In this document: in pieces, positions 1-64,000 of the stretch | Numbering within the stretch: the stretch's first letter is position 1 | Layout of the letters: every line of letters begins with the position of its first letter | DNA from: a virus | Virus record (IMG/VR): IMGVR_UViG_3300017763_004709 | Location: 1 to 64,000 of that record | Reading direction: 5' to 3' (one strand) | Length of the DNA stretch: 64,000 nucleotides | The notes under the pieces: generated by a model | Database searches by the model: none | Told to the model about the DNA's origin: nothing | What the model saw: only the letters and a program-made list of their open reading frames with translations | Program-made: the position numbers and the translations under genes

Positions 1-1729
1 AAATTCTGTGCTAGGAGTTTCTTCTAATGCTTTTGGTCAAGTAATAGCTAAGGATAGTAGTAATCTAAAAGTAAAAGTAGCCAATTCTAAACATTACTTT
101 ATTTCTTCAGAAAATATAATTTCTAATGTAACAGTAAATACATCTGCTACCTACCAACAATCTTTTACTTCTACTCCTATAGTAATAGATAGTAACTCAT
201 ACTCTATAAATGGCACAAGTAACACTTTTGCTCTACCGCATGTTCCCTCGCATAAAGCAGAAATTGAAATATATGCTGACAATGTATTTATAGAATCTGA
301 AAAATATGTATGGCCTAGTACAGTTTTAGATGGTGTAGGAGTAGATTTTAAAGATATAGAAATAGTAACCTTTCCAGCCGCTAATGATAGGGCTATAGTA
401 ACTAGTGCTAATTTTCCTACTACGGGTACTACTAGTTTAACTCTGAAAATATCTACGGGAGATAAAGATTCTTTGTCTTTTTTAGGATCTAATACTCCTA
501 CTACTCAAATACAAACAGGATCTAGTACTATAACTACTATATATCCTTCTAACTTTGTGTTAAATAGAAATGCTTTTGAAGAAGAACCTATTGTAAGATT
601 ATACTCTATCTACTATCCAGGAGAGTGGTACCCTGCTAATGATAAGGGCAATCCTACAGGAGAAGGAGCAGGAAGGCCTTGGCCTTACGGTTTCCCTATT
701 AGATATGCAGAAATAATAGGAGAAGACTTTTCTATTGAGGACTATACAATAACTCATCAAAGTAATAACTACGTATCTTTTCCTATTAACTATCCTGGAA
801 TCTCTATTAGCTCTGATGGATCTATAGGAGAGATAGACTTAGAAATAAGTAGTATTGATTTAGCTCTACCCACCTTAGTAGAAGATCCTTTCCTAGTAGG
901 GTACAATAATACTTCTGCAATATCTAGTACTGTTAACGGGGAGGTACTAACTAACATTGATCCAAGAACTGTACTTTCTAACCCTTCTTATGACTCAGAT
1001 ATAGCAGATTCTAGAGGACAAAATCAACCTTATGATTATAATACTACTAGCTCTTTAGGAGAAGAATGGATTTCTTTGATGCCGGATAGTAGAGACTTGT
1101 TAGGGGCGGTAGTAGAAGTAAGAAGCTATTATGCATCTTCACTAGAGTATTGGCCTGAGTTTTCTATCATAAGTGGAGTATCTGGAGATTCTATACGCTT
1201 AGAATCTACAGCCCCTTATAGAGTAGGAGACACCGTAAATAGTAATGTAAGTACTAGTACTGCTACTATTACAAATGTTTATAGTAATAACTATATAAAA
1301 TTAGATCAATCTATTACTGGCGCTGTAATAGGAGATAAACTTTTAATAAATAATAGCAATTATGATCCTGATGCTTATGTAGAAAGAAAGTTTACAATTA
1401 ATAAACTTAACTCATATAATGATTCTTCTATTAGTTTTAACTTAGGAAGTAGAACAACTAATTTATTAAAAGAAGTGCCAAGAAGAAAATTTTATAAAAA
1501 CACTTGCCCTTGGAAATATAAAGGAGTAGAGTGTAAGTATCCTAGTGGAGGTACAGGGGTAATTAGCAATAGTGTGCTGCCTAAAACTGCTAATGGTATG
1601 TTCACTATAAATAATGTGGCGACTTCTGACCCTAACTTAGATAAATGTTCTAAAAGTATATCTGCTTGTAAATTACGAAATAATTTATTAAATTGGGGAG
1701 GGTTTCCCGGTGTTAGAAACAAAGTTTAA
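1..1729 (+). CDS. Minor tail tip protein, lambda gpL-like (5' end probably outside window)
   Basis: C-terminal CPWKYKGVEC...DKCSKSISACKLR...WGGFPG 4-Cys motif typical of gpL; lies upstream of K/I/J-like genes. Confidence 0.8.
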   Translation, partial: NSVLGVSSNAFGQVIAKDSSNLKVKVANSKHYFISSENIISNVTVNTSATYQQSFTSTPIVIDSNSYSINGTSNTFALPHVPSHKAEIEIYADNVFIESEKYVWPSTVLDGVGVDFKDIEIVTFPAANDRAIVTSANFPTTGTTSLTLKISTGDKDSLSFLGSNTPTTQIQTGSSTITTIYPSNFVLNRNAFEEEPIVRLYSIYYPGEWYPANDKGNPTGEGAGRPWPYGFPIRYAEIIGEDFSIEDYTITHQSNNYVSFPINYPGISISSDGSIGEIDLEISSIDLALPTLVEDPFLVGYNNTSAISSTVNGEVLTNIDPRTVLSNPSYDSDIADSRGQNQPYDYNTTSSLGEEWISLMPDSRDLLGAVVEVRSYYASSLEYWPEFSIISGVSGDSIRLESTAPYRVGDTVNSNVSTSTATITNVYSNNYIKLDQSITGAVIGDKLLINNSNYDPDAYVERKFTINKLNSYNDSSISFNLGSRTTNLLKEVPRRKFYKNTCPWKYKGVECKYPSGGTGVISNSVLPKTANGMFTINNVATSDPNLDKCSKSISACKLRNNLLNWGGFPGVRNKV

Positions 1730-2087
1730 TTTACTTTTAGATACAATAGGCAAATATTCTCAGTCTCAGTACCCTTTAGAGGCTTGTGGTATAATTACTT
1801 TAGATTTTGAATTTATACCCAGCAGTAACTTAAGTAATAATCCTAGACACAGTTTTATAATTGATCCTATTGTTGTTAATAGGTATGACGAAAATATATG
1901 GGGTATTTTTCATTCTCATACAGATGAAAAGTTTGAAACCCCCTCAGAATTAGATATGTCTTTAACCGTATATCCAGATATAAAATTTATATTATTTAAT
2001 AATAAAAATTTTTACATATATTGGTATGACACAGATAAAAATATTAAAAGGTACGAAAAGTTTAATGAAGATCACTGTAAATATTAA
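1710..2087 (+). CDS. Tail assembly protein K-like, JAB/MPN domain
   Basis: EACG...FHSH...PS..D JAB motif; position between L and I. Confidence 0.8.
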   Translation: MLETKFNLLLDTIGKYSQSQYPLEACGIITLDFEFIPSSNLSNNPRHSFIIDPIVVNRYDENIWGIFHSHTDEKFETPSELDMSLTVYPDIKFILFNNKNFYIYWYDTDKNIKRYEKFNEDHCKY

Positions 2088-2682
2088 TAAGCCTCTTAGA
2101 ACTTTCTTTGATGATAGGTCTGATGTAATACTAGATGCTTCAGATTACTTTGATATATACTCTGGTCTTAAAAATATGTTTCCTAAATTTGAGAAGTTAT
2201 TAAACTCTATGAAGAATACAGAGTCTAAATTTCAAGATGTAGTGTTTATTCAAGACAACAAAATTATAGACGTATCTAAATTTAAATTAATAATTAAAGA
2301 AAACTTAGAAGTATCGTTAACGCCTGTATTTTTTGGAGCAGCCCCTTCTTATACTTTTTCTAATTTATATAGTGATATAAAATCTAGTTTTATGTATCCT
2401 TTATTTGGTTTATCTACTGCTAGTACAGAGTCTTCTGACTTCGAAGGATTAGATAAAAGAATACTAGACTCATCTTTATTTGGGAGAGCAGAAGAAGTAT
2501 ACGCAGCAGGTATGAGAACAGAAAATGATGTATTCGGGGACTTACAAATCAATACTAATGCAAAACTGCCTATAGGACTTCATTACGGTCTTGTAAGAGT
2601 ATCAGGTACTTTAATAAATAATTATACTAAAACATATAGATGTGATCCTGATGTGTTTAGAGTAAAGGATGTAATACCTTAA
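2065..2682 (+). CDS. Tail assembly protein I-like
   Basis: Ubiquitin-like N-terminus ending LTPVFFGA and C-terminal PIGLHYGLVRVSG; synteny; start moved to ATG 2065. Confidence 0.7.
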   Translation: MKITVNINKPLRTFFDDRSDVILDASDYFDIYSGLKNMFPKFEKLLNSMKNTESKFQDVVFIQDNKIIDVSKFKLIIKENLEVSLTPVFFGAAPSYTFSNLYSDIKSSFMYPLFGLSTASTESSDFEGLDKRILDSSLFGRAEEVYAAGMRTENDVFGDLQINTNAKLPIGLHYGLVRVSGTLINNYTKTYRCDPDVFRVKDVIP

Positions 2683-5171
2683 TGGCTATTTCACCACTGA
2701 CCTTATCTGTAGGGCAAAATCAAACATTTCAAAAGCAGTTAACTAAACTAAATACAGATATTCAGTTTAGTCATGTCGCTATTGGTGAAGGGCCTATATA
2801 CAGAATAAATCCAAACGGTGTTCAAGATATTAGAGTAGATGGTAAGTTTATTGATGATTTAATAACTGTTAATAATGAGCCAGATCCTTATGTTTTTCAA
2901 TACAAAAGTACTACTGGTAGTATTAATCAGCAGGTACTCACTCCTTTCAGCGATGAAGTGACAAATAATTTAAGATTCTCCTCTCCTGTGGTTCTTAAGT
3001 CGGGACAGATAAAAGGTGTTGTAACGGGAGTACCTGAAGCTAATGTAATCTTTTTTCCGACTTCTGCTTCTGTAGGAGATAATCCTATAGACACTTTAGT
3101 ATTTAAATTTTCTGTCGAAGAGTTATACAAACAAGATACTAATAATAATTCTACTACAGGGCCACAGAATCAAAGATTAGATTTAAGAATAATAGTACAT
3201 GATAGAAATGAAACATCAAACATAAATAACTATATTGCTTTAGTACAACACTCTTTTACTGAGACTATTACCTTTGATACTATATTAGAAGTACCTATAA
3301 GTATACCTTCAGCTAACCAAAGTGATAATGGGTATAGAGTATCAGTACTAAAAGGTTCAGATGACACTTTGGACTCTGAGATTAGTTCTGAAGTTTCTTT
3401 TTTAGGTTTTAATGAAATATCTCACGAACCTTTCTCGTACCCTAGAACAGCTAGTATAGGCTATGCTTTAAAAGCTACTGGGCTAAGATCAGATGCTGTT
3501 CTAAACTACTCTAGTTTAGTAAAAGGTCTTATAGTTAAAGTCCCTTCTAATTATGATCAACCTATACTAACTAATGGGGAAGTAGACTGGAGAGAAGTAG
3601 AAGTTGATGACATAACTTCTACAGGATACGAACTTCAGTCCTCTCCAGGAATTGTTAGTTTTGATGCTAATCCTATAGTTTATAAAGGTATTTGGGATGG
3701 TACTTTTAAATATGACTGGACTCAGAATCCTGCATGGATTATATATGATTTATTAACTAATACTTCTTATGGATATGGAATACCCGAGTCTTACATAGAT
3801 AAGTATAACTTTTATAAAGCGTCACAAATATTTGATGCAGTAGAGCCTGAAACAGGAAAATTTATAGGTGTTGAAACATACGCTGATGGTAGTATACGTC
3901 ATAAGCCTAGAGGACAATTTACGTCTATACTAGAAGATCAAATAGGTTTATCCTCTTCTAAAGTCATAAAAGAAAGAAGGATAGTATGTGATCTTAGTGT
4001 GACAGACTCTATAGAAACTTATGAGCTTATAAATAAAATAGTTGCGTCTGCCAAAGGTTATTTAGAAATTAGTAATGATAAGATAGGATTAGTTTTAGAC
4101 TATCCTAACTCCCTTCCAGAGCAAATGTTCAACGAAGTTAATTTAACAGCGATCAAATATTCAGGAAATAGAGCAGAAGACTATATAACTGCAGTAGAAG
4201 TATCTTTTAATGACGGGGCTAATAACTATAATAAAGACTTAATAAAGATATACGACCCTGATTCTGATATGCTAGAGGAAAGAGTAGCTAGTATAGATTT
4301 AATAGGCTGCTCTAGAAGAAGTGAAGCTATTAGATTTGCTCAATATATATTAGCTTCTAAAAAATATGTAAAAAGAAAAGTAGAATTTTCTACTTTTGTA
4401 ACTACTTCAGATTTAACCCCTGGTACTATTGTTTCTTTATCAACTCAGACAGTAGGCTCTATATATGGGTATAATGGTATTATTCAAGATAATTCTTCGG
4501 CTAGTAGCGCTACAACAAATGTAAAACTACAACATATTTCTTATCCTCCAATTTCTAATGCTGTATTTGAGAGTAACACGCAACCCCTAGCCTTACGTCA
4601 CTATAGCCAAGAAAGCGGTAAATCTGAGCTTTATATTATAAGCAATACTCAAGTTTCTTATGCCACTACGGGTAATGTACAAGGAGCATTATCTGGTTAT
4701 GACTTTATAGAAGTTAAAGCTTTAAGTAAGTGGGATCCTTTAGTAAACACTTTTGTAGGAATTAGCACTTTCGATCCTTTTAATACTCCTAAAGAAAAAG
4801 ACTTATGGGCCCTTGGAGAAATAGATCCTAATAACTACTACTCTACTAACGCTGCAAAATTATTTAGGATAGATTCTATATCTATGCCCTCTGGTGCAGA
4901 AACTAGTATTTCTGCTAGTGAATATGTACCAAAAGTGTATATAGATAGTGAAAATATTATAAACTTTGAGCCTATACCTATTAAAACAATAGCTAACCCT
5001 CTTATAAAACCTGCCCCTCCTATATTTTCTATTAGCCCTGTGTACACCAATACAGGTGCTGGTAATCCAATTTTAAACTTTTTATTTAACGTACAAAGCA
5101 GTTCTAATATTCAAATAGCTCAAGCTTTTATACCTAGCTCAAGCTTTGTACCTGTACTGGGGGCTATATAA
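2682..5171 (+). CDS. Tail tip/hub protein, gpJ N-terminal part
   Basis: GEGPI, YPRTA, WDGTFK..WTQNPAWIIYDLLTN..YG.G and GC..RSEAIR motifs of gpJ. Confidence 0.85.
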   Translation: MAISPLTLSVGQNQTFQKQLTKLNTDIQFSHVAIGEGPIYRINPNGVQDIRVDGKFIDDLITVNNEPDPYVFQYKSTTGSINQQVLTPFSDEVTNNLRFSSPVVLKSGQIKGVVTGVPEANVIFFPTSASVGDNPIDTLVFKFSVEELYKQDTNNNSTTGPQNQRLDLRIIVHDRNETSNINNYIALVQHSFTETITFDTILEVPISIPSANQSDNGYRVSVLKGSDDTLDSEISSEVSFLGFNEISHEPFSYPRTASIGYALKATGLRSDAVLNYSSLVKGLIVKVPSNYDQPILTNGEVDWREVEVDDITSTGYELQSSPGIVSFDANPIVYKGIWDGTFKYDWTQNPAWIIYDLLTNTSYGYGIPESYIDKYNFYKASQIFDAVEPETGKFIGVETYADGSIRHKPRGQFTSILEDQIGLSSSKVIKERRIVCDLSVTDSIETYELINKIVASAKGYLEISNDKIGLVLDYPNSLPEQMFNEVNLTAIKYSGNRAEDYITAVEVSFNDGANNYNKDLIKIYDPDSDMLEERVASIDLIGCSRRSEAIRFAQYILASKKYVKRKVEFSTFVTTSDLTPGTIVSLSTQTVGSIYGYNGIIQDNSSASSATTNVKLQHISYPPISNAVFESNTQPLALRHYSQESGKSELYIISNTQVSYATTGNVQGALSGYDFIEVKALSKWDPLVNTFVGISTFDPFNTPKEKDLWALGEIDPNNYYSTNAAKLFRIDSISMPSGAETSISASEYVPKVYIDSENIINFEPIPIKTIANPLIKPAPPIFSISPVYTNTGAGNPILNFLFNVQSSSNIQIAQAFIPSSSFVPVLGAI

Positions 5172-8100
5172 TGGCTAATTTAAATTTCTTAGTATCTAAC
5201 ACTACACCTTTTGTGGGTCAGCCTTCTGCAGCCTTATTTGGGAAGAACGGAGCTAAGTCATCTTTAGGTACTGTAAAACCTTTAGTTTTAAACACTGAAT
5301 TACTTGATACTAGTATTACTTTTTCTGTGTCTAATTTACACTTAATGTATGATGATAATTTTGACTCTCACTTATTAGAGGCTAGAAATAATACACAGTT
5401 GGTAACTCTTAAAGGTCAAGCACCAGATAACCTACTTAGATACAATTTAAATATAAAATCAGCATCTAATACTGCTGGAGCTGCAGAAAATACTGTAGGT
5501 CATGACTCTACTTTAGTAGCACTAAGCTCTAATATAACTTCTTTTAATATAAGTGCTAATACCTTAACTATAGATTATAATACTGCAGAAGTAGCAGCAG
5601 TAGTTAAAAATGCTTTATTGCCTTCTCCTTTTTATGTAGAACTTCAGCAAATAATAGAGCCTACAATATCTACTTCTAATACTTTTTTTGTGTCGGGGGC
5701 TCTTAGTATACTGTCTAATACTCATAATGTTGCTGAGCAGGCAGGCGTTTTATCCTTACCTTTAGGAGTAGTGCCTCCTGCTAAAGGATTAATAAGCACT
5801 TTTGTAAACGGTAGCTTAATTGAAGAAGAAGCCACTGAGTTTTCTTGGTCTACAGGAGACGACTATATAGAGCATAATATTGCTTCAAGTGACTTACAGA
5901 TAATTACTTCAGTAGAAAACTATTCTTCTCCTGCATTTGAAAGTAAAGACAGCATATTTATAGTTGATAACGAACAATTAAATACAATAAATTCAGTATC
6001 GTATATAGCTTCTTCTCCTACTTATAATTCTGCTCTAACTTCTTCCGACTTTTTTAAGGTAAAACTTACAGATAATATTGCTTCTTCTGTAGGTAAGACT
6101 GCTATAATGAATACGTCAGAAGACTTAATTGCAGATATTACTTCTATTGATAATATAAATAATAAAATAACTATTACTTATGACGATCTTAAATATGATA
6201 AAGGATATGAACTAGCAAATAATGGTATTTATATACTGGCTCCTTTTAGTTATAATGATTTTAACTCTGTAACTTTGGTAGATAGTAAGATACAAACTCC
6301 AGCTACAGCAGGTGTATTTGTATTTCAGGTATCTGCTATAAATGAGTTTAATAGATCTAGTGTTCCTATTACTCAAAGTGTGGCTACATCTTATCCTCCA
6401 TTAGGACAAGTACCTGAAGACCAAGTAGTCTTATCTGAAAATTTATTTAGAGATAGAACTAAAGGTATTATGTCAAGAGTAATAGGTCAGTTTCCTCATA
6501 TTATAAATAGAAATGTAAAAACTTATGATATTAGCTACAAGATAGTACAGTTATCAGGATCAGATCCTCATCCTAGTGGAATGACTAATTTTACTAGTTT
6601 TATAGTAGATGCCAATGAAGCTGGTGAAGATGGTAATATTCATTTTAATATAAACAACTTAGATTTAGGACAGGCAGGAAATGTTTACTCTCTTCAAGTA
6701 AAAATTCTTCCTATAAACGGATTAATATCTGGTATTCCTGTATATAAGTCAATTACTTTATCTGGTAAATCTGCTAGACCCTTACCATTAAATAGTTTTA
6801 ATCTTAATCAGACTAACGACTCTATAGTTTTTGATATTGAATATCCCGTTGATTCACAAAATAATTTAGATGAATTAGATATTTTACATACAGAAATTAG
6901 ATCTTTAAAACCAGTAGTAAGTGTTAATTCTCAAAATAGTATTAATGATGCTTTCTTAAGGGGCGATAAAGTAATGCTTTTACCTCATCCTCTAAGTAGA
7001 GCAGAAATATCTTTAGATAGGTTTGTTTCTGGCTCTTATACTTTCTCAGCAAAAACTGTAGATACTAGTGGTAATTATTCTTTAAACGCTTTGGCTAGAA
7101 ATTTACAAGTAGAAATATCTACACAAACAGATACTCTAGCTATATGGAATGAAGCGGCTCCTAATACTAATATATCCTCTTCAGTAGGTAATTACAATTA
7201 TGGGGATAATGTATTTGTAGGGGCTACAGAAGTAGATAATGGAGGTTTTGTTTATCACGTAGACCCTGTAACTTCTGTAGTGCTAGGAGTAGATACTCCT
7301 TCTAGTTTAGCAGAAGATGCAAACGCATCCTCTAATGGTTTTTCATGGGCGCAAGGTCAATATCAAGGAGTAGATAAAACAGACTTGCTTATTACTTCTG
7401 CTAACTCTGTATATATAAGCCCTGTTAGAGATTTAGGTTCTGTAGTACGAGGAAACATTGTTATTTCTAGCCTAGTAAACTCTTCTTTATTAGAAAAGTT
7501 TTTAGATGTGTCTCAAGACTTAATAGTAGGAGTAGCTGAGGGGCACACATCAGAGGCTAATGTTTTATTTGACTCAGACTTTGCTATAGGAACAGTAGTA
7601 GGATATAATAATGCAGAATCTTCTTTTTCTTTCAGTAATACTCATAATACTATAACTGATGGTTCTGCTAATAATAAGGTGTTTGTAGTTGTAAACCCTG
7701 GACAAGAAGTTGTAGGCTCTATGGATGCTGCCGATGACGTTTCTAATATACATAGTTATGCTCTTATCGCAGGCGCTATAAATACTAATGCTATAGAATT
7801 AAGTGCTGTATACTACGCTAATGGAAAACCTGTACCTACAGGAAATGCTACAAATAGTACTGCTCTTTCCAATATAACTCAGTCTGGAAGCAGCTATAAA
7901 TTAGTAGATATGAATCAGTTTATAGACGCCTTCGGAACTAGAGATTTTTCTCCTGATGTAGAAGTATCTAAGAATGTTTATGTAAGATTCTCATCTTCGA
8001 ATGTTTTTGAGGCTTCTGATAATGTTTCTTCTAAACCTCATGGAAATGTGAATGTTTCTCTATTTGATGAGGGGGATGATGAAGAAAACTGGCAATCAAA

Positions 8101-8470
8101 CTATTTTGGTTTAAGACGTTTTAGGTATTTTCAAGTTAAAACGGAGTTTGATATAAATGATTATGGAGACTCAGCAAATACTTTTATAGACGAATTAAAC
8201 TATGAAGTCAGGGGCATAAAAAAAGAATTTACAACAGTTGTAAGCTCTACTAACAAAATTCAAGGAAACTTAGTAGTGGACTATAGCAGTGCAGAATTTT
8301 TTAGAATACCTACAGTATTTACTCAAGTACTATCTGCTAATACCAGCCTTATATCTAGAACTAGCGATTTGACAAATGAAAGTTGCAATGTTACTATATT
8401 TAATACCCAAAACGGGAATATTGTTGACGATCCCAATATTGAAATAACAATTTCTGCTACAGGAGCATAA
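5171..8470 (+). CDS. Large tail protein with FN3-like segments (gpJ C-terminal/central fibre equivalent)
   Basis: YTFSAKTVDTSGNYS and FRYFQVK motifs; S/T/N/V-rich; TAATG-coupled to preceding gene. Confidence 0.65.
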   Translation: MANLNFLVSNTTPFVGQPSAALFGKNGAKSSLGTVKPLVLNTELLDTSITFSVSNLHLMYDDNFDSHLLEARNNTQLVTLKGQAPDNLLRYNLNIKSASNTAGAAENTVGHDSTLVALSSNITSFNISANTLTIDYNTAEVAAVVKNALLPSPFYVELQQIIEPTISTSNTFFVSGALSILSNTHNVAEQAGVLSLPLGVVPPAKGLISTFVNGSLIEEEATEFSWSTGDDYIEHNIASSDLQIITSVENYSSPAFESKDSIFIVDNEQLNTINSVSYIASSPTYNSALTSSDFFKVKLTDNIASSVGKTAIMNTSEDLIADITSIDNINNKITITYDDLKYDKGYELANNGIYILAPFSYNDFNSVTLVDSKIQTPATAGVFVFQVSAINEFNRSSVPITQSVATSYPPLGQVPEDQVVLSENLFRDRTKGIMSRVIGQFPHIINRNVKTYDISYKIVQLSGSDPHPSGMTNFTSFIVDANEAGEDGNIHFNINNLDLGQAGNVYSLQVKILPINGLISGIPVYKSITLSGKSARPLPLNSFNLNQTNDSIVFDIEYPVDSQNNLDELDILHTEIRSLKPVVSVNSQNSINDAFLRGDKVMLLPHPLSRAEISLDRFVSGSYTFSAKTVDTSGNYSLNALARNLQVEISTQTDTLAIWNEAAPNTNISSSVGNYNYGDNVFVGATEVDNGGFVYHVDPVTSVVLGVDTPSSLAEDANASSNGFSWAQGQYQGVDKTDLLITSANSVYISPVRDLGSVVRGNIVISSLVNSSLLEKFLDVSQDLIVGVAEGHTSEANVLFDSDFAIGTVVGYNNAESSFSFSNTHNTITDGSANNKVFVVVNPGQEVVGSMDAADDVSNIHSYALIAGAINTNAIELSAVYYANGKPVPTGNATNSTALSNITQSGSSYKLVDMNQFIDAFGTRDFSPDVEVSKNVYVRFSSSNVFEASDNVSSKPHGNVNVSLFDEGDDEENWQSNYFGLRRFRYFQVKTEFDINDYGDSANTFIDELNYEVRGIKKEFTTVVSSTNKIQGNLVVDYSSAEFFRIPTVFTQVLSANTSLISRTSDLTNESCNVTIFNTQNGNIVDDPNIEITISATGA

Positions 8471-8471
8471 A

Positions 8472-9098
8472 ATGGCCATAACTACTTCAAATACTTTTCA
8501 TACAGCTGCTATCTCTGACACTATATCGAGTGCTAGAGGTTACTGGAATTCCAGTTTTCAAGCTCTGTTAAGAAATTTTAATAGCGCCAATGCTACTCCT
8601 AATGCTAATAACTTAAACTTTGAAGGGGCACTTACTACTGAGCCTGAGGGTATGTTATATTATAACAATACTACGGGAGGTATGTACTTACACACTACTA
8701 AGTTTGGTCAAGGTCCTTATGGAAATTTTAGAAGAGCAGGACTAGGTACTAGACCTTATGCTACTGTAGCTGCCGCTGTTTTAGATAGTGCGGTGTTAGA
8801 TCCAGGAGAGTTAATAGTAGTAATTAATGATACAGGAGGTACTGCTGCAAATAACAGAGTTTACTTAGTATCTGATGATAACAAACATTTAATAGATGTA
8901 GGAATACCTACAACTGATGGGGTTATATCTAATAATACTATAGTTTCTAAAAGTATTACTGGAAACGAAATAGCTGATAATGCTATCACATCTGATCATA
9001 TAGCTCCTGGAACGGTAATAGAAACAGATTTTGCAGATGAATCAGTTACCGACAGTAAATTAGATTCTTCCTTAGTTATGCTAAGCATGGTGTTGTAA
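8472..9098 (+). CDS. Tail-associated structural protein
   Basis: Position; C-terminal ITGNEIADNAITSDHIA-type short repeats seen in fibre proteins. Confidence 0.5.
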   Translation: MAITTSNTFHTAAISDTISSARGYWNSSFQALLRNFNSANATPNANNLNFEGALTTEPEGMLYYNNTTGGMYLHTTKFGQGPYGNFRRAGLGTRPYATVAAAVLDSAVLDPGELIVVINDTGGTAANNRVYLVSDDNKHLIDVGIPTTDGVISNNTIVSKSITGNEIADNAITSDHIAPGTVIETDFADESVTDSKLDSSLVMLSMVL

Positions 9099-9451
9099 TG
9101 TTTTCAAAAGTTTTATTTGGATTTTTGTTAGCTAGTCTTAGTGCTTCAGGTTTTTTATTTTGGCAAAATAACGTCTTAAAAGAGAATCTAGTGAAGATAG
9201 AAGCAGTTTATGAACGTCAAAAAACGACCATATTAGAAATGGAAAAAAGTTTTTCAACTTCTGTGGAAGAAAATTCAAAGTTACAAAAAGCTTTAACAGC
9301 ACAAGAAACTGCTATAGATAGTTTACGAAAGACACTTACTAAACATGATCTTACTAAGATAGCAAAGTCTAAACCAGAAATATTAGAAAAGAAGATAAAT
9401 GATGCGACTAATGAATTGCTCAATGATATTACCTCTTTTACTAGTGACTAG
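9098..9451 (+). CDS. i-spanin (Rz-like)
   Basis: N-terminal TM helix plus coiled coil; overlaps a lipoprotein gene. Confidence 0.75.
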   Translation: MFSKVLFGFLLASLSASGFLFWQNNVLKENLVKIEAVYERQKTTILEMEKSFSTSVEENSKLQKALTAQETAIDSLRKTLTKHDLTKIAKSKPEILEKKINDATNELLNDITSFTSD

Positions 9452-9749
9452 TTGTGGTATAATACCTAGAGAAATAGAAGTAATTGAGACAGAGATAAAA
9501 ACTCCAATTATTTTTCAAGAGGCTCCTAAAGCAGTGGAGACCTATCCTATAAACTTTAGAGTTATAAATGAAAATAATTTAGAACAGTTTTTAGCAGAAA
9601 TGAGATCTTTAGAGGGAGAAGTAGTTTTTATAGCTCTAGATGTTAGAGATTATGAAAAGTTAGCTCTGAATACTCAAGATCTTGTTAGATATATAAAACA
9701 ACAAAAAGAAATAATAATTTATTATGAAACACTATTAGAAGGGGATTAA
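9399..9749 (+). CDS. o-spanin (Rz1-like lipoprotein)
   Basis: Lipobox LLLVTSC; overlaps i-spanin 3' end. Confidence 0.75.
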   Translation: MMRLMNCSMILPLLLVTSCGIIPREIEVIETEIKTPIIFQEAPKAVETYPINFRVINENNLEQFLAEMRSLEGEVVFIALDVRDYEKLALNTQDLVRYIKQQKEIIIYYETLLEGD

Positions 9750-9813
9750 GGTGTTAATTTAATATACTACTTTAAATAATATCTATTATTTAAGTAATAC
9801 GGAGGCAGTTTAA

Positions 9814-10296
9814 ATGATAGATCCAATAACGGCTATTACTGCGGCTACGGCTGCATTTAATGGGGTAAAAAAACTCGTAGCTGCTGGTCGAGATATAGAA
9901 GATGTAGTAGGTCAGCTTGGTAAATGGTATGGAGCTGCTGCAGACTTAAATCGAGCAGAAGCCCAACGAAAAAATCCACCAATGTTTAGTAAACTATTCA
10001 ATAGTGGGTCAATAGAAGAAGAAGCTTTAGGAATAATAGTACAAAAGAAAAAACTAGAAGAGCAAGAGAAACAACTTCAAGACTTGTTAAATATACGATT
10101 TGGTTTTGGTACTTGGAAAGAGATGGTAGAGCTTCGTAGAAAAATTAAAAAGGAAAGAGAAGAAACTCTTTATAAGCAGCAAGAAAGAAAAGCTGCTTTT
10201 TTTGAAGGGCTTCTTTTAATAGGGTTAATAGCTCTAGGAGCGGGTATAGTAGGTATAACTACTTTTTTAGTGGGTACTGGCGCTGGTTGGTGGTAA
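9814..10296 (+). CDS. Hypothetical coiled-coil protein with C-terminal TM helix
   Basis: GGAGG RBS; hydrophobic C-terminus. Confidence 0.6.
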   Translation: MIDPITAITAATAAFNGVKKLVAAGRDIEDVVGQLGKWYGAAADLNRAEAQRKNPPMFSKLFNSGSIEEEALGIIVQKKKLEEQEKQLQDLLNIRFGFGTWKEMVELRRKIKKEREETLYKQQERKAAFFEGLLLIGLIALGAGIVGITTFLVGTGAGWW

Positions 10297-10466
10297 TATG
10301 GCCACTGGTCTACACTACTCTAACTATGATTTTTATAGATAATCAACCCCCTTCAACCTTAGTAAGAGTATGTAGATATCAACATCCAGAATTAGTATGG
10401 AACACAAGACAATACTGGATATGGGAGTGGCAAACTTGTCCTCTCGGAATTATTAGAAATAAATAA
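10290..10466 (+). CDS. Small hypothetical protein (58 aa, GTG start; not in ORF track)
   Basis: Manual translation MVIWPLVYTTLTMIF...VCRY...QTCPLGIIRNK fills the gap. Confidence 0.45.
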   Translation: MVIWPLVYTTLTMIFIDNQPPSTLVRVCRYQHPELVWNTRQYWIWEWQTCPLGIIRNK

Positions 10467-10485
10467 TTTCAAAGGAGAACTACAT

Positions 10486-10854
10486 ATGGCAGCTGCAAAA
10501 ACACTGCAACCTGATTCTATTTTTGCGGAACTAGACGCAGATGGAGATGGTATAATCACAGACGAAGAAATGTCTCGTGCAAAAGAAATAGCAGAATTTG
10601 AACATAAACGTAATATGCAAGAAAACGAAGATAAAAAAGAAGATCAAATAAGGGCTATGGCATGGTTTGCTCTTTGGGGTATGTTACTGTATCCTATTTT
10701 AATATTAGCTACTTCTTTTTTAGGAGTAAAGGATGCCGCACAGTTAATAGGAGATATAGCTCCTACTTATTTTGTAGCTATTGCCGGACTAGTTGCTGCA
10801 TTCTTTGGTGCTCAGGCATACTCAAAATCAAAAACTAGTACAGATAAAAAATAA
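10486..10854 (+). CDS. EF-hand-containing two-TM holin-like protein
   Basis: DADGDGIITDEE EF-hand loop; two TM helices; lysis-region context. Confidence 0.55.
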   Translation: MAAAKTLQPDSIFAELDADGDGIITDEEMSRAKEIAEFEHKRNMQENEDKKEDQIRAMAWFALWGMLLYPILILATSFLGVKDAAQLIGDIAPTYFVAIAGLVAAFFGAQAYSKSKTSTDKK

Positions 10855-10868
10855 AAAGGAGACAACAA

Positions 10869-11096
10869 TTGGAAAATAAATATCAAAAATGGATAGATAT
10901 GGCTACTGCTGTAGATTCTTGGAGAATATTTCCTAGACTATTTATTACTACTTATATTTACTTATTATATAAAGTGGTTGTATGGTACATGGGAATAGAA
11001 GATCCTACTATGGAGCAATCAGGTTTAGTAAGTATAGTAGTAGGTGCGGGTGCTGCATGGTTTGGCCTATATACCGGATCGGGAAAAAGTAAATAA
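10869..11096 (+). CDS. Small two-TM holin-like protein (TTG start)
   Basis: AAGGAG RBS; two hydrophobic segments. Confidence 0.5.
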   Translation: MENKYQKWIDMATAVDSWRIFPRLFITTYIYLLYKVVVWYMGIEDPTMEQSGLVSIVVGAGAAWFGLYTGSGKSK

Positions 11097-11260
11097 AAAA
11101 AGTAAATATTACTGTAGCAGACTTAGTATTGTTTATGGTAATTTTTATTGTATGGTTAGATACTTCTTGGTTAGATATAACCTACTCAAAGTATGTGCTT
11201 AAAATACAAGACTTTGTTGAAAGTATTTTTCCTTTTCTATCATTTTTATTATATTAAACT

Positions 11261-11287
11261 AAAAAGAGGGCATAAGCCCTCTTTTTT
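11261..11287. terminator. Bidirectional intrinsic terminator
   Basis: AAAAAGAGGGC-ATAA-GCCCTCTTTTTT at the convergent junction. Confidence 0.85.
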
Positions 11288-11671
11288 TTATACTGCTTCT
11301 CGTATCATTGAGAAATAGTTTCGTGAGTAATAACCTTCTAACTCTTTATAACTTCCTAATAGTTTTCCATTCATATAAATACAAGGAGAATAATTCAACC
11401 CTTTTGATATAGCTTCTTGAGCAGTAGACTCACTATGAGTTTGATGGTGTATATGCTCTTCTCCATGTTCTTTTAGCAATTGTAGTGCTTTTTGTGACCA
11501 ATCACAGTTAGGTATAGATACCATACTCCAAACTACTTTTTTTGAGTTATCTTTCAGCCAGCTTGCTGGCTTAGGCGGAGACGGGATAGTCTCTTCTTTT
11601 TTTACAGGTATAGGCTTCTTAACGGGGTTAGGTTTATTAGTAGCTTTAGCTGTAGTAGATTTTTCTGTCAT
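11288..11671 (-). CDS. Glutaredoxin-fold protein with Pro/Lys-rich N-terminal extension
   Basis: PNCDWSQKA and SPCIYMNGKLLGSYKEL (Grx P.I...G..IGG motif). Confidence 0.6.
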   Translation of the reverse strand: MTEKSTTAKATNKPNPVKKPIPVKKEETIPSPPKPASWLKDNSKKVVWSMVSIPNCDWSQKALQLLKEHGEEHIHHQTHSESTAQEAISKGLNYSPCIYMNGKLLGSYKELEGYYSRNYFSMIREAV

Positions 11672-11682
11672 AATTAACTCCT

Positions 11683-11970
11683 TTAATGTAATATACCTAG
11701 AATATCAGACTCTTTTACTATTAGAAGATCTTCTCCATCAATAGTTACTTCTGTGCCTGACCACTTACCAAACAAAATAGTATCTCCCGTAGATACAGAT
11801 AAGGGTACTAATTCCCCATTATCTTTTCTTATTCCTTTGCCACAAGCTACTACTGAACCTTCTGCAGGTTTTTCTTTAGCACTTTCAGGAATTATAATAC
11901 CTCCTGAAGTAGTTTCTTCTGTTTCTGTTCGTCTAACAAGCACCCGATCTTGAAGAGGTGTTAATGCCAT
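11683..11970 (-). CDS. groES: Co-chaperonin GroES
   Basis: [31 protein letters not shown]. Confidence 0.97.
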
Positions 11971-11982
11971 AATATTTTCTCC

Positions 11983-12648
11983 TTATGTTAATTTATTTAC
12001 TATAGGGAATATAGATGCAATAACATCAGCGCATGCATGTGCTATATCCATGTGTTCTTTTTGTGTGCCGTTAGCACTTCTTAGCTCAATATAGTGTACC
12101 CAGCTACGTATAGACCCATTCATATATAGCTTAGTTTTAGTATTACCCTCTGGCAGTACCGCTCGTGCTTGTTCTTTTGCTATACCATTATCTATAGCCC
12201 ACTCATAAGCCGTAATAGCAGAATGCCAAACATTACGCTGATGTTGTTCCCATACTGTGTGTAAATTTACATCATCAGTAATAACGCTATTCTGTCTATT
12301 TTTAGTATCCTGTAGTCTAGCTTTTCTAGGAACAAAAACATCTCCCATTTCTGAAGGATTTGCGTACCTCTGAGAAAACTCTTGAAAAGCAAAAGACCTG
12401 TGCCTAACTATTTGATGAGCAATATCTCTAGTAGTTTCGATCTCCATTACTACATTTGCCATCTCTAAAGGCGACCAATGTTGATGTTTAATTAAATACT
12501 TAATAAGTCTTTCACTTGTTTCTGTGTTTATCTGTGCCGCAGGGTTTGATACTTTTGCACAAAAAGCAATTAGCTCTTGTAAGTCAGTTAACCCTTCTTC
12601 TTCAAATACTTCTGTAGCTTTACTATAGCTTACTAATTTTACTTTCAT
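11983..12648 (-). CDS. thyX: FAD-dependent thymidylate synthase
   Basis: HWSPLE, RHRSFAFQEFSQRY, AKEQARAVLP. Confidence 0.95.
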   Translation of the reverse strand: MKVKLVSYSKATEVFEEEGLTDLQELIAFCAKVSNPAAQINTETSERLIKYLIKHQHWSPLEMANVVMEIETTRDIAHQIVRHRSFAFQEFSQRYANPSEMGDVFVPRKARLQDTKNRQNSVITDDVNLHTVWEQHQRNVWHSAITAYEWAIDNGIAKEQARAVLPEGNTKTKLYMNGSIRSWVHYIELRSANGTQKEHMDIAHACADVIASIFPIVNKLT

Positions 12649-12650
12649 TA

Positions 12651-13502
12651 TTATACCTTTGTTAGGGCTTCACCCATAATTGTTTTTATAACTTCAGGAT
12701 TTTCTGACATATTAATAGCTTCTTCTAAATAAGTATTTAGATCCATTAGTTGTTTATTAAGTAATAGTATTTCTTTACCACTATTTAAGTTTTGTATGTA
12801 TTTAGCCTTACCTGCTATAGGTAGATTGTTAATCAGATTATCTAAATTTTTGTATTCTTTTACTAAAGATTGACTACGTTTTTTACCTATACCATCAATA
12901 CCCATAATCCCATCACTTTTATCTCCTTCAATAATTCTAGAGAATAAAAACTCTTGAGGAGTAAACTGCCAATCTTCATGTAAAGAGTCTAGAGTTATTT
13001 CTTTTCTAGAGAATAGATTGAATATATTAACATTATGATCTAGTAGTTGATATAAATCTCTATCGCTAGATACAATCCATACATTGTCATACTGTTCTTT
13101 TAGATTATTTGCTAGGTACGTTATTAGATCATCAGCTTCAATACCTTTAAATTTGTAATGTTCAAAAGGTAATAACTCTGTGGTATCTTTTAAACAGTTG
13201 AAAAAACCTGTGAATCTAATTTTTTCTTCTTCTGTTCTCTCTACTTTTCTATTTTGTTTATACCCAGGATAAATAGCTTTTCTATAAGAAGAAGCGCCTA
13301 CATCAAAGCAACAAACTATTCGTTTCGCAGAATAGCTTTTTCCTAGACTACTAATAGTTTTAATGTACTCTTGAGAGTAATCATCAAAGTTAGGTCTATG
13401 TAAGTATCTAAAAGCTACATTATTCGCATCAATCAAAAGAAGGTTGTTTTCTTCATATTTATCTTGTTCTAGCTCGGCTAGATCATTCCAACTTGCACTC
13501 AT
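12651..13502 (-). CDS. 5'-3' exonuclease/flap endonuclease (T5 D15-like)
   Basis: LLIDANN, YKQNR, EADD, SSDRDL, GDKSDGIMGIDGIG. Confidence 0.9.
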   Translation of the reverse strand: MSASWNDLAELEQDKYEENNLLLIDANNVAFRYLHRPNFDDYSQEYIKTISSLGKSYSAKRIVCCFDVGASSYRKAIYPGYKQNRKVERTEEEKIRFTGFFNCLKDTTELLPFEHYKFKGIEADDLITYLANNLKEQYDNVWIVSSDRDLYQLLDHNVNIFNLFSRKEITLDSLHEDWQFTPQEFLFSRIIEGDKSDGIMGIDGIGKKRSQSLVKEYKNLDNLINNLPIAGKAKYIQNLNSGKEILLLNKQLMDLNTYLEEAINMSENPEVIKTIMGEALTKV

Positions 13503-13527
13503 TAAATTTTCTCCATATTTATACTTT

Positions 13528-13556
13528 ATAATATAATATATTTAATCACTAAGCAA
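13528..13556 (-). promoter_or_regulatory. Sigma70-type T5-like promoter
   Basis: TTGCTT-N17-TATTAT upstream of D15. Confidence 0.7.
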
Positions 13557-13568
13557 GTTAAATCTAAC

Positions 13569-14015
13569 TTAAGTAGGTTCTAATTTTACAGCCTCTAACA
13601 CCCACTCATCAAATAAACCCATTTTAAAGTATAAGTCATCTACTCTAACAGTTATTTGATTAGACACCTCAACTTCATTAGCCCAACAACAGTATACTTT
13701 ACCTCTATCCCACTTATATATTAATAGTGGTTCTTTTTTCATAGTATCTGCTTCTCTTATAGTTTGTTTCCAAAAGTCTAATAGTAAAGCAGATTTTTTA
13801 GCTGTTAATAAATTATTCCAATTTATTTCTTTGTGATGTTTAGCCTCTATACAATATGTAAAATTTGGAAGCCAAGGACAGTATACGTCTCCTTTGAGAT
13901 ACTCTAATGCGCCTGATAAGGGCACTCTTTCAAACTTATTATTAAAATGTTTAGAAAAAAGATCTCTAACTACGTACTCAAAACTTCTTCCTTTAGTTTT
14001 ACTTTTACTACTCAT
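13569..14015 (-). CDS. T5 D14-like Holliday junction resolvase-type nuclease
   Basis: SKTKGRSFE, RVPLSGA, KGDV, IEAK; start at ATG 14015 with AAGGAG RBS. Confidence 0.8.
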   Translation of the reverse strand: MSSKSKTKGRSFEYVVRDLFSKHFNNKFERVPLSGALEYLKGDVYCPWLPNFTYCIEAKHHKEINWNNLLTAKKSALLLDFWKQTIREADTMKKEPLLIYKWDRGKVYCCWANEVEVSNQITVRVDDLYFKMGLFDEWVLEAVKLEPT

Positions 14016-14071
14016 AATATCTCCTTTGTACAATACTAATATAAAAAAGAACCATAAGTCTAATATAATAT

Positions 14072-14100
14072 AAAAAAAGAGCCCTTATTGGACTCTTTTT
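14072..14100 (-). terminator. Putative terminator after the accessory cassette
   Basis: AAAAAGAG(T)CC...GG(C)TCTTTTTTT imperfect hairpin with T-run. Confidence 0.55.
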
Positions 14101-14109
14101 ACTTTTATA

Positions 14110-14283
14110 CTACAAGTATTTACCATCAGGAGTATGAGTACTTGAGTTATACCAAGCCCATATAATACAATTAAACTTACTGTAACGACTATACCAAGGG
14201 CCTATATCCGTTACACCAAGACACCAACCTTGATGTCTTAAGTGATAATACCAGTCAACAATTCTTTTATATCGTTGGATCAT
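14110..14283 (-). CDS. Small Trp/Tyr-rich hypothetical protein
   Basis: MIQRYKRIVDWYYH... start with GGAG RBS. Confidence 0.5.
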   Translation of the reverse strand: MIQRYKRIVDWYYHLRHQGWCLGVTDIGPWYSRYSKFNCIIWAWYNSSTHTPDGKYL

Positions 14284-14455
14284 ACTGCTCTCCATTATAG
14301 CCTGGATATGTATCTTTATCTTGAACACCAGAGTTGCAGCCCACAACTACGATTAATAAAAATACTATAGACCATAAGGTTACTCTTTTACTCCACATAA
14401 TAAACAAGTTAAAAGTTTTCTCTGCTTCTATTTGTGCTTGCTCTCTTGGTGTCAT
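14267..14455 (-). CDS. aa3-type cytochrome c oxidase subunit IV-like small membrane protein
   Basis: EKTFNLFIMWSKRVTLWSIVFLLIVVVGCNS resembles the alphaproteobacterial CtaH pattern (QxTFxxFI...TM...NS). Confidence 0.5.
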   Translation of the reverse strand: MTPREQAQIEAEKTFNLFIMWSKRVTLWSIVFLLIVVVGCNSGVQDKDTYPGYNGEQYDPTI

Positions 14456-14853
14456 ATTCTATTACCTTTTAGTGCAAAATACATTCCACCTACCCATAGT
14501 AAGACATGGAAATGATCATACAATATTACGTCCCAAAAACTTTCTGGTTGGCTTGTCCATATAACTCCAGTCAATATACTTGCAATAGTAATACCTGAGA
14601 AACGTGTAATTAGATCGCCTATCTCTTTAAAATACTTTTGATGGATGATCAAACCTCCTACTAACAATCCTAACCCTGCTCCTAGTTCACCTAGTACAAC
14701 AAAAGCCCAGACAAGTAATGTTAGTTCTACAGGGGAGTCTTCTACATTAATTGGCCACTTGTCAAGACCTTGCTGTAGAAAAACTACAACAAGGGGGATT
14801 CTTAACAACCAATGAGTCATACAAAACTCTGGAATACGGCTTACCCAACTCAT
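14452..14853 (-). CDS. DoxX family membrane protein
   Basis: LLRIPL.VVF..QG..K and GELGAGLGLLVG; 4 TM helices. Confidence 0.75.
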   Translation of the reverse strand: MSWVSRIPEFCMTHWLLRIPLVVVFLQQGLDKWPINVEDSPVELTLLVWAFVVLGELGAGLGLLVGGLIIHQKYFKEIGDLITRFSGITIASILTGVIWTSQPESFWDVILYDHFHVLLWVGGMYFALKGNRI

Positions 14854-15269
14854 AGCTCAGCCAATAGTTCTTTTAGTTTCTTCTTTGACTTGCCACGAAC
14901 TTTGGCACCTGAGATATCATTGTCTCCGTCACCTACAACAACAATAGCAATCATGCCCATTGTTTTGTGTGGAGTACACTGATACAAATACACACCCGGT
15001 GTATCAAATGTAATAGAAACTTCTTTGCTAAGTTTTGATTTTTTTGGTGCTTTCCATCCATCTGGGCCCGCAATAAATTCTACATTGTGACCTTTTTGTG
15101 TTGGTAGCCAAGTAATTGTATCGCCTACATCAATACGTGCGATATCTTCACTGTACACCATTTTAGCGCCATCATCACGCTTGTTTAACATTTCGATAGT
15201 CATGTCTTCTGCAAATGCTGGTGTCGCTAATGATGCCATTATAGCAACTGTATATAGTAATTTTTTCAT
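14850..15269 (-). CDS. Pseudoazurin (type-1 copper protein) with signal peptide
   Basis: Signal MKKLL...PAFA; IEMLNK; Cu ligands in GHNV and CTPHKTMGM; start ATG 15269 with RBS. Confidence 0.9.
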   Translation of the reverse strand: MKKLLYTVAIMASLATPAFAEDMTIEMLNKRDDGAKMVYSEDIARIDVGDTITWLPTQKGHNVEFIAGPDGWKAPKKSKLSKEVSITFDTPGVYLYQCTPHKTMGMIAIVVVGDGDNDISGAKVRGKSKKKLKELLAEL

Positions 15270-15270
15270 T

Positions 15271-15453
15271 TTATTTCCTTTTGTTATGCATTTCTTGAAT
15301 CTGCAATATACAACGTTTGGCTTCCTCGTGGTAACCCATTCTTGCGAGCTCCGCTGCTGCTCTGGAGTACCCAATCGTCTGTGTAAACCGATCTAAGGAA
15401 GACCACAAACCCGACAAGGGTGAGAAGATATAGTTTGTTACTAAAGCTGTCAT
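15271..15453 (-). CDS. Small hypothetical protein
   Basis: TAATG-coupled; GYSRAAAELARMGY. Confidence 0.6.
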   Translation of the reverse strand: MTALVTNYIFSPLSGLWSSLDRFTQTIGYSRAAAELARMGYHEEAKRCILQIQEMHNKRK

Positions 15454-15686
15454 TATAGCCACCCCCTATTTTCAATTTTAGAGCCTGAACGAGCTACATG
15501 GTAAATGTCGCCTCGGGTAAGACCTATATCTTCTAAGTCATAGTCTGATAATCTAGATAGCTCTTTTATAGTTTGTTTAGTTATGCGCTTTTGTTTATAA
15601 TACTGTGCAAAAGTTCGTAAAGAATCTATTAAGTTTTCAATTATTTTAGTAGAGAAATTATGTGCTATTAATATATGCTGTGTCAT
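15453..15686 (-). CDS. DUF1127 (YjiS-like) small protein
   Basis: TIKELSRLSDYDLEDIGLTRGDI signature. Confidence 0.9.
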   Translation of the reverse strand: MTQHILIAHNFSTKIIENLIDSLRTFAQYYKQKRITKQTIKELSRLSDYDLEDIGLTRGDIYHVARSGSKIENRGWL

Positions 15687-15847
15687 TATACCCATCCTCT
15701 TAAGTTAGGATTCATGTTCCCGTATATTAATTTCTTTTGTCTTCTCTCTAGGTCTACTAGGTCAGTAGATTGAGCTAGGTACTCATTAATTCTTTCTTGC
15801 TCTGTTTTTGGTTTTAATTTACTAAATAGTCTTTTTAAAAGTTTCAT
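15686..15847 (-). CDS. DUF3563-like small protein (53 aa; not in ORF track)
   Basis: MKLLKRLF...EYLAQSTDLVDLERRQKKL; AGGAG RBS; TAATG-coupled to DUF1127. Confidence 0.7.
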   Translation of the reverse strand: MKLLKRLFSKLKPKTEQERINEYLAQSTDLVDLERRQKKLIYGNMNPNLRGWV

Positions 15848-15919
15848 GTTTTTCTCCTTCTATACTTATAGTATATAATAAAAAGGCTCAAAAAACAACT
15901 ATAATTATGTCAAACCCGG

Positions 15920-15936
15920 TATGCACAGTTTGCATA
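15920..15936. promoter_or_regulatory. Inverted repeat, possible LysR-type operator
   Basis: TATGCA-cagtt-TGCATA about 75 bp upstream of the cassette. Confidence 0.45.
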
Positions 15937-15964
15937 GCTTAGAGGTACAAAATGCTAAAATAAA

Positions 15965-15990
15965 ATAACCAGAGATTGCTCTCTGGTTAT
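15965..15990 (-). terminator. Hairpin/terminator after tRNA-Thr
   Basis: ATAACCAGAGA-TTGC-TCTCTGGTTAT followed by T-run on minus strand. Confidence 0.7.
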
Positions 15991-15996
15991 AATTAA

Positions 15997-16072
15997 TGGT
16001 GCTCCCACACGGACTCGAACCGCGGACCTATTGATTACAAATCAATTGCTCTACCAGCTGAGCTATAGGAGC
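15997..16072 (-). tRNA. tRNA-Thr(UGU)
   Basis: Cloverleaf GCTCCTA...TTTGTAA...GTTCGAG...TGGGAGCACCA. Confidence 0.95.
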
Positions 16073-16073
16073 T

Positions 16074-17204
16074 TTATAAACTAAATCCTTCGAATGATTT
16101 ATCACTAACATCTTTTTTTGTGCCACCGATAACATAACTAGAAATTTCAGTTTCTTGAGGGGCTACTTGTACTTCTGCCCCACTTATCCATTTTTGAGTC
16201 CAAGGAAGAGGGTTAGCTCTAGGAACACTAAAATCAGGCTTTACTCCTGCAGCTACTAGTCTTTTATGAGTTATCCACTCTACGTAGTCACTTAGTAATT
16301 GAGCATTCAAACCAATCATTGAACCATCTTTAAATAAGTATTCTGCCCATTGTTTTTCCTGCTCCATAGCTTCTGTAAACATACTTCTAACAGTATCCTC
16401 ACACTCAGGAATAATAGTAGCATAATCAGGATCATCTTTAGGTAATAATTTAATCATTTGCTGTGTGGAGGCAAGATGTAAGTTTTCATCGCGGGCAATT
16501 AATTTAATAATCTTAGCGTTGCCTTCCATCTTCTTTAGTTCGGCAAATGCCCAACTACATGCAAAGCTTACATAGAAACGAACACCTTCTAAGATATTAA
16601 CACTAGCTATGCAAAGATACAATAATTTTTTAAGCTCATACATATCAACTACGTACTTTTCACCATTAATTGTGTGGGTTCCCTCACCAAATAATTGATA
16701 TAGTTTGCTTAATCTTAGAAGCTCATCATAGTACTTAGTAATATCAGAGGCGCAGTCTGTGATCTCAGTAACATTCATCATCTCATCAAATATAATACTA
16801 GGATTAGTATAAATATTTCTAATAATATGAGTGTAGCTACGAGAGTGAATAGATTCACTAAAAGTCCAAGTTAAAATCCAATTTTCTAACTCTGGAAGAC
16901 CTACTATTCCTCCAAAAGCTTCTACAGGAGCTCTTCCTTGAACAGAATCTAGTAAGATTTGCCGTTTTAAGTTTGCAGTAAAAATATGCTGCTCATGCTC
17001 TGTTAAACCTCTAAAATCTTTACTATCTTTAGTTACATCTATCTCTTCTGGGCGCCAAAAGAAACCTAACTGCTTATCTGTAAGTTTATCAAATTGTTTA
17101 TACTTTAAAGTATCATACCTCTGAATGTCTACTCCTCCTTCGGGATCTAAAAACATTAGGGAGGTTAAGTGTTTATTTCTGCTGTTTTCATTTAATACTG
17201 ACAT
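16074..17204 (-). CDS. nrdB: Class Ia ribonucleotide reductase beta subunit
   Basis: FFWRPEE, LLDSVQGR, EGVRFYVSF, DENLH, QVAPQE. Confidence 0.97.
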   Translation of the reverse strand: MSVLNENSRNKHLTSLMFLDPEGGVDIQRYDTLKYKQFDKLTDKQLGFFWRPEEIDVTKDSKDFRGLTEHEQHIFTANLKRQILLDSVQGRAPVEAFGGIVGLPELENWILTWTFSESIHSRSYTHIIRNIYTNPSIIFDEMMNVTEITDCASDITKYYDELLRLSKLYQLFGEGTHTINGEKYVVDMYELKKLLYLCIASVNILEGVRFYVSFACSWAFAELKKMEGNAKIIKLIARDENLHLASTQQMIKLLPKDDPDYATIIPECEDTVRSMFTEAMEQEKQWAEYLFKDGSMIGLNAQLLSDYVEWITHKRLVAAGVKPDFSVPRANPLPWTQKWISGAEVQVAPQETEISSYVIGGTKKDVSDKSFEGFSL

Positions 17205-17215
17205 AATTTTTTCCT

Positions 17216-19531
17216 TTATAATACACAACTTTCACAATAGTCATCATACTCTTCGTCTGAGTCAAAACTATCTCTGTCTAATTCTTCTTTATCTTCTAAG
17301 CTACTTAAGTCTAATTCCCCTTGTCCATCATAGGTATTAAAGTAGTATAGTTGTTTACCGCCATACTTATAAAACATTAATAGATGCTGTAACATTAAAC
17401 TCATAGGTATTTTTTCTTCTTCAAAGTATTGAGGATTGTAACTTGTATTAACACTAATTCCTTGATCAATATACTTCTGCAGTACGGCCATAATCTTAAT
17501 ATACCCTTCTGGAGAACGTTGATCCCATAATAAATCATATTTATTCTTTAGTTTATGTATACCAGGAACTACTTGTTTTAATACTCCATGTTTAGACTGT
17601 TTAATACTTACTAAACTTCTGGGAGGTTCAATACCGTTAGTACTATTACTTATCTGTGCGCTAGTTTCTGCAGGCATAAGAGCCATTAGTGTTGAATTAC
17701 GAATACCTGTTGTTTTTAACTGCTCACGTAGCCCTTCCCAATCCATACGCTCTACATGAGGAACTAGTTCATCTACGTCTTTCTTATATGTTTGATTAGG
17801 TGTAAGGCCGTGTCCATATTTTGTTTCCATAACTCCTGGGCAGGCACCCTTATCAACAGCTAAATCTGCGCTTGCTTTAATTAAGTAATAACTCCATGCT
17901 TCTGCCCATTCATCTATCAGAGACAATCCTTGCTCATCTATATCTTGATAATTAAGATTATTTTTAGCTAACCAGTATGCAAAATTAATAATACCAACGC
18001 CTAAAGGCCTTCTTTTTTCTGTAGATAGCTGTGCTGCACGTAAAGGATAATCTTGATAACTTAATAGAGCATCTAGTCCTCTTACGGCTAAAGCCCCTAC
18101 TCTCTCAAAATCCTCTTTACATTTTACATTGCCCCAATTAACAGCGCTCAAAGTACATAGACTTATTTCACCTTCTTCATCAAATATGTCTTTTAAAGGC
18201 TTAGTAGGTAAGTCTATCTCTGCACATAGATTAGACTGATGAATAGGAGCTATCTTTTCATCAAAACTAGAATGTGTATTAGCATGATCTACATTTTGTA
18301 AATAGATACGTCCTGTATTTTTACGTTCTTCCATAAAGGAAGAAAATAGATCAATAGCACTTACAGTTTTCTTTCTTAGCTTTGTGTTTTTTTCTGCGCC
18401 CTCGTACATAATTTTAAAAGTATCAGGGTCATTAAAGAATGAATCGTACAATCCTGGAACATCACTAGGAGAGAATAAGGTTATATCTCCTCCAGTAATT
18501 AAGCGCTCATAAAATAACTTATTGAATTGTACTCCATAGTCCATATGTCTTACACGGTTTTCTTCTGTGCCTTTATTATTCTTTAATACTAATAAGTCTT
18601 CTACTTCAAGATGCCATATAGGGTAATATAAAGTAGCCGCCCCGTTTCTAACACCTCCTTGAGAGCAACTTCTTGTAGCTGCTTGAAACATCTTATAAAA
18701 AGGGATTACCCCTGTATGATAGGCGTCTCCTTTACGTATGGGAGAACCGATAGACCTAATTCTTCCTGCTCCAATACCAATACCGGCTTTTTGACTGACG
18801 TATTTAACGATACTAGAACTAGTAGCATTAATACTGTCAAGACTGTCATCAGCTTCAATAAGTACGCAAGAAGAGAATTGTCGTTGTGGCGTACGCAGAC
18901 CCGCCATGATAGGAGTAGGCAGGCTAAGCTCATGCAAACTAATAGCGTCATAATAATCTTTTACCCATTTTAATCTAGTTTCTTTAGGATAGTTAGCGAA
19001 CAGTGTCATAGATATTAACATATAGGCTACTTGAGGTGTTTCGTATATAATCTCTTCAACTCTATTTTGTACTAAATATTTACCTCTAAATTGCTCCATA
19101 GCAACATAAGTTAATTTATCATCTCGTACATGCTTTATATACTTATTAATAGTTGAAAATTCTTTTCTAGAGTAGTTTTCTATAAGTTCAGGATCATAAA
19201 ATCCTAATTTTACATTTTTATCTACTATAGAATAAAGATCAGGAGGGTCAAATTGACCGTATACTTCTTTACGAAGATTATAGTTTATTAGTCTTCCTGC
19301 TACCCATTGATAATTAGGAGTTTGCTCGGATATTAAATCTGCGGCACTTTTTATAAGTGTTTCTTGTACGTCTGAAGTTTTAATACCGTCAAAAAACTGT
19401 ATTTGACTTTTAATCTCTACTTCACTAGGACTTACTCCTGCTATACCCTCACAAGCTAAAAAAACTACCTTATGTAGTTTTTCAATGTTTAGATCTTCTT
19501 TTTTACCTGTTCTCTTTATAACCTGTATCAT
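17216..19531 (-). CDS. nrdA: Class Ia ribonucleotide reductase alpha subunit with ATP cone
   Basis: VIKRTG, QFSSCVL, SNLCAEI, KQLYY, C-terminal CESC. Confidence 0.97.
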   Translation of the reverse strand: MIQVIKRTGKKEDLNIEKLHKVVFLACEGIAGVSPSEVEIKSQIQFFDGIKTSDVQETLIKSAADLISEQTPNYQWVAGRLINYNLRKEVYGQFDPPDLYSIVDKNVKLGFYDPELIENYSRKEFSTINKYIKHVRDDKLTYVAMEQFRGKYLVQNRVEEIIYETPQVAYMLISMTLFANYPKETRLKWVKDYYDAISLHELSLPTPIMAGLRTPQRQFSSCVLIEADDSLDSINATSSSIVKYVSQKAGIGIGAGRIRSIGSPIRKGDAYHTGVIPFYKMFQAATRSCSQGGVRNGAATLYYPIWHLEVEDLLVLKNNKGTEENRVRHMDYGVQFNKLFYERLITGGDITLFSPSDVPGLYDSFFNDPDTFKIMYEGAEKNTKLRKKTVSAIDLFSSFMEERKNTGRIYLQNVDHANTHSSFDEKIAPIHQSNLCAEIDLPTKPLKDIFDEEGEISLCTLSAVNWGNVKCKEDFERVGALAVRGLDALLSYQDYPLRAAQLSTEKRRPLGVGIINFAYWLAKNNLNYQDIDEQGLSLIDEWAEAWSYYLIKASADLAVDKGACPGVMETKYGHGLTPNQTYKKDVDELVPHVERMDWEGLREQLKTTGIRNSTLMALMPAETSAQISNSTNGIEPPRSLVSIKQSKHGVLKQVVPGIHKLKNKYDLLWDQRSPEGYIKIMAVLQKYIDQGISVNTSYNPQYFEEEKIPMSLMLQHLLMFYKYGGKQLYYFNTYDGQGELDLSSLEDKEELDRDSFDSDEEYDDYCESCVL

Positions 19532-19540
19532 GGCACTCCT

Positions 19541-21364
19541 TTATACTATCCTACTCATATTATTTTCTTTTACTATCTCTATCTTAGGTATTAGAGGGTG
19601 ATTATAGTCGTGACTAATAAGAAAAACATTCAATCCTTCTTCTACAGATAGAACTTCAAATAGCTTTTCTTTTCCTGCCTCATCTAATACCCCTGTTATC
19701 TCATCTAAAAATAATAGATTTAAACTATTGCCGCCTATTTTAGAAAGAGTAGACCTTACTGCAAGTAATACGCTTGTTTGTACTCTACTAAACTCTCCGC
19801 CTGATAAAGACTCAATAGTTACTTCTTTACCTTCATTAATAACAATTACATTTAGTTTTTCTCCTGTTAACCTAAATAATACTGAAAATTGACCATCAGA
19901 TAGTATAGATAGATATTTATTAATAGTTTGTTCTAAATCTTTTGCTACATTTTCTAGTTTAAAGGCTACAATACCTGATGAAGAAAATGCTTTTTTAAGT
20001 ATTTGAATATTGTTAACCTTATCTTGAAGATTTAGTATATCATTTCTTAATACTAGCTGTCTAGATAAAAATTTTTCCTTTTCCTCTGAAAATAGATCTA
20101 CTTTTGTGTTATGCACCCTAATATCTTCGTTTATTTTTTCTGTATAATTTTTTTCTGTTCTTTGATTTTTTAAGGTCTTTTTTAAACTACTTAATTCTGT
20201 TTGTATTTCTCTTTTATCAGGAACGTCAGTAGGAAGAGTCTTATCAATTAAGTTAGAAATAGTCTCAAATTTTTCTATGTTTTTTTGATTTATCTCATAT
20301 TTTCTAAGTAAAGATTTATACATATCATTTTTAGCCGTTAAAGAAATAAACTTATCTTTATAGTTATTATAAATAGTCTTACTATCTTCTATTTGTTGTT
20401 CAAATTTATTTTTTTGTATTATAGATTGAGATATGTCTAACTCTTGCCCACAGGCATAACATTTATCTTCTAAATCTAGTCCTTTTAACTTTTTACTAGT
20501 ATCTTCAACAACTCTTTTAGCATTATTAGCCGTTTCTCTAGCTTCTTGTATTTCTTTATCTAAGTTTGGATCTTCTGGTTTTTCTAAAGACACATCAAAA
20601 GAAATAGCTTCTAACTCTTTAATATTTATATTATTCTTATCTATCTGTCTAGTATCTTTTTCTAGGTTAGCCAGAGAAGCTTCTAGTTTAATAATTTCTT
20701 CCTCTAAGGACGGGTCTATATCTATTATCTCTACAAACTCTTTTTTACTTCCTATATTTATATTTGAGATACTAGTTTCTATTGCTTTCTGTTCGCCTTT
20801 CAAAGAAACTAATTTACGTTCTTCTTCTGTGCCTGTTTTTTTTATCTCTTCTCCAATAGTTAAATATTTTTCTAAACTAAATAGGTTTATTAAGAATTTT
20901 TTTCTATTAGAGTCTGTAGCTTTTAAAAAGTCTAGTAAATCTGTCGAGCTTTGATAGGATAATTGAGAAAACACTTCAAAAGTCATGCCAAACAGAGAGT
21001 GTAATTTTTTATAAGTATCTAGAACTTTATGTTCTGATATATCTTCTTTTCCTTTATATAAAACTACTTTAGTTTGTGCTCCTGATCTTTTAACGTCTAA
21101 GGTGTATTCTATAGAGTCTACAGAAAAAATTAAATTAGCAGACCAGTTTTTTGAGTTGGAGTATTTGTTTAGTATGTCTCCCTTTTTAATTCCTTTAATA
21201 TTTTTATTAAATAGTATTTCTTGTAGTATAAAAGCAATAGAGCTTTTACCGCTACCATTAGGAGCAGATAACTGAGTTATCTTTTCTTTATCTAGTTGTA
21301 TAGATATATTTTCTCCATAACTATACATATTACTAAATTTTAAAGTTTTTAGAATAATAGACAT
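19541..21364 (-). CDS. Rad50/SbcC-like ATPase (T5 D13)
   Basis: NGSGKSS, CYAC zinc hook, LSGGE, LFLDE. Confidence 0.92.
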   Translation of the reverse strand: MSIILKTLKFSNMYSYGENISIQLDKEKITQLSAPNGSGKSSIAFILQEILFNKNIKGIKKGDILNKYSNSKNWSANLIFSVDSIEYTLDVKRSGAQTKVVLYKGKEDISEHKVLDTYKKLHSLFGMTFEVFSQLSYQSSTDLLDFLKATDSNRKKFLINLFSLEKYLTIGEEIKKTGTEEERKLVSLKGEQKAIETSISNINIGSKKEFVEIIDIDPSLEEEIIKLEASLANLEKDTRQIDKNNINIKELEAISFDVSLEKPEDPNLDKEIQEARETANNAKRVVEDTSKKLKGLDLEDKCYACGQELDISQSIIQKNKFEQQIEDSKTIYNNYKDKFISLTAKNDMYKSLLRKYEINQKNIEKFETISNLIDKTLPTDVPDKREIQTELSSLKKTLKNQRTEKNYTEKINEDIRVHNTKVDLFSEEKEKFLSRQLVLRNDILNLQDKVNNIQILKKAFSSSGIVAFKLENVAKDLEQTINKYLSILSDGQFSVLFRLTGEKLNVIVINEGKEVTIESLSGGEFSRVQTSVLLAVRSTLSKIGGNSLNLLFLDEITGVLDEAGKEKLFEVLSVEEGLNVFLISHDYNHPLIPKIEIVKENNMSRIV

Positions 21365-21367
21365 AAT

Positions 21368-22333
21368 TTATTTTATACCTAACTCTTTAAATTGATTTAT
21401 AATAGGTTGTTTATCTTCTATTTTTATATAAGATAAGTACTCTTCTAATTCCTCTACTAAGCTTTTATTTCTAAGATCCAGTTTAGAATCTTCTGTGGGT
21501 TGTATAGCTATTTTTTTATCTATTAAGTCTGAGTTCTCTATTTTAGATACTTCATCTATAGACCCTGTAATTTCATATATTACATGGTCATACTCATGAG
21601 GAATTATGTCTTTTTGTTTAGATACTGTTTTTCTAATTAATTTAGGAAGCTTTAAATCTACAAACTCTCGTGAATAGTTTTGAGAGTCTATACAGTTAAA
21701 TATATCTATACCATACTGTCGTTTAAAATCTCTATCGAAGTGAGTATTTAAAGGGCTGCCAGGATAGTAAGCACTATAATCTTTGTACTTATGATTAAAA
21801 TGCAAGTCTCCTAGTAGTATTAAAGGCCATTCTCTTAATTGTTCAAAATCAAACTCTTCACTTACATGAGGAGGGACTTCTCCTCTTATATGTGTTACTA
21901 AAATATCATCCTTTACATACTTAGGTATATTACCTATTTGCATCTCCCCGTAAGGAAAAAACTGAAACCATTTGTTATGGGAAGAGTATCTAGCATTTTT
22001 TGTTACTATTTTTACTTTGGTGTTAGTTATAGCATTATCTTGATTAAAGTACTCTAAAAAGGTCTCTCCTTTTTTAGTGGCTTCATGGTTTCCAGGTATT
22101 ATAAAAGTATCTATAGTTACTGAGTTAATATAACTAAGAAATAAACAAATCTCATCAGGTTCCGGTTTTTTATCAAAAACATCTCCTGCTATAATATGAA
22201 CGTCACAAGAAGATTCAAGCTCACGTAACTTTTGAAACATGAGCTTAAATCTATTTTCTTGCCAAGCATATGGCACTTTCTTTTTTCTTAATAGTATATG
22301 CCAGTCTGCGCTGGAAAGAATTTTAACCGCCAT
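21368..22333 (-). CDS. Mre11/SbcD-like nuclease (T5 D12)
   Basis: ADWH, AGDVFD, PGNHE, GDLH. Confidence 0.92.
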   Translation of the reverse strand: MAVKILSSADWHILLRKKKVPYAWQENRFKLMFQKLRELESSCDVHIIAGDVFDKKPEPDEICLFLSYINSVTIDTFIIPGNHEATKKGETFLEYFNQDNAITNTKVKIVTKNARYSSHNKWFQFFPYGEMQIGNIPKYVKDDILVTHIRGEVPPHVSEEFDFEQLREWPLILLGDLHFNHKYKDYSAYYPGSPLNTHFDRDFKRQYGIDIFNCIDSQNYSREFVDLKLPKLIRKTVSKQKDIIPHEYDHVIYEITGSIDEVSKIENSDLIDKKIAIQPTEDSKLDLRNKSLVEELEEYLSYIKIEDKQPIINQFKELGIK

Positions 22334-23336
22334 AATTAAATATTTTGTTTAAGTTTCCTTGAAAAGTAAAAGAACCAACATGATTAAGCTTAGTATTGGG
22401 GTCTACCCATATCTTACCCCCTAAAGCTTGCCATCTCCTACAAAAAGTATAGTCCTCAGATAAATACCTATTATCTTTAGGATCATGTATTGTATCAAAT
22501 AGAGAATAACAGTACTTATTAAACTTTGGATCTATAGAGCTATCGTTCTTATAAAATAAATCTGGATAGGCTTCAAACATAGCTTTAACTACTTCTTTTT
22601 TTATAATAAAAAATCCTGTAGAAGCATCTAACACTTCTACGGCGCCATCTGAACTAGCTACTTTTTTAGTTTCTCTGTTTTCAAACTTTAAATTTATAGC
22701 ATACTCAGCCCCAAAAGTTGCAGGATCTTCTTCTTTTCTTTCTACTGCTCTACTAACTCCTGCCCAGTCTACTGTTTTCTTTGGGTAAGCTGCAGCAGTT
22801 ATATTCTTATTCATAGCTAACATTCTTAATACTGAATCCGCCTCGAATTCTATATCAGCATCAATAAACATTAAATGAGTAGCTGACTCATCTGCCATAA
22901 ACATAGCTGTTAATATATTTCTAGCTCTAGTTACTAAGCTTTCATTTCTTAAGGTTGTAATTCTAAAATTAATACCGTTTTGAATCATAGCTTGAGACAG
23001 CTTAAACATACTTAAAAAATATTGATCTGTAACCATTCCTCCATAACAAGGGGTAGCAAAGAATATATTCATTTTTTTAAGCTCTTCAGAGTCTAACTTT
23101 ACTTGTTGAGGCCCTACCTGATTAAAATATGCTTTTCCGTCTTCAGGTATTTTTACCCCTTCTAAAGAGGGATTACCTATTCCCTTAGGAGTAGATAGCT
23201 CTTTAAAAGCTTTAGCATCGATAGATGTTTCTGATTGAGATTCTTTAGGTTTGTTATTAGCCTCAGAAGAAGTTTTAGGGGAGCTGGAAGGCTCCCCTTT
23301 ACTACCTGAGTACTCAGATAATTTTCTTTTAGTCAT
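22323..23336 (-). CDS. GT-A-fold glycosyltransferase-like protein with low-complexity N-terminus
   Basis: FATPCYGG, SLVTRARN, LMFIDADI (DxD), YLSEDYTFCRRW. Confidence 0.65.
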   Translation of the reverse strand: MTKRKLSEYSGSKGEPSSSPKTSSEANNKPKESQSETSIDAKAFKELSTPKGIGNPSLEGVKIPEDGKAYFNQVGPQQVKLDSEELKKMNIFFATPCYGGMVTDQYFLSMFKLSQAMIQNGINFRITTLRNESLVTRARNILTAMFMADESATHLMFIDADIEFEADSVLRMLAMNKNITAAAYPKKTVDWAGVSRAVERKEEDPATFGAEYAINLKFENRETKKVASSDGAVEVLDASTGFFIIKKEVVKAMFEAYPDLFYKNDSSIDPKFNKYCYSLFDTIHDPKDNRYLSEDYTFCRRWQALGGKIWVDPNTKLNHVGSFTFQGNLNKIFNYGG

Positions 23337-24004
23337 TAAATATCTTCCATTCTTTCATCATCGTCTACTCTTAAATCAGCAGCTACTGCTTCTGAAAAAT
23401 AGGCGGTATTACGAAGTAAAAATTCTTTTTGAGCTTCATAGGTTGGACGTTTGAAGATTTTCTCTAGCTCAAAAAGTTCAGCATTTTTTTCTTCTTCTGT
23501 AAGAGGTACAGTTCTTCTAGAAGGGATACAAGTATATTTTACATTCATAACTTGTGGTCCAGTTTTTTCTTTCTTGATAGTAATGTCATATCCTTCTTCT
23601 GTGTCTGAAGGATTACCGTACTCTGGGTTCATAGCATAATCTAAGATTTGTCTATAAATAGTAGGTTTAAGATCGAATAGCTTAATAGTACCATCTTTTC
23701 TATCTACTGCATTACATACATAAGAGAATACAGGTTTATCTTGATAAATATCAGGATCAATTTCTTTTACAGGATCAATGCCTTCCTGCTCTTGAAAGGT
23801 TTCATTTTCTCTTACGAAACTTAGACACTCGATAGGAGTTCTTTTACCTTCGTTATTGGTTACCCAATAAACAAAACGAGGCATCACGTCTCCAATTAAT
23901 CTAAGTTTATTTTCTCCTTCTGTGAGCTTAATACGCTCAATATTTCTATTCCCCCCGCTATTATTTGCAGGTTGTACTTTTAAGTTTGTCCATTGTAAGG
24001 CCAT
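23336..24004 (-). CDS. T5 D11-like single-stranded DNA-binding protein
   Basis: Synteny; acidic C-tail; YGNPSD...GYDITIKK. Confidence 0.75.
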   Translation of the reverse strand: MALQWTNLKVQPANNSGGNRNIERIKLTEGENKLRLIGDVMPRFVYWVTNNEGKRTPIECLSFVRENETFQEQEGIDPVKEIDPDIYQDKPVFSYVCNAVDRKDGTIKLFDLKPTIYRQILDYAMNPEYGNPSDTEEGYDITIKKEKTGPQVMNVKYTCIPSRRTVPLTEEEKNAELFELEKIFKRPTYEAQKEFLLRNTAYFSEAVAADLRVDDDERMEDI

Positions 24005-24005
24005 A

Positions 24006-24458
24006 TTATTTCTCCAATATAAGTTTTATTTTCCGATCAGAATGGTTTATAAGAGGATTTTTATGATATTTTGTATCTACAAAATAATCAGGCAAAAATC
24101 TATTTTTATTATCTAAACTTCTCTGACCAAGGATATGTAGGTAATCGCTTTTGATATTACTAGGAAGAGAATAGTGTAACCATGAACCGTTTGTCATATA
24201 ACACTGAGGCTCTTCTATTGTAAATCTAGAGACGATTTTATCAGGATATTTATCAAAATATCCTTTAGTAATAAGAAATTGTGGAAAGTTATCTATTTTT
24301 AACTTTTCTTTTAAGTTATAAAAGTTATTAGATATTATTTTATTAGGTCCTATAGCTACGGCAAAGGTTAATAAAACTTCTGCATCTTTAATATTTTTAG
24401 CAGCTTTTTTTATTTCTAATATATTTAATAGTATACGCTTCATGAGACCTGCTGTCAA
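24006..24458 (-). CDS. Hypothetical protein
   Basis: ORF between D10 and D11. Confidence 0.6.
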   Translation of the reverse strand: MTAGLMKRILLNILEIKKAAKNIKDAEVLLTFAVAIGPNKIISNNFYNLKEKLKIDNFPQFLITKGYFDKYPDKIVSRFTIEEPQCYMTNGSWLHYSLPSNIKSDYLHILGQRSLDNKNRFLPDYFVDTKYHKNPLINHSDRKIKLILEK

Positions 24459-24460
24459 TA

Positions 24461-25768
24461 TTAATTTGAATTTATATGAAATTGTTGCTTATCATACCAT
24501 TGTAATCTTTTTTCTTGCATGTTTTTTACTATAGGTCCTCGTAGCCAAAAGTCTACAATGAGAGGAAATTTCTTTTCCTCGTGTTCTCTTACTATCCTAC
24601 CTATTCTCTGTTCTAGTTTAGCATAGTTATTTTGAGGACAGGTAAAGAATATAGTATCTAATCTATGACAAGATATTCCTTCATCAAATATTTTTGTACT
24701 TAGTATAGCACTAATAGACTTACCAGCATTTTCTAATATATATTCTCTATCCGAATTTTTAGTTGCGCCTACTAAAAGCCTAGACCCTTCTAACTTTTCA
24801 TGTATACCGTTGAGCATATCAATTCGTTCACTTACTATTAATATACATCTACCTAGTGCTATTTTTCTTCTAGCTGTATCGCATATTAAATCTATATAGT
24901 TGTCGTTTCTTGCTAAAGTATTTAGAGCTAATGCCCAGTCTCTAGCAGGATTTCTTATTCTAAAATTAATATCTGTACGTACAACCTCTACGGAGGGGGT
25001 AAGACGTGCTTTATCTATTGCAGTTATTCTGTTAGGACCAAAGTAGTCAGATAATACTATATGCATACCATCTTTTCTAGTTGGGGTAGCAGATAAGGCT
25101 ATTTTAGTTCTGGCACTTAACCCGTTGACTACTTTGCTAAACATTTCAGCAGGGCATAAATGTGCTTCATCTACTAACACTACTTCAAAATTATTTTTTA
25201 GCGTGTCTAGATGATTTATAAGAGTTTTATATATAGCTACTGTAATATCTTTTACCTGTAGTTTACCATCGCCAATAAACCCTATATCTTCTCCAGGTAT
25301 TAATTCTTTTAAAGAGTCATACCACTGATATGCTAATAGTTTAGTATGTACTATAATAACGGTAGGTTTAGAATTATTAGCTATCAAATAACAACCAAGA
25401 AAAGTTTTACCCCAACCACAAGGAGCTTTTATAAGACCGTTATACAGTCTTTCATTTTTATATATTTTATTAGCTACTTGTTGCTGTTCTGTTTTTAGCC
25501 TGCCTTTAAATTTCCAGTTTCTTCTATTAAAAAGAGGTCTATTATCTACCACATTTTTAAAGTCTATTTTATAAAAAGACCCTGAAGGTATAGAATGAGT
25601 ATATTCTCCTTCTTCAGGAAATTGAAAAGTAGTAGCAAATTCATCACCTATTTTATAGTGAAAATGATCATAAAATATATCATCTACTTCTTGTTCTAAA
25701 TCTTCTTTTTTGAAATAGATTTTATCTGAGATTGTAGCATTTTTTAAAACAAATTTAGTATAGCTCAT
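24461..25768 (-). CDS. SF2 helicase (T5 D10-like)
   Basis: APCGWGKT, DEAH, SAT, QRIGR. Confidence 0.92.
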   Translation of the reverse strand: MSYTKFVLKNATISDKIYFKKEDLEQEVDDIFYDHFHYKIGDEFATTFQFPEEGEYTHSIPSGSFYKIDFKNVVDNRPLFNRRNWKFKGRLKTEQQQVANKIYKNERLYNGLIKAPCGWGKTFLGCYLIANNSKPTVIIVHTKLLAYQWYDSLKELIPGEDIGFIGDGKLQVKDITVAIYKTLINHLDTLKNNFEVVLVDEAHLCPAEMFSKVVNGLSARTKIALSATPTRKDGMHIVLSDYFGPNRITAIDKARLTPSVEVVRTDINFRIRNPARDWALALNTLARNDNYIDLICDTARRKIALGRCILIVSERIDMLNGIHEKLEGSRLLVGATKNSDREYILENAGKSISAILSTKIFDEGISCHRLDTIFFTCPQNNYAKLEQRIGRIVREHEEKKFPLIVDFWLRGPIVKNMQEKRLQWYDKQQFHINSN

Positions 25769-26289
25769 AATCTTATTCTATCCTTTTTATTATAGAAAGC
25801 GCTAAATTCATAAATATGCCAACAAAAATCTATGTAGACTAATCCTGCCCATAAGTTTTTTAAATTTTCAATATTAAGTAAAAATTTAGGTAGCTCAAAA
25901 GGGTGACTTATATCTTCTACCCAAAAAGCAGTTTCTTTTACTTTTATTATTTTTCTATAACTCATTTTATAGTGCTTATAGTAGTTATCGAAGTAGTGGG
26001 TATTTAAATTACTATCATAACCCCATTTACTTTTACTAAGAAGTAGCGCACTTAAATTTGTACAAGTATAATCGTATTTTATAGTATAGTTATTAATACT
26101 ATTTAAGTACTCTAACCTCTTTAAGTAGTTATTATTAGACATATTATCCCAGCTATCTACTAATAGTAAACTATCAGAAGAGATAAAATCCTTTTTAATA
26201 AATAACTTTTTATCTCTAAATATCTCATCTACAGGAGAATTTTTTAAAGTAAATATAGGATATTTTATATTATAAAACTTACTTCTCAT
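25765..26289 (-). CDS. Hypothetical protein (T5-like position between pol and D10)
   Basis: Coupled ORF; synteny. Confidence 0.6.
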   Translation of the reverse strand: MRSKFYNIKYPIFTLKNSPVDEIFRDKKLFIKKDFISSDSLLLVDSWDNMSNNNYLKRLEYLNSINNYTIKYDYTCTNLSALLLSKSKWGYDSNLNTHYFDNYYKHYKMSYRKIIKVKETAFWVEDISHPFELPKFLLNIENLKNLWAGLVYIDFCWHIYEFSAFYNKKDRIRL

Positions 26290-26920
26290 AGCCTCTTAGT
26301 CTTAACCAATTATTTAGTCTGCTGTTATGCTTATAGTTTTTTTCAGATATATAGTTTTTAAAGTTTGTGTGCTCTAGATTAATATGATTATGATGATACA
26401 TAGTAATAGGATCTTGCTCACCGATAGTTAACTTATTTGATATTAGTATATTCTTTTGTATACTATTACTATCAGATAGCTCATCTAATATATACTTAGG
26501 CAGTAGTAAATTTAAATATCTAACTATTTTGTAAATCGCTCTATCTATATTTAATATATCATACTCATACCTAAGACTGAGTACTTTTAAATCTTCTTTT
26601 ATAGCTTTATCAAATACTAAGTGATCATAGTCTAGTAAAAAGTCAAACCAATCTTTAAAGGTATTTACATTAAATTGCTTATAGGACCACTCGCAGAATT
26701 CTTCTTCCGTTAAGTTTCTTTTTCTCATAATAGAAGCAGTTATAGATCTTAAATCTCTATAGGAATATATATTAAAGTCTGTAGAGCATACAGGATATGT
26801 TATCCATTTCTCATGACACTTTTTTACATTTGTAACTATAAATCTCTTATTGATTAACTGTTTACAGATATTAAAAGAAACAGTAGTGCCGCTTCTATAA
26901 AGCCCGTTTACATATATCAT
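26279..26920 (-). CDS. Sulfotransferase-fold P-loop protein
   Basis: GLYRSGTT, KCH, YRDLRSITAS and LRYE match the PAPS-binding motifs. Confidence 0.65.
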   Translation of the reverse strand: MIYVNGLYRSGTTVSFNICKQLINKRFIVTNVKKCHEKWITYPVCSTDFNIYSYRDLRSITASIMRKRNLTEEEFCEWSYKQFNVNTFKDWFDFLLDYDHLVFDKAIKEDLKVLSLRYEYDILNIDRAIYKIVRYLNLLLPKYILDELSDSNSIQKNILISNKLTIGEQDPITMYHHNHINLEHTNFKNYISEKNYKHNSRLNNWLRLRGYEK

Positions 26921-29160
26921 CGATAGTCTTTAAGCTCCCCCCAACTAGGACCTACTTCAATATCTACTTTAATAGGCTTGCCCTCAATAAACACGCCTCT
27001 ATCTTTTTGTAAGTTCAAAGCTAAGTTATCTGCGTAAATATCTATATAGTCTTCTCTAACCTCTGCGATAGTAGAATCATGTACTGTAGCAAAAATTCTA
27101 ATATTATCTTGGTGCTGATTATCTTGTACCCATTTAACAGTGTCTACAATACCCAGTAAGTTAATATCTGACGCAACACTTTGAATTAAAAAGTTCAGGC
27201 CGGACCGCTCTGCATGAGCAGCTACCCCTCTAGAATCAGCTCCTGCTTCTGGAAGACGTCTTTTACGTCCGAATGCACTATAAGTAAAATGATTTTCTTT
27301 AATAAAAGAAATATTACCATCAATCCATCTTTTTAAATCTTTTGCTTGAGTAAAATACAACTTGATAAAGCGCTTAGCTTCTTCAATAGATACATTAGCA
27401 GTTTCTGCAATTTTAGAAGGGCCAGCACCATATAAAATACCAAAGGTAATAGCTTTTGCATTTTGTCTTTCAGCAGCATATAAATTTTTTACTTCGTCAA
27501 TCTCACAAGGAAGTTTAAACATGCTGTGAGCTACGTAAGAGTGAAAATCTAATTCTTCTACAAAAGCTCGCTGTAAAAAAGAGTCTTCAGCTAGCGCAGC
27601 AGCTACATATACTTCTGCTGTTCCTAAATCCGCTTGTACTATTTTAAATCCTGGAGAGGCTTTAAAAAACTTTTTAATACCTGAGTCTTTATCTCTAGGA
27701 AGATTTTGGTAATTAAGAACTCCAGAAGACGATAGACGCCCTGCAGCAGTTCCAATAATGTTAAAGCTAGAACGAAGTCTATTATCTGCGTCTACTCCGT
27801 TCTTAATATTTTTAATATAAGTTGTAGAAAGTTTTACTTTCTTACGGAGATCAAGGATAGCATCTGCAAGAGGATTATTCATTTCAGAAAGTACTTCTGC
27901 ATCTGTAGATTTAGCACCTGTTGCAGTCTTCTTAGTAGAAGGAAGCTTTAATATGTTAAATAGCACCTCTCGTAGATGAAAAGTACTGTTAGGATTAAAA
28001 GTCTTTTTTTCTTGTTCCTCAAAAATTTTAATAGCAGGGTGCATAGATATTTCAGCCATACACTCTTCAATATCAATTTTAAAATCTTCTTCAATATCAG
28101 TTAGTACTTGAAGCTCAATAGGGCCTCCAGTATCTTCTAAATACATAAGAGCCTCAGTAGCAGGTTTTAATAATTCTTTGTATACATAAGAAAATTTAGA
28201 GTTCTTATCTATTAAAGGTTTAAACTTATCATAAAGCTGAAAAGTAGCATCAGCGTCTTTACAAGCATAAGGAGATAAAATATCTAAAGGTAGCATACCA
28301 TAATTAAAATCTGCCAGTAAGATTTTATTTTTTCTACAAAACTCTTTCTTATAGTCATGTAAATCTTTGTCATAATCTCCTAAGTCAGTGAATTTCATAG
28401 CTAGTTGTTTTAGACCATGAGAGCCTACCGTTTCATCTAAACAATAGTGCATAAGAATAGTATCTTCAAACTTTGGAAACTCAAACTTTAATGCTTGATA
28501 CATAAATTGTACATCAAACTTAGCATTATGTAGTACAATAGTTTTATCTATAAACATTTGTTTTACTTCGTCATAGAACTCTTCTACCACATCACAAGCT
28601 ACAAAAATACCTTGATGAGAACGGGCAGACATAGCTATACCAATAATAGAACCTTTTCTAGCAGATAGCGCAGTAGTTTCAATATCTACAACTAAAGTAT
28701 CGGCTTTTTTAAACTGCTCTAGGTAAGGCAAAAACTCTTCTGAAGTACTAATATAAGCGTAGTCTTTTTCGTATACTAAAGGCTGCTCTCCTGCTAGAAC
28801 ACTTCTTACTTTGTCAAAACATTTTTGCAGCTCTAATCTGTACTGAGGTTTAATAGATAGCATATTAGGATCAATAATAGGTATATACTTCTCTTCTACT
28901 ATCTGACCTGCATACTTAAGTATGCCTGTAAGTCCTGAAGTATATTTTAAAGATTCTGCACCTACAGGACAGATAATATCATACTCATCTAGCGTAGTTA
29001 AATCTAGATCTACATTTTTCTTTAGAATTTTTTCTAAAGGTTCAGAGGATAGGTATTTTACTTCAAAATCAATTCCTTTAGAGAAAGATTTTAATTTTGA
29101 TACTGTATCTGCTTTTAAAGGGCTACTAATAACTAACGCTACTTTTAAATCTTTACTCAT
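26917..29160 (-). CDS. polA: Family A DNA polymerase with 3'-5' exonuclease
   Basis: DIET, HNAKFD, GRLSS, RQNAKAITFGILYG (F762 type), VHDS. Confidence 0.95.
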   Translation of the reverse strand: MSKDLKVALVISSPLKADTVSKLKSFSKGIDFEVKYLSSEPLEKILKKNVDLDLTTLDEYDIICPVGAESLKYTSGLTGILKYAGQIVEEKYIPIIDPNMLSIKPQYRLELQKCFDKVRSVLAGEQPLVYEKDYAYISTSEEFLPYLEQFKKADTLVVDIETTALSARKGSIIGIAMSARSHQGIFVACDVVEEFYDEVKQMFIDKTIVLHNAKFDVQFMYQALKFEFPKFEDTILMHYCLDETVGSHGLKQLAMKFTDLGDYDKDLHDYKKEFCRKNKILLADFNYGMLPLDILSPYACKDADATFQLYDKFKPLIDKNSKFSYVYKELLKPATEALMYLEDTGGPIELQVLTDIEEDFKIDIEECMAEISMHPAIKIFEEQEKKTFNPNSTFHLREVLFNILKLPSTKKTATGAKSTDAEVLSEMNNPLADAILDLRKKVKLSTTYIKNIKNGVDADNRLRSSFNIIGTAAGRLSSSGVLNYQNLPRDKDSGIKKFFKASPGFKIVQADLGTAEVYVAAALAEDSFLQRAFVEELDFHSYVAHSMFKLPCEIDEVKNLYAAERQNAKAITFGILYGAGPSKIAETANVSIEEAKRFIKLYFTQAKDLKRWIDGNISFIKENHFTYSAFGRKRRLPEAGADSRGVAAHAERSGLNFLIQSVASDINLLGIVDTVKWVQDNQHQDNIRIFATVHDSTIAEVREDYIDIYADNLALNLQKDRGVFIEGKPIKVDIEVGPSWGELKDYR

Positions 29161-30034
29161 ACTCTTCTCCAAATAATTTCATTAATTCTGATTTACTTAA
29201 GTCTCCAGCATCTCTACCTTCAGGGGGTTGAACAATAATAGTTTCTATGTCCCTAGCTTCTAGCAGTGCAGTAATATTTTCTGCAGCTTTATTGCCGCTT
29301 ATATCATTATCCATAAATATAGTAACCCTGGTACACCCTAAGTTATCTATCATAGATGCTTTTTCCTTACGAAAATTGTTTGTTCCAAAAATACAAACTG
29401 TATTTTTATATCCGTGTTGCCATAAGTTTAACATATCAAATAACCCTTCAACAAGTATTAAGTGACTTTTATCTGTTATTTTGTCTATAGGAAATAATAA
29501 ATCACTAGTAGAAGCGTTTGAGGGTTTTCTCATATATCTTGGACTCTGTGTTTTTACATTTAATATTTTATACCTTCCTTCTATAAACCTAAGCTTTCCT
29601 TGTTGATAGACAGGAAAACATAAATAGTCTACTAATCCTAGTTGTCCAGTAGTAAAACTTTCAAACTCTTTCATTACAGAGCCGCTTACGCCTTTAAAGT
29701 CTAGAGTAAAGTTTATCTTATCTGAAGGCAATATTATGTCCATTCCAAAAAACTTAGAATGAAGTTTATTTTTTAGTTTTTTAATCTTATAAGTCTGTTT
29801 AGTTTCTATCTCTACAGAAGAATCTTCTCCAATAGCTTTTAGCAGTTTTTTATAGCTTCCTCCAAACCCACAAGAAAAACAATTAAATACGTTTTTATCT
29901 AAGTTAAATCTCATACTAGGGTTAGAGTCTTCGTGCAGACCACTAACACATTTAATAAGAATTTCTTCACTATGGTTAGGATTATTTGCGTACTCAATTT
30001 GTTTCTTATCTAATATAGAGTATATATCATGCAT
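29153..30034 (-). CDS. DNA primase (Zn ribbon + TOPRIM)
   Basis: C...H...CFSC, LVEGLFD, MDND. Confidence 0.92.
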   Translation of the reverse strand: MHDIYSILDKKQIEYANNPNHSEEILIKCVSGLHEDSNPSMRFNLDKNVFNCFSCGFGGSYKKLLKAIGEDSSVEIETKQTYKIKKLKNKLHSKFFGMDIILPSDKINFTLDFKGVSGSVMKEFESFTTGQLGLVDYLCFPVYQQGKLRFIEGRYKILNVKTQSPRYMRKPSNASTSDLLFPIDKITDKSHLILVEGLFDMLNLWQHGYKNTVCIFGTNNFRKEKASMIDNLGCTRVTIFMDNDISGNKAAENITALLEARDIETIIVQPPEGRDAGDLSKSELMKLFGEEYE

Positions 30035-31410
30035 TAACCTAAATCCCTGCCTTGCTCTTTACTATCGTCTCCGTACTTGTTTAGTATTCTTCCACCAATA
30101 GCTTTAGACTTATTGGAGTCTATTCGTAGACAGTCCCAATCCATGTGCACATTAAACTTTATAGCTTTACCGTTTCTAATCTTAGCTACTTCAAAAGGCA
30201 AAGCAGTAGGATCTTCCGATAAATCACTAGGCATAAATCTAAAACTTTTATCAGCACTATCAAGAACGCCTTTAGCAAATCTAGCTTCTCCTGATGCATC
30301 AATTTGATATGGAGATATCATAATAACTTTATACTTTCTTGCAAGAGTTTTTAGAGAGTCAGATATATTAATTTGACTTTTCCAATCCATACGGTCTTCA
30401 ACTTTTACAATATTTAAGTAGTCAATAACACACATTTTAATATCATGCTTAGTAGTCATCATATTTAGATAGTGATCTATTCTAGCCAGACTTAATTGTA
30501 CGTCATCAATAATATGGAAACGATTATCTTTAAAAGGGACAACACCTCTTTTAAGTTCTTGATCAAAATTATTAAAGCTACCAGAGGTTAATAAATTACT
30601 GTATATAGAGTCAGATGCCTCACCTGGTTTATAAAAAGTATCTAATTTACTTTTAGCTATAGAAAACTTTTGATCTTTAGTTAAATTATTAAGCATAAAG
30701 TCACTAAAAGGTACTCCACTAATCATACTCATAAGACGATAGTATACTTCTACGTATCGCATCTCAATACTCATGAACATTACAGAATTATTAAGTAGGA
30801 AGTTATTTAAAGCCATATTTAGAGTAATAATAGATTTACCTGAGCCTCTTCTACCTCCAAAAAGTACTAGTTCTTCTAAGCCGAAACCTCCATTTGCAGC
30901 ATCAAAGTCTGTACTTAGACCACTAGGAAACATAACAAAATTATCTTCTTGAGGTACTGTTTCAATAGTTGCTACATCAAACAGTTCTTCTCCTTCTGGA
31001 ATAAATTTTTGTACAGACAGTACATGTTCTTGTATTTTGTCTATGATCTCAGTTTGTTCTAAATTCTCTAAGTCATCTATAAATTTATCAATAAAACCAA
31101 TAGTCTCTTCTCTTATATAATAATCTTGTAATTGAGAAGAAATGAAGTTAGAGTCAATAGAAGTTTCACCTTCTAAAGTAATATCTATCAATTCTGAACG
31201 TAAGTAAGCTTTTGAGCTTTCTTGCTTTTGTATTTCATAGAACTCCTGCATAGAAGGAATTCTTAAGTTTTTAGTATAGAAATTGTTAATTTTTCTAAAC
31301 AGCACAAGATTATTACCTGTGAAATATTTATTCACAAGTTTATTGAAAAAATCAGGGCTCTGAGTTGTTAATAGCCTTTTCAAGGCCAACTTTTGTAAAT
31401 CTACTGACAT
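30034..31410 (-). CDS. DnaB-like replicative helicase
   Basis: GGRRGSGKS, SIEM, IDYL. Confidence 0.92.
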   Translation of the reverse strand: MSVDLQKLALKRLLTTQSPDFFNKLVNKYFTGNNLVLFRKINNFYTKNLRIPSMQEFYEIQKQESSKAYLRSELIDITLEGETSIDSNFISSQLQDYYIREETIGFIDKFIDDLENLEQTEIIDKIQEHVLSVQKFIPEGEELFDVATIETVPQEDNFVMFPSGLSTDFDAANGGFGLEELVLFGGRRGSGKSIITLNMALNNFLLNNSVMFMSIEMRYVEVYYRLMSMISGVPFSDFMLNNLTKDQKFSIAKSKLDTFYKPGEASDSIYSNLLTSGSFNNFDQELKRGVVPFKDNRFHIIDDVQLSLARIDHYLNMMTTKHDIKMCVIDYLNIVKVEDRMDWKSQINISDSLKTLARKYKVIMISPYQIDASGEARFAKGVLDSADKSFRFMPSDLSEDPTALPFEVAKIRNGKAIKFNVHMDWDCLRIDSNKSKAIGGRILNKYGDDSKEQGRDLG

Positions 31411-32166
31411 CTATTTTTTAATTACCGGAAATAATTCATGACGAGGAACAAACATTCTTTGGTGAGAGTAATCACCTTCTATCCATAAAAGATAGCTTTC
31501 TCTTCCATAGTCCTCAATGTGTTTTAATACAGATTTAATATGATTTTTTAAAGAAGGAAGTTTCCAAGTTACTCCGTCTTCTAAAATCCAATAAATATTA
31601 AAGTGTACGTCTTCTACAGGTTCTTTGTGCTTCTTATAATCAAAAGGAGTAAGCTCTACATATTTCTGTACTCCTTGCTGTAAATATTCTATGTATTCTT
31701 CATCCATAGTTTTTTCTATGACAGCAAAACAATTAGTAGGAGCATGAAATACTTTATCCCCCTTAGAAAATCTAATATCTAAGTCTTGAATAACATGATC
31801 TGTTTGAGCTGGAGCACTCTTTTTTCTAGAACGAATAGGCACTCCTAGTTCTAGTAAAAAAGATTTTACTTTTTGAGAAGATATATAATTTCTCTTTGCT
31901 ATGCCGCTTACGCTATCTCCATCTTGATAGTCTTTAGCCATAGTAGTTTTTTCTGCATTAGTAAACTCTTTAGTTTTAGCAGCTTTTTTAAGTCGAAGAG
32001 TTCTCTCTTCTTTTTCTAAAAAGTCATTAATAATATTATCTAATCTTTTAGTGTTATATGCGATACCTAAATGTTCACAAATAGCCTTCTTAGTTTTTTT
32101 ACTTTTAATCATCCAAAGAGCTTGACGTATTTTTGCTTCTGGAATTTCTATATTTTTAATAACCAT
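31411..32166 (-). CDS. T5 D5-like DNA-binding protein
   Basis: TKKAICEHLGI HTH-like segment; position before helicase. Confidence 0.7.
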   Translation of the reverse strand: MVIKNIEIPEAKIRQALWMIKSKKTKKAICEHLGIAYNTKRLDNIINDFLEKEERTLRLKKAAKTKEFTNAEKTTMAKDYQDGDSVSGIAKRNYISSQKVKSFLLELGVPIRSRKKSAPAQTDHVIQDLDIRFSKGDKVFHAPTNCFAVIEKTMDEEYIEYLQQGVQKYVELTPFDYKKHKEPVEDVHFNIYWILEDGVTWKLPSLKNHIKSVLKHIEDYGRESYLLWIEGDYSHQRMFVPRHELFPVIKK

Positions 32167-32192
32167 TTAAGCCTCCATATTAACTTAATACC

Positions 32193-32222
32193 AGTATATA
32201 GTATAGAAGGCCTAAGTGTCAA
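32193..32222 (-). promoter_or_regulatory. Sigma70-type promoter
   Basis: TTGACA-N18-TATACT. Confidence 0.65.
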
Positions 32223-32230
32223 TATATAAT

Positions 32231-32551
32231 TTAATTAATCTGATACTTATACTCTTCCATCATAAAATATAAGTCATTACTTAACTCTCTAACTAGTCCT
32301 GTTTTTGTGTACACACAGGTAAAAGAGTCTGCTATTTCTTCGTCTTGTCTAAACACATATTCTAATGCAAAACTAGCATTATATGCTTTAATTAGCCCTT
32401 CAAACTCTTCCGCTGATTCTACATCTGGATAAAATCTCTTTATTAAGTTGGTAAAGTACATTATCTTATCTTCTCCAGACATATTTAAAATATCTTGAAG
32501 TACTTTGTCAGGTAGATTATGTAAAAATAAAGAACTGTCACTATTACTCAT
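32231..32551 (-). CDS. Hypothetical protein
   Basis: ORF; start moved past terminator. Confidence 0.55.
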   Translation of the reverse strand: MSNSDSSLFLHNLPDKVLQDILNMSGEDKIMYFTNLIKRFYPDVESAEEFEGLIKAYNASFALEYVFRQDEEIADSFTCVYTKTGLVRELSNDLYFMMEEYKYQIN

Positions 32552-32564
32552 TTCGTTATCCCAT

Positions 32565-32595
32565 AAAAAAGGGCACGACAATTGCTTGCCGTGCC
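32565..32595 (-). terminator. Intrinsic terminator after D2
   Basis: GGCACGG...TCGTGCC-CTTTTTT. Confidence 0.75.
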
Positions 32596-32621
32596 AGTTA
32601 TTGCAGTTAGTAATATAACTC

Positions 32622-33317
32622 TTAGGCTTCTAAAGCTTTTGGAGTATAATCTGTTGCAGAAATTCCGCGACGAGTTAACACAGTTTTAACACCGCGCTCA
32701 CTTTTGCCAAATTGATCTGCTAACTCTGCAACACTCATACTGGTTGCCATATCTTCAATTCCTTCATAGGAATCGCTCTTAGCTGCTTTTTTATCACGCT
32801 GAGGTGCTTTAAGCTGCATAGAAAGAAGCTTTCCGCGAACGGAGTTTACAGATTTGCCAAGGGCATCTGCAATATCTTCTAAGAAAGCGCCCGAACCTGC
32901 CATATCAGAAATCTGAGCTTCTTCCGCCTCTGAATAGGTGCGTGGAGCTACTTTTTTCTCAGCTGGTTTAATATGAGCTGTCATTTCTAATGAAAGAGCC
33001 TTGCCGTTAACTTGACGAGAAGTTACTTCACGACCCCACTCACCAGTAAAGTGAGCTGCAATTTCTTCCGCAGTGTGTACACCGCTATTGCCTTCTAGAA
33101 ATGAGGTTAAAGCGGCTGTTTCGTCTGCATCAAATGCAGGAGCTGCTTTAGGTTTTGTTGGAACGTCGTAACCAAGTTTACGAAGTTTTGCCGTTACAGA
33201 ACGACGAGGAAAGTCAAACTCATCGCAAAGAGCGATAATAGTATCTTCCGTAATGCCGCCTGCGCATACTTGCTCCATACGAGCAACCATGTCTTCAGTA
33301 TATTCAAATTTTGCCAT
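32622..33317 (-). CDS. T5 D2-like DNA-binding protein
   Basis: RSVTAKLRKLG, GKALSLEMT and GKSERGVKTVLTRRG repeats as in T5 D2. Confidence 0.85.
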   Translation of the reverse strand: MAKFEYTEDMVARMEQVCAGGITEDTIIALCDEFDFPRRSVTAKLRKLGYDVPTKPKAAPAFDADETAALTSFLEGNSGVHTAEEIAAHFTGEWGREVTSRQVNGKALSLEMTAHIKPAEKKVAPRTYSEAEEAQISDMAGSGAFLEDIADALGKSVNSVRGKLLSMQLKAPQRDKKAAKSDSYEGIEDMATSMSVAELADQFGKSERGVKTVLTRRGISATDYTPKALEA

Positions 33318-33387
33318 TTTTATTCCCCTCTGGTTTCAAATGTTTTGTGTTATTAATAAATGTGAAACTTTTTGTTTCGATAAGATG

Positions 33388-33416
33388 ATATTATCAAATA
33401 TCAGTATACTTAGCAA
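33388..33416 (-). promoter_or_regulatory. Sigma70-type promoter
   Basis: TTGCTA-N17-TAATAT with extended TG. Confidence 0.65.
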
Positions 33417-33491
33417 GAAAAATATGAAAGTGTTTTTGTTTTTTGGTTGTTATTTTATAAATTGCTAAATTCATATATTTGTAATTTTATC

Positions 33492-33806
33492 TTATATTAC
33501 TATCTTACCTTTTAAAGCATCAACAAGCAACTCTAAATTTGCTTTTTTTGTCAGGTTTAGACCTTCTATTTCAATTTCTAACATTTCTTCTATGTCTCTA
33601 ATCATAGTTTTTACGCTACGCTTATCTTCTTTTTCTTCTTCTGGTTTTCTGTATATCTTCATTTGAACCAGTTTACTTATTACACTTCTGTGTCCTTTTT
33701 TAAAGTGATCTGCTACGTCATATACGTCTAGTCCTTGATCTACATATAATCTTGTTAGAATCTCTTCTTCTTCATCACTCCAGGCTTTATTAGATTTAGT
33801 AGCCAT
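33492..33806 (-). CDS. T5 D3-like DNA-binding protein
   Basis: WSDEEE...RSVISKL..MKIY HTH; next to D2. Confidence 0.65.
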   Translation of the reverse strand: MATKSNKAWSDEEEEILTRLYVDQGLDVYDVADHFKKGHRSVISKLVQMKIYRKPEEEKEDKRSVKTMIRDIEEMLEIEIEGLNLTKKANLELLVDALKGKIVI

Positions 33807-34090
33807 TAAGATTCTCCTTCATCTTCAAATAATTCTAGTTGTTTACTTTTAATCTTACTTAAATAAGTTTTGGTAAGTATATCTCCCGCCTTGTCTAGAA
33901 GGTGAGCAGCCATATCTACAAATTCGGGTCTTAAAGCTAATCCCTTTTTAGTAGGGAACCAGTTACCCGTATCTCCGTCTCTCATATACTCTCTTATATG
34001 AATATACTCTTGACCTCTAAATTCGTTTATAGTTATTTTTATAGCTTTATCTTCTGTTATATAACCTACAAAACCTAAATCAATTTCCAT
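33806..34090 (-). CDS. PC4/p15-like ssDNA-binding protein
   Basis: EFRGQEYIHIREY...WFPTKKG. Confidence 0.88.
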   Translation of the reverse strand: MEIDLGFVGYITEDKAIKITINEFRGQEYIHIREYMRDGDTGNWFPTKKGLALRPEFVDMAAHLLDKAGDILTKTYLSKIKSKQLELFEDEGES

Positions 34091-35213
34091 GAACTCTTTT
34101 TATCCTTGGATAATCATGTATCTTTTTAAGAGCATGATTATACATAATTCCTGCTTCTTCCCAGTTTTTTATTTTACTACTTTTAGGAATAGCACGTTTC
34201 TTCGTATCGTATAACATTTTCATTTTAGATATCAAGTCTTGAACTTCTGGTTCTACTAACCAAGTATGAGAGCCCATTAAGTTAAAGCTATCTCCTGGTT
34301 TCCCTGCAAAAATATTATTAATGTCTACGATTTTTTGAGAAGACTTTATTTTATAATCTGTAACAAATTCATCAGTACAGCCTCCTCCAGTAACTAAAGG
34401 AATAGTCCCACAAGCTATTGCTTCTTGAACAGGCATTCCAAAACCCTCTCCTCTATAAGGATGAACTAGTACGTCCACACTTCTATATAAATCTGCCATA
34501 TCTTTTTCTGAATAAGGATCATCTATATAAGTTATTTTAGCTAAGCTATTAGTGTACTGTAGTTTAATTAATTGTTCTTGTAAGGCTGTTTTTCCATAAA
34601 CTTGAGGGGTGTCTTTTACTATAAGCTCTACATTATCTTCTTTTTTAAATGTATTAGCCCATGCTTGTAGTAATATATCAAAACCTTTTCTATATTGATC
34701 ACATCCTACAAATAAGAAAGTATATTTATCTCTTTTAGGAGTATCTCTGTCTACATAAAAGATACTTGGATCATATCCTATAGGTATACAAAAAAGCCTT
34801 TCTGGGTTAATACCGCCTTCTTGATATACTGCACCTGTCCAGCGAGTAAAAGTAATAAGAGCATCTGCAAAAGTTTCAAATTTGTATTGCCACTCAAAAG
34901 GCACTTTTGTAAACTCCCAAGGCTGTATATATACTACTTTTGTATCATTAGAATGAGGCCATCTCCATATAGGAGGATAACTATGCCTTATTTGTATATC
35001 AGGAACTACAGCAGTCTCCTCTTTAGGAAGTAAATTTTCTAAGTTTTGTAATGTTTCTTGGCTAAGTTTAGCCTCTGAAGTAAAACTATCTATAGGAGAA
35101 ATAACTACATTGTTATACTTAGATAATTCAATAGCTAAGTACCTATTTACAATAGACAAAGAGTGGTTATCATAAAATTTACCTATAATTTCTAAATTCA
35201 TATTATTTTGCAT
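34080..35213 (-). CDS. GT4 (GT-B) glycosyltransferase
   Basis: RKGFDILL, PYRGEGFGMPVQEAIACG. Confidence 0.9.
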   Translation of the reverse strand: MQNNMNLEIIGKFYDNHSLSIVNRYLAIELSKYNNVVISPIDSFTSEAKLSQETLQNLENLLPKEETAVVPDIQIRHSYPPIWRWPHSNDTKVVYIQPWEFTKVPFEWQYKFETFADALITFTRWTGAVYQEGGINPERLFCIPIGYDPSIFYVDRDTPKRDKYTFLFVGCDQYRKGFDILLQAWANTFKKEDNVELIVKDTPQVYGKTALQEQLIKLQYTNSLAKITYIDDPYSEKDMADLYRSVDVLVHPYRGEGFGMPVQEAIACGTIPLVTGGGCTDEFVTDYKIKSSQKIVDINNIFAGKPGDSFNLMGSHTWLVEPEVQDLISKMKMLYDTKKRAIPKSSKIKNWEEAGIMYNHALKKIHDYPRIKRVHGN

Positions 35214-36030
35214 ACATAATCACCGCTTGTTCTTTACAATAGTTTAGTAGGTCTTTTTCTTTAATTTTTAATAGAGACTCCCATTGAGGGCCCATATTGC
35301 TAGTTTTAAAGTTTTTTAACTGTGTGTAGTTGTTAATATCTACTTTAGCTTGTATATCATAAAACGGGTCTTGTTTACTCTCAATACTGTGTCCAAAGTT
35401 ATTAATTTTTAAATCTAATTCATTTTCTGGTCTACAGAAGCTCCAATGTAATATAGCCAAAGGAGATTGAATTCTCTTTTGATTATTAGTCCATCTACAA
35501 TAATTAAATGTATTATGTTTTAAAGTAGTAAAACCTTGAACTTCATTATTAGGAATACTCTTTCTATCCTCTTTTGATATCACTAGTATTTCACCGTCTC
35601 CAACTCTTTTATAAGGCAAAACCCAATAAAACATTAAGTCTACATCATAATTCTCTACTATAGGACAAAACTTATTAAAAAAGTCATCTGCATTTATTAG
35701 TATTTCATCAGCATCAAAAGAAAAAATCCAATCGTTAGAACATTGCTCTTTTAAAAAGTTTCTTTCATAGTTATCATTTTCAATAGGTACAGCGCTTCTA
35801 TGAAAGTTTCCTTCTACTACTTCTATTTTATTATCGCCATCAATACTACTTAGCTCTTTCCATAACTTATCTTCATCAAAAGAAAACTTATTACCGCTCC
35901 AAGATATTCTATCTTTATCTAATCCTAATATTATTTCATCTACATAGTTATAATAACTTTTTATAGAACTTACTAAATAACTAGCATCGTAAGATATTAG
36001 ACTGATTACACTTTTTTTACGCATTTTCAA
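35203..36030 (-). CDS. GT2-like glycosyltransferase
   Basis: YVDEII, DWIFSFDADE. Confidence 0.75.
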   Translation of the reverse strand: MKMRKKSVISLISYDASYLVSSIKSYYNYVDEIILGLDKDRISWSGNKFSFDEDKLWKELSSIDGDNKIEVVEGNFHRSAVPIENDNYERNFLKEQCSNDWIFSFDADEILINADDFFNKFCPIVENYDVDLMFYWVLPYKRVGDGEILVISKEDRKSIPNNEVQGFTTLKHNTFNYCRWTNNQKRIQSPLAILHWSFCRPENELDLKINNFGHSIESKQDPFYDIQAKVDINNYTQLKNFKTSNMGPQWESLLKIKEKDLLNYCKEQAVIMYAK

Positions 36031-36787
36031 CTACTCTGTCTACTGTTTCAAATTCTTTTTTGCCTATCCATTTATCCATGAATATTGATCTATTTATAGA
36101 CCATTTTTCTTGAAGATTCGGATTTTGAGCTAATAGTCTTTTGTTATCTTTTCCTTCAAAATGAAGTAACGGAATACCCGTTTGATAAATTTTATGGCCA
36201 GCGCGGCGGGCAGAAAGACACCAATCCACATCACGATAGTAAGTCCAATAGAACTCAGGATCAAAATTACCAACGGAATTCCTAACAGAAGCTTTGAGGT
36301 AAACTCCGCCCATAGTAACCCAGGCAACTTCTCTGACTTTGTCGTATTGGCCCTCATCGATTTCCAATTCTTGATTTGCTTTTCCATCATAGAGGTTAAG
36401 TCCTCCTCCGAAATGTACTGCTTCACCATTTTTACTAAATCTCCCACCAGCGTGCTGAATTATATATTTATTTTCCTCAGTTTTTTGAGGATATAAAAGT
36501 TTCATTCCAAATATATCAGCTTCTGGATATTTAACTACAGTATTTATTAATTCTGTATACCATTTATTTTCTGTATCCTCTTGAAGAGGCAACATATCTG
36601 CATGTAATATAATTACATCTCTATGCTTATGTTTATTCCATAGATACTGATAAGCCATATCACTGCCTATCTGACCTGTATCTTGCCAAAACTCATATTC
36701 AAGCTTCCATCCAAGGGCGGCTTTTAATTGTTGTATCTCTTGTTCAAATAAATAAGGAACTATAATAATAGGATTAGGAGTTGTCAT
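36017..36787 (-). CDS. GT2-like glycosyltransferase
   Basis: IQHAGG, VGNFDPEF..YYRDVDWC. Confidence 0.8.
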   Translation of the reverse strand: MTTPNPIIIVPYLFEQEIQQLKAALGWKLEYEFWQDTGQIGSDMAYQYLWNKHKHRDVIILHADMLPLQEDTENKWYTELINTVVKYPEADIFGMKLLYPQKTEENKYIIQHAGGRFSKNGEAVHFGGGLNLYDGKANQELEIDEGQYDKVREVAWVTMGGVYLKASVRNSVGNFDPEFYWTYYRDVDWCLSARRAGHKIYQTGIPLLHFEGKDNKRLLAQNPNLQEKWSINRSIFMDKWIGKKEFETVDRVVENA

Positions 36788-37763
36788 TATAAATATCTAA
36801 CCAATTTTTAAATTCGTCTAATACGCTCTCAGCGCTATGAGTTTTAGTACAAGCAAAACTAGTACTAGTATGGGGGCAATGTCTGGGCCAAAAAGTAAAG
36901 TTAGCTGTGGGATTGCCAGGCTCTGTGTTAGTATCGGCATCTTTACTTAGTTTAGGAACTACACACTTAAAATCTCCACAATGATTATTAGTAGACGGTT
37001 TTATAGTTTTATGATATCCATCAGAATAAAACTCAGGACTATCGTACTCTGTAGGAAACACACTAGGAATACTAATAGTATTTACGTCCATAGCTGCCGA
37101 AGCATGCACTAAAGATCCTAAAGGAGATATAAATAAGTTTTGACGCTTTAATATCTGTAAAGATTGATATAAATTAAAATTTCCACACTCTATGCCTAAA
37201 AAAGATAGCTCATGTTCTATATTTTTATTAGTCAGTATCTCTCTTATGCCTTGTATTATATCTAATCTCATTGTTTCTGACTGTAATTTTCTATTCCAGT
37301 CTAAAGGGCCTGACATACCTATTCTTAATATTTTATCATCAGGCTTAACAGAGTCTATGTTTAGTATGGTGTTACCGTCTAAAAACTGATCTTCGGTAAT
37401 GTATTCTTTTATAGGTAAATTAGCACTCTTAGAAATTCCTAAATCTGAAAACCACCGCCAGTGTAAAAACATTTTATCTACTTTTTTAAACTGATCTTCG
37501 CTTTTATTTAAGTTTACGTTTTTTACTTGACCTCTATTATCAAATTCTATTAATCCTATAGAATCTAACCAAGGCTGTTTACTAATAACTTCTAAAACTT
37601 CTGATATACCACTAGGTTGTTCATGAGTAGTAAGCATAAAATTACTTCTTAAACAATAACTTACTAAATGATCAGGGTTATTTTCTTTATATCTTCTAGC
37701 AGCATTTATGCCTAGAATTACGTCTCCGAATGCTTGTGTGTTTGCAAATAGTACATGAGTCAT
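36774..37763 (-). CDS. GT9 (heptosyltransferase-like) protein
   Basis: AFGDVIL N-terminal motif; LFISP..S.VHASAA C-terminal motif. Confidence 0.6.
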   Translation of the reverse strand: MTHVLFANTQAFGDVILGINAARRYKENNPDHLVSYCLRSNFMLTTHEQPSGISEVLEVISKQPWLDSIGLIEFDNRGQVKNVNLNKSEDQFKKVDKMFLHWRWFSDLGISKSANLPIKEYITEDQFLDGNTILNIDSVKPDDKILRIGMSGPLDWNRKLQSETMRLDIIQGIREILTNKNIEHELSFLGIECGNFNLYQSLQILKRQNLFISPLGSLVHASAAMDVNTISIPSVFPTEYDSPEFYSDGYHKTIKPSTNNHCGDFKCVVPKLSKDADTNTEPGNPTANFTFWPRHCPHTSTSFACTKTHSAESVLDEFKNWLDIYNDNS

Positions 37764-38791
37764 TTATTAAATAGCCTATCTGTCCATGTTTTAGGTGTTT
37801 TATCATTTATTATTTCTAAATCTATATGATAATCAAAGTCTCTAGTAGTTTGGTCTCTCATCCACACCACAGTATCTCTTATAGTTTCTTCAATATCTGT
37901 GTCTGCTTTATAGTTTAGTACGTCCTCTGCCTTATCAGTAGATACCCAAGCATTTTTTACTTCTCTAGGTCTTTCAGGAACAAAGTTTATTTCTGCAGTT
38001 TTGTTAAAATATTTAGCTACTTTATTTGCTAGTGCTGCTATAGAAGTTTCGGTTCCATGGCTAGGACCTATATTAAATACTTCTTTGCTTTCTATTTTAT
38101 CTCTTTTATTATAAACTGTTACAAAAGCTTCTACACAATCTTTTACATGAGAAAAAGATCTTTTTTGTGTTCCGTCACCATAAATATATACAGGTTTATC
38201 TTTAGATATTAGATTTGCAAAAATACTCATAACGTTTCTAAAAGGATCACTATAGCACTGATGAGGGCCGCACACATTATGAGGAACCATATGAAATACT
38301 TTTATTCCATGAATGTCACTCATTAAATTTAAATGCTGCTCTGCGTGTAATTTAGCTAAGCCATAAGGATCTACAGGATTAGGAGTATGATCTTCTTGAA
38401 AAGGAGGATTTCCTTCGCCATATCTTGCCATAGAAGTGGTATTTATAAACATAGGTACATTATTACTTACAGAAGCACTACACACAGAAGCTGTTCCTGC
38501 ATATATGTTCTCAACTATTTTTTTAGGAGAAAAAACACTTAATCCTTCGTGGGCTAAAGCAGCACAGTGTATTACAAGCACAGGAGAGTAAATACCCATT
38601 ACATTAGACAGCTCTTTAGTATCTAGTATGTCTTGCTCATAATAAAAAAAGTTTTTATTATCAGGCATGTTGGTTATATAGCCACCTATTAAAGAGTCTA
38701 TACCTATTACTCTGTACCCTAACTCTAAATACTTATAACATAGATGACTACCTATTAATCCTGCAGATCCTGTAATTACAACTGATTCCAT
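37760..38791 (-). CDS. NAD-dependent nucleotide-sugar epimerase/dehydratase
   Basis: ITGSAGLIGSH, YGLAK, YGDGTQKRSF. Confidence 0.92.
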   Translation of the reverse strand: MESVVITGSAGLIGSHLCYKYLELGYRVIGIDSLIGGYITNMPDNKNFFYYEQDILDTKELSNVMGIYSPVLVIHCAALAHEGLSVFSPKKIVENIYAGTASVCSASVSNNVPMFINTTSMARYGEGNPPFQEDHTPNPVDPYGLAKLHAEQHLNLMSDIHGIKVFHMVPHNVCGPHQCYSDPFRNVMSIFANLISKDKPVYIYGDGTQKRSFSHVKDCVEAFVTVYNKRDKIESKEVFNIGPSHGTETSIAALANKVAKYFNKTAEINFVPERPREVKNAWVSTDKAEDVLNYKADTDIEETIRDTVVWMRDQTTRDFDYHIDLEIINDKTPKTWTDRLFNK

Positions 38792-39549
38792 ACGTCATTC
38801 CAATCTACTAAGGGGGTTACACAATTATCTTGTAGGTGTGTAGCAGTTCCAGGTAAAGGACAAACAGCTACATTCTGTCTAAAAGCTTTCCAGGTCCAAG
38901 AGTCGTCTGAAAACAAACCTGCTTGAAGTATAGAAAACTTAAAAGGTAAGAATGTTTTTCCTTTTGCGGCTAAAGTTAAAGTAGCACTGCTAACTGTTTT
39001 TAAGTGACAGTCAGGTCCTACTAATACTTCTACTGTTCTGTCTTTATCAAAATACCTATCTGGATAGTCATAAGGCAAATAAAAACCTTCATACCCTGCT
39101 TTAAAAACATTTTTCATAGTTTTTATGGCAGTTTTAGTATGAAGGTAATCGTCTTCGCATAAATATATTAGCTCTTCAGTATTTGCTTCTGCTATTTCTA
39201 TTAAATTTTCCATTAACGGAATACAAGTATTTATTGTAACAGGATGATACTGAGGATAAGGATGCTCCCCAAATGGGGGTACTTCAGTTCTGTTAGGTAT
39301 ATCTTTTATTTCTAATTTAGTAGGTATAGAGCAGGTTTCTCGCATCCAAGATTTAGTTTCTTCAGTAACTGTATCTGCTAATACTATAATCTTATCGTCC
39401 CAGCCTTCTAAATCTTGTTGTAAAGAAAGCCAACATTTTCTAAAGATTTCATCTTTCTTTTTTCCATTCCATCTAGCTTTATCTTGTGAGCCGTCTGATA
39501 TACTTCCTGGAGACTTATTAGCTTCTGAAGCTCTATATATTATTATCAT
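38776..39549 (-). CDS. GT-A-like protein
   Basis: IYLCEDDYLH, YDYPDRY. Confidence 0.6.
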   Translation of the reverse strand: MIIIYRASEANKSPGSISDGSQDKARWNGKKKDEIFRKCWLSLQQDLEGWDDKIIVLADTVTEETKSWMRETCSIPTKLEIKDIPNRTEVPPFGEHPYPQYHPVTINTCIPLMENLIEIAEANTEELIYLCEDDYLHTKTAIKTMKNVFKAGYEGFYLPYDYPDRYFDKDRTVEVLVGPDCHLKTVSSATLTLAAKGKTFLPFKFSILQAGLFSDDSWTWKAFRQNVAVCPLPGTATHLQDNCVTPLVDWNDVWNQL

Positions 39550-40142
39550 TTTGTTACTTTTTTTCTTGAGAAATTTCTATATTCATCAATAATACTTATA
39601 ATATAAGGATCTAAAGGTTCTATACCTTCTCTTACAAATTTTTCTATTTCGTCTTTTTGATTATTATTAAAGTTACTTTTATAAATAGAAGAACGATATA
39701 CTCCTCTTGTTTTAGAAGGATTACCAAACACTTTAGAGAAAGGTTTTACATCTTTTATTATGGGCGAAAATGTTCCTATAAAAGAATGACTACCTACTGT
39801 AGAGTAATTTTGTATATGAGCATTATACTCTATATAAACATTATTTTGAATAACACTATGAAAACCTAAGTAACAACAACCTGTTATAGTATTATTATTG
39901 CCTATCAAAGTATCACTATTAATAGTAGTACTTGGGCCTATATAATTGCCACTTCCTATAACAGTATTCTCTCTGTAACCAGTTGCGCAGTTAATAACAC
40001 ATGCTGAAAGTATGGTATTGTTTTTACCTAGAGATATTCCATATTTATCATCTTTTACTAAAAACACCACTGAAGGGTCAATAGTATTAGAAGAATCTAT
40101 AGAAAATTCTATAATAGCTTTGGAGGCAGAGTATACTTTCAT
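39546..40142 (-). CDS. LpxA-like hexapeptide-repeat acyltransferase
   Basis: Hexapeptide repeats; KDVKPFSKVFGNP resembles LpxA DVPP...GN. Confidence 0.65.
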   Translation of the reverse strand: MKVYSASKAIIEFSIDSSNTIDPSVVFLVKDDKYGISLGKNNTILSACVINCATGYRENTVIGSGNYIGPSTTINSDTLIGNNNTITGCCYLGFHSVIQNNVYIEYNAHIQNYSTVGSHSFIGTFSPIIKDVKPFSKVFGNPSKTRGVYRSSIYKSNFNNNQKDEIEKFVREGIEPLDPYIISIIDEYRNFSRKKVTK

Positions 40143-40164
40143 AGTGCTATTCAAAATAATGAGT

Positions 40165-40428
40165 GTCACTTTTTCTGTTGCTAGGCAAGTGACCAGCCCC
40201 CTTAATCATGCAGCTAGTGCGTAATTAGATGGTGCAAAGTTATCGTTTGCGTTTGTAGTTTTTGGCTGAATATCGTAGGCCAACACGGTAATCTACTCTC
40301 ATCTCTACACACCTGTCGATCCTAGTTCAGCCCCATAAGAAACACACTTATCTTAATGTGTTTATGGTGGAGCTGTCGGGTACTGCCCCCGAGTCCAGTA
40401 TGTATGTTGAATTGTATCAACGATTACA
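40165..40428 (-). ncRNA. ssrA: Two-piece (circularly permuted) tmRNA
   Basis: Acceptor piece ending GGCAGTACCCGACAGCTCCACCA (3' end 40365), 30-nt spacer, coding piece starting GGGGCTGAA (40334); tag ANDNFAPSNYALAA* at 40250-40206; outer ends approximate. Confidence 0.93.
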
Positions 40429-40461
40429 AAAAAGAGGTTTAAAACGATAGATGTATCGAAG

Positions 40462-40581
40462 TTAGTGACCCCTTAATTCCTTATTTATTTTTTGTCTTGT
40501 TTTCTTATTAGATAGTTGTTTTAGTTTCTTTTTCCATGCCCTAGATAGTGCATGAGGTATTACGCCGTTTTTAGGATTCAT
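40462..40581 (-). CDS. Basic micro-protein (39 aa; not in ORF track)
   Basis: AGGAG RBS; MNPKNGVIPHALSRAWKKKLKQLSNKKTRQKINKELRGH. Confidence 0.6.
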   Translation of the reverse strand: MNPKNGVIPHALSRAWKKKLKQLSNKKTRQKINKELRGH

Positions 40582-40591
40582 TTTTATACTC

Positions 40592-40759
40592 CTATAAAGA
40601 AACTATGCTAGTACTTCCTTTTTCCTTATTAATAATCTTACTATTATACTTTCTAAGCCTATTAAACTGGCTAGGCCGTCTATAGGGTGCAAACTTTAAA
40701 GGATTATTATGGAGTTTTTCTACAGCTTCATTGATAATTTTATCTTTTTCAGTATTCAT
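40592..40759 (-). CDS. Basic micro-protein (55 aa; not in ORF track)
   Basis: MNTEKDKIINEAVEKLHNNPLKFAPYRRPSQFNRLRKY...; downstream of a promoter. Confidence 0.55.
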   Translation of the reverse strand: MNTEKDKIINEAVEKLHNNPLKFAPYRRPSQFNRLRKYNSKIINKEKGSTSIVSL

Positions 40760-40788
40760 GCGTTACTCTCTTTTTTATTATATAGTTA

Positions 40789-40817
40789 ATATTAACACTA
40801 AAAATAGTAGTTAGCAA
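40789..40817 (-). promoter_or_regulatory. Sigma70-type promoter for micro-ORFs/tmRNA/GT cluster
   Basis: TTGCTA-N17-TAATAT with extended TG. Confidence 0.65.
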
Positions 40818-40830
40818 CAAAAATTTAAAT

Positions 40831-41097
40831 TTAAGATTTGGAGTTTGGTGTATTTTTTTGCTTCTTTGTGTAGCCTGCTTTTCTTTCTAACTTTTGCATA
40901 AGAGCTTGTCTTTTAGCTTCTGCTTTTCTGTACCTAGCTTTACCAGCTTTTTTAGCTTCTCTAAGTTTTTCAGATTTAGAAACATAGTAACTTTGTCTTT
41001 TAGCATCTGTATAGAACCCATCGGCATTTAGTTTTCTCATCATAATTTTATATGCTTTAGAGACATCATTATTATATTTTTTTATACTTATTTTCAT
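40831..41097 (-). CDS. rpsU: Ribosomal protein bS21
   Basis: NNDVSKAYKIMMRKLNADG...KRQSYYVSKSEKLR matches the bS21 pattern; TAATG-coupled start 41097. Confidence 0.85.
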   Translation of the reverse strand: MKISIKKYNNDVSKAYKIMMRKLNADGFYTDAKRQSYYVSKSEKLREAKKAGKARYRKAEAKRQALMQKLERKAGYTKKQKNTPNSKS

Positions 41098-41405
41098 TAA
41101 TTTACCTTTATATAGTTTTGTATCCAAGAAGATAAGTGTCCTGCAGAATATTTACCTATAAGTTTGGATATAACTCCATTATTTTTAGTTACCACAAACA
41201 TAGGTGTTGTAATATTTTTTGAGAGGTCTGCACTGTTTACACTTTCTGTATTAATTCCTAGATCTTGCAGGGTGAGCAGTTCTCGTTGCACATAGGTTTT
41301 ATTAAATTTGTTAAAATATCCTGTAACCTTCTTCAACTTATTTCTCCTATTAGTCTGACACTTTTTAAGAGTAGACATATTTTGATTTAATTTTATTCTT
41401 GCCAT
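41097..41405 (-). CDS. Hypothetical protein (possible degenerate thioredoxin fold)
   Basis: NITTPMFVV.KN....KLIG; no CxxC. Confidence 0.45.
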   Translation of the reverse strand: MARIKLNQNMSTLKKCQTNRRNKLKKVTGYFNKFNKTYVQRELLTLQDLGINTESVNSADLSKNITTPMFVVTKNNGVISKLIGKYSAGHLSSWIQNYIKVN

Positions 41406-41456
41406 TTATAATTTTTCATGCTAATATTAATTTATAACAACAGGTAAGCAAATAAT

Positions 41457-41696
41457 ATGAAAGACTATCAGAATGAATTGAGCCGTTGTCTATCCGTAGT
41501 AAAGTGGAATCCTAATGAAGCACTCTCTGAGATGAACCTCTTAAGAGACGAAGCATTAAGTTCTCCTTTAAAAGAAAAACTTTGGAAGCGTAAGGCTCGT
41601 GAAATAAATAACTTTTTAGACTCTTTAGAAAACACACGTTACTATAAAGAATCTGAATTCTGGAAAAACTCAAAACCAAGTAGGTTAATAATATAA
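41457..41696 (+). CDS. Hypothetical protein
   Basis: First ORF of the divergent block. Confidence 0.6.
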   Translation: MKDYQNELSRCLSVVKWNPNEALSEMNLLRDEALSSPLKEKLWKRKAREINNFLDSLENTRYYKESEFWKNSKPSRLII

Positions 41697-42031
41697 TGAA
41701 TAAGTATCAACAAGACTTTAACTCTTTGAAAACACTACTAGCTAACTCTTTTAACTCTGTAGAAGATGTTGTAAAGTTAGTTAAACCACTTTTATTAAAG
41801 ATGAATAATCCAACCTTTTATAAAAAGTATTTATACACTAAGCCCGAAGAGGCTTACGGGGGAGTAGGGAGTTATTCCAACAATATGTTTACCATATTTA
41901 CTAACGAGTGTATCAAAATTATTAATGAATGTCAAGACTTAAATGAAATGCTCAGGAAGCTACAAGTAGAATACTCATGGACAAATCGACACTCCGAGCC
42001 CTACTGGTTTAAAAATACAAAAAATACTTAG
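41696..42031 (+). CDS. Hypothetical protein
   Basis: TAATG-coupled. Confidence 0.6.
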   Translation: MNKYQQDFNSLKTLLANSFNSVEDVVKLVKPLLLKMNNPTFYKKYLYTKPEEAYGGVGSYSNNMFTIFTNECIKIINECQDLNEMLRKLQVEYSWTNRHSEPYWFKNTKNT

Positions 42032-42049
42032 TATAAGTTCAAATAAAAT

Positions 42050-42082
42050 CAGCTGCAGACTACTCTTGCGGCTGTTTTTTAT
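42050..42082 (+). terminator. Intrinsic terminator
   Basis: CAGCTGCAG...TTGCGGCTG-TTTTTT. Confidence 0.65.
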
Positions 42083-42102
42083 TAACATAAGGGGAGTAGT
42101 GT

Positions 42103-42576
42103 ATGATAAAATCAATAACTATTTTTTTATTATTACTTAGTGCAAAGACAGTGCTGGCAGATACGAGTAAAGAAATAGAGTGCTTAGCAAAGAATATTTA
42201 TTTTGAAGCACGCAATCAGTCAGTAAGAGGTCAAATAGCTGTAGGAAACGTAACCATAAATAGGGTAAAAGATAGTAGATTTCCAAACTCAGTATGTAAG
42301 GTCGTAACTCAAGCCAAAAAAGACAAAAATAATAATATAATACTTAACAAATGCCAATTTAGCTGGTATTGTGATGGAATAAAAGATACTATGTTAAATA
42401 AAGAGGTAAAAGAATTTTCTTTTAAACTTGCTAAAGCGTTAATTTTAGGGCAAATATCAGACGTAACACACAACTCAACGCACTATCATAGTAAAAAAGT
42501 CAAACCTTATTGGAGTAGCCATCTATCAAAAACGGTTACTATAGAGGATCACCATTTTTATAGGTGGGAAAAATAA
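42103..42576 (+). CDS. SleB/Hydrolase_2 cell wall hydrolase with signal peptide
   Basis: CLAKNIYFEARNQ, VTINRV, CQFSWYCDG, HHFY. Confidence 0.92.
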   Translation: MIKSITIFLLLLSAKTVLADTSKEIECLAKNIYFEARNQSVRGQIAVGNVTINRVKDSRFPNSVCKVVTQAKKDKNNNIILNKCQFSWYCDGIKDTMLNKEVKEFSFKLAKALILGQISDVTHNSTHYHSKKVKPYWSSHLSKTVTIEDHHFYRWEK

Positions 42577-42586
42577 AAATTTAAGA

Positions 42587-42616
42587 TTGACTAACATAAT
42601 AAGCGTTTGGTACAAT
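42587..42616 (+). promoter_or_regulatory. Promoter, probably for a leaderless transcript
   Basis: TTGACT-N18-TACAAT (extended TG), 5 nt before ATG 42622. Confidence 0.6.
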
Positions 42617-42621
42617 AAAAA

Positions 42622-42933
42622 ATGATAGAAGAAAGTAGTTTAAGCGATGATGTTAAAAAGAATATAAACTGGCTGCACGAAAGGTCGCAAAAAACAAAAA
42701 GTGATCTAGAAACACATGAAGCTGTGTGCGCAGAACGTTATATTCACATTAGTCAATCTTTATCGGCTCTAAGTGAAAGTATAGAGCAAAGTAATAAAAG
42801 AATACAAGAACTTCATGATACTGTGTCTGCTAGTAAAGTAAGTTTAAAAACTCTAATGTTCATAGGTTCTTTCATATTAGCAATTTCAGGATTTATTTAT
42901 ACTATTATAGGAATAATTAATCAAGCACAATGA
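42622..42933 (+). CDS. Coiled-coil protein with C-terminal TM helix
   Basis: HEAVCAERY motif; TM helix. Confidence 0.6.
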   Translation: MIEESSLSDDVKKNINWLHERSQKTKSDLETHEAVCAERYIHISQSLSALSESIEQSNKRIQELHDTVSASKVSLKTLMFIGSFILAISGFIYTIIGIINQAQ

Positions 42934-43274
42934 CTAAAGAAAAAGAATTATTAAAATATCTATTATCTAGTCCTCCTATGGATGTTTACAATGAGGATAA
43001 CATGGATATTCAAGAAAGTAATTTAGAGTTAGTAGAGCCCAGACCTATTAAAGCTAACGAAGAAGAACTAGAATCTAGAGAAATAGGTTCGGCTAACTTA
43101 TTTTTGGCTTCTGCATTTTTGAGCACTATAAACGACATAGATTTACCGGCTAAATCAGACGAAGACGTAACTAAAGCTCAAAAACTATGGCAACAATGGA
43201 TGACAGAGCTTAAAGAAGATAACTTCTTACGAGAAAAACCTAATACGTTACGAGAAAGTTTTAAAATTGTTTAA
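42930..43274 (+). CDS. Hypothetical protein
   Basis: ATGA-coupled ORF. Confidence 0.6.
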   Translation: MTKEKELLKYLLSSPPMDVYNEDNMDIQESNLELVEPRPIKANEEELESREIGSANLFLASAFLSTINDIDLPAKSDEDVTKAQKLWQQWMTELKEDNFLREKPNTLRESFKIV

Positions 43275-43953
43275 CTATGAAAAGTGTTTAGAAGCGTATA
43301 ACATAGATAGAGAGTCTGGAAGAGTATACAAAACTCCCGATGGCGAGTACCCTAGTATAACTACTATTTTAGGAGCGACTTCGAATAATTCTTTTTTACA
43401 TAAGTGGAGAGAAAGAGTAGGCGAAGAAGAAGCTAATAGAATATCTAAAGAAGCTACTGATAGAGGTACTGCAGTACACGACTATATAGAGCAGTACTAC
43501 TTACAAGAAGATAGAGTTTTTAGCGACTGGTTTGTATCTTCTGGACTTTCCAAAGAGCCAAGAAAAATTAAACAACCTGCTAGAGACATTATAAAAGAAT
43601 GTGATAGAAATAACTTTACTCCCTATGCTCAAGAAATACCTTTATGGCATCCCAAACTAAAATTTGCCGGAAGAGTAGATGGCATTGGGTTATGGAATGG
43701 TGTACTATCTATAATAGATTTTAAAACTTCAAAAAAGAAAAAATACACCTCTCAAATAAAAAACTACTATATACAAGCTACTGCATATGCTGTTGCCCAT
43801 AATTATTTATTTAATACTGCTATAAATAATTTTTCAATAGTTATTGGAGTAGACGAAAAAGAATCTCAATGTTTTACAGGTAAAGTAGTAAATTTTATAC
43901 CTGAGCTTAAATATAGGGTTAGATCTTTTTATAGTCAACAGAAAGGAAGTTAA
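43267..43953 (+). CDS. PD-(D/E)xK exonuclease
   Basis: YPSITTIL, RGTAVH, AGRVD...IIDFKT, QATAY. Confidence 0.88.
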   Translation: MFNYEKCLEAYNIDRESGRVYKTPDGEYPSITTILGATSNNSFLHKWRERVGEEEANRISKEATDRGTAVHDYIEQYYLQEDRVFSDWFVSSGLSKEPRKIKQPARDIIKECDRNNFTPYAQEIPLWHPKLKFAGRVDGIGLWNGVLSIIDFKTSKKKKYTSQIKNYYIQATAYAVAHNYLFNTAINNFSIVIGVDEKESQCFTGKVVNFIPELKYRVRSFYSQQKGS

Positions 43954-43954
43954 T

Positions 43955-44644
43955 ATTAAGAACTCTTTAAAACAACAAGAATACTATCGTCTAATAGAAA
44001 AATATGACTTACTATTTTTAACAGGCGCAGCGGGTACTGGAAAAACCTATGTAGCATGTAACTCAGCTTTAAATTTTTTAGAAAGAGGTCTTATTGAAAA
44101 AATTATTATAACAAGACCTGTTGTAGCTACAGAAGATATAGGTTTTTTACCTGGAACTTTAGAAGAAAAAATAAATCCTTTTATGGACCCTATACTAGGA
44201 GTATTATCAGAGATTTATAATCCTAAAGAAATAAAAAGGATGGTTGCTAATAATGTTATAGAGGCAGTTCCGTTAGCTTATATGAGAGGAAGAACTTTTT
44301 CTAACTCTTTTATAATACTTGATGAAGCTCAGAATACTACTCAAAAACAGATGAGTATGTTTTTAACTAGATTTGGCAGAAATATTAAGTGTTGCGTAAC
44401 AGGAGACTTACTACAATCAGATTTACCTACTAGAGAAAATGGATTAAACTGGGCGTCATCAAAACTAAGCCCCTCAGAGTTAGTAGCTTTTCTTACTTTT
44501 ACTAGTGATCACGTTGTAAGAAGTCCTTTAGTCAAAGAAATTATGAGATATTTATATGCAGAAGAAACGTCGTATCCCATTAAAAAAACTTTTAGAGCTG
44601 GAAGCCTTGAGTCTATTGCCCCGAGAGAGGTCGTTAATAGTTAG
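43955..44644 (+). CDS. phoH: PhoH-like ATPase; probable ATT start
   Basis: Walker A GAAGTGKT, ITRP and GFLPG lie in frame upstream of the first ATG; MRGRTF, DEAQN, GD..QSD. Confidence 0.9.
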   Translation: MKNSLKQQEYYRLIEKYDLLFLTGAAGTGKTYVACNSALNFLERGLIEKIIITRPVVATEDIGFLPGTLEEKINPFMDPILGVLSEIYNPKEIKRMVANNVIEAVPLAYMRGRTFSNSFIILDEAQNTTQKQMSMFLTRFGRNIKCCVTGDLLQSDLPTRENGLNWASSKLSPSELVAFLTFTSDHVVRSPLVKEIMRYLYAEETSYPIKKTFRAGSLESIAPREVVNS

Positions 44645-44747
44645 TATTAAAAAGGCTCAAAGGGATTATCCTCAAATAACTCCCAAAATGTATGCTGCAT
44701 TTAATGGTATATACGATAGCTATTTTTATACAGGAGAAGAGCAATGA
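44556..44747 (+). CDS. Hypothetical protein
   Basis: Overlaps phoH 3' end; coupled to next ORF. Confidence 0.5.
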   Translation: MQKKRRIPLKKLLELEALSLLPRERSLIVSIKKAQRDYPQITPKMYAAFNGIYDSYFYTGEEQ

Positions 44748-44905
44748 TAAGTAAAGAAAGATATTGTAAGTCTTGCGGTCATAGATGCCACTGTTATTCT
44801 CCTGATTGTTCTGAGTGTAAAAATGATGTATGCATAAGTTGTAAATGTTCTTCTAGTGAGAAGAGCTTTTGGCCTGATAATCCAGGAGAAGCATACTCTA
44901 TTTAA
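44744..44905 (+). CDS. Cys-rich metallothionein-like peptide (53 aa; not in ORF track)
   Basis: AGGAG RBS; CKSCGHRCHCYSPDCSECKNDVCISCKC (9 Cys, 2 His). Confidence 0.65.
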   Translation: MISKERYCKSCGHRCHCYSPDCSECKNDVCISCKCSSSEKSFWPDNPGEAYSI

Positions 44906-44915
44906 GGAGATTTTT

Positions 44916-45050
44916 ATGCCCGTAAAAAAAGTAAAAGGCGGTTATAAGTGGGGAACCACTGGAAAAGTTTACAAAACTAAAAAAGCTGCAACTAAGCAAG
45001 CTAGAGCCGCTTATGCAAACGGTTATAAAGGTAAAAAAAGGAGAAAGTAA
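44916..45050 (+). CDS. Small basic protein (44 aa)
   Basis: AAGGAG RBS; MPVKKVKGGYKWG...KGKKRRK. Confidence 0.75.
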   Translation: MPVKKVKGGYKWGTTGKVYKTKKAATKQARAAYANGYKGKKRRK

Positions 45051-45051
45051 T

Positions 45052-45093
45052 ATGCCACATTACGGTAGAAAAGGTAAAGGAAGAAAGAAGTAA
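45052..45093 (+). CDS. 13-aa basic micropeptide MPHYGRKGKGRKK
   Basis: AGGAG RBS upstream; fills the gap. Confidence 0.55.
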   Translation: MPHYGRKGKGRKK

Positions 45094-45117
45094 TTATACT
45101 TATAAAGGAGATATAAT

Positions 45118-45270
45118 ATGCCTAAAATGAAAACAAAAGCCCCTAAATATACAGTAGGTAAAAAACCAGCTAAAAAGGCTGCAGCGAAAAAAGGACTTAC
45201 TGCTGCTCAAAAAAAACTGCCCCCAGCACTTCAAAAAGCTATACTTAAAAAAATGAAAGGCAAGAAGTAA
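45118..45270 (+). CDS. Histone H1-like K/A/P-rich protein (50 aa; not in ORF track)
   Basis: AAGGAG RBS; KKPAKKAAAKKG...LKKMKGKK. Confidence 0.7.
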   Translation: MPKMKTKAPKYTVGKKPAKKAAAKKGLTAAQKKLPPALQKAILKKMKGKK

Positions 45271-45273
45271 CTA

Positions 45274-45450
45274 ATGGCTGCAACACCTACCAATCCTAGT
45301 CTTTGGTCTAGAGCTAAGACTCAGGCAAAAAAGAAGTTTAACGTTTATCCTTCTGCATATGCTAATGCATGGGCAGCTAAATGGTATAAGTCTAAAGGCG
45401 GTAAATGGAAAGGTGCTCCTACCAATAAAGTGAGAAAAAAACGTGGCTAA
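45274..45450 (+). CDS. Small basic protein with YPSAYAN motif (58 aa; not in ORF track)
   Basis: MAATPTNPSLWSRAK...VYPSAYANAWAAKWYKSKGGKW. Confidence 0.75.
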   Translation: MAATPTNPSLWSRAKTQAKKKFNVYPSAYANAWAAKWYKSKGGKWKGAPTNKVRKKRG

Positions 45451-45670
45451 AGGCGGGTTAGGTAAATGGTTTTCTGAACAATGGGTTGATGTTAAAACAG
45501 GCAAACCTTGTGGAAGATCAGGCAAAAAAGATAAAAGAAAATATCCCGCCTGTAGACCTAAAGCAGTTGCTTCTAGAATAACTAAACAAGAAGCAGCTAA
45601 GAAAAAAGGCCGTAAAAAAGTTAAATGGTCTGTGACCTCTTCCGGTAAAAAGAGAAAGTCAAAAAAATAA
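45443..45670 (+). CDS. Small basic protein (WFxEQWVD...CGR...YPACRP; DUF5872-like)
   Basis: GTG start overlapping previous gene; motif recognition. Confidence 0.7.
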   Translation: MAKGGLGKWFSEQWVDVKTGKPCGRSGKKDKRKYPACRPKAVASRITKQEAAKKKGRKKVKWSVTSSGKKRKSKK

Positions 45671-45681
45671 GGAGAGTTTAT

Positions 45682-45849
45682 ATGATTAGTAAAATATTAT
45701 CTTGGACTAAATCAAAACTTAAAGAAAGAACTTCATGGGACGGAATAGCCTTAGTTGGAACTGGCGTAGTAATGATTATGATGCCTATAGATCTAGTAGC
45801 TTATGCAGCTATAGCATGGGGACTGTGGACTATTTGGAAAAGTGAATAG
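45682..45849 (+). CDS. Small membrane protein (55 aa; not in ORF track)
   Basis: AAGGAG RBS; KERTSWDG followed by hydrophobic hairpin. Confidence 0.65.
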   Translation: MISKILSWTKSKLKERTSWDGIALVGTGVVMIMMPIDLVAYAAIAWGLWTIWKSE

Positions 45850-45855
45850 TATACT

Positions 45856-46134
45856 ATGTTAGAAATTATACAACAGATGGCCTCAGATAGACTATGGATT
45901 TATACTGCTTTAGCAGGTAGTCTGTTTGGGGCTATATTTGTAGCCTATGTTAGCACTACTAAATTAGGTCTTTGGACATATGCTAAGATAGATAAAATGT
46001 TAGATCTACTAATAGATAGATTAGGATGGACTTGGTTAGAGCAACCAAAAGACGCTTGGAAGCAAAAGCTACCAAAAGGTCTTATCAAAAAAATAGACGA
46101 TATAGATAACAGATTAAAATACCTAGAAAAGTAA
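45856..46134 (+). CDS. Small membrane protein
   Basis: N-terminal TM helix. Confidence 0.6.
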   Translation: MLEIIQQMASDRLWIYTALAGSLFGAIFVAYVSTTKLGLWTYAKIDKMLDLLIDRLGWTWLEQPKDAWKQKLPKGLIKKIDDIDNRLKYLEK

Positions 46135-46183
46135 CTATTATTTTGGTATATATGTTAATATATGATAAAATAAGGAGATAATT

Positions 46184-46543
46184 ATGGCAAAAGCTAAAAA
46201 TGCTAGACGGTTACCTAGCGGCAAGTTAGAATACAGAGGAGAAACCTATCCTGGATTCAACAAGCCTAAAAGAAATACTTCATCCTCTAAGCATAAACAA
46301 GTTGTTTTAGCTAAAAAAGGAGAAGACATAAAAGTAGTTAGGTTTGGTCATAAAGATTATGGGCATAATTATTCTGAAGATGCAAGAAAAAATTATTTAC
46401 AAAGAAGCGCAGGAATAAGAGATAAATCAGGAAGACTAACTAAAGATGACAAGTTTTCTGCTAATTATTGGGCTAGAAAAGAGCTATGGGCAGGATCTGG
46501 AGGCTCTAAGAAGTCTCCTAAAAAAGGTGGACCTAGAAAATGA
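46184..46543 (+). CDS. Basic protein (KVVRFG...SANYWA family)
   Basis: AAGGAG RBS; K/R-rich. Confidence 0.7.
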   Translation: MAKAKNARRLPSGKLEYRGETYPGFNKPKRNTSSSKHKQVVLAKKGEDIKVVRFGHKDYGHNYSEDARKNYLQRSAGIRDKSGRLTKDDKFSANYWARKELWAGSGGSKKSPKKGGPRK

Positions 46544-46857
46544 TTATTAAAGATAGTGAAGGCCAAGAAGCCAGAATGATTAAAGCTAAAGTAAGAAAAA
46601 TGATAGCACAGAATCAAGAATTACTAAGTATGATAAAAGAAAATATGGACGTAGAAGAGTGGGTTCAGAATAAAATAGTTTTAGCGTCTCACAATATAGA
46701 TGCTATATATGATTATATGAAATACTCCTCTGACCCTGTAGAGACGCAACTAGAAGAAGACTCAGATAGTGTAACTATAACACTAGCATTAGAAGAAGAG
46801 ATAGACTCTTCTGATGTAATAGAAATATCTTTAACAGATAATTCTTTAGATGCCTAA
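46540..46857 (+). CDS. Protein with EEWVQNKI motif and acidic C-terminal tail
   Basis: ATGA-coupled; D/E-rich tail. Confidence 0.65.
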   Translation: MIIKDSEGQEARMIKAKVRKMIAQNQELLSMIKENMDVEEWVQNKIVLASHNIDAIYDYMKYSSDPVETQLEEDSDSVTITLALEEEIDSSDVIEISLTDNSLDA

Positions 46858-47263
46858 AGAGTATTTAATATCAGAGGCATTTAATAATGTTTTTTGTACC
46901 TTAGCACCTTCACCAATACATGGTGTAGGTGTTTTTGCGCTAAAAGACATACCCAAAAATATAATTGTATTTTCTTCTATATCATGGGATACCTTAGACA
47001 ACTCTATTCTAAAAAAGCTAGATGAAAGTGTACTACTTGAGTATGCTAAAAAATTTAAAACATCTTATGAAGGATTAAAGATCCCTGCTAGAGGGTATAA
47101 TTCAATTGACTTTAGATTTTACTTAAACCACGCTACTTCTTGTAATCTTAATTATGATTCAGAGAATGATTTAATCATAAGTAAAGATACTATTTATAAA
47201 AATACTGAATTAACAATAAACTATAAAGCTTACGGACTTAGCATTGATAACAGTTTTCACTAA
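46850..47263 (+). CDS. SET-domain lysine methyltransferase
   Basis: SPIHGVGVFA.KDIP, YLNHA, ELTINY. Confidence 0.88.
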   Translation: MPKEYLISEAFNNVFCTLAPSPIHGVGVFALKDIPKNIIVFSSISWDTLDNSILKKLDESVLLEYAKKFKTSYEGLKIPARGYNSIDFRFYLNHATSCNLNYDSENDLIISKDTIYKNTELTINYKAYGLSIDNSFH

Positions 47264-47642
47264 CGGATGTTATGATATCTTACATCCTGGACATATAGAT
47301 TTGTTTAACTATGCCTCTACATTAGGTGATAGACTAATAGTATGTCTAGACAGTGACGATAGGGTAAGAAGAAATAAAGGTTTTTGTAGACCTATAAACA
47401 CTTTAGGTATTAGATCTAAAATTATAGGAGCTTTAAAACCTGTAACGTCGGTAATATCTTTTGATTCTGATGATGATTTATGTTCTATATTTGATACTTA
47501 TAACGCTGACTTATTAGTCATTGGAGAAGAATATAAATACAAAAATATTGTAGGCGAAGATTTTGTAAAGAAAGTTATATTTTATGAACGAGACAATAGA
47601 TACTCAACAACTAACATCATTAAGAGTATTAATAATAGGTGA
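47244..47642 (+). CDS. HldE domain II / HldC heptose-1-P adenylyltransferase
   Basis: VFTNGCYDILHPGH, KG..RPIN, YSTT. Confidence 0.85.
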   Translation: MITVFTNGCYDILHPGHIDLFNYASTLGDRLIVCLDSDDRVRRNKGFCRPINTLGIRSKIIGALKPVTSVISFDSDDDLCSIFDTYNADLLVIGEEYKYKNIVGEDFVKKVIFYERDNRYSTTNIIKSINNR

Positions 47643-48378
47643 GTCATGTCTGGATGAGTACAGGCTAGGTTCTGTAACTAGAATATCTCCAGAGGCTCCT
47701 GTACCTGTTATACAGTTTAAAGAGTTAAATACTGTAGAAGGTATGGCTGCTAATGTTAAAAATAATGTTCAAGCTTTTAATGTAGGTAACATAGATTTAA
47801 TAACTAATAGATCTAAAATTATTAAAAGAAGATTTATAGATATAAAATCTAATCAACAATTACTACGAGAAGACATAGGCGACTCTGTATCCTCGTTAAT
47901 AGACTATAATATAAAAGTAATGAGTTCTAATGATTATGATGTAGTCATAATTTCTGACTACTGTAAAGGGCTATTAACACCTGATACGGCCAAACTAGTA
48001 TGTGAAAAATTTAAACATAAGGTGTATGTAGACACTAAAAAAGAAGACTTAAGTTGTTTTCCATATTCTATTATAAAAATAAATGAATATGAGGATAATA
48101 GTAGTTATAACTTACCTCTATCTTCTACTAAAATAGTAACTTTAGGGTCTAAAGGTTCGGTATGCGAAGGTGTATTCTCTAGGCCTTCTCCTGTAAAAGT
48201 TCATGATGTTACGGGGGCTGGAGACGTATTTTTATCTTCTCTTGCAGTATTAAATAGTTTTAACTCTATTCATGACTCTATAGACTTAGCAAATAAACTT
48301 GCGTCTTATTCAGTAGAACACTTTGGAACATATGTTATAAATCAACTAGATATAGAAAGGGCTTTTAATGAGACTTGA
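47584..48378 (+). CDS. HldE domain I / HldA heptose-7-P kinase (PfkB)
   Basis: RISPEAPVPV, ISDYCKG, DVTGAGD. Confidence 0.88.
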   Translation: MNETIDTQQLTSLRVLIIGESCLDEYRLGSVTRISPEAPVPVIQFKELNTVEGMAANVKNNVQAFNVGNIDLITNRSKIIKRRFIDIKSNQQLLREDIGDSVSSLIDYNIKVMSSNDYDVVIISDYCKGLLTPDTAKLVCEKFKHKVYVDTKKEDLSCFPYSIIKINEYEDNSSYNLPLSSTKIVTLGSKGSVCEGVFSRPSPVKVHDVTGAGDVFLSSLAVLNSFNSIHDSIDLANKLASYSVEHFGTYVINQLDIERAFNET

Positions 48379-48721
48379 AGGTTTTGTAAAAAAAGGATGG
48401 GGTCACGAACTTATTTGGGCAACAAATGATAAATATTGTGGCAAACTGATGAAGTTTAATGAAGGTGCTAAGTTTTCTATGCATTTTCATAAAGATAAAG
48501 AAGAGACTTGGTATGTATTAGGCGGCGAGTTTATAGTTCATTGGATTAATACTTTTGATGCCTCTAAGATAAGTACAAAAATTAAAGAGGGAGATACTTG
48601 GCATAATGAACCTTGTAGCCCTCATCAATTAGAATGTTTAAAAGAGGGTACTATATTAGAAGTTAGTACTCCAGACAGCGTAGAAGATAATTATAGAGTG
48701 TCTCCTGGGGATTCTCAATGA
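48368..48721 (+). CDS. Cupin (sugar isomerase-like)
   Basis: KGWGHE, SMHFH..KEETW, EVSTPD..EDNYR. Confidence 0.8.
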   Translation: MRLEGFVKKGWGHELIWATNDKYCGKLMKFNEGAKFSMHFHKDKEETWYVLGGEFIVHWINTFDASKISTKIKEGDTWHNEPCSPHQLECLKEGTILEVSTPDSVEDNYRVSPGDSQ

Positions 48722-48731
48722 TACAATTAGT

Positions 48732-48760
48732 TTGACACTTACTTTTTTATTAAGTATTAT
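48732..48760 (+). promoter_or_regulatory. Sigma70-type promoter
   Basis: TTGACA-N17-TATTAT. Confidence 0.75.
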
Positions 48761-48785
48761 ATAGTATAACCATATAGGATCTACA

Positions 48786-49853
48786 ATGGAATATTTCAAT
48801 AAAACTAGTGAAGACTGGCGTATTTCTCAATGCTGTCAGTTCCATGATAAAGCAAAAGCTAAATCTTACAATTTTGGAACTACTACTAAAACTTATGCTC
48901 TAAAAGAGGGCGGAAAAGAAAGAGTGCAACAAAAAGCTTTACATAATTGTAATCAGCTTTTATCTGTGCTAAAAAATCATTTCCCTACACAACCTAAAAA
49001 TCTAAGAGCTTGGAGAATATCTTCAGAGCTTTTTCCTTGCTACACTTTAGATTTTACTAAGCCTTGGTACGAAGAAATTTGGGATGACATTTGTGCTATA
49101 CTAGAAGAATGCGGTAGACTAGCAAAAAAACATGAAGTAAGACTCAGTGTGCATCCTGGACAGTATACTGTTCTAGCGTCTAACAAAGCTGAGGTAGTAG
49201 AAAACTCTATTAAAGATTTAGAGTATCATGCTCTATATGGTAGTTTGATGGGATTACCCGCTAAAGACTTTGTAATGAATATTCATCTTCAGGGTCTATA
49301 TGGAGGAAAGCACGAAGACGGCATAAAGCGTTTTGCTACTAATTTTCATTACCTATCTGACTACGCCCAACAGTGTCTTACTGTAGAAAATGAAGATAAA
49401 CCTAATGGTTATGATATAAGACATACTATAGAGCTATCTAAGCGTGTACCTATTCGCTGTTGTTTAGACACTCACCATTATGCATGCCATAGAATGAGAG
49501 AGTCGGAAAAAGTTGTACTAGAAGGCAAAACTGTTAATAGGAAGATTAGGGATGTAGAACATATTACTTATACCCATGAGTACTTTGCAGAGGCTGTAGT
49601 ATCTTGGAAAGGGGTTAGACCTTTATTTCACGTGTCTCAATCTTTCCCTCCAGAAAATTCTGCCTATTGGATGAAGCCTAATGCTCACTCAGAAGTATTC
49701 TGGGATGAAGAACTTATGGCAAATCATGTGCCTATGTTACAGTATGCAGACTTTGATATAGAAGCTAAACATAAAGAAGTAGCCGTACTAGGTTTTTACA
49801 ATTTTATAAAAGAAGAAGAAGAGCTAGCAGGAGAGCCCTTAGTAGCAATATGA
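48786..49853 (+). CDS. uvsE: UV damage endonuclease UvdE/UvsE
   Basis: RISSELFP, RLSVHPGQYTVL, VENED, LDTHH, DIEAKHKE. Confidence 0.92.
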   Translation: MEYFNKTSEDWRISQCCQFHDKAKAKSYNFGTTTKTYALKEGGKERVQQKALHNCNQLLSVLKNHFPTQPKNLRAWRISSELFPCYTLDFTKPWYEEIWDDICAILEECGRLAKKHEVRLSVHPGQYTVLASNKAEVVENSIKDLEYHALYGSLMGLPAKDFVMNIHLQGLYGGKHEDGIKRFATNFHYLSDYAQQCLTVENEDKPNGYDIRHTIELSKRVPIRCCLDTHHYACHRMRESEKVVLEGKTVNRKIRDVEHITYTHEYFAEAVVSWKGVRPLFHVSQSFPPENSAYWMKPNAHSEVFWDEELMANHVPMLQYADFDIEAKHKEVAVLGFYNFIKEEEELAGEPLVAI

Positions 49854-50122
49854 TAGATTATAAATTTAATGAAGATCAATATATAAAAGAATTTAAAAAG
49901 TATGTTGATTCCACTTATAACCAACACTATTCTAATAATAAATTTCAATCTACTGAAGTAATTATTGATAGAGGTCATGGAACAGGTTTCTGTATGGGAA
50001 GTATAGATAAATACTCTAATAGGTATGGTAAGAAGGGCACTGTAGAAGATGCTCGTAAAGATTTAATGAAGATATTACACTATACTCTACTTCAGCTGTA
50101 TATACACGATAGTAACTATTAG
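49850..50122 (+). CDS. DUF3310-like protein
   Basis: TYNQHY, GFCMG..KY..RYGKK...DLMK..HY. Confidence 0.7.
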   Translation: MIDYKFNEDQYIKEFKKYVDSTYNQHYSNNKFQSTEVIIDRGHGTGFCMGSIDKYSNRYGKKGTVEDARKDLMKILHYTLLQLYIHDSNY

Positions 50123-50133
50123 AGGAGTTATTA

Positions 50134-50529
50134 ATGACTAAATATTTATTTAGGAACCCAGAAGTTCCTGGGCAAATTGAACGAGAAATAATTGCTAGAA
50201 ATCTAGTAAGAAATTTAGAGAAACTAGGTAAGTTTCAAATAGAGCAATTATCTGGGGAAAGCTGGACACATTTAAAAATACATGCCCCTGATAATTTACT
50301 TAAAATATTTAAAGGAATAAAAAGTACTAAATATAAACCTATTATAAAAGGTAAACACGTATTTATGTATATAGATAGTAATGTTACGTCATTAGACGTG
50401 AGAATGTTTATAGGAGAGTTAATAGCGTGTATAAATACTAAGAATAATAAATTATCTCATAGAATTAGAAGAAAAATAGGAATTTTTCTATTTAATTTAG
50501 CAAAACTAATATATAAACCTAAAAAATAA
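50134..50529 (+). CDS. Hypothetical protein
   Basis: GAGGAG RBS. Confidence 0.6.
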   Translation: MTKYLFRNPEVPGQIEREIIARNLVRNLEKLGKFQIEQLSGESWTHLKIHAPDNLLKIFKGIKSTKYKPIIKGKHVFMYIDSNVTSLDVRMFIGELIACINTKNNKLSHRIRRKIGIFLFNLAKLIYKPKK

Positions 50530-50538
50530 GGAATAACT

Positions 50539-50808
50539 ATGTCAGAAGATAAAGATGTCAAAAAACCTATAAAAGCTATTAACCCAGAAGATGTAGCAGA
50601 ACAGTTAGATATTATTGTATCTTTCTTAGGCGCAATAGAAAGCTCCAGAGACGAAATTAATAAAAGAGTAAAGCATTTAAAAGAAGAATACGGATTACAA
50701 TCCACAGCTGTTAGAGCTGCTGCGACTGTTCTACATAAGCAAAATCAAGAACAGTTAGATGAAAAAGAGTCTCAAATTAGAAACATTTTAGATATTTGTA
50801 AAGGTTAG
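50539..50808 (+). CDS. T4 DsbA/GapR-like dsDNA-binding protein
   Basis: IE..RDEI...VK.LKEEYGL...HKQN helical pattern. Confidence 0.55.
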   Translation: MSEDKDVKKPIKAINPEDVAEQLDIIVSFLGAIESSRDEINKRVKHLKEEYGLQSTAVRAAATVLHKQNQEQLDEKESQIRNILDICKG

Positions 50809-50811
50809 AAT

Positions 50812-51621
50812 ATGTCTAGCATAGTACTGGTTACTGGAGGTTTTGACCCTCTTCATTCTGGCCATATAGCTTACTTTAAAGAAGCTAAAAGGTTAGGACA
50901 AAAATTAGTGGTCGGACTAAATAGTGATGATTGGCTAACAAGAAAAAAAGGTAGACCCTTTATGAGCTGGTCTGAAAGAGCTGAGATACTTGAAAATATA
51001 AGCTGTATTGACAGAGTTATTAAATTTAATGACTTAGACGATACTGCTAATGACGCTATATATAAAACTTTAAAAATGTCTCCTGATAGTAGAATAATTT
51101 TTGCTAATGGAGGAGATAGATCTATAGGTAATACTCCTGAAGAAAAAACTTATGGAGGAGTACCTTGGGTTAGGTTTGAATGGGGAATAGGAGGAGAGAA
51201 TAAAGTAAATAGTTCTTCTTGGATTCTAGACAAATGGAAAACTCAAAAAACAGAAAGAGATTGGGGGTACTGGAGAGTTTTAGATGATAAACAACCAGCA
51301 TTACCTCAAAAGATAAAAGAGCTAGTTATTTATCCTAATTGTAGCTTATCTGATCAAAAACATTTAGATCGCTCAGAACATTGGTATGTATTAGAGGGAG
51401 ATTTACAAATAGAACTAGAATATCCAGATGCTACTTGGAAAACAATGATTCTTAGCCCTCATACTACTTTTGTTATACCTACTAATACTTGGCATAAAAC
51501 TACCAATATTGGTAGTTTTAACGCTCATGTTCTTGAAGTACAATACGGAACTAAATGTATTGAGTCAGACATTGAGCGAAGGCAGATACTTAATGAAAAG
51601 AATAAACGAGACGACATATAA
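50812..51621 (+). CDS. Cytidylyltransferase-like domain fused to a cupin
   Basis: TGGFDPLHSGH, FANGGDR, NSSSWIL; WGYWRVL..RSEHW..EVQYG. Confidence 0.85.
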   Translation: MSSIVLVTGGFDPLHSGHIAYFKEAKRLGQKLVVGLNSDDWLTRKKGRPFMSWSERAEILENISCIDRVIKFNDLDDTANDAIYKTLKMSPDSRIIFANGGDRSIGNTPEEKTYGGVPWVRFEWGIGGENKVNSSSWILDKWKTQKTERDWGYWRVLDDKQPALPQKIKELVIYPNCSLSDQKHLDRSEHWYVLEGDLQIELEYPDATWKTMILSPHTTFVIPTNTWHKTTNIGSFNAHVLEVQYGTKCIESDIERRQILNEKNKRDDI

Positions 51622-52087
51622 TCAGTCTACCTATCCTACAGAGGTAGAAAACTTAATAATAGAACATCTAGATAAGACAGATAAATTAATATTCAGCTGG
51701 GGAAGAGATAGTTCTACTTTTTGGCTAGCTAGACGATGTACTTCTATGTGTGTAGTAGAACATGATCTTGCATCCTTTAATGCAACAAAAGACTTTTTAT
51801 CTTTCAAAAACATTAATAATATAAAGACTAAGTATTCAAAAGAAAACTATGTAGATAGTATCAAAGAGTATCCAAGTAATATATTTGATACTATCATTAT
51901 AGATGAGCATGAAAAAGAAAAGTGTTTTGTGTCTGCAATATCAGAAGCTAGATCAGGAGGTATTATAATAGCTCCTTATCTCAATATAGATTTATTAGAA
52001 GAATACTCTAACAGAGTTAAAAGCTACTCATCTTTCTCAGGAAAAGGGTATATAAATGAAGAAACGGTTATTATCCGGAAAAAATAA
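51593..52087 (+). CDS. Degenerate SAM-methyltransferase-like protein
   Basis: WG..SSTFWLA, VEHD, FDTIIID, GGII; start moved to ATG 51593. Confidence 0.55.
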   Translation: MKRINETTYNQSTYPTEVENLIIEHLDKTDKLIFSWGRDSSTFWLARRCTSMCVVEHDLASFNATKDFLSFKNINNIKTKYSKENYVDSIKEYPSNIFDTIIIDEHEKEKCFVSAISEARSGGIIIAPYLNIDLLEEYSNRVKSYSSFSGKGYINEETVIIRKK

Positions 52088-52463
52088 AACTATTCCTTTT
52101 ATACCTTTTTATATAAGAAGAGCAGGAGGATGGGTAATACCTACTGCTTATGATATATTTACAGATAAAAAAAGTTTAATCATTTTTTTAAAAGGTGCAT
52201 ATATAGATAGTAAATTATTAGTTCATTATGATGATTCTGATTTAATATCAAATTATAATAATACTTATTGTTGTTGTCCTAATGACTCTTATGTAATGAA
52301 TCAATGGGCTACCGACTTAAATATTAAAAATATAGATATGTTACCTGACGGTAATAAAGAGTTTTTTGACTATTTAGACTTACTAGAAAAAGAAACTCCT
52401 ATACGCCAAAAGGTAGAAATAAGTAATTCAGAAATAAAATATTTAGGAGATGTACGTGTCTAA
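52056..52463 (+). CDS. Degenerate peroxiredoxin (Prx5)-like protein
   Basis: NDSYVMNQW...LPDGNKEF; lacks the PGAFTPTC active site. Confidence 0.55.
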   Translation: MKKRLLSGKNKTIPFIPFYIRRAGGWVIPTAYDIFTDKKSLIIFLKGAYIDSKLLVHYDDSDLISNYNNTYCCCPNDSYVMNQWATDLNIKNIDMLPDGNKEFFDYLDLLEKETPIRQKVEISNSEIKYLGDVRV

Positions 52464-52716
52464 AGTTATAGTTTATTCTTTACCTAGCTGTATAGCATCT
52501 AATGATTTTATTATATACTGTAAGAGTAAGGTACGTGACTTAGAAACCTATGTAGTAAAAGACTCTTCGTGGCCTCAGATTAGGCATGATGTAACTATAG
52601 ACTCTTTAGAAAGTAAGTATAATAGAAAATTTTTTAGTTATCCTATTATATATATAAACAATCAATATGTAAATTCAATACAAGAAGCAAAGAAGATTAT
52701 AACAAAAGGACTATAA
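52450..52716 (+). CDS. Glutaredoxin-fold protein
   Basis: VYSLPSCIAS, SYPIIYINNQYV. Confidence 0.55.
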   Translation: MYVSKVIVYSLPSCIASNDFIIYCKSKVRDLETYVVKDSSWPQIRHDVTIDSLESKYNRKFFSYPIIYINNQYVNSIQEAKKIITKGL

Positions 52717-52717
52717 T

Positions 52718-52945
52718 ATGGATATACTTATATACTCTAAAACAAATTGTAACTTTTGTGTGAAGGCAAAAAATTTATTAAATGTAAAAAATCTAGAATT
52801 CACTGAGAAGGTACTAGATAAAGACTTCACTAAAGAACAATTATTAGAGATACTACCTAATGTAAAAACCTTGCCACAAATACAAATAAATGGCAAGCAT
52901 ATAGGCGGTTATAGAGAATTAGAAAGCTATTTAAATACTAATTAA
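52718..52945 (+). CDS. Glutaredoxin
   Basis: CNFC, TLPQI, HIGGY. Confidence 0.92.
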   Translation: MDILIYSKTNCNFCVKAKNLLNVKNLEFTEKVLDKDFTKEQLLEILPNVKTLPQIQINGKHIGGYRELESYLNTN

Positions 52946-52958
52946 TGTAACTTATTAG

Positions 52959-52987
52959 TTGCTTAATAGTTTATATTTAATTATTAT
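52959..52987 (+). promoter_or_regulatory. Promoter, probably for a leaderless transcript
   Basis: TTGCTT-N17-TATTAT, 6 nt before ATG 52994. Confidence 0.65.
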
Positions 52988-52993
52988 TGTATA

Positions 52994-53344
52994 ATGGAAA
53001 ATTTATTTAGCGCTTTTATACTATTGTTTTTTGTTATACTTCCTTTGGTAGCTATATTCAGCTTTACATCAAAGGTAACAAGTGGTATATATTACTGGGC
53101 AGATTCTCAGCACCCACAAGAAACCTACGATTACACAGAACAGCGGGCATTCCCAAAAACTACTACACCCCTTATTAAGGATTCTCCTCTAGTATTGAAA
53201 TACCCATTAGCAAAATCAGATAAAAATAAAATGGAAGATTATTTAGGGTACTCACTAGAATATGAAGATTCTAGTGAATTCAAAAACTTTTTAGATAATA
53301 ATGACTTTGATGTTAGGGAGCATTTAAAAGTTAAAAAAGGATGA
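52994..53344 (+). CDS. Hypothetical membrane-anchored protein
   Basis: N-terminal TM helix. Confidence 0.6.
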   Translation: MENLFSAFILLFFVILPLVAIFSFTSKVTSGIYYWADSQHPQETYDYTEQRAFPKTTTPLIKDSPLVLKYPLAKSDKNKMEDYLGYSLEYEDSSEFKNFLDNNDFDVREHLKVKKG

Positions 53345-53348
53345 TTTT

Positions 53349-53558
53349 ATGTACAATAAAGAATTTAAACTAGATATAAGAGACATAGAAATAATTGAAC
53401 AAGCTCTAGAAGCTAAAGTAGCTCGTAGGGCTGCTTCTTTATTGATCGACTCCGACTCAAAAAAACAGTTAGAACTAAGAGAGATAAGAGAGTTATTAGG
53501 AAGAATTTCTTATCAAAAGAACTGGTACAGACCTAAAAAAGGATATATAAGTGGATGA
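53349..53558 (+). CDS. Hypothetical protein
   Basis: AAGGA RBS; QKNWYRPK C-terminus. Confidence 0.6.
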   Translation: MYNKEFKLDIRDIEIIEQALEAKVARRAASLLIDSDSKKQLELREIRELLGRISYQKNWYRPKKGYISG

Positions 53559-53695
53559 GTATATATGTTAAAACAGGTTTCTATATTATATGTCTTACCT
53601 TTTCTATTATAGCTACTCAGCAGATGCTAACTTTTAGCGGAGAGGCTTTTAACGTCTTAACCTCTATAGGGCAAGAACTAGATAAATTACCTTGA
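53555..53695 (+). CDS. Small hydrophobic protein (46 aa; not in ORF track)
   Basis: ATGA-coupled; MSIYVKTGFYIICLTF... Confidence 0.45.
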   Translation: MSIYVKTGFYIICLTFSIIATQQMLTFSGEAFNVLTSIGQELDKLP

Positions 53696-53720
53696 CAATT
53701 ATTAATAATTAAGATATAGT
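53692..53720 (+). promoter_or_regulatory. Sigma70-type promoter
   Basis: TTGACA-N17-TATAGT. Confidence 0.75.
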
Positions 53721-53743
53721 AAGTATATACAAGAAAGGTTACT

Positions 53744-55483
53744 ATGAAACAAGATTATAATTCTCTGCTAAATACAGTTAAGCATCATTCTAAACTGTAT
53801 TATGACGATAACGCCCCTATATTATCTGACTATGAATATGATCAGCTATATGACAGACTGAGTTCTATAGAGCTTAGACAAGGATGGGCAGACTCGTCTA
53901 GCCCTACAGTAAGAGTAGGAAACTCTAAAGGTAAAATTAAGCACCCTTTCCCTTTATACTCTTTAAAAAAAGTATATGAACAAGATGAAATAGATCCCGA
54001 ATTTATAATTGAGACTATAAAAATCGATGGAACTAACCTGTCTGTAACTTACGATGAAAAAGGTAATTTACTTCATGCACTTACTAGAGGTGATGGAGAG
54101 TTTGGTGAAAATGTAACTCATCTAGTAGATTATATTGCTTCTATACCTCTTACTGTTCCTGCACAAAACAAAATAATTACTGTTATAGGAGAAGTAGTAA
54201 CTGATAAAGAAAACGTACAAAACTTTAGAAACTTTGTAAGCGGTTCTCTCGGTATAAAAAACGCTGAGGAGATTATAGATAGATCTTTACGTTTTATAGT
54301 TCATGACGTTGCAGGTATAGAAGAAGATTATTCTATAAGAGTTAAGAGTCTTCACAGTTTCGGGTTTGTATCTACTTTCAATTGGGATTGCTCTTCTTAT
54401 CCTAGTGATGGTATTGTTTATCGAGTAGACTCCTATAAAAGAGAAAAATTATTAGGAACAACCTCTAAATATCCTAGATATGCTGTAGCCTTAAAAACTA
54501 GAGGGGCTATGACAGCAGTAACTACCATTCAAGATATTTTTTGGAGTATTGGTAGAACAGGAGTTGTTACTCCTGTAGCAGTAGTAGATCCTGTAAATAT
54601 TGACGATGCTACTATATCTAGAGTAATACTTCATAATATTGACTTCATAGAACAACACGAGCTTGGACTGGGAGATGAAATACTTATTGAAAGACAAATT
54701 ACTCCACAATTCGTAAAGGTGCTATCTAAATCTAAATTTGCTAGATTCTGTGTAGCAGATGCAGAAAAAAAACTAGGGCTAAAACTATATAGAGAAGGTC
54801 CTAAACTTTTTACTTCTGCTAAAGACGGTAACAAATCTGTAGAGTATTTTGTTAAACAGCTAGGCATTAAAGGCTTAGGCCCTGCATGGATTCAAAAATT
54901 AGATTTAACTCATCCTAATGACTTATTTAAGGAAGAAGTTCCTTGGGAACATATGGGTAAAAACGGTGAAAAAGTATTAGAAGAGCTATCTAGACCTAAA
55001 GAGTACTACTCTGTATTAGGAGCTTTAGGCATACCTGGAGTGGGCAAAAATACTGCTAAGCGTATTACTCAAAAAATACCTTCCTTTGATAGATTAAGAG
55101 AAATAGAGTATGAAGATATTAACGGAATAGGGCCTAAAACAGTTGATAGCATACTGGCCTGGTTAGATGTTAATGAGTCCTGGGTTAAGAGCTTACCTTA
55201 TTCTCTAACGGCTTCTACTTTTGTAGAAGAGGCTACTAATAACTTAACAGTAGCTGTATCAGGTAAGCTAGACATGACAAAGCAAGATTTATCAGATCAT
55301 TTACAAGATCTTAATATAGTGCTCAAAGATAGAGTAACTAAAGATATAGATTATTTAATTAGCTCTGGAGAAGAAACTTCTAAAGTAGCTAAAGCTAGAC
55401 AGTATAATATTCCTATTATAAATTACTGGCAGAATAAAAAATACATCTTAAGAGGAGAGCTAACTCATGGCGGAAGTTATTGA
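53744..55483 (+). CDS. ligA: NAD-dependent DNA ligase
   Basis: SDYEYD, KIDG, TRGDG..GENVT, IGRTGVVTPVA, HhH and BRCT regions. Confidence 0.95.
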   Translation: MKQDYNSLLNTVKHHSKLYYDDNAPILSDYEYDQLYDRLSSIELRQGWADSSSPTVRVGNSKGKIKHPFPLYSLKKVYEQDEIDPEFIIETIKIDGTNLSVTYDEKGNLLHALTRGDGEFGENVTHLVDYIASIPLTVPAQNKIITVIGEVVTDKENVQNFRNFVSGSLGIKNAEEIIDRSLRFIVHDVAGIEEDYSIRVKSLHSFGFVSTFNWDCSSYPSDGIVYRVDSYKREKLLGTTSKYPRYAVALKTRGAMTAVTTIQDIFWSIGRTGVVTPVAVVDPVNIDDATISRVILHNIDFIEQHELGLGDEILIERQITPQFVKVLSKSKFARFCVADAEKKLGLKLYREGPKLFTSAKDGNKSVEYFVKQLGIKGLGPAWIQKLDLTHPNDLFKEEVPWEHMGKNGEKVLEELSRPKEYYSVLGALGIPGVGKNTAKRITQKIPSFDRLREIEYEDINGIGPKTVDSILAWLDVNESWVKSLPYSLTASTFVEEATNNLTVAVSGKLDMTKQDLSDHLQDLNIVLKDRVTKDIDYLISSGEETSKVAKARQYNIPIINYWQNKKYILRGELTHGGSY

Positions 55484-55805
55484 TTTTTTACAGAGATCTA
55501 AACAAATAAAGCAATCTTATATAGACGAAGATATAGATATAGAAGATGCTAAGGTAATAAGTAAAGACATATTTTATGAAACCTTAATGACTTTAGAGGA
55601 GTTAGGCTATTCTCCTAACCAAAATTCTCAGTTATTAAAAGATTTAGAAGCTTTATGTTTTATATCTTGTGCTATGATATTTAGAGCGCATAACAATAAA
55701 CATCCTGCTAATAGACTACTAGATGCAGCTTTTAAAGACTTAGAAAATACTATAGAAGTTGTGGGAGAATCTTTACATGCCGAAAATGATAATAAGATTC
55801 AGTGA
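55467..55805 (+). CDS. Hypothetical protein
   Basis: GAGGAG RBS. Confidence 0.6.
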   Translation: MAEVIDFLQRSKQIKQSYIDEDIDIEDAKVISKDIFYETLMTLEELGYSPNQNSQLLKDLEALCFISCAMIFRAHNNKHPANRLLDAAFKDLENTIEVVGESLHAENDNKIQ

Positions 55806-56046
55806 TTCTGGATTAACTAAGCAAGAAGCTAAAGAATTTGCGACTGAGCATAATGCAGATCTATCTGCGTATCGTAATGATAGTAAATCTAAACAATCTT
55901 TTCTTGACTTAACACTAGAAGACCATTATTATGGTAACGAAGTTTTAGAAATGTATAGTGATCAGGCGCAAGGTTATCTTCAGTTTGATGACGGTACCGT
56001 TAGTAGACACTTTATAAGACGAGAAAGAAATTTTACTGAAGATTAG
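55777..56046 (+). CDS. Hypothetical protein
   Basis: GGGAG RBS before ATG 55777. Confidence 0.55.
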   Translation: MPKMIIRFSDSGLTKQEAKEFATEHNADLSAYRNDSKSKQSFLDLTLEDHYYGNEVLEMYSDQAQGYLQFDDGTVSRHFIRRERNFTED

Positions 56047-56055
56047 TACAAAAGG

Positions 56056-56334
56056 ATGAACAATATGTATAATTTAATTAAAAACTTAACTACTAAAGAA
56101 GAAGTTAAAAAAGTATTAAGAGCAAATGATGCTGGAGCCTCTTTAGAAAAAAGCTTAACTGATAGGTGGTTAGCAGAAAAAGAAGCAGCAGATATTGCAG
56201 CAGAGCAAAAAACTATTGCCCCCACACAGAATGTAGTAAAAAAAGCTACATTAGCTGCAGATAAATTGGTAACTACTAAGGTTTCTGAGAGTATTACAGA
56301 GTATAAAATGCCTAAAGAAACTGACCCCGAATAA
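56056..56334 (+). CDS. Hypothetical protein
   Basis: ORF. Confidence 0.55.
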   Translation: MNNMYNLIKNLTTKEEVKKVLRANDAGASLEKSLTDRWLAEKEAADIAAEQKTIAPTQNVVKKATLAADKLVTTKVSESITEYKMPKETDPE

Positions 56335-56389
56335 CTTACTAATTTAACTTTTTTATTTACATAAACTTATTTATTTGATATATTTATTA

Positions 56390-56508
56390 TAGTTTCTTTT
56401 AGTGTTGTCTTCGGAGACCTAAAACAAACTACTAGCCCTATAGGGCAACAAGCAGTAATAAACAAGAATACTGCTATTATAATCTTGCTTATTAAAAGGA
56501 GAAAATTA
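56390..56508 (+). promoter_or_regulatory. Structured 5' leader of the hsp20 operon
   Basis: Three hairpins plus loop pairing near the RBS; upstream TTTACA-N17-TATATT. Confidence 0.45.
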
Positions 56509-56730
56509 ATGATGAGTTCGTATATAACAGATTGGGGAATTGATTCCCTTCAAAATACAAAAAAATACTATGTAGATGCATTAGTAAAGGAAGAGTCTTT
56601 ATCAAAACCTTTACACTCATTTATAGACGCCCAAACAGAGTTTACTAAATCTGCATTTAAGTCTGTAGACTTATTTGTTCAAGCTTTAGGAGAGTCAGCA
56701 CAAAGTTTTGCTAAAGGAGGTCTAAAATGA
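56509..56730 (+). CDS. Small helical protein (phasin-like pattern)
   Basis: AAGGAG RBS; IDSLQNTKK...FIDAQTEFTK. Confidence 0.55.
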   Translation: MMSSYITDWGIDSLQNTKKYYVDALVKEESLSKPLHSFIDAQTEFTKSAFKSVDLFVQALGESAQSFAKGGLK

Positions 56731-57161
56731 ATATGAGAAATGCTTCTTTATTAGATATCAATAAATTTACCCCCTATGCGGTAGGATTTGATCGTCTTTT
56801 CGATCAGATGAATAAGTATTTAGACAACCAGGCACAAAGTACTGGGTATCCTCCGTATAATATAACTAATGTCAATAATCAATATACTATTGAGATAGCC
56901 TTAGCGGGAGTATCTAAAGAAGATATTGATATGGTAGTCACTGATAATGTACTATCTATTTCGTATAAACCTGATCAAAGTGATAATAACGCCGATTCGT
57001 GGGTGTACAGAGGTATAGCTAATAGAGGATTTACCCGTAAGTTTACTATTGCAGACGACATAGAAGTAAAAGACGCTCGTATGAGTAATGGATTACTTAG
57101 CGTGGTACTAGAAAGAATAGTTCCAGACACTAAAAAACCAAAAAAAATTGATATTTCGTAA
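56727..57161 (+). CDS. Small heat shock protein Hsp20 (IbpA-like)
   Basis: VGFDRLF, YPPYNI, RGIA.R.F.R.F, NGLL. Confidence 0.95.
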   Translation: MNMRNASLLDINKFTPYAVGFDRLFDQMNKYLDNQAQSTGYPPYNITNVNNQYTIEIALAGVSKEDIDMVVTDNVLSISYKPDQSDNNADSWVYRGIANRGFTRKFTIADDIEVKDARMSNGLLSVVLERIVPDTKKPKKIDIS

Positions 57162-57175
57162 AAATAAATAACAAG

Positions 57176-57201
57176 TAAGGGTCCCTATTAGGGGGCCCTT
57201 A
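57176..57201 (+). terminator. Hairpin/terminator after hsp20
   Basis: TAAGGGTCCC...GGGCCCTTA. Confidence 0.6.
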
Positions 57202-57225
57202 TCTATAACTTATAATGAGTATTCT

Positions 57226-57552
57226 ATGATAAAAAAACACTTTTCAGACTTAGACAGATTAATGTTCACTAGAGAGAATAAGTATACTAAATCTTTTAAT
57301 AAAGATAAAACTTCTTCTCCTATAATGTATCAAGTACTTAAATTTATAGACTTAGAACATCCTAATATTAAAAAAATATTAAATTGGTGCTCAGAGAACT
57401 GTAAATTTAGATATGATATATGTCAGTGGCATTTAGGATATGATAATAATATATTTTTAAGATTCCACTCTAAGGAAGACTATAACAACTTTTATACTTT
57501 TTATGATTCTAACTTTTTTTCTAGAATAGACGTTAGAATAGGAGACAGATAA
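57226..57552 (+). CDS. Hypothetical protein
   Basis: ORF. Confidence 0.55.
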   Translation: MIKKHFSDLDRLMFTRENKYTKSFNKDKTSSPIMYQVLKFIDLEHPNIKKILNWCSENCKFRYDICQWHLGYDNNIFLRFHSKEDYNNFYTFYDSNFFSRIDVRIGDR

Positions 57553-57553
57553 A

Positions 57554-57901
57554 TTGGAAACTAATATTGTTAACTCACAGCAAATGCTTCAAGGAAACTC
57601 TAGTATGCCTATGAATGAAGGTGATAAGTCTGTACAAGGTAATTCAAAAAACATGCCTTTTAATCCTAATACTTTTCCTAATGCAGAAAATATCAGACCC
57701 CCAAATACAGAAGAAAGAAGAGTAGTAGAACCCTCTACTCGAGCAGCTGTTATATTGAAAAAGTTTCAAGAGCTGCAATATATGTGGAAAGATTATAACA
57801 GTAAACTAAACGATAGGAGTTACGCAGAAAAAGCCTATCTAAGAGAAGAGTATGCTTTAAAATTAAGCGGTCGAGAATCAACAGTAGATATTAGTGTGTA
57901 A
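57554..57901 (+). CDS. Hypothetical protein (TTG start)
   Basis: AGGAG RBS; short internal QGNSxxMP repeat. Confidence 0.55.
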   Translation: METNIVNSQQMLQGNSSMPMNEGDKSVQGNSKNMPFNPNTFPNAENIRPPNTEERRVVEPSTRAAVILKKFQELQYMWKDYNSKLNDRSYAEKAYLREEYALKLSGRESTVDISV

Positions 57902-58408
57902 ATGAAAATAATAAATTTTGAAAATAAACAGTATCCTGCTTTTCAAGCTACTGGAAATGCAGCTAGATTTGCTATTCCTTTTGCTAAAGAGCTTATAGGA
58001 TTAGACAAAGTAGGTTATGATATAGGGTGTATGAAAAAAGAATGGTCTTATCCAGGGTCTATAAATATAGACATAGATATAGACGACCCTTGGGACGCCT
58101 ATAATTTACCTGATTTAGAAGTAGATTATATATTTTCTTCTCACTGCTTAGAGCACTTGCCTGATTGGGTAGGAGCTTTAGACTATTGGAATTCTAAACT
58201 AAAAATAGGAGGAATTTTATTTTTGTATCTACCTCATAAGAGTCAGAAATACTGGAATCCTTGGAACAATAGAAAACATTATCACATGTTTTCTTCTTCA
58301 CAGTTTAATAAATATTTTAAAAGTAAAAGTAAAAACTGGACTAATACATTTGTAACAAAAGGTCATGATTTAAATAACAGCTTCTACTGTGTAGCAAAAA
58401 AATACTGA
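57902..58408 (+). CDS. Class I SAM-dependent methyltransferase
   Basis: GYDIGC, DYIFSSHCLEH, LKIGGILFLYLP. Confidence 0.85.
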   Translation: MKIINFENKQYPAFQATGNAARFAIPFAKELIGLDKVGYDIGCMKKEWSYPGSINIDIDIDDPWDAYNLPDLEVDYIFSSHCLEHLPDWVGALDYWNSKLKIGGILFLYLPHKSQKYWNPWNNRKHYHMFSSSQFNKYFKSKSKNWTNTFVTKGHDLNNSFYCVAKKY

Positions 58409-58414
58409 TAGTAT

Positions 58415-58443
58415 TTGCATAGATACTTATTAAATGTTAATAT
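58415..58443 (+). promoter_or_regulatory. Sigma70-type promoter
   Basis: TTGCAT-N17-TAATAT with extended TG. Confidence 0.6.
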
Positions 58444-58470
58444 ATAATATAGCATTTAATGAGGTAACTA

Positions 58471-58767
58471 ATGTACGCAGTGAAAAAACTAAATAAAAGC
58501 AATTTTGAAGTTGTTAATATATTAGAAGAGCCTAAAACTTACAAAGTTAGTAAAAATACACAAGGACACTATCAGTGTGATTGTATGGGTTTTGCTAGAC
58601 AAAAAAATAAATTAGAACACAAGCATTGTTTAATGGTACAAGTTCTAGAAGATTTAGACTATGATAGCTTTGTGCTTGATACAGATAGAGAATGGAAAAT
58701 TGTATCAGCACATACTATGCAAGATGCTATAGACAGTATAGAATCTTTTATTGATAGCTTAATGTGA
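58471..58767 (+). CDS. SWIM-like zinc-finger protein
   Basis: YKV...CDCMGF...HKH. Confidence 0.65.
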   Translation: MYAVKKLNKSNFEVVNILEEPKTYKVSKNTQGHYQCDCMGFARQKNKLEHKHCLMVQVLEDLDYDSFVLDTDREWKIVSAHTMQDAIDSIESFIDSLM

Positions 58768-58777
58768 AGAGGAAAAT

Positions 58778-59110
58778 ATGCTAGCTAATATTACTAATCT
58801 AAACACAGAATATTCTGATTGCACTATTTTAATAGATCCAAGCGATTCTTGGACTACAGATAAGACTATATCTGTTCTATTGTCAAGACTTTTAGCTAAC
58901 TACTCAGAGTATTGCGAAGAATATCCTAGCGATTTTTCTTCTTTAGAAGAGTGGAAAATGGAAGTTAACTATCATTCAGATTGTTTAAGTGAGTATTTTT
59001 ATTGTCAAGAATCAGATAATGCTGAGTTTGAAGCAATTCTTAAAGACACTAAAAAGTCTTTTAAATTTATCTCTGAATATTTAGAAGATTTATGGATAGT
59101 TAACGAATGA
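58778..59110 (+). CDS. Acidic hypothetical protein
   Basis: GAGG RBS. Confidence 0.55.
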   Translation: MLANITNLNTEYSDCTILIDPSDSWTTDKTISVLLSRLLANYSEYCEEYPSDFSSLEEWKMEVNYHSDCLSEYFYCQESDNAEFEAILKDTKKSFKFISEYLEDLWIVNE

Positions 59111-59823
59111 CTGCTATAATATTTGATGTAGACGGTACTCTTACAGACCCTAGAGAAAAAATAGATCCTTTCTTTTTACAAGAACTTGTAGGATTATCTA
59201 TGTCTTATAGTATTTATTTAGCTACAGGAAGCGACTACGTTAAAACAGAAGAACAACTAGATACGTGGTTTTTAGAGAACATAATTTCCTATAGTTTTAA
59301 TTGCTCAGGAAACTCTGTATGGCAAAAAGGACAAGAAGTATATAGAGAAGACTGGATTACTCCTACCGAAGTATTAGATTGGCTTAACAGTGAACTAACT
59401 GAAAGTACTTTTGAACACAAGACAGGGTTTCATTTTGACAAAAGACCTGGTATGCTAAACTTTAGTATAGTTGGAAGAAATGCTACACCTCTACAAAGAG
59501 TATTATATTCTGAGTTTGACAAAAACACTAAAGAAAGGTTAAACTTATCTATAAAGTTTAATAATGCTTTTAAAGATAAATATAATATTACAGCACAGAT
59601 TGCCGGAAGAACTGGTTTTGACATATATAGAGACGGTAAGGATAAGAGTCAAATATTAGATTACTTTGAAAATATTCCTATATTATTTTTTGGCGATGAC
59701 ACTCAAGAGGGCGGTAATGATCATACGTTAGCTAAAGCTATCGAAGAAAGAAACAATAAAGAAGATAAAGTATTTAAAGTATCTTCTCCTTCTGAAACAA
59801 GATATTTAGTTTCTCTTCTTTAA
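59107..59823 (+). CDS. Eukaryotic-type phosphomannomutase (HAD IIB)
   Basis: FDVDGTLT.PR, TGSD, R.GMLNFS.VGRNA, FFGD...GGND. Confidence 0.88.
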   Translation: MTAIIFDVDGTLTDPREKIDPFFLQELVGLSMSYSIYLATGSDYVKTEEQLDTWFLENIISYSFNCSGNSVWQKGQEVYREDWITPTEVLDWLNSELTESTFEHKTGFHFDKRPGMLNFSIVGRNATPLQRVLYSEFDKNTKERLNLSIKFNNAFKDKYNITAQIAGRTGFDIYRDGKDKSQILDYFENIPILFFGDDTQEGGNDHTLAKAIEERNNKEDKVFKVSSPSETRYLVSLL

Positions 59824-59840
59824 ACACTTGTTTAAGATGA

Positions 59841-59974
59841 GGGGCTGGTCAAGTGATGCCAGTAAACCATAAAAATCACTATGGGTTATGTTAAACTATC
59901 CTATCCGAAAAAAATTGTTTAACCACTATTCTGCTAGTGTAACTAAGTCCGTTATTTCGGAAACGGCAGCAGAT
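59841..59974 (+). ncRNA. Candidate structured RNA (kissing loops + pseudoknot)
   Basis: Multiple helices in a non-coding gap ending in a terminator. Confidence 0.5.
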
Positions 59975-60011
59975 AAAAAGGCGTTCTAACTTATAGTAAG
60001 AGCGCCTTTTT
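59975..60011 (+). terminator. Intrinsic terminator
   Basis: AAAAAGGCGTTCT...AGAGCGCCTTTTT. Confidence 0.8.
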
Positions 60012-60038
60012 ACTTTTTTAATTATAAGGAAAATATAA

Positions 60039-60617
60039 ATGTCTACCGTACATAAGATATTAAAAAATGCGTTAAAAAACATGAACTATGTAGGCTCCGG
60101 GTGTTATGCTGCTGCTTTTGATAGTAATAAAGAAATAGTTAAAATAGGAGCAGATATATTTGACCCTTATTTATATTATCTAAGAGAAATAAAATCATTA
60201 AAAAATACACATTTTCCTAAATTTCATAGTTTATATGTAGATAACTATAATGAGTTTTATACTGTAAAGCTAGAGAAACTATATCCTTTAAATGATAAAC
60301 AACTTAAAGATTACGAACAACTATACGACTGGGCAGTAAAAGGAGAAGATAAACCTTGTTGGGCTAGTGAAGAGCTAGAAGAAGCTGTTAATAAGATAGT
60401 AGATTTAGCAGATGTAATATCTTTACAACCTTCAGAGGATTTAGAGTATGAAGGGCAGACAGGAGATTGTAGATTAGACCTTCATGAAGCCAATGTAATG
60501 AGTCGATCTGATGGGACATTAGTATTTACAGATCCTCTTTCAGATGCCCAAATGTTTGATGCCCCTGCTATAGAAGAGTGGATAGATGACTATCTTTATT
60601 ATACCAATAAAAAGTAG
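60039..60617 (+). CDS. Protein kinase-like (T7 gp0.7-type fold)
   Basis: GSGCYAAAF, IVKI, DLHEANVM, FTDP. Confidence 0.75.
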   Translation: MSTVHKILKNALKNMNYVGSGCYAAAFDSNKEIVKIGADIFDPYLYYLREIKSLKNTHFPKFHSLYVDNYNEFYTVKLEKLYPLNDKQLKDYEQLYDWAVKGEDKPCWASEELEEAVNKIVDLADVISLQPSEDLEYEGQTGDCRLDLHEANVMSRSDGTLVFTDPLSDAQMFDAPAIEEWIDDYLYYTNKK

Positions 60618-60625
60618 TTTTATTC

Positions 60626-60654
60626 TTGCTTATTACTTATTTTAATAGTATTAT
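60626..60654 (+). promoter_or_regulatory. Promoter of the tRNA cluster (leaderless first ORF)
   Basis: TTGCTT-N17-TATTAT, 6 nt before ATG 60661. Confidence 0.7.
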
Positions 60655-60660
60655 GATTAT

Positions 60661-60813
60661 ATGATGAAAAAACAAATAAAATTTAATATAAAATCTGTAG
60701 AAGATTTACATAAACAAATGAATGAGTGGGTAGATGCAAATCTACCTATAGAAGAGATAAATAATACTAACTTAGCGGCTACAATGCTAAAAAGTATAGG
60801 AATAAAAGTATAG
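60661..60813 (+). CDS. Small protein (50 aa; not in ORF track); stop codon overlaps tRNA-Arg G1
   Basis: MMKKQIKF...LKSIGIKV-TAG. Confidence 0.55.
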   Translation: MMKKQIKFNIKSVEDLHKQMNEWVDANLPIEEINNTNLAATMLKSIGIKV

Positions 60814-60889
60814 GTCTCTTAGCTCAGCTGGATAGAGCAAGTGCCTTCTAAGCACTAGGTCTCAGGTTCGAATCCTGAAGAGATCACCA
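60813..60889 (+). tRNA. tRNA-Arg(UCU)
   Basis: Cloverleaf; loop CTTCTAA; encoded CCA. Confidence 0.95.
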
Positions 60890-60890
60890 A

Positions 60891-61068
60891 GATAGGCAAA
60901 GGGGAAAGCCTAGCGATTTCGCTAAACGTACCCAACAAAGGTCCTAGACATGGAAGAGTGGCCCTCTAGTCTAGTCCGGTATAAGCACTGGTACCGCATA
61001 ACCCAGTCGGTTGCTGCATACGTCAAATGCAGATACGTGGGGAGGCACTGCAGAAAGCCTCCCCACCG
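60891..61068 (+). ncRNA. Candidate pseudoknot-rich RNA directly after tRNA-Arg
   Basis: GC-rich with six stems, including a 10-bp terminal helix. Confidence 0.6.
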
Positions 61069-61106
61069 ATTCTATAGAGTTATATCTATGTAACAAAGGA
61101 TACACT

Positions 61107-61265
61107 ATGAGAAGAGGTACTAAGCCTAACCCCATAGATTATATTAAAGTAAGAATAGATCTACTACGTGAAGAAAAGAAAAAAAACGAAGATAATACTG
61201 CTCACTTAGTATTAGATAAAGCAATTTATGAGTTAAGTGTTGTTTTAGATCTTCTAATAAGATAG
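61107..61265 (+). CDS. Small hypothetical protein
   Basis: AAGGA RBS before ATG 61107. Confidence 0.6.
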   Translation: MRRGTKPNPIDYIKVRIDLLREEKKKNEDNTAHLVLDKAIYELSVVLDLLIR

Positions 61266-61277
61266 TAGTTATACTAT

Positions 61278-61352
61278 TCCGGCGTAGCTCAGTGGTAGAG
61301 CAGTTGACTGTTAATCAATTGGTCGTAGGTTCGACCCCTACCGCCGGAGCCA
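61278..61352 (+). tRNA. tRNA-Asn(GUU)
   Basis: Cloverleaf; loop CTGTTAA; GCCA end. Confidence 0.95.
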
Positions 61353-61357
61353 AATTA

Positions 61358-61433
61358 GGGTCTGTAGCTTAGTGGTTAAAGCTGCCCGCTCATAACGGGT
61401 AGATCGTAGGTTCGAATCCTACCGGACCCACCA
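61358..61433 (+). tRNA. tRNA with CAU anticodon, probably Ile2
   Basis: GGGTCTG acceptor and CCGCTCATAACGG arm resemble proteobacterial Ile2; no initiator C1:A72 mismatch. Confidence 0.85.
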
Positions 61434-61436
61434 TAT

Positions 61437-61508
61437 ATGGGTGAAGTGTTAATGGTTGCACATCGGATTCCAAATCCGAAAGACAGAGTTCGATTCTTTG
61501 CACCTATG
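61437..61508 (+). tRNA. tRNA-Trp(CCA)
   Basis: ATGGGTG/CACCTAT acceptor; loop TTCCAAA; no encoded CCA. Confidence 0.85.
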
Positions 61509-61525
61509 CCCAAAGGAATATTAGT

Positions 61526-61750
61526 ATGTATACAGTAGAATTTGATCATGATGAAGTAATTATAACTATATTAGACGACTCAGGAAGTTTACCAGATCTA
61601 ATAATAAATAGTTATGACGATGGAGTATACATTACTCAAATGGATGAAGATGGTGATTATGATGATATACTTAACATAACTCCAGAAATGTGGCAAGAGT
61701 TGATTTTAGCTATAAACAGCTCAGAAGGAGCTTATGTTATAAAGAGATAA
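61526..61750 (+). CDS. Acidic hypothetical protein
   Basis: AAGGA RBS; MYTVEFDHDE. Confidence 0.65.
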   Translation: MYTVEFDHDEVIITILDDSGSLPDLIINSYDDGVYITQMDEDGDYDDILNITPEMWQELILAINSSEGAYVIKR

Positions 61751-61834
61751 GCCCGCGTGATGGAATGGTAGACATAACAGACTTAAAATCTGTGGCCGCA
61801 AGGCGTGCCGGTTCGAGTCCGGCCGCGGGTACCA
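61751..61834 (+). tRNA. tRNA-Leu(UAA)
   Basis: Long variable arm; loop CTTAAAA; CCA. Confidence 0.95.
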
Positions 61835-61839
61835 ACCAG

Positions 61840-61974
61840 CGTGACAACTACGCACTCAAATATACTCCGGACTCTGTATTGGTTGAGAAATAGTTGTACT
61901 TGTAAGTCGTACTTTGTAGAGTATTTACTTATTATCTGAGGGGGTTATATAAGTAAACATTCCAAAGAGCGACC
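61840..61974 (+). ncRNA. Candidate two-domain structured RNA after tRNA-Leu
   Basis: Two interrupted hairpins with a possible loop-loop contact, then a terminator. Confidence 0.5.
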
Positions 61975-62012
61975 ACAGCCCTCCTAGTTTTTTATACTAG
62001 GAGGGCTGTTTT
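61975..62012 (+). terminator. Intrinsic terminator of the tRNA cluster
   Basis: ACAGCCCTCCTAGT/ACTAGGAGGGCTGT 14-bp stem + TTT. Confidence 0.85.
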
Positions 62013-62078
62013 ACATCTAAACTTAATAAAATAAAATTTAACATTAGTCATAAATAATGATACTATAGAGTATATAAA

Positions 62079-62567
62079 ATGTTTACAAAACAACAAATTG
62101 AAGAATTAGTAGAATTACTAGTGACGCTGGATTCTAATACAAAAATATATCTAGGCTGCGATTCTGTAACTTACTTTAAAAATAATAGAAAAAAAGCAAA
62201 ATATGCTACGGTACTTATAGTACATAAAAATAGTAAAAATGGTTGTAAATTATTCTCTAATACCTCTTATGAAGTAGATTATGATTTAAAAAAAGACAGA
62301 CCTAAAATGAGAATGATTTATGAGGCTAGAAAAGTTTGTGAATTATATATACAAGTAGCGCCTTTTATAGATGAGTTTGATATAGAAATACATTTAGATA
62401 TAAACACAAATCCTAAGTTCGGATCTAATTGTGCTGCATCGGAAGCCGCTGGATATATTTTAGGTATGACAGGCATCACACCAAAATTAAAACCTTTTGG
62501 TTTTGCAGCGAGCTACGGTGCAGATAGTGTAGCCAAAGGTAGAGGAGTAGTTATTGTACCACACTAG
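62079..62567 (+). CDS. RNase H-like (YkuK/DUF458-type) protein
   Basis: IYLGCDS, EIHLDIN, AASYGAD. Confidence 0.8.
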   Translation: MFTKQQIEELVELLVTLDSNTKIYLGCDSVTYFKNNRKKAKYATVLIVHKNSKNGCKLFSNTSYEVDYDLKKDRPKMRMIYEARKVCELYIQVAPFIDEFDIEIHLDINTNPKFGSNCAASEAAGYILGMTGITPKLKPFGFAASYGADSVAKGRGVVIVPH

Positions 62568-62802
62568 AATTAAAAATCTAGAAATCTTTAATAAGAGACT
62601 TCTAACTATGATGAAGGATTATTCTATCTCTCTTAGAGAAGCTCTAATGTGGGATCACGAAGGTTTTGGTTTCTTAACTCTTGATGATTATCTGATAGTA
62701 AACGGAGTTACTTATACAAATGACAAAGAGTTCTATATTAGAATACTTATTAAAAAAACTCCTGATATAACTTTATCTGAGCTAACAGAGGATGACAAAT
62801 GA
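62554..62802 (+). CDS. Hypothetical protein
   Basis: GAGGAG RBS, TTG start. Confidence 0.55.
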   Translation: MYHTRIKNLEIFNKRLLTMMKDYSISLREALMWDHEGFGFLTLDDYLIVNGVTYTNDKEFYIRILIKKTPDITLSELTEDDK

Positions 62803-63131
62803 AAATAAATACTCACGGTTTTGAAAAAGAAGAAAACGAGCATGATGTCATTGATAAAGGAGATAACTATGTACGATGGGGTATTACTCCTCGCGCTGTT
62901 CAAAGTGAGTGGGTAAAAAAACTAAAAAATAAAGCAGGAGAAGAGTGGAAATCTAGATGCACAGAACATTATGCGTGGAAAGCTGCAGAATACATTGAGT
63001 TTTTAGAAAATAAAGTACAACAGCAATTACTTAAGTCTGATGCCTTTATTGGTACTGATTACCCTCTTCAAGAAAGATATCATGAATATCTACTAAGAAA
63101 AACTAAAGAACAAAAAAATATATTTGACTAA
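62799..63131 (+). CDS. Hypothetical protein
   Basis: ATGA-coupled. Confidence 0.55.
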   Translation: MKINTHGFEKEENEHDVIDKGDNYVRWGITPRAVQSEWVKKLKNKAGEEWKSRCTEHYAWKAAEYIEFLENKVQQQLLKSDAFIGTDYPLQERYHEYLLRKTKEQKNIFD

Positions 63132-63165
63132 TGCCTAAGAAGAGTATATTATAAAGAATACAAAA

Positions 63166-63687
63166 ATGACATCTTACTATATTGATATATTAGTACCTTC
63201 TGTTTCTTTAAAAGAAGTTTCCAGCACGACTATCGAAGACACAACGAGTAACTGCCTTTTTGAAGATAAAAAAGTGGTTATTTTTTCCGTGCCAGGAGCT
63301 TTTACTCCTACTTGCTCCTCTAAACAAGTACCTGATTTTGATAAAGAGTATGAACAATTCATTAAATTAGGTATTTCAAATATATATTGTATATCTGTAA
63401 ATGACCCTTTTGTAATGAGTAATTGGTACTCTCATCTAGACATTAATAGTATAAAATTTATATCTGATTATAGTAGTTCTTTTACTAAAGAATTAGGTAT
63501 GTTAGTAGACAAGAGTCATCTAGGTATGGGAATGAGATCTTGGCGATATGCCGCCCTCATAGACAATATGTTAGTAAAAGCTTGGTTTGAAGAACCAGGT
63601 CGTAACATATTAGGATCTTACAAAGATCCTTATGGAGAAACTTCTCCAAAGAAAATACTAGAATATTTAAAAATAAATATGAAATAA
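63166..63687 (+). CDS. Peroxiredoxin (Prx5 type)
   Basis: PGAFTPTCS, SVNDPFVM, RSWRYA. Confidence 0.93.
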   Translation: MTSYYIDILVPSVSLKEVSSTTIEDTTSNCLFEDKKVVIFSVPGAFTPTCSSKQVPDFDKEYEQFIKLGISNIYCISVNDPFVMSNWYSHLDINSIKFISDYSSSFTKELGMLVDKSHLGMGMRSWRYAALIDNMLVKAWFEEPGRNILGSYKDPYGETSPKKILEYLKINMK

Positions 63688-63720
63688 CAGGAATCAAACC
63701 TGTATATAAGGAAAATTATT

Positions 63721-64000
63721 ATGAATCGTTTATCACAAACTTTATTAACTACTACAGCTATTAGCTGTATGGCTTTTTCTGCTTTAGCTAATCCTATTAC
63801 AGGTAGTGTAGAAGTAGAATTAAAAGAAAATTCGTCAGACAAATGGGCGTCAACTACTACTTTAGGAGCTTCTATGTCCTCAGAAGGTTCAGCTTTTGGA
63901 GGCTTTAATATAGAGTCTGTAGACGGTGCTACTTTTGCTTTAGACGAGTGGAATCTAGGAACTACCGTGGGTGAAGTAAGTGTGTCTTTAGGAAACCAAG
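63721..64000 (+). CDS. Porin-like outer-membrane protein (truncated by window end)
   Basis: AAGGA RBS; signal peptide ...AFSALA; alternating beta-strands (ITGSVEVEL, LDEWNLG, VSVSLG). Confidence 0.6.
   Translation, partial: MNRLSQTLLTTTAISCMAFSALANPITGSVEVELKENSSDKWASTTTLGASMSSEGSAFGGFNIESVDGATFALDEWNLGTTVGEVSVSLGNQ

What the first reader, a model, noticed from the sequence alone, without database searches (positions are those of the whole stretch)
60891..61068. Orphan ~180-nt multi-pseudoknot RNA directly after tRNA-Arg
Seen: a GC-rich island in an AT-rich genome. Stems: TAGGC/GCCTA (60893/60908), TAGCGA/TCGCTA, CTAGAC/GTCTAG (60944/60969), CGGTA/TACCG whose loop ACTGG (60987) can pair with CCAGT (61003), CTGCAT/ATGCAG whose loop ACGT can pair with ACGT (61035), and GTGGGGAGGC/GCCTCCCCAC. 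It is not a tRNA and I do not recognise a family. Established: T4 and T5 tRNA clusters carry stable non-tRNA RNAs of unclear function.
Basis: seen in the sequence. Interest (0 to 1): 0.72.

Follow-up and report, generated by a model that had tools for sequence, protein, structure and literature searches.

The report
Self-docking pseudoknot RNA of ocean phages
The GC-rich stretch after tRNA-Arg is a real gene for a small, tightly folded non-coding RNA of an uncatalogued family carried once per genome by many uncultured ocean phages; two of its loop tips always spell self-complementary words, so copies most likely dock onto each other, but its job is still unknown.

Summary
Confirmed: window 60890-61074 (+) encodes a structured non-coding RNA. 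I collected 79 distinct homologues from marine viral and metagenome contigs. In these, 98% of predicted pairs are kept, against 32-46% for slid controls. Sixteen pairs change on both sides, and G.U outnumbers A.C 102 to 4, so selection acts on the + strand RNA.

Architecture: an optional 5' pseudoknot domain, hairpin P1, an H-type pseudoknot, an invariant hairpin P3 (loop ACGUNAA), and a 10-bp hairpin P4.

No Rfam 15 family matches. My covariance model finds nothing in T4 (rnaC/rnaD), T5 (its stable RNAs), or three other cultured phages. The conserved core is absent from 185,579 prokaryote genomes.

The RNA is single-copy. 29 of 79 copies abut a tRNA directly; others follow gene 32.

Key feature: the P4 loop always holds a palindromic hexamer (CUGCAG, CCUAGG or CUCGAG), and the P1 apex holds varied palindromes. 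Adjacent bases covary, which is the signature of symmetric kissing loops between copies, as in OLE and GOLLD.

The window's phage is T5-like, while other carriers are T4-like, so the gene occurs in unrelated phage lineages. Function is unknown.

The scan found this family before on other DNA (e1-5410137). I reached the same reading independently.

The parts
60813..60889 (+). tRNA-Arg(UCU) with encoded CCA. Its 3' end is the 5' neighbour of the RNA.
   Evidence: ARAGORN; Rfam tRNA 68.4 bits.
60893..60934 (+). Optional 5' accessory pseudoknot domain. S1 is AGGC 60894-60897 / GCCT 60908-60911. Loop GGG 60901-60903 pairs with CCC 60931-60933. An inserted hairpin is AGC 60912-60914 / GCT 60921-60923.
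   Evidence: Alignment A5 of 25 copies: 94% paired against 12-40% when slid, and 7 of 11 pairs changed on both sides. The domain is absent from roughly half of the family. In L004 a 9-nt deletion removes its 3' strand.
60944..60974 (+). Hairpin P1 (CTAGAC / GTCTAG). Its apex, 60950-60968, holds the self-complementary GGCC at 60960-60963.
   Evidence: Five of 7 stem pairs change on both sides. The central apex dinucleotide reads GC 37, CG 19, UA 12, AU 2, other 5. There are 13 different perfect palindromes of 6-14 nt across apex classes.
60977..61007 (+). H-type pseudoknot. S1 is CGGTA 60977-60981 / TACCG 60992-60996. S2 is ACTGG 60987-60991 / CCAGT 61003-61007. The third loop is A-rich.
   Evidence: S1 is invariant. 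S2 is 100% paired, and its end pair reads GC 60, GU 8, AU 6. L006 and L007 lack the whole module; there a single GTCG motif stands where other copies have two GTCGGT repeats flanking it.
61008..61035 (+). Invariant block: linker CGGTTG, hairpin P3 (CTGCAT 61014-61019 / ATGCAG 61027-61032, loop ACGTCAA 61020-61026), then ATA.
   Evidence: This 30-nt block is identical, apart from 4 degenerate positions, in all copies found by pattern. The P3 closing pair switches CG 54 / UA 20.
61037..61066 (+). Hairpin P4, 10 bp (GTGGGGAGGC / GCCTCCCCAC). The 10-nt loop ACTGCAGAAA holds the palindrome CTGCAG at 61048-61053.
   Evidence: Nine of 10 stem pairs change on both sides. The hexamer is CUGCAG (54), CCUAGG (20) or CUCGAG (2) in 76 of 76 distinct sequences, with 100% self-complementarity, including the adjacent columns 148-149.
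61067..61074 (+). 3' tail with the conserved YGA (CGA 61067-61069); end of the covariance-model match.
   Evidence: G and A are nearly invariant. The model match is 60935-61074, 142 bits. No U-tract follows in the window.

Best explanation
This is a gene for a trans-acting, stable, structured RNA of about 180 nt in this copy. The conserved core is about 135-150 nt.

Inferred: the RNA is transcribed within a polycistronic tRNA/small-ORF unit and is freed by the host's tRNA-processing nucleases. Its 5' end is set by maturation of the abutting tRNA-Arg 3' end. Its 3' end is protected by the 10-bp P4 hairpin.

Shown by covariation: it folds into a compact body of two pseudoknots and three hairpins.

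Inferred from palindrome-preserving covariation: two apical loops pair with the same loops of another copy as symmetric kissing loops. These are the P4 hexamer, and the 4-14 nt palindrome at the P1 apex. The invariant ACGU of P3 may be a third such contact. The active form would then be a homodimer or a higher homo-oligomer.

Guess: the invariant single-stranded CAGUCGGUUG and the P3 loop are the likely surface for a conserved partner. Given the tie to tRNA islands, that partner probably belongs to the host's translation or RNA-processing machinery.
For: Real RNA on the + strand:
- 98.1% of cells paired against 32-46% for slid controls; 16 pairs changed on both sides.
- G.U 102 against A.C 4.
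- The 5' pseudoknot is supported.
- Not coding: only 8 of 79 copies have an open + strand frame, and lengths are not multiples of 3.

Strong selection: carriers whose gp32 proteins are only 49-63% identical keep 69-91% RNA identity and a 30-nt near-invariant block.

Behaves like a gene:
- One copy per genome, including a complete 221-kb genome.
- Varied positions: 29 of 79 abut a tRNA upstream or downstream, and others follow gene 32.
- Varied downstream genes.
- Present in T4-like phages with gp23 and in this T5-like phage.

Self-pairing:
- The P4 hexamer is palindromic in 76 of 76 sequences, in three different spellings, and adjacent bases covary.
- At least 8 state changes on the family tree, with no non-palindromic intermediate seen.
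- The central dinucleotide of the P1 apex is self-complementary in 70 of 75 sequences, with four spellings.
- Several apex palindromes make very poor hairpins but good duplexes: -12.6 to -22.8 kcal/mol as duplex against -0.1 to -4.1 as hairpin. The P4 hexamer duplex is about -10.
- Palindrome-switching covariation was used to support the symmetric kissing-loop bridges seen by cryo-EM at OLE L9.3 and GOLLD L21a (bioRxiv 10.1101/2024.12.08.627333).

Expression hint: an exact 151-nt contig covering 60894-61044 in a metatranscriptome.
Against: - No experiment shows a discrete transcript, its ends or a dimer. The RNA-library contig could come from contaminating DNA, and contigs cannot show ends.
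- Only three P4 hexamer spellings exist. They may spread by recombination rather than by repeated mutation, so the number of independent events is uncertain.
- The P1 apex lies in a poorly aligned insert region of a model-fitted alignment.
- In the commonest P1 class the palindrome is only GGCC.
- P3's ACGU never varies, so it cannot be tested.
- No partner or phenotype is known.
- L006 and L007 lack the central pseudoknot entirely and L004 has a damaged 5' domain, so some modules are dispensable or some copies are decaying.
Confidence: 0.6

Rival explanations
1. A cis-acting intercistronic element. On this reading it is a folded 3' end or processing module that stabilises the upstream transcript (gene 32 mRNA or a tRNA precursor) against 3' exonucleases, or directs RNase cleavage, with no trans function.
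For: It always lies on the coding strand, directly after a stop codon or a tRNA, and just before the next gene or tRNA. In one subclass, P4 followed by UUUUGAUUUAU looks like an intrinsic terminator.
Against: A stabiliser needs neither a 30-nt near-invariant single-stranded and loop block, nor two pseudoknots, nor palindromic loops. There is only one copy per genome, not one per operon. Many members, the window's included, have no U-tract after P4. The same element serves quite different upstream genes in unrelated phages.
Confidence: 0.15
2. A self-cleaving ribozyme of a new class that cuts the polycistronic transcript.
For: It has a compact pseudoknotted fold with invariant unpaired nucleotides, sits between cistrons, and comes from phages. 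Some known ribozymes dimerise (my own knowledge).
Against: No match to any ribozyme family in Rfam, even at E-value 10 with lax filters. Where it abuts tRNAs, host RNase P and 3' processing already provide the cuts. Nothing in the data marks a cleavage site.
Confidence: 0.07
3. A riboswitch or other cis-regulator of the downstream gene. This would rest on alternative pairings of the repeated GUCGGU with ACCG, or on AACC/GGUU forming in place of pseudoknot stem 2.
For: ACCG (60993-60996) could pair with either CGGU copy. RNAalifold prefers an AACC/GGUU hairpin, which competes with S2.
Against: What lies downstream varies: unrelated ORFs, or a tRNA within 37-50 nt. No expression platform is conserved. 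The S2 end pair covaries (AU 6 of 6 with the right partner), which favours the pseudoknot.
Confidence: 0.04
4. A DNA-level element, such as a cruciform, a protein-binding palindrome, an origin or a recombination site, rather than an RNA.
For: There are perfect DNA palindromes at the P1 apex and in the P4 loop.
Against: G.U 102 against A.C 4 shows selection on one transcribed strand. Pseudoknot pairings covary. The palindromes differ in sequence between members, so no single protein site is conserved.
Confidence: 0.03

Closest known systems
GOLLD (RF01998), ROOL (RF03087) and OLE RNAs, which form RNA-only homo-oligomers (bioRxiv 10.1101/2024.12.08.627333)
   Same: GOLLD and ROOL are encoded by phages and prophages, often next to tRNA islands, and have several pseudoknots and no known function. 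One GOLLD lies downstream of tRNA-Met in a marine sample. Their copies are held together by symmetric kissing loops, among other contacts. For OLE L9.3 and GOLLD L21a that paper reports loop words switching between palindromes. The P4 loop and P1 apex here show the same signature.
   Different: There is no sequence or structure match. This RNA is 4-6 times smaller, about 140-185 nt against roughly 600-800 or more. Multimerisation here is inferred, not seen. The stoichiometry is unknown.
T4 species 1 and 2 RNAs (rnaC, rnaD) and the T5 stable RNAs (RNAI, III, IV, RNA1, RNA2, RNA2H, RNA3, RNAX)
   Same: They are stable non-tRNA RNAs of unknown function inside phage tRNA clusters. T4 rnaD starts right after tRNA-Arg. 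In T5 they are interleaved with tRNAs and small ORFs, as in this window.
   Different: My covariance model finds nothing in the whole T4 or T5 genomes. T4 rnaD ends in CACCA and rnaC has a T-arm-like GGTTCGAATCC, and T5's record annotates RNA1, RNA2 and RNA3 as tRNA-like. This RNA has neither feature.
Retroviral dimerisation initiation site (HIV-1 DIS) kissing loop
   Same: A 6-nt palindrome sits in a 9-10 nt hairpin loop flanked by unpaired purines (A-CUGCAG-AAA here). Different lineages use alternative palindromes. The comparison with DIS rests on my own knowledge.
   Different: DIS links two genomic RNAs for packaging. Here a small phage RNA carries a second, and perhaps a third, self-complementary loop. 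There is no homology.
phi29 pRNA
   Same: A phage RNA of about 120-170 nt that multimerises through loop-loop pairing (my own knowledge).
   Different: pRNA loops are complementary to each other, not to themselves. pRNA lies at a genome end in phi29-like podoviruses and serves the packaging motor. There is no match.
Unnamed candidate structured RNAs from IMG/VR (PMC10690425; 8,495 csRNAs of 29-151 nt)
   Same: Same data source and same approach. The catalogue may contain part of this motif.
   Different: I could not check this: no supplementary file is held. The main text does not describe such a motif. No paper in the library prints the conserved 15-mer.

Membership tests
Any Rfam 15 family (4227 models) | Covariance-model score at or above the gathering threshold | tested here: not met
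   The window at gathering, 60600-62200 at E up to 10 and 12 homologous loci give only tRNAs. The best hit on the element is a 22-bit miRNA-model match on the opposite strand, taken as chance.
GOLLD / ROOL / OLE-type self-assembling RNAs | Sequence and structure homology to RF01998, RF03087 or OLE | tested here: not met
   No hit, even at E = 10.
GOLLD / ROOL / OLE-type self-assembling RNAs | Phage-encoded, often beside tRNA islands | tested here: met
   Found only in viral and marine contigs; 0 hits in 185,579 prokaryote genomes. 29 of 79 copies abut a tRNA.
GOLLD / ROOL / OLE-type self-assembling RNAs | Symmetric kissing loops, shown by covariation between palindromes at adjacent nucleotides | tested here: met
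   P4 hexamer: 100% self-complementary, with columns 148-149 reading GC 54, UA 20, CG 2. P1 apex columns 35-36: GC 37, CG 19, UA 12, AU 2.
GOLLD / ROOL / OLE-type self-assembling RNAs | Homo-oligomer observed (cryo-EM or solution) | not testable with these tools
   Needs in vitro transcription and biophysics.
T4 rnaC/rnaD and T5 stable RNAs | Homology to those RNAs | tested here: not met
   Model R1 is silent on whole T4, T5 and Vibrio phage Ceto at E up to 1, while it finds G000-G005 at 1e-27 or better.
T4 rnaC/rnaD and T5 stable RNAs | Non-tRNA RNA co-located, and presumably co-transcribed, with phage tRNAs | tested here: met
   It lies between tRNA-Arg and tRNA-Asn, with no promoter or terminator match between them. 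Co-transcription itself is not shown.
H-type pseudoknot | Two interleaved helices, both supported by comparison | tested here: met
   Central pseudoknot: S1 invariant, S2 100% paired with an AU/GC/GU switch. 5' pseudoknot: pairs 26-58 and 27-57 change on both sides.
Intrinsic terminator | GC-rich hairpin followed by a U-tract | tested here: not met
   The window's P4 is followed by CGATTCTATAG, and the scan calls nothing there. Only one subclass has U-rich tails.
Riboswitch / cis-regulatory leader | Constant position upstream of one gene family, with an expression platform | tested here: not met
   Downstream neighbours vary and include tRNAs at 37-50 nt.
tRNA or tRNA-like RNA | Cloverleaf, T-arm, or 3' CCA | tested here: not met
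   ARAGORN and the Rfam tRNA model skip it. There is no CCA at the 3' end.

The most novel reading that the evidence does not exclude
A miniature RNA-only assembly. With three self-complementary loops (the P1 apex, P3's ACGU and the P4 hexamer), monomers of about 140-185 nt would build closed multimers or lattices. That would do with a quarter of the length what ROOL and GOLLD do with 600-800 nt. The gene would be a mobile accessory passed between T4-like and T5-like ocean phages, acting on the host's tRNA or translation machinery.
Probability: 0.2. Interest if true: 0.85.

Novelty: new variant of a known kind. Interest (0 to 1): 0.7.

Why it matters
Phage tRNA islands have held stable RNAs of unknown function since the T4 and T5 work of the 1970s. 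GOLLD and ROOL, which sit in similar places, were recently shown to be RNA-only cages.

This family is small enough for easy synthesis, mutagenesis and structure work. It is abundant in seawater. It carries the same evolutionary mark of self-association in two loops. That makes two questions directly testable: why do phages place self-assembling RNAs beside their tRNAs, and how small can a natural self-assembling RNA be?

Its presence in both T4-like and T5-like phages suggests a portable function that does not depend on one phage's proteins.

Tried and rejected
1. Known families: Rfam at gathering and at E = 10, on the window and on 12 homologous loci, gave nothing but tRNAs.
2. blastn of the element against 50,697 phage records found no match at E = 10.
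3. Homology to T4 rnaC/rnaD, the T5 stable RNAs, Vibrio phage Ceto, Methylophilales phage Melnitz and phage C48C1: the model was silent on all.
4. Prokaryote genomes: no exact match to the core pattern.
5. A closing helix between the A-run before P1 and the GAUUU tail: 48% paired and no covariation, so rejected.
7. An AACC/GGUU hairpin in place of pseudoknot S2: compatible, but the A82-U99 co-changes favour S2.
8. Protein-coding reading: rejected.
9. Terminator reading: rejected for the window.
10. Constant gene neighbour: none, apart from gene 32 in a subset and tRNAs.
11. Purine-rich 5' strand of P4 as a Shine-Dalgarno mimic or triplex: not pursued. Transitions through G.U intermediates explain the kept orientation.
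12. P3 loop as an anticodon mimic (C-G-U-N-A-A, as in GUN tRNAs): an idea only, not testable here.
13. RNA-seq: only contigs were available. Depth over the tRNA comes from unrelated tRNAs. Stretches without cover mean nothing.
14. The catalogue of PMC10690425 could not be searched because no supplements are held.

Full report
**What is there.** tRNA-Arg(UCU) occupies 60813-60889 and ends in an encoded CCA. From 60890 to about 61074 the GC content rises to about 50% in a genome of about 30%. On its own the sequence folds only modestly better than shuffles (z = -2.6 on the + strand, -2.5 on the - strand). The case therefore rests on comparison.

**Homologues.** The 192-aa neighbour protein led to six viral loci that hold the element at 100-76% identity. 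A 30-nt conserved block, GTCGNTTGYTGCAYACGTNANATGCARATA, then found 47 loci in IMG/VR. A looser version found 51 loci there, and 82 in metagenomes. The looser pattern found nothing in one genome each of 185,579 prokaryote species. blastn found nothing in 50,697 phage records. After removing duplicates there are 79 distinct copies. Sequencing runs that hold the window's stretch are seawater or marine viral metagenomes from many studies.

**Structure.** I built covariance model R1 from 33 sequences and used it to align all 79 copies into A4. On A4:
- 98.1% of cells form standard pairs, against 32-46% when partners are slid by 1-3 columns.
- 16 of 33 pairs change on both sides.
- No shuffle out of 500 reaches the observed values.
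- G.U pairs outnumber A.C 102 to 4, so selection acts on RNA made from the + strand.

The core consists of:
- P1, 60944-60949 / 60969-60974.
- An H-type pseudoknot: S1 60977-60981 / 60992-60996, and S2 60987-60991 / 61003-61007. The S2 end pair reads GC 60, GU 8, AU 6, with no mismatch.
- An invariant linker, CGGUUG.
- P3, with loop ACGUNAA. Its closing pair switches CG/UA.
- AUA.
- P4, 10 bp, with 9 covarying pairs.
- A conserved YGA.

Upstream, 60893-60934 forms a second pseudoknot: AGGC/GCCU, with loop GGG pairing CCC across an inserted hairpin. This is supported on 25 copies, at 94% paired with 7 of 11 pairs changed on both sides. The domain is optional. About half of the copies lack it, and L004 has lost its 3' strand. 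L006 and L007 lack the central pseudoknot; a single GTCG motif stands where the other copies have two GUCGGU repeats flanking it, which suggests a deletion between the repeats.

A closing helix that I proposed is not supported either. The region is not coding.

**Self-complementary loops.** In all 76 distinct sequences the P4 loop holds a palindromic hexamer: CUGCAG 54, CCUAGG 20, CUCGAG 2. Treated as pairs, its positions are 100% complementary. Two of the three pairs covary, including the adjacent central bases (GC 54, UA 20, CG 2), which cannot pair within one loop. On a tree built without the loop, the hexamer changes state at least 8 times, and no non-palindromic form is seen.

An unbiased mutual-information scan picked out a second adjacent pair at the P1 apex. 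That pair reads GC 37, CG 19, UA 12, AU 2, and other 5. Across P1 classes the apex carries 13 different perfect palindromes of 6-14 nt, among them CCCGUACGGG, CCUACGUAGG, CCUUAAGG, CCUCGAGG, GGUACC, GGAUCC, AGGGCCCU and GGCGCGCC. In the commonest class, which includes the window (60960-60963), it carries GGCC. Several of these would be very weak hairpins but good duplexes.

Kretsch et al. used exactly this kind of covariation, loop words switching between palindromes, as evolutionary support for the symmetric kissing loops they saw by cryo-EM in OLE and GOLLD. P3's ACGU is also self-complementary, but it never varies.

**Genomic behaviour.**
- Copy number: the RNA is single-copy, including in a complete 221-kb genome.
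- Position: 29 of 79 distinct copies abut a tRNA directly (Arg-UCU, Pro-UGG, Met-CAU or Trp), either upstream or downstream. Another group follows the stop codon of gene 32, a T4-type single-strand DNA-binding protein about 50% identical to those of Kyanoviridae.
- Conservation: carriers whose gp32 proteins are 49-63% identical keep the RNA at 69-91% identity.
- Carriers: three large carriers have the T4 gp23 capsid protein.
- The window's phage: it has no gp23 match. It has a family-A polymerase whose best matches are Demerecviridae at 38-40% over 97-99% of its length. It also has a lambda-J-like tail fibre, a minor tail protein, a DnaB-like helicase, an SbcC-like nuclease and an NAD-dependent ligase. 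So it is T5-like.

The RNA is therefore found in unrelated phage lineages. That fits a self-contained, portable function.

**Comparison with what is known.**
- No Rfam 15 family matches.
- T4 rnaD and rnaC lie right after tRNA-Arg, and T5 interleaves eight stable RNAs with tRNAs and small ORFs. Model R1 finds nothing in T4, T5, Ceto, Melnitz or C48C1. The resemblance is one of place, not descent.
- The nearest analogues in behaviour are GOLLD, ROOL and OLE: phage tRNA-island context, pseudoknots and symmetric kissing loops. They are 4-6 times larger and unrelated in sequence.
- A catalogue of about 8,500 unnamed IMG/VR motifs (PMC10690425) might include part of this RNA. I could not check this.
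- No paper in the library prints the conserved sequence.

**Expression.** One metatranscriptome holds an exact 151-nt contig over 60894-61044. Other RNA libraries hold pieces of relatives. This is only a hint: DNA carry-over is possible, and contigs show no ends.

**Verdict.** The most likely mechanism is a processed, stable, trans-acting RNA that self-associates through symmetric kissing loops. I put the whole statement at about 0.6, and at above 0.95 for 'a real structured RNA gene'. Its cellular role is unknown.

The scan met this family earlier on other DNA, in T4-like phages after tRNA-Pro (e1-5410137). I saw that note only after reaching the same conclusion. New here are the T5-like carrier, the covariation-supported 5' pseudoknot domain, the natural deletion variants and the adjacent-base statistics for both loops.

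Noticed in passing
window 59883-60017 (+): Model R1 gives a weak hit here (18-20 bits; E about 0.02-0.04 in 391 kb), and also in L003. The hit shows the same order of modules and shares AGUC(C/G)GUU and GCAGAUA before a terminal hairpin. This is the 'ncRNA candidate 1' upstream of the kinase-like ORF, and it may be a distant paralogue. Its loops are not clearly palindromic, and it occurs only in the window's own clade.
   Followed up: partly
It has a family-A DNA polymerase whose best hits are T5-like phages, a DnaB-like helicase, an SbcC-like nuclease, an NAD-dependent ligase, a lambda-J-like tail fibre and a minor tail protein. It has no gp23 match, though the record is only 67% complete.
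   Followed up: partly
window 40115-40468 (-): The phage encodes a permuted (two-piece, alphaproteobacterial-type) tmRNA with tag ANDNFAPSNYALAA. Together with about 30% GC, this hints at a streamlined marine alphaproteobacterial host.
   Followed up: no
window 60039-60617 (+): This 192-aa ORF matches the PHROG of the T7 gp0.7-type protein kinase, described as a host transcription inhibitor that acts on RNase III and RNase E. It lies one small ORF upstream of tRNA-Arg and the RNA.
   Followed up: no
L006:4891-5000 and L007:4866-4975; L004:4882-5021: Natural variants. L006 and L007 lack the whole central pseudoknot; a single GTCG motif stands where other copies have two GTCGGT repeats. L007 also lacks the 5' hairpins. 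L004 has a 9-nt deletion that removes the 3' strand of the 5' pseudoknot.
   Followed up: partly
A4 alignment (79 family members): P1 apex type, P4 hexamer type, P3 closing pair and presence of the 5' domain combine freely. For example, CCUAGG occurs with five apex classes. This suggests module shuffling by recombination between phages.
   Followed up: partly
window 61839-62010 (+): After tRNA-Leu comes another structured stretch that ends in ACCA, then a strong hairpin (CAGCCCTCCTAG...CTAGGAGGGCTG) followed by TTTT. This is probably the terminator of the tRNA unit. A Phe_leader hit here (32.6 bits against a cut-off of 55) looks like chance.
   Followed up: no
L034, L035, L042, L050: about 10-60 nt after the element: A shared sequence follows the RNA in loci that have different upstream contexts: GAAAACTATTTTGATCAGCGTCCATGTAGAGGGGACCGGGCCTGAAAG. 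It could be a conserved neighbouring gene start or a further RNA. Rfam finds nothing there.
   Followed up: no
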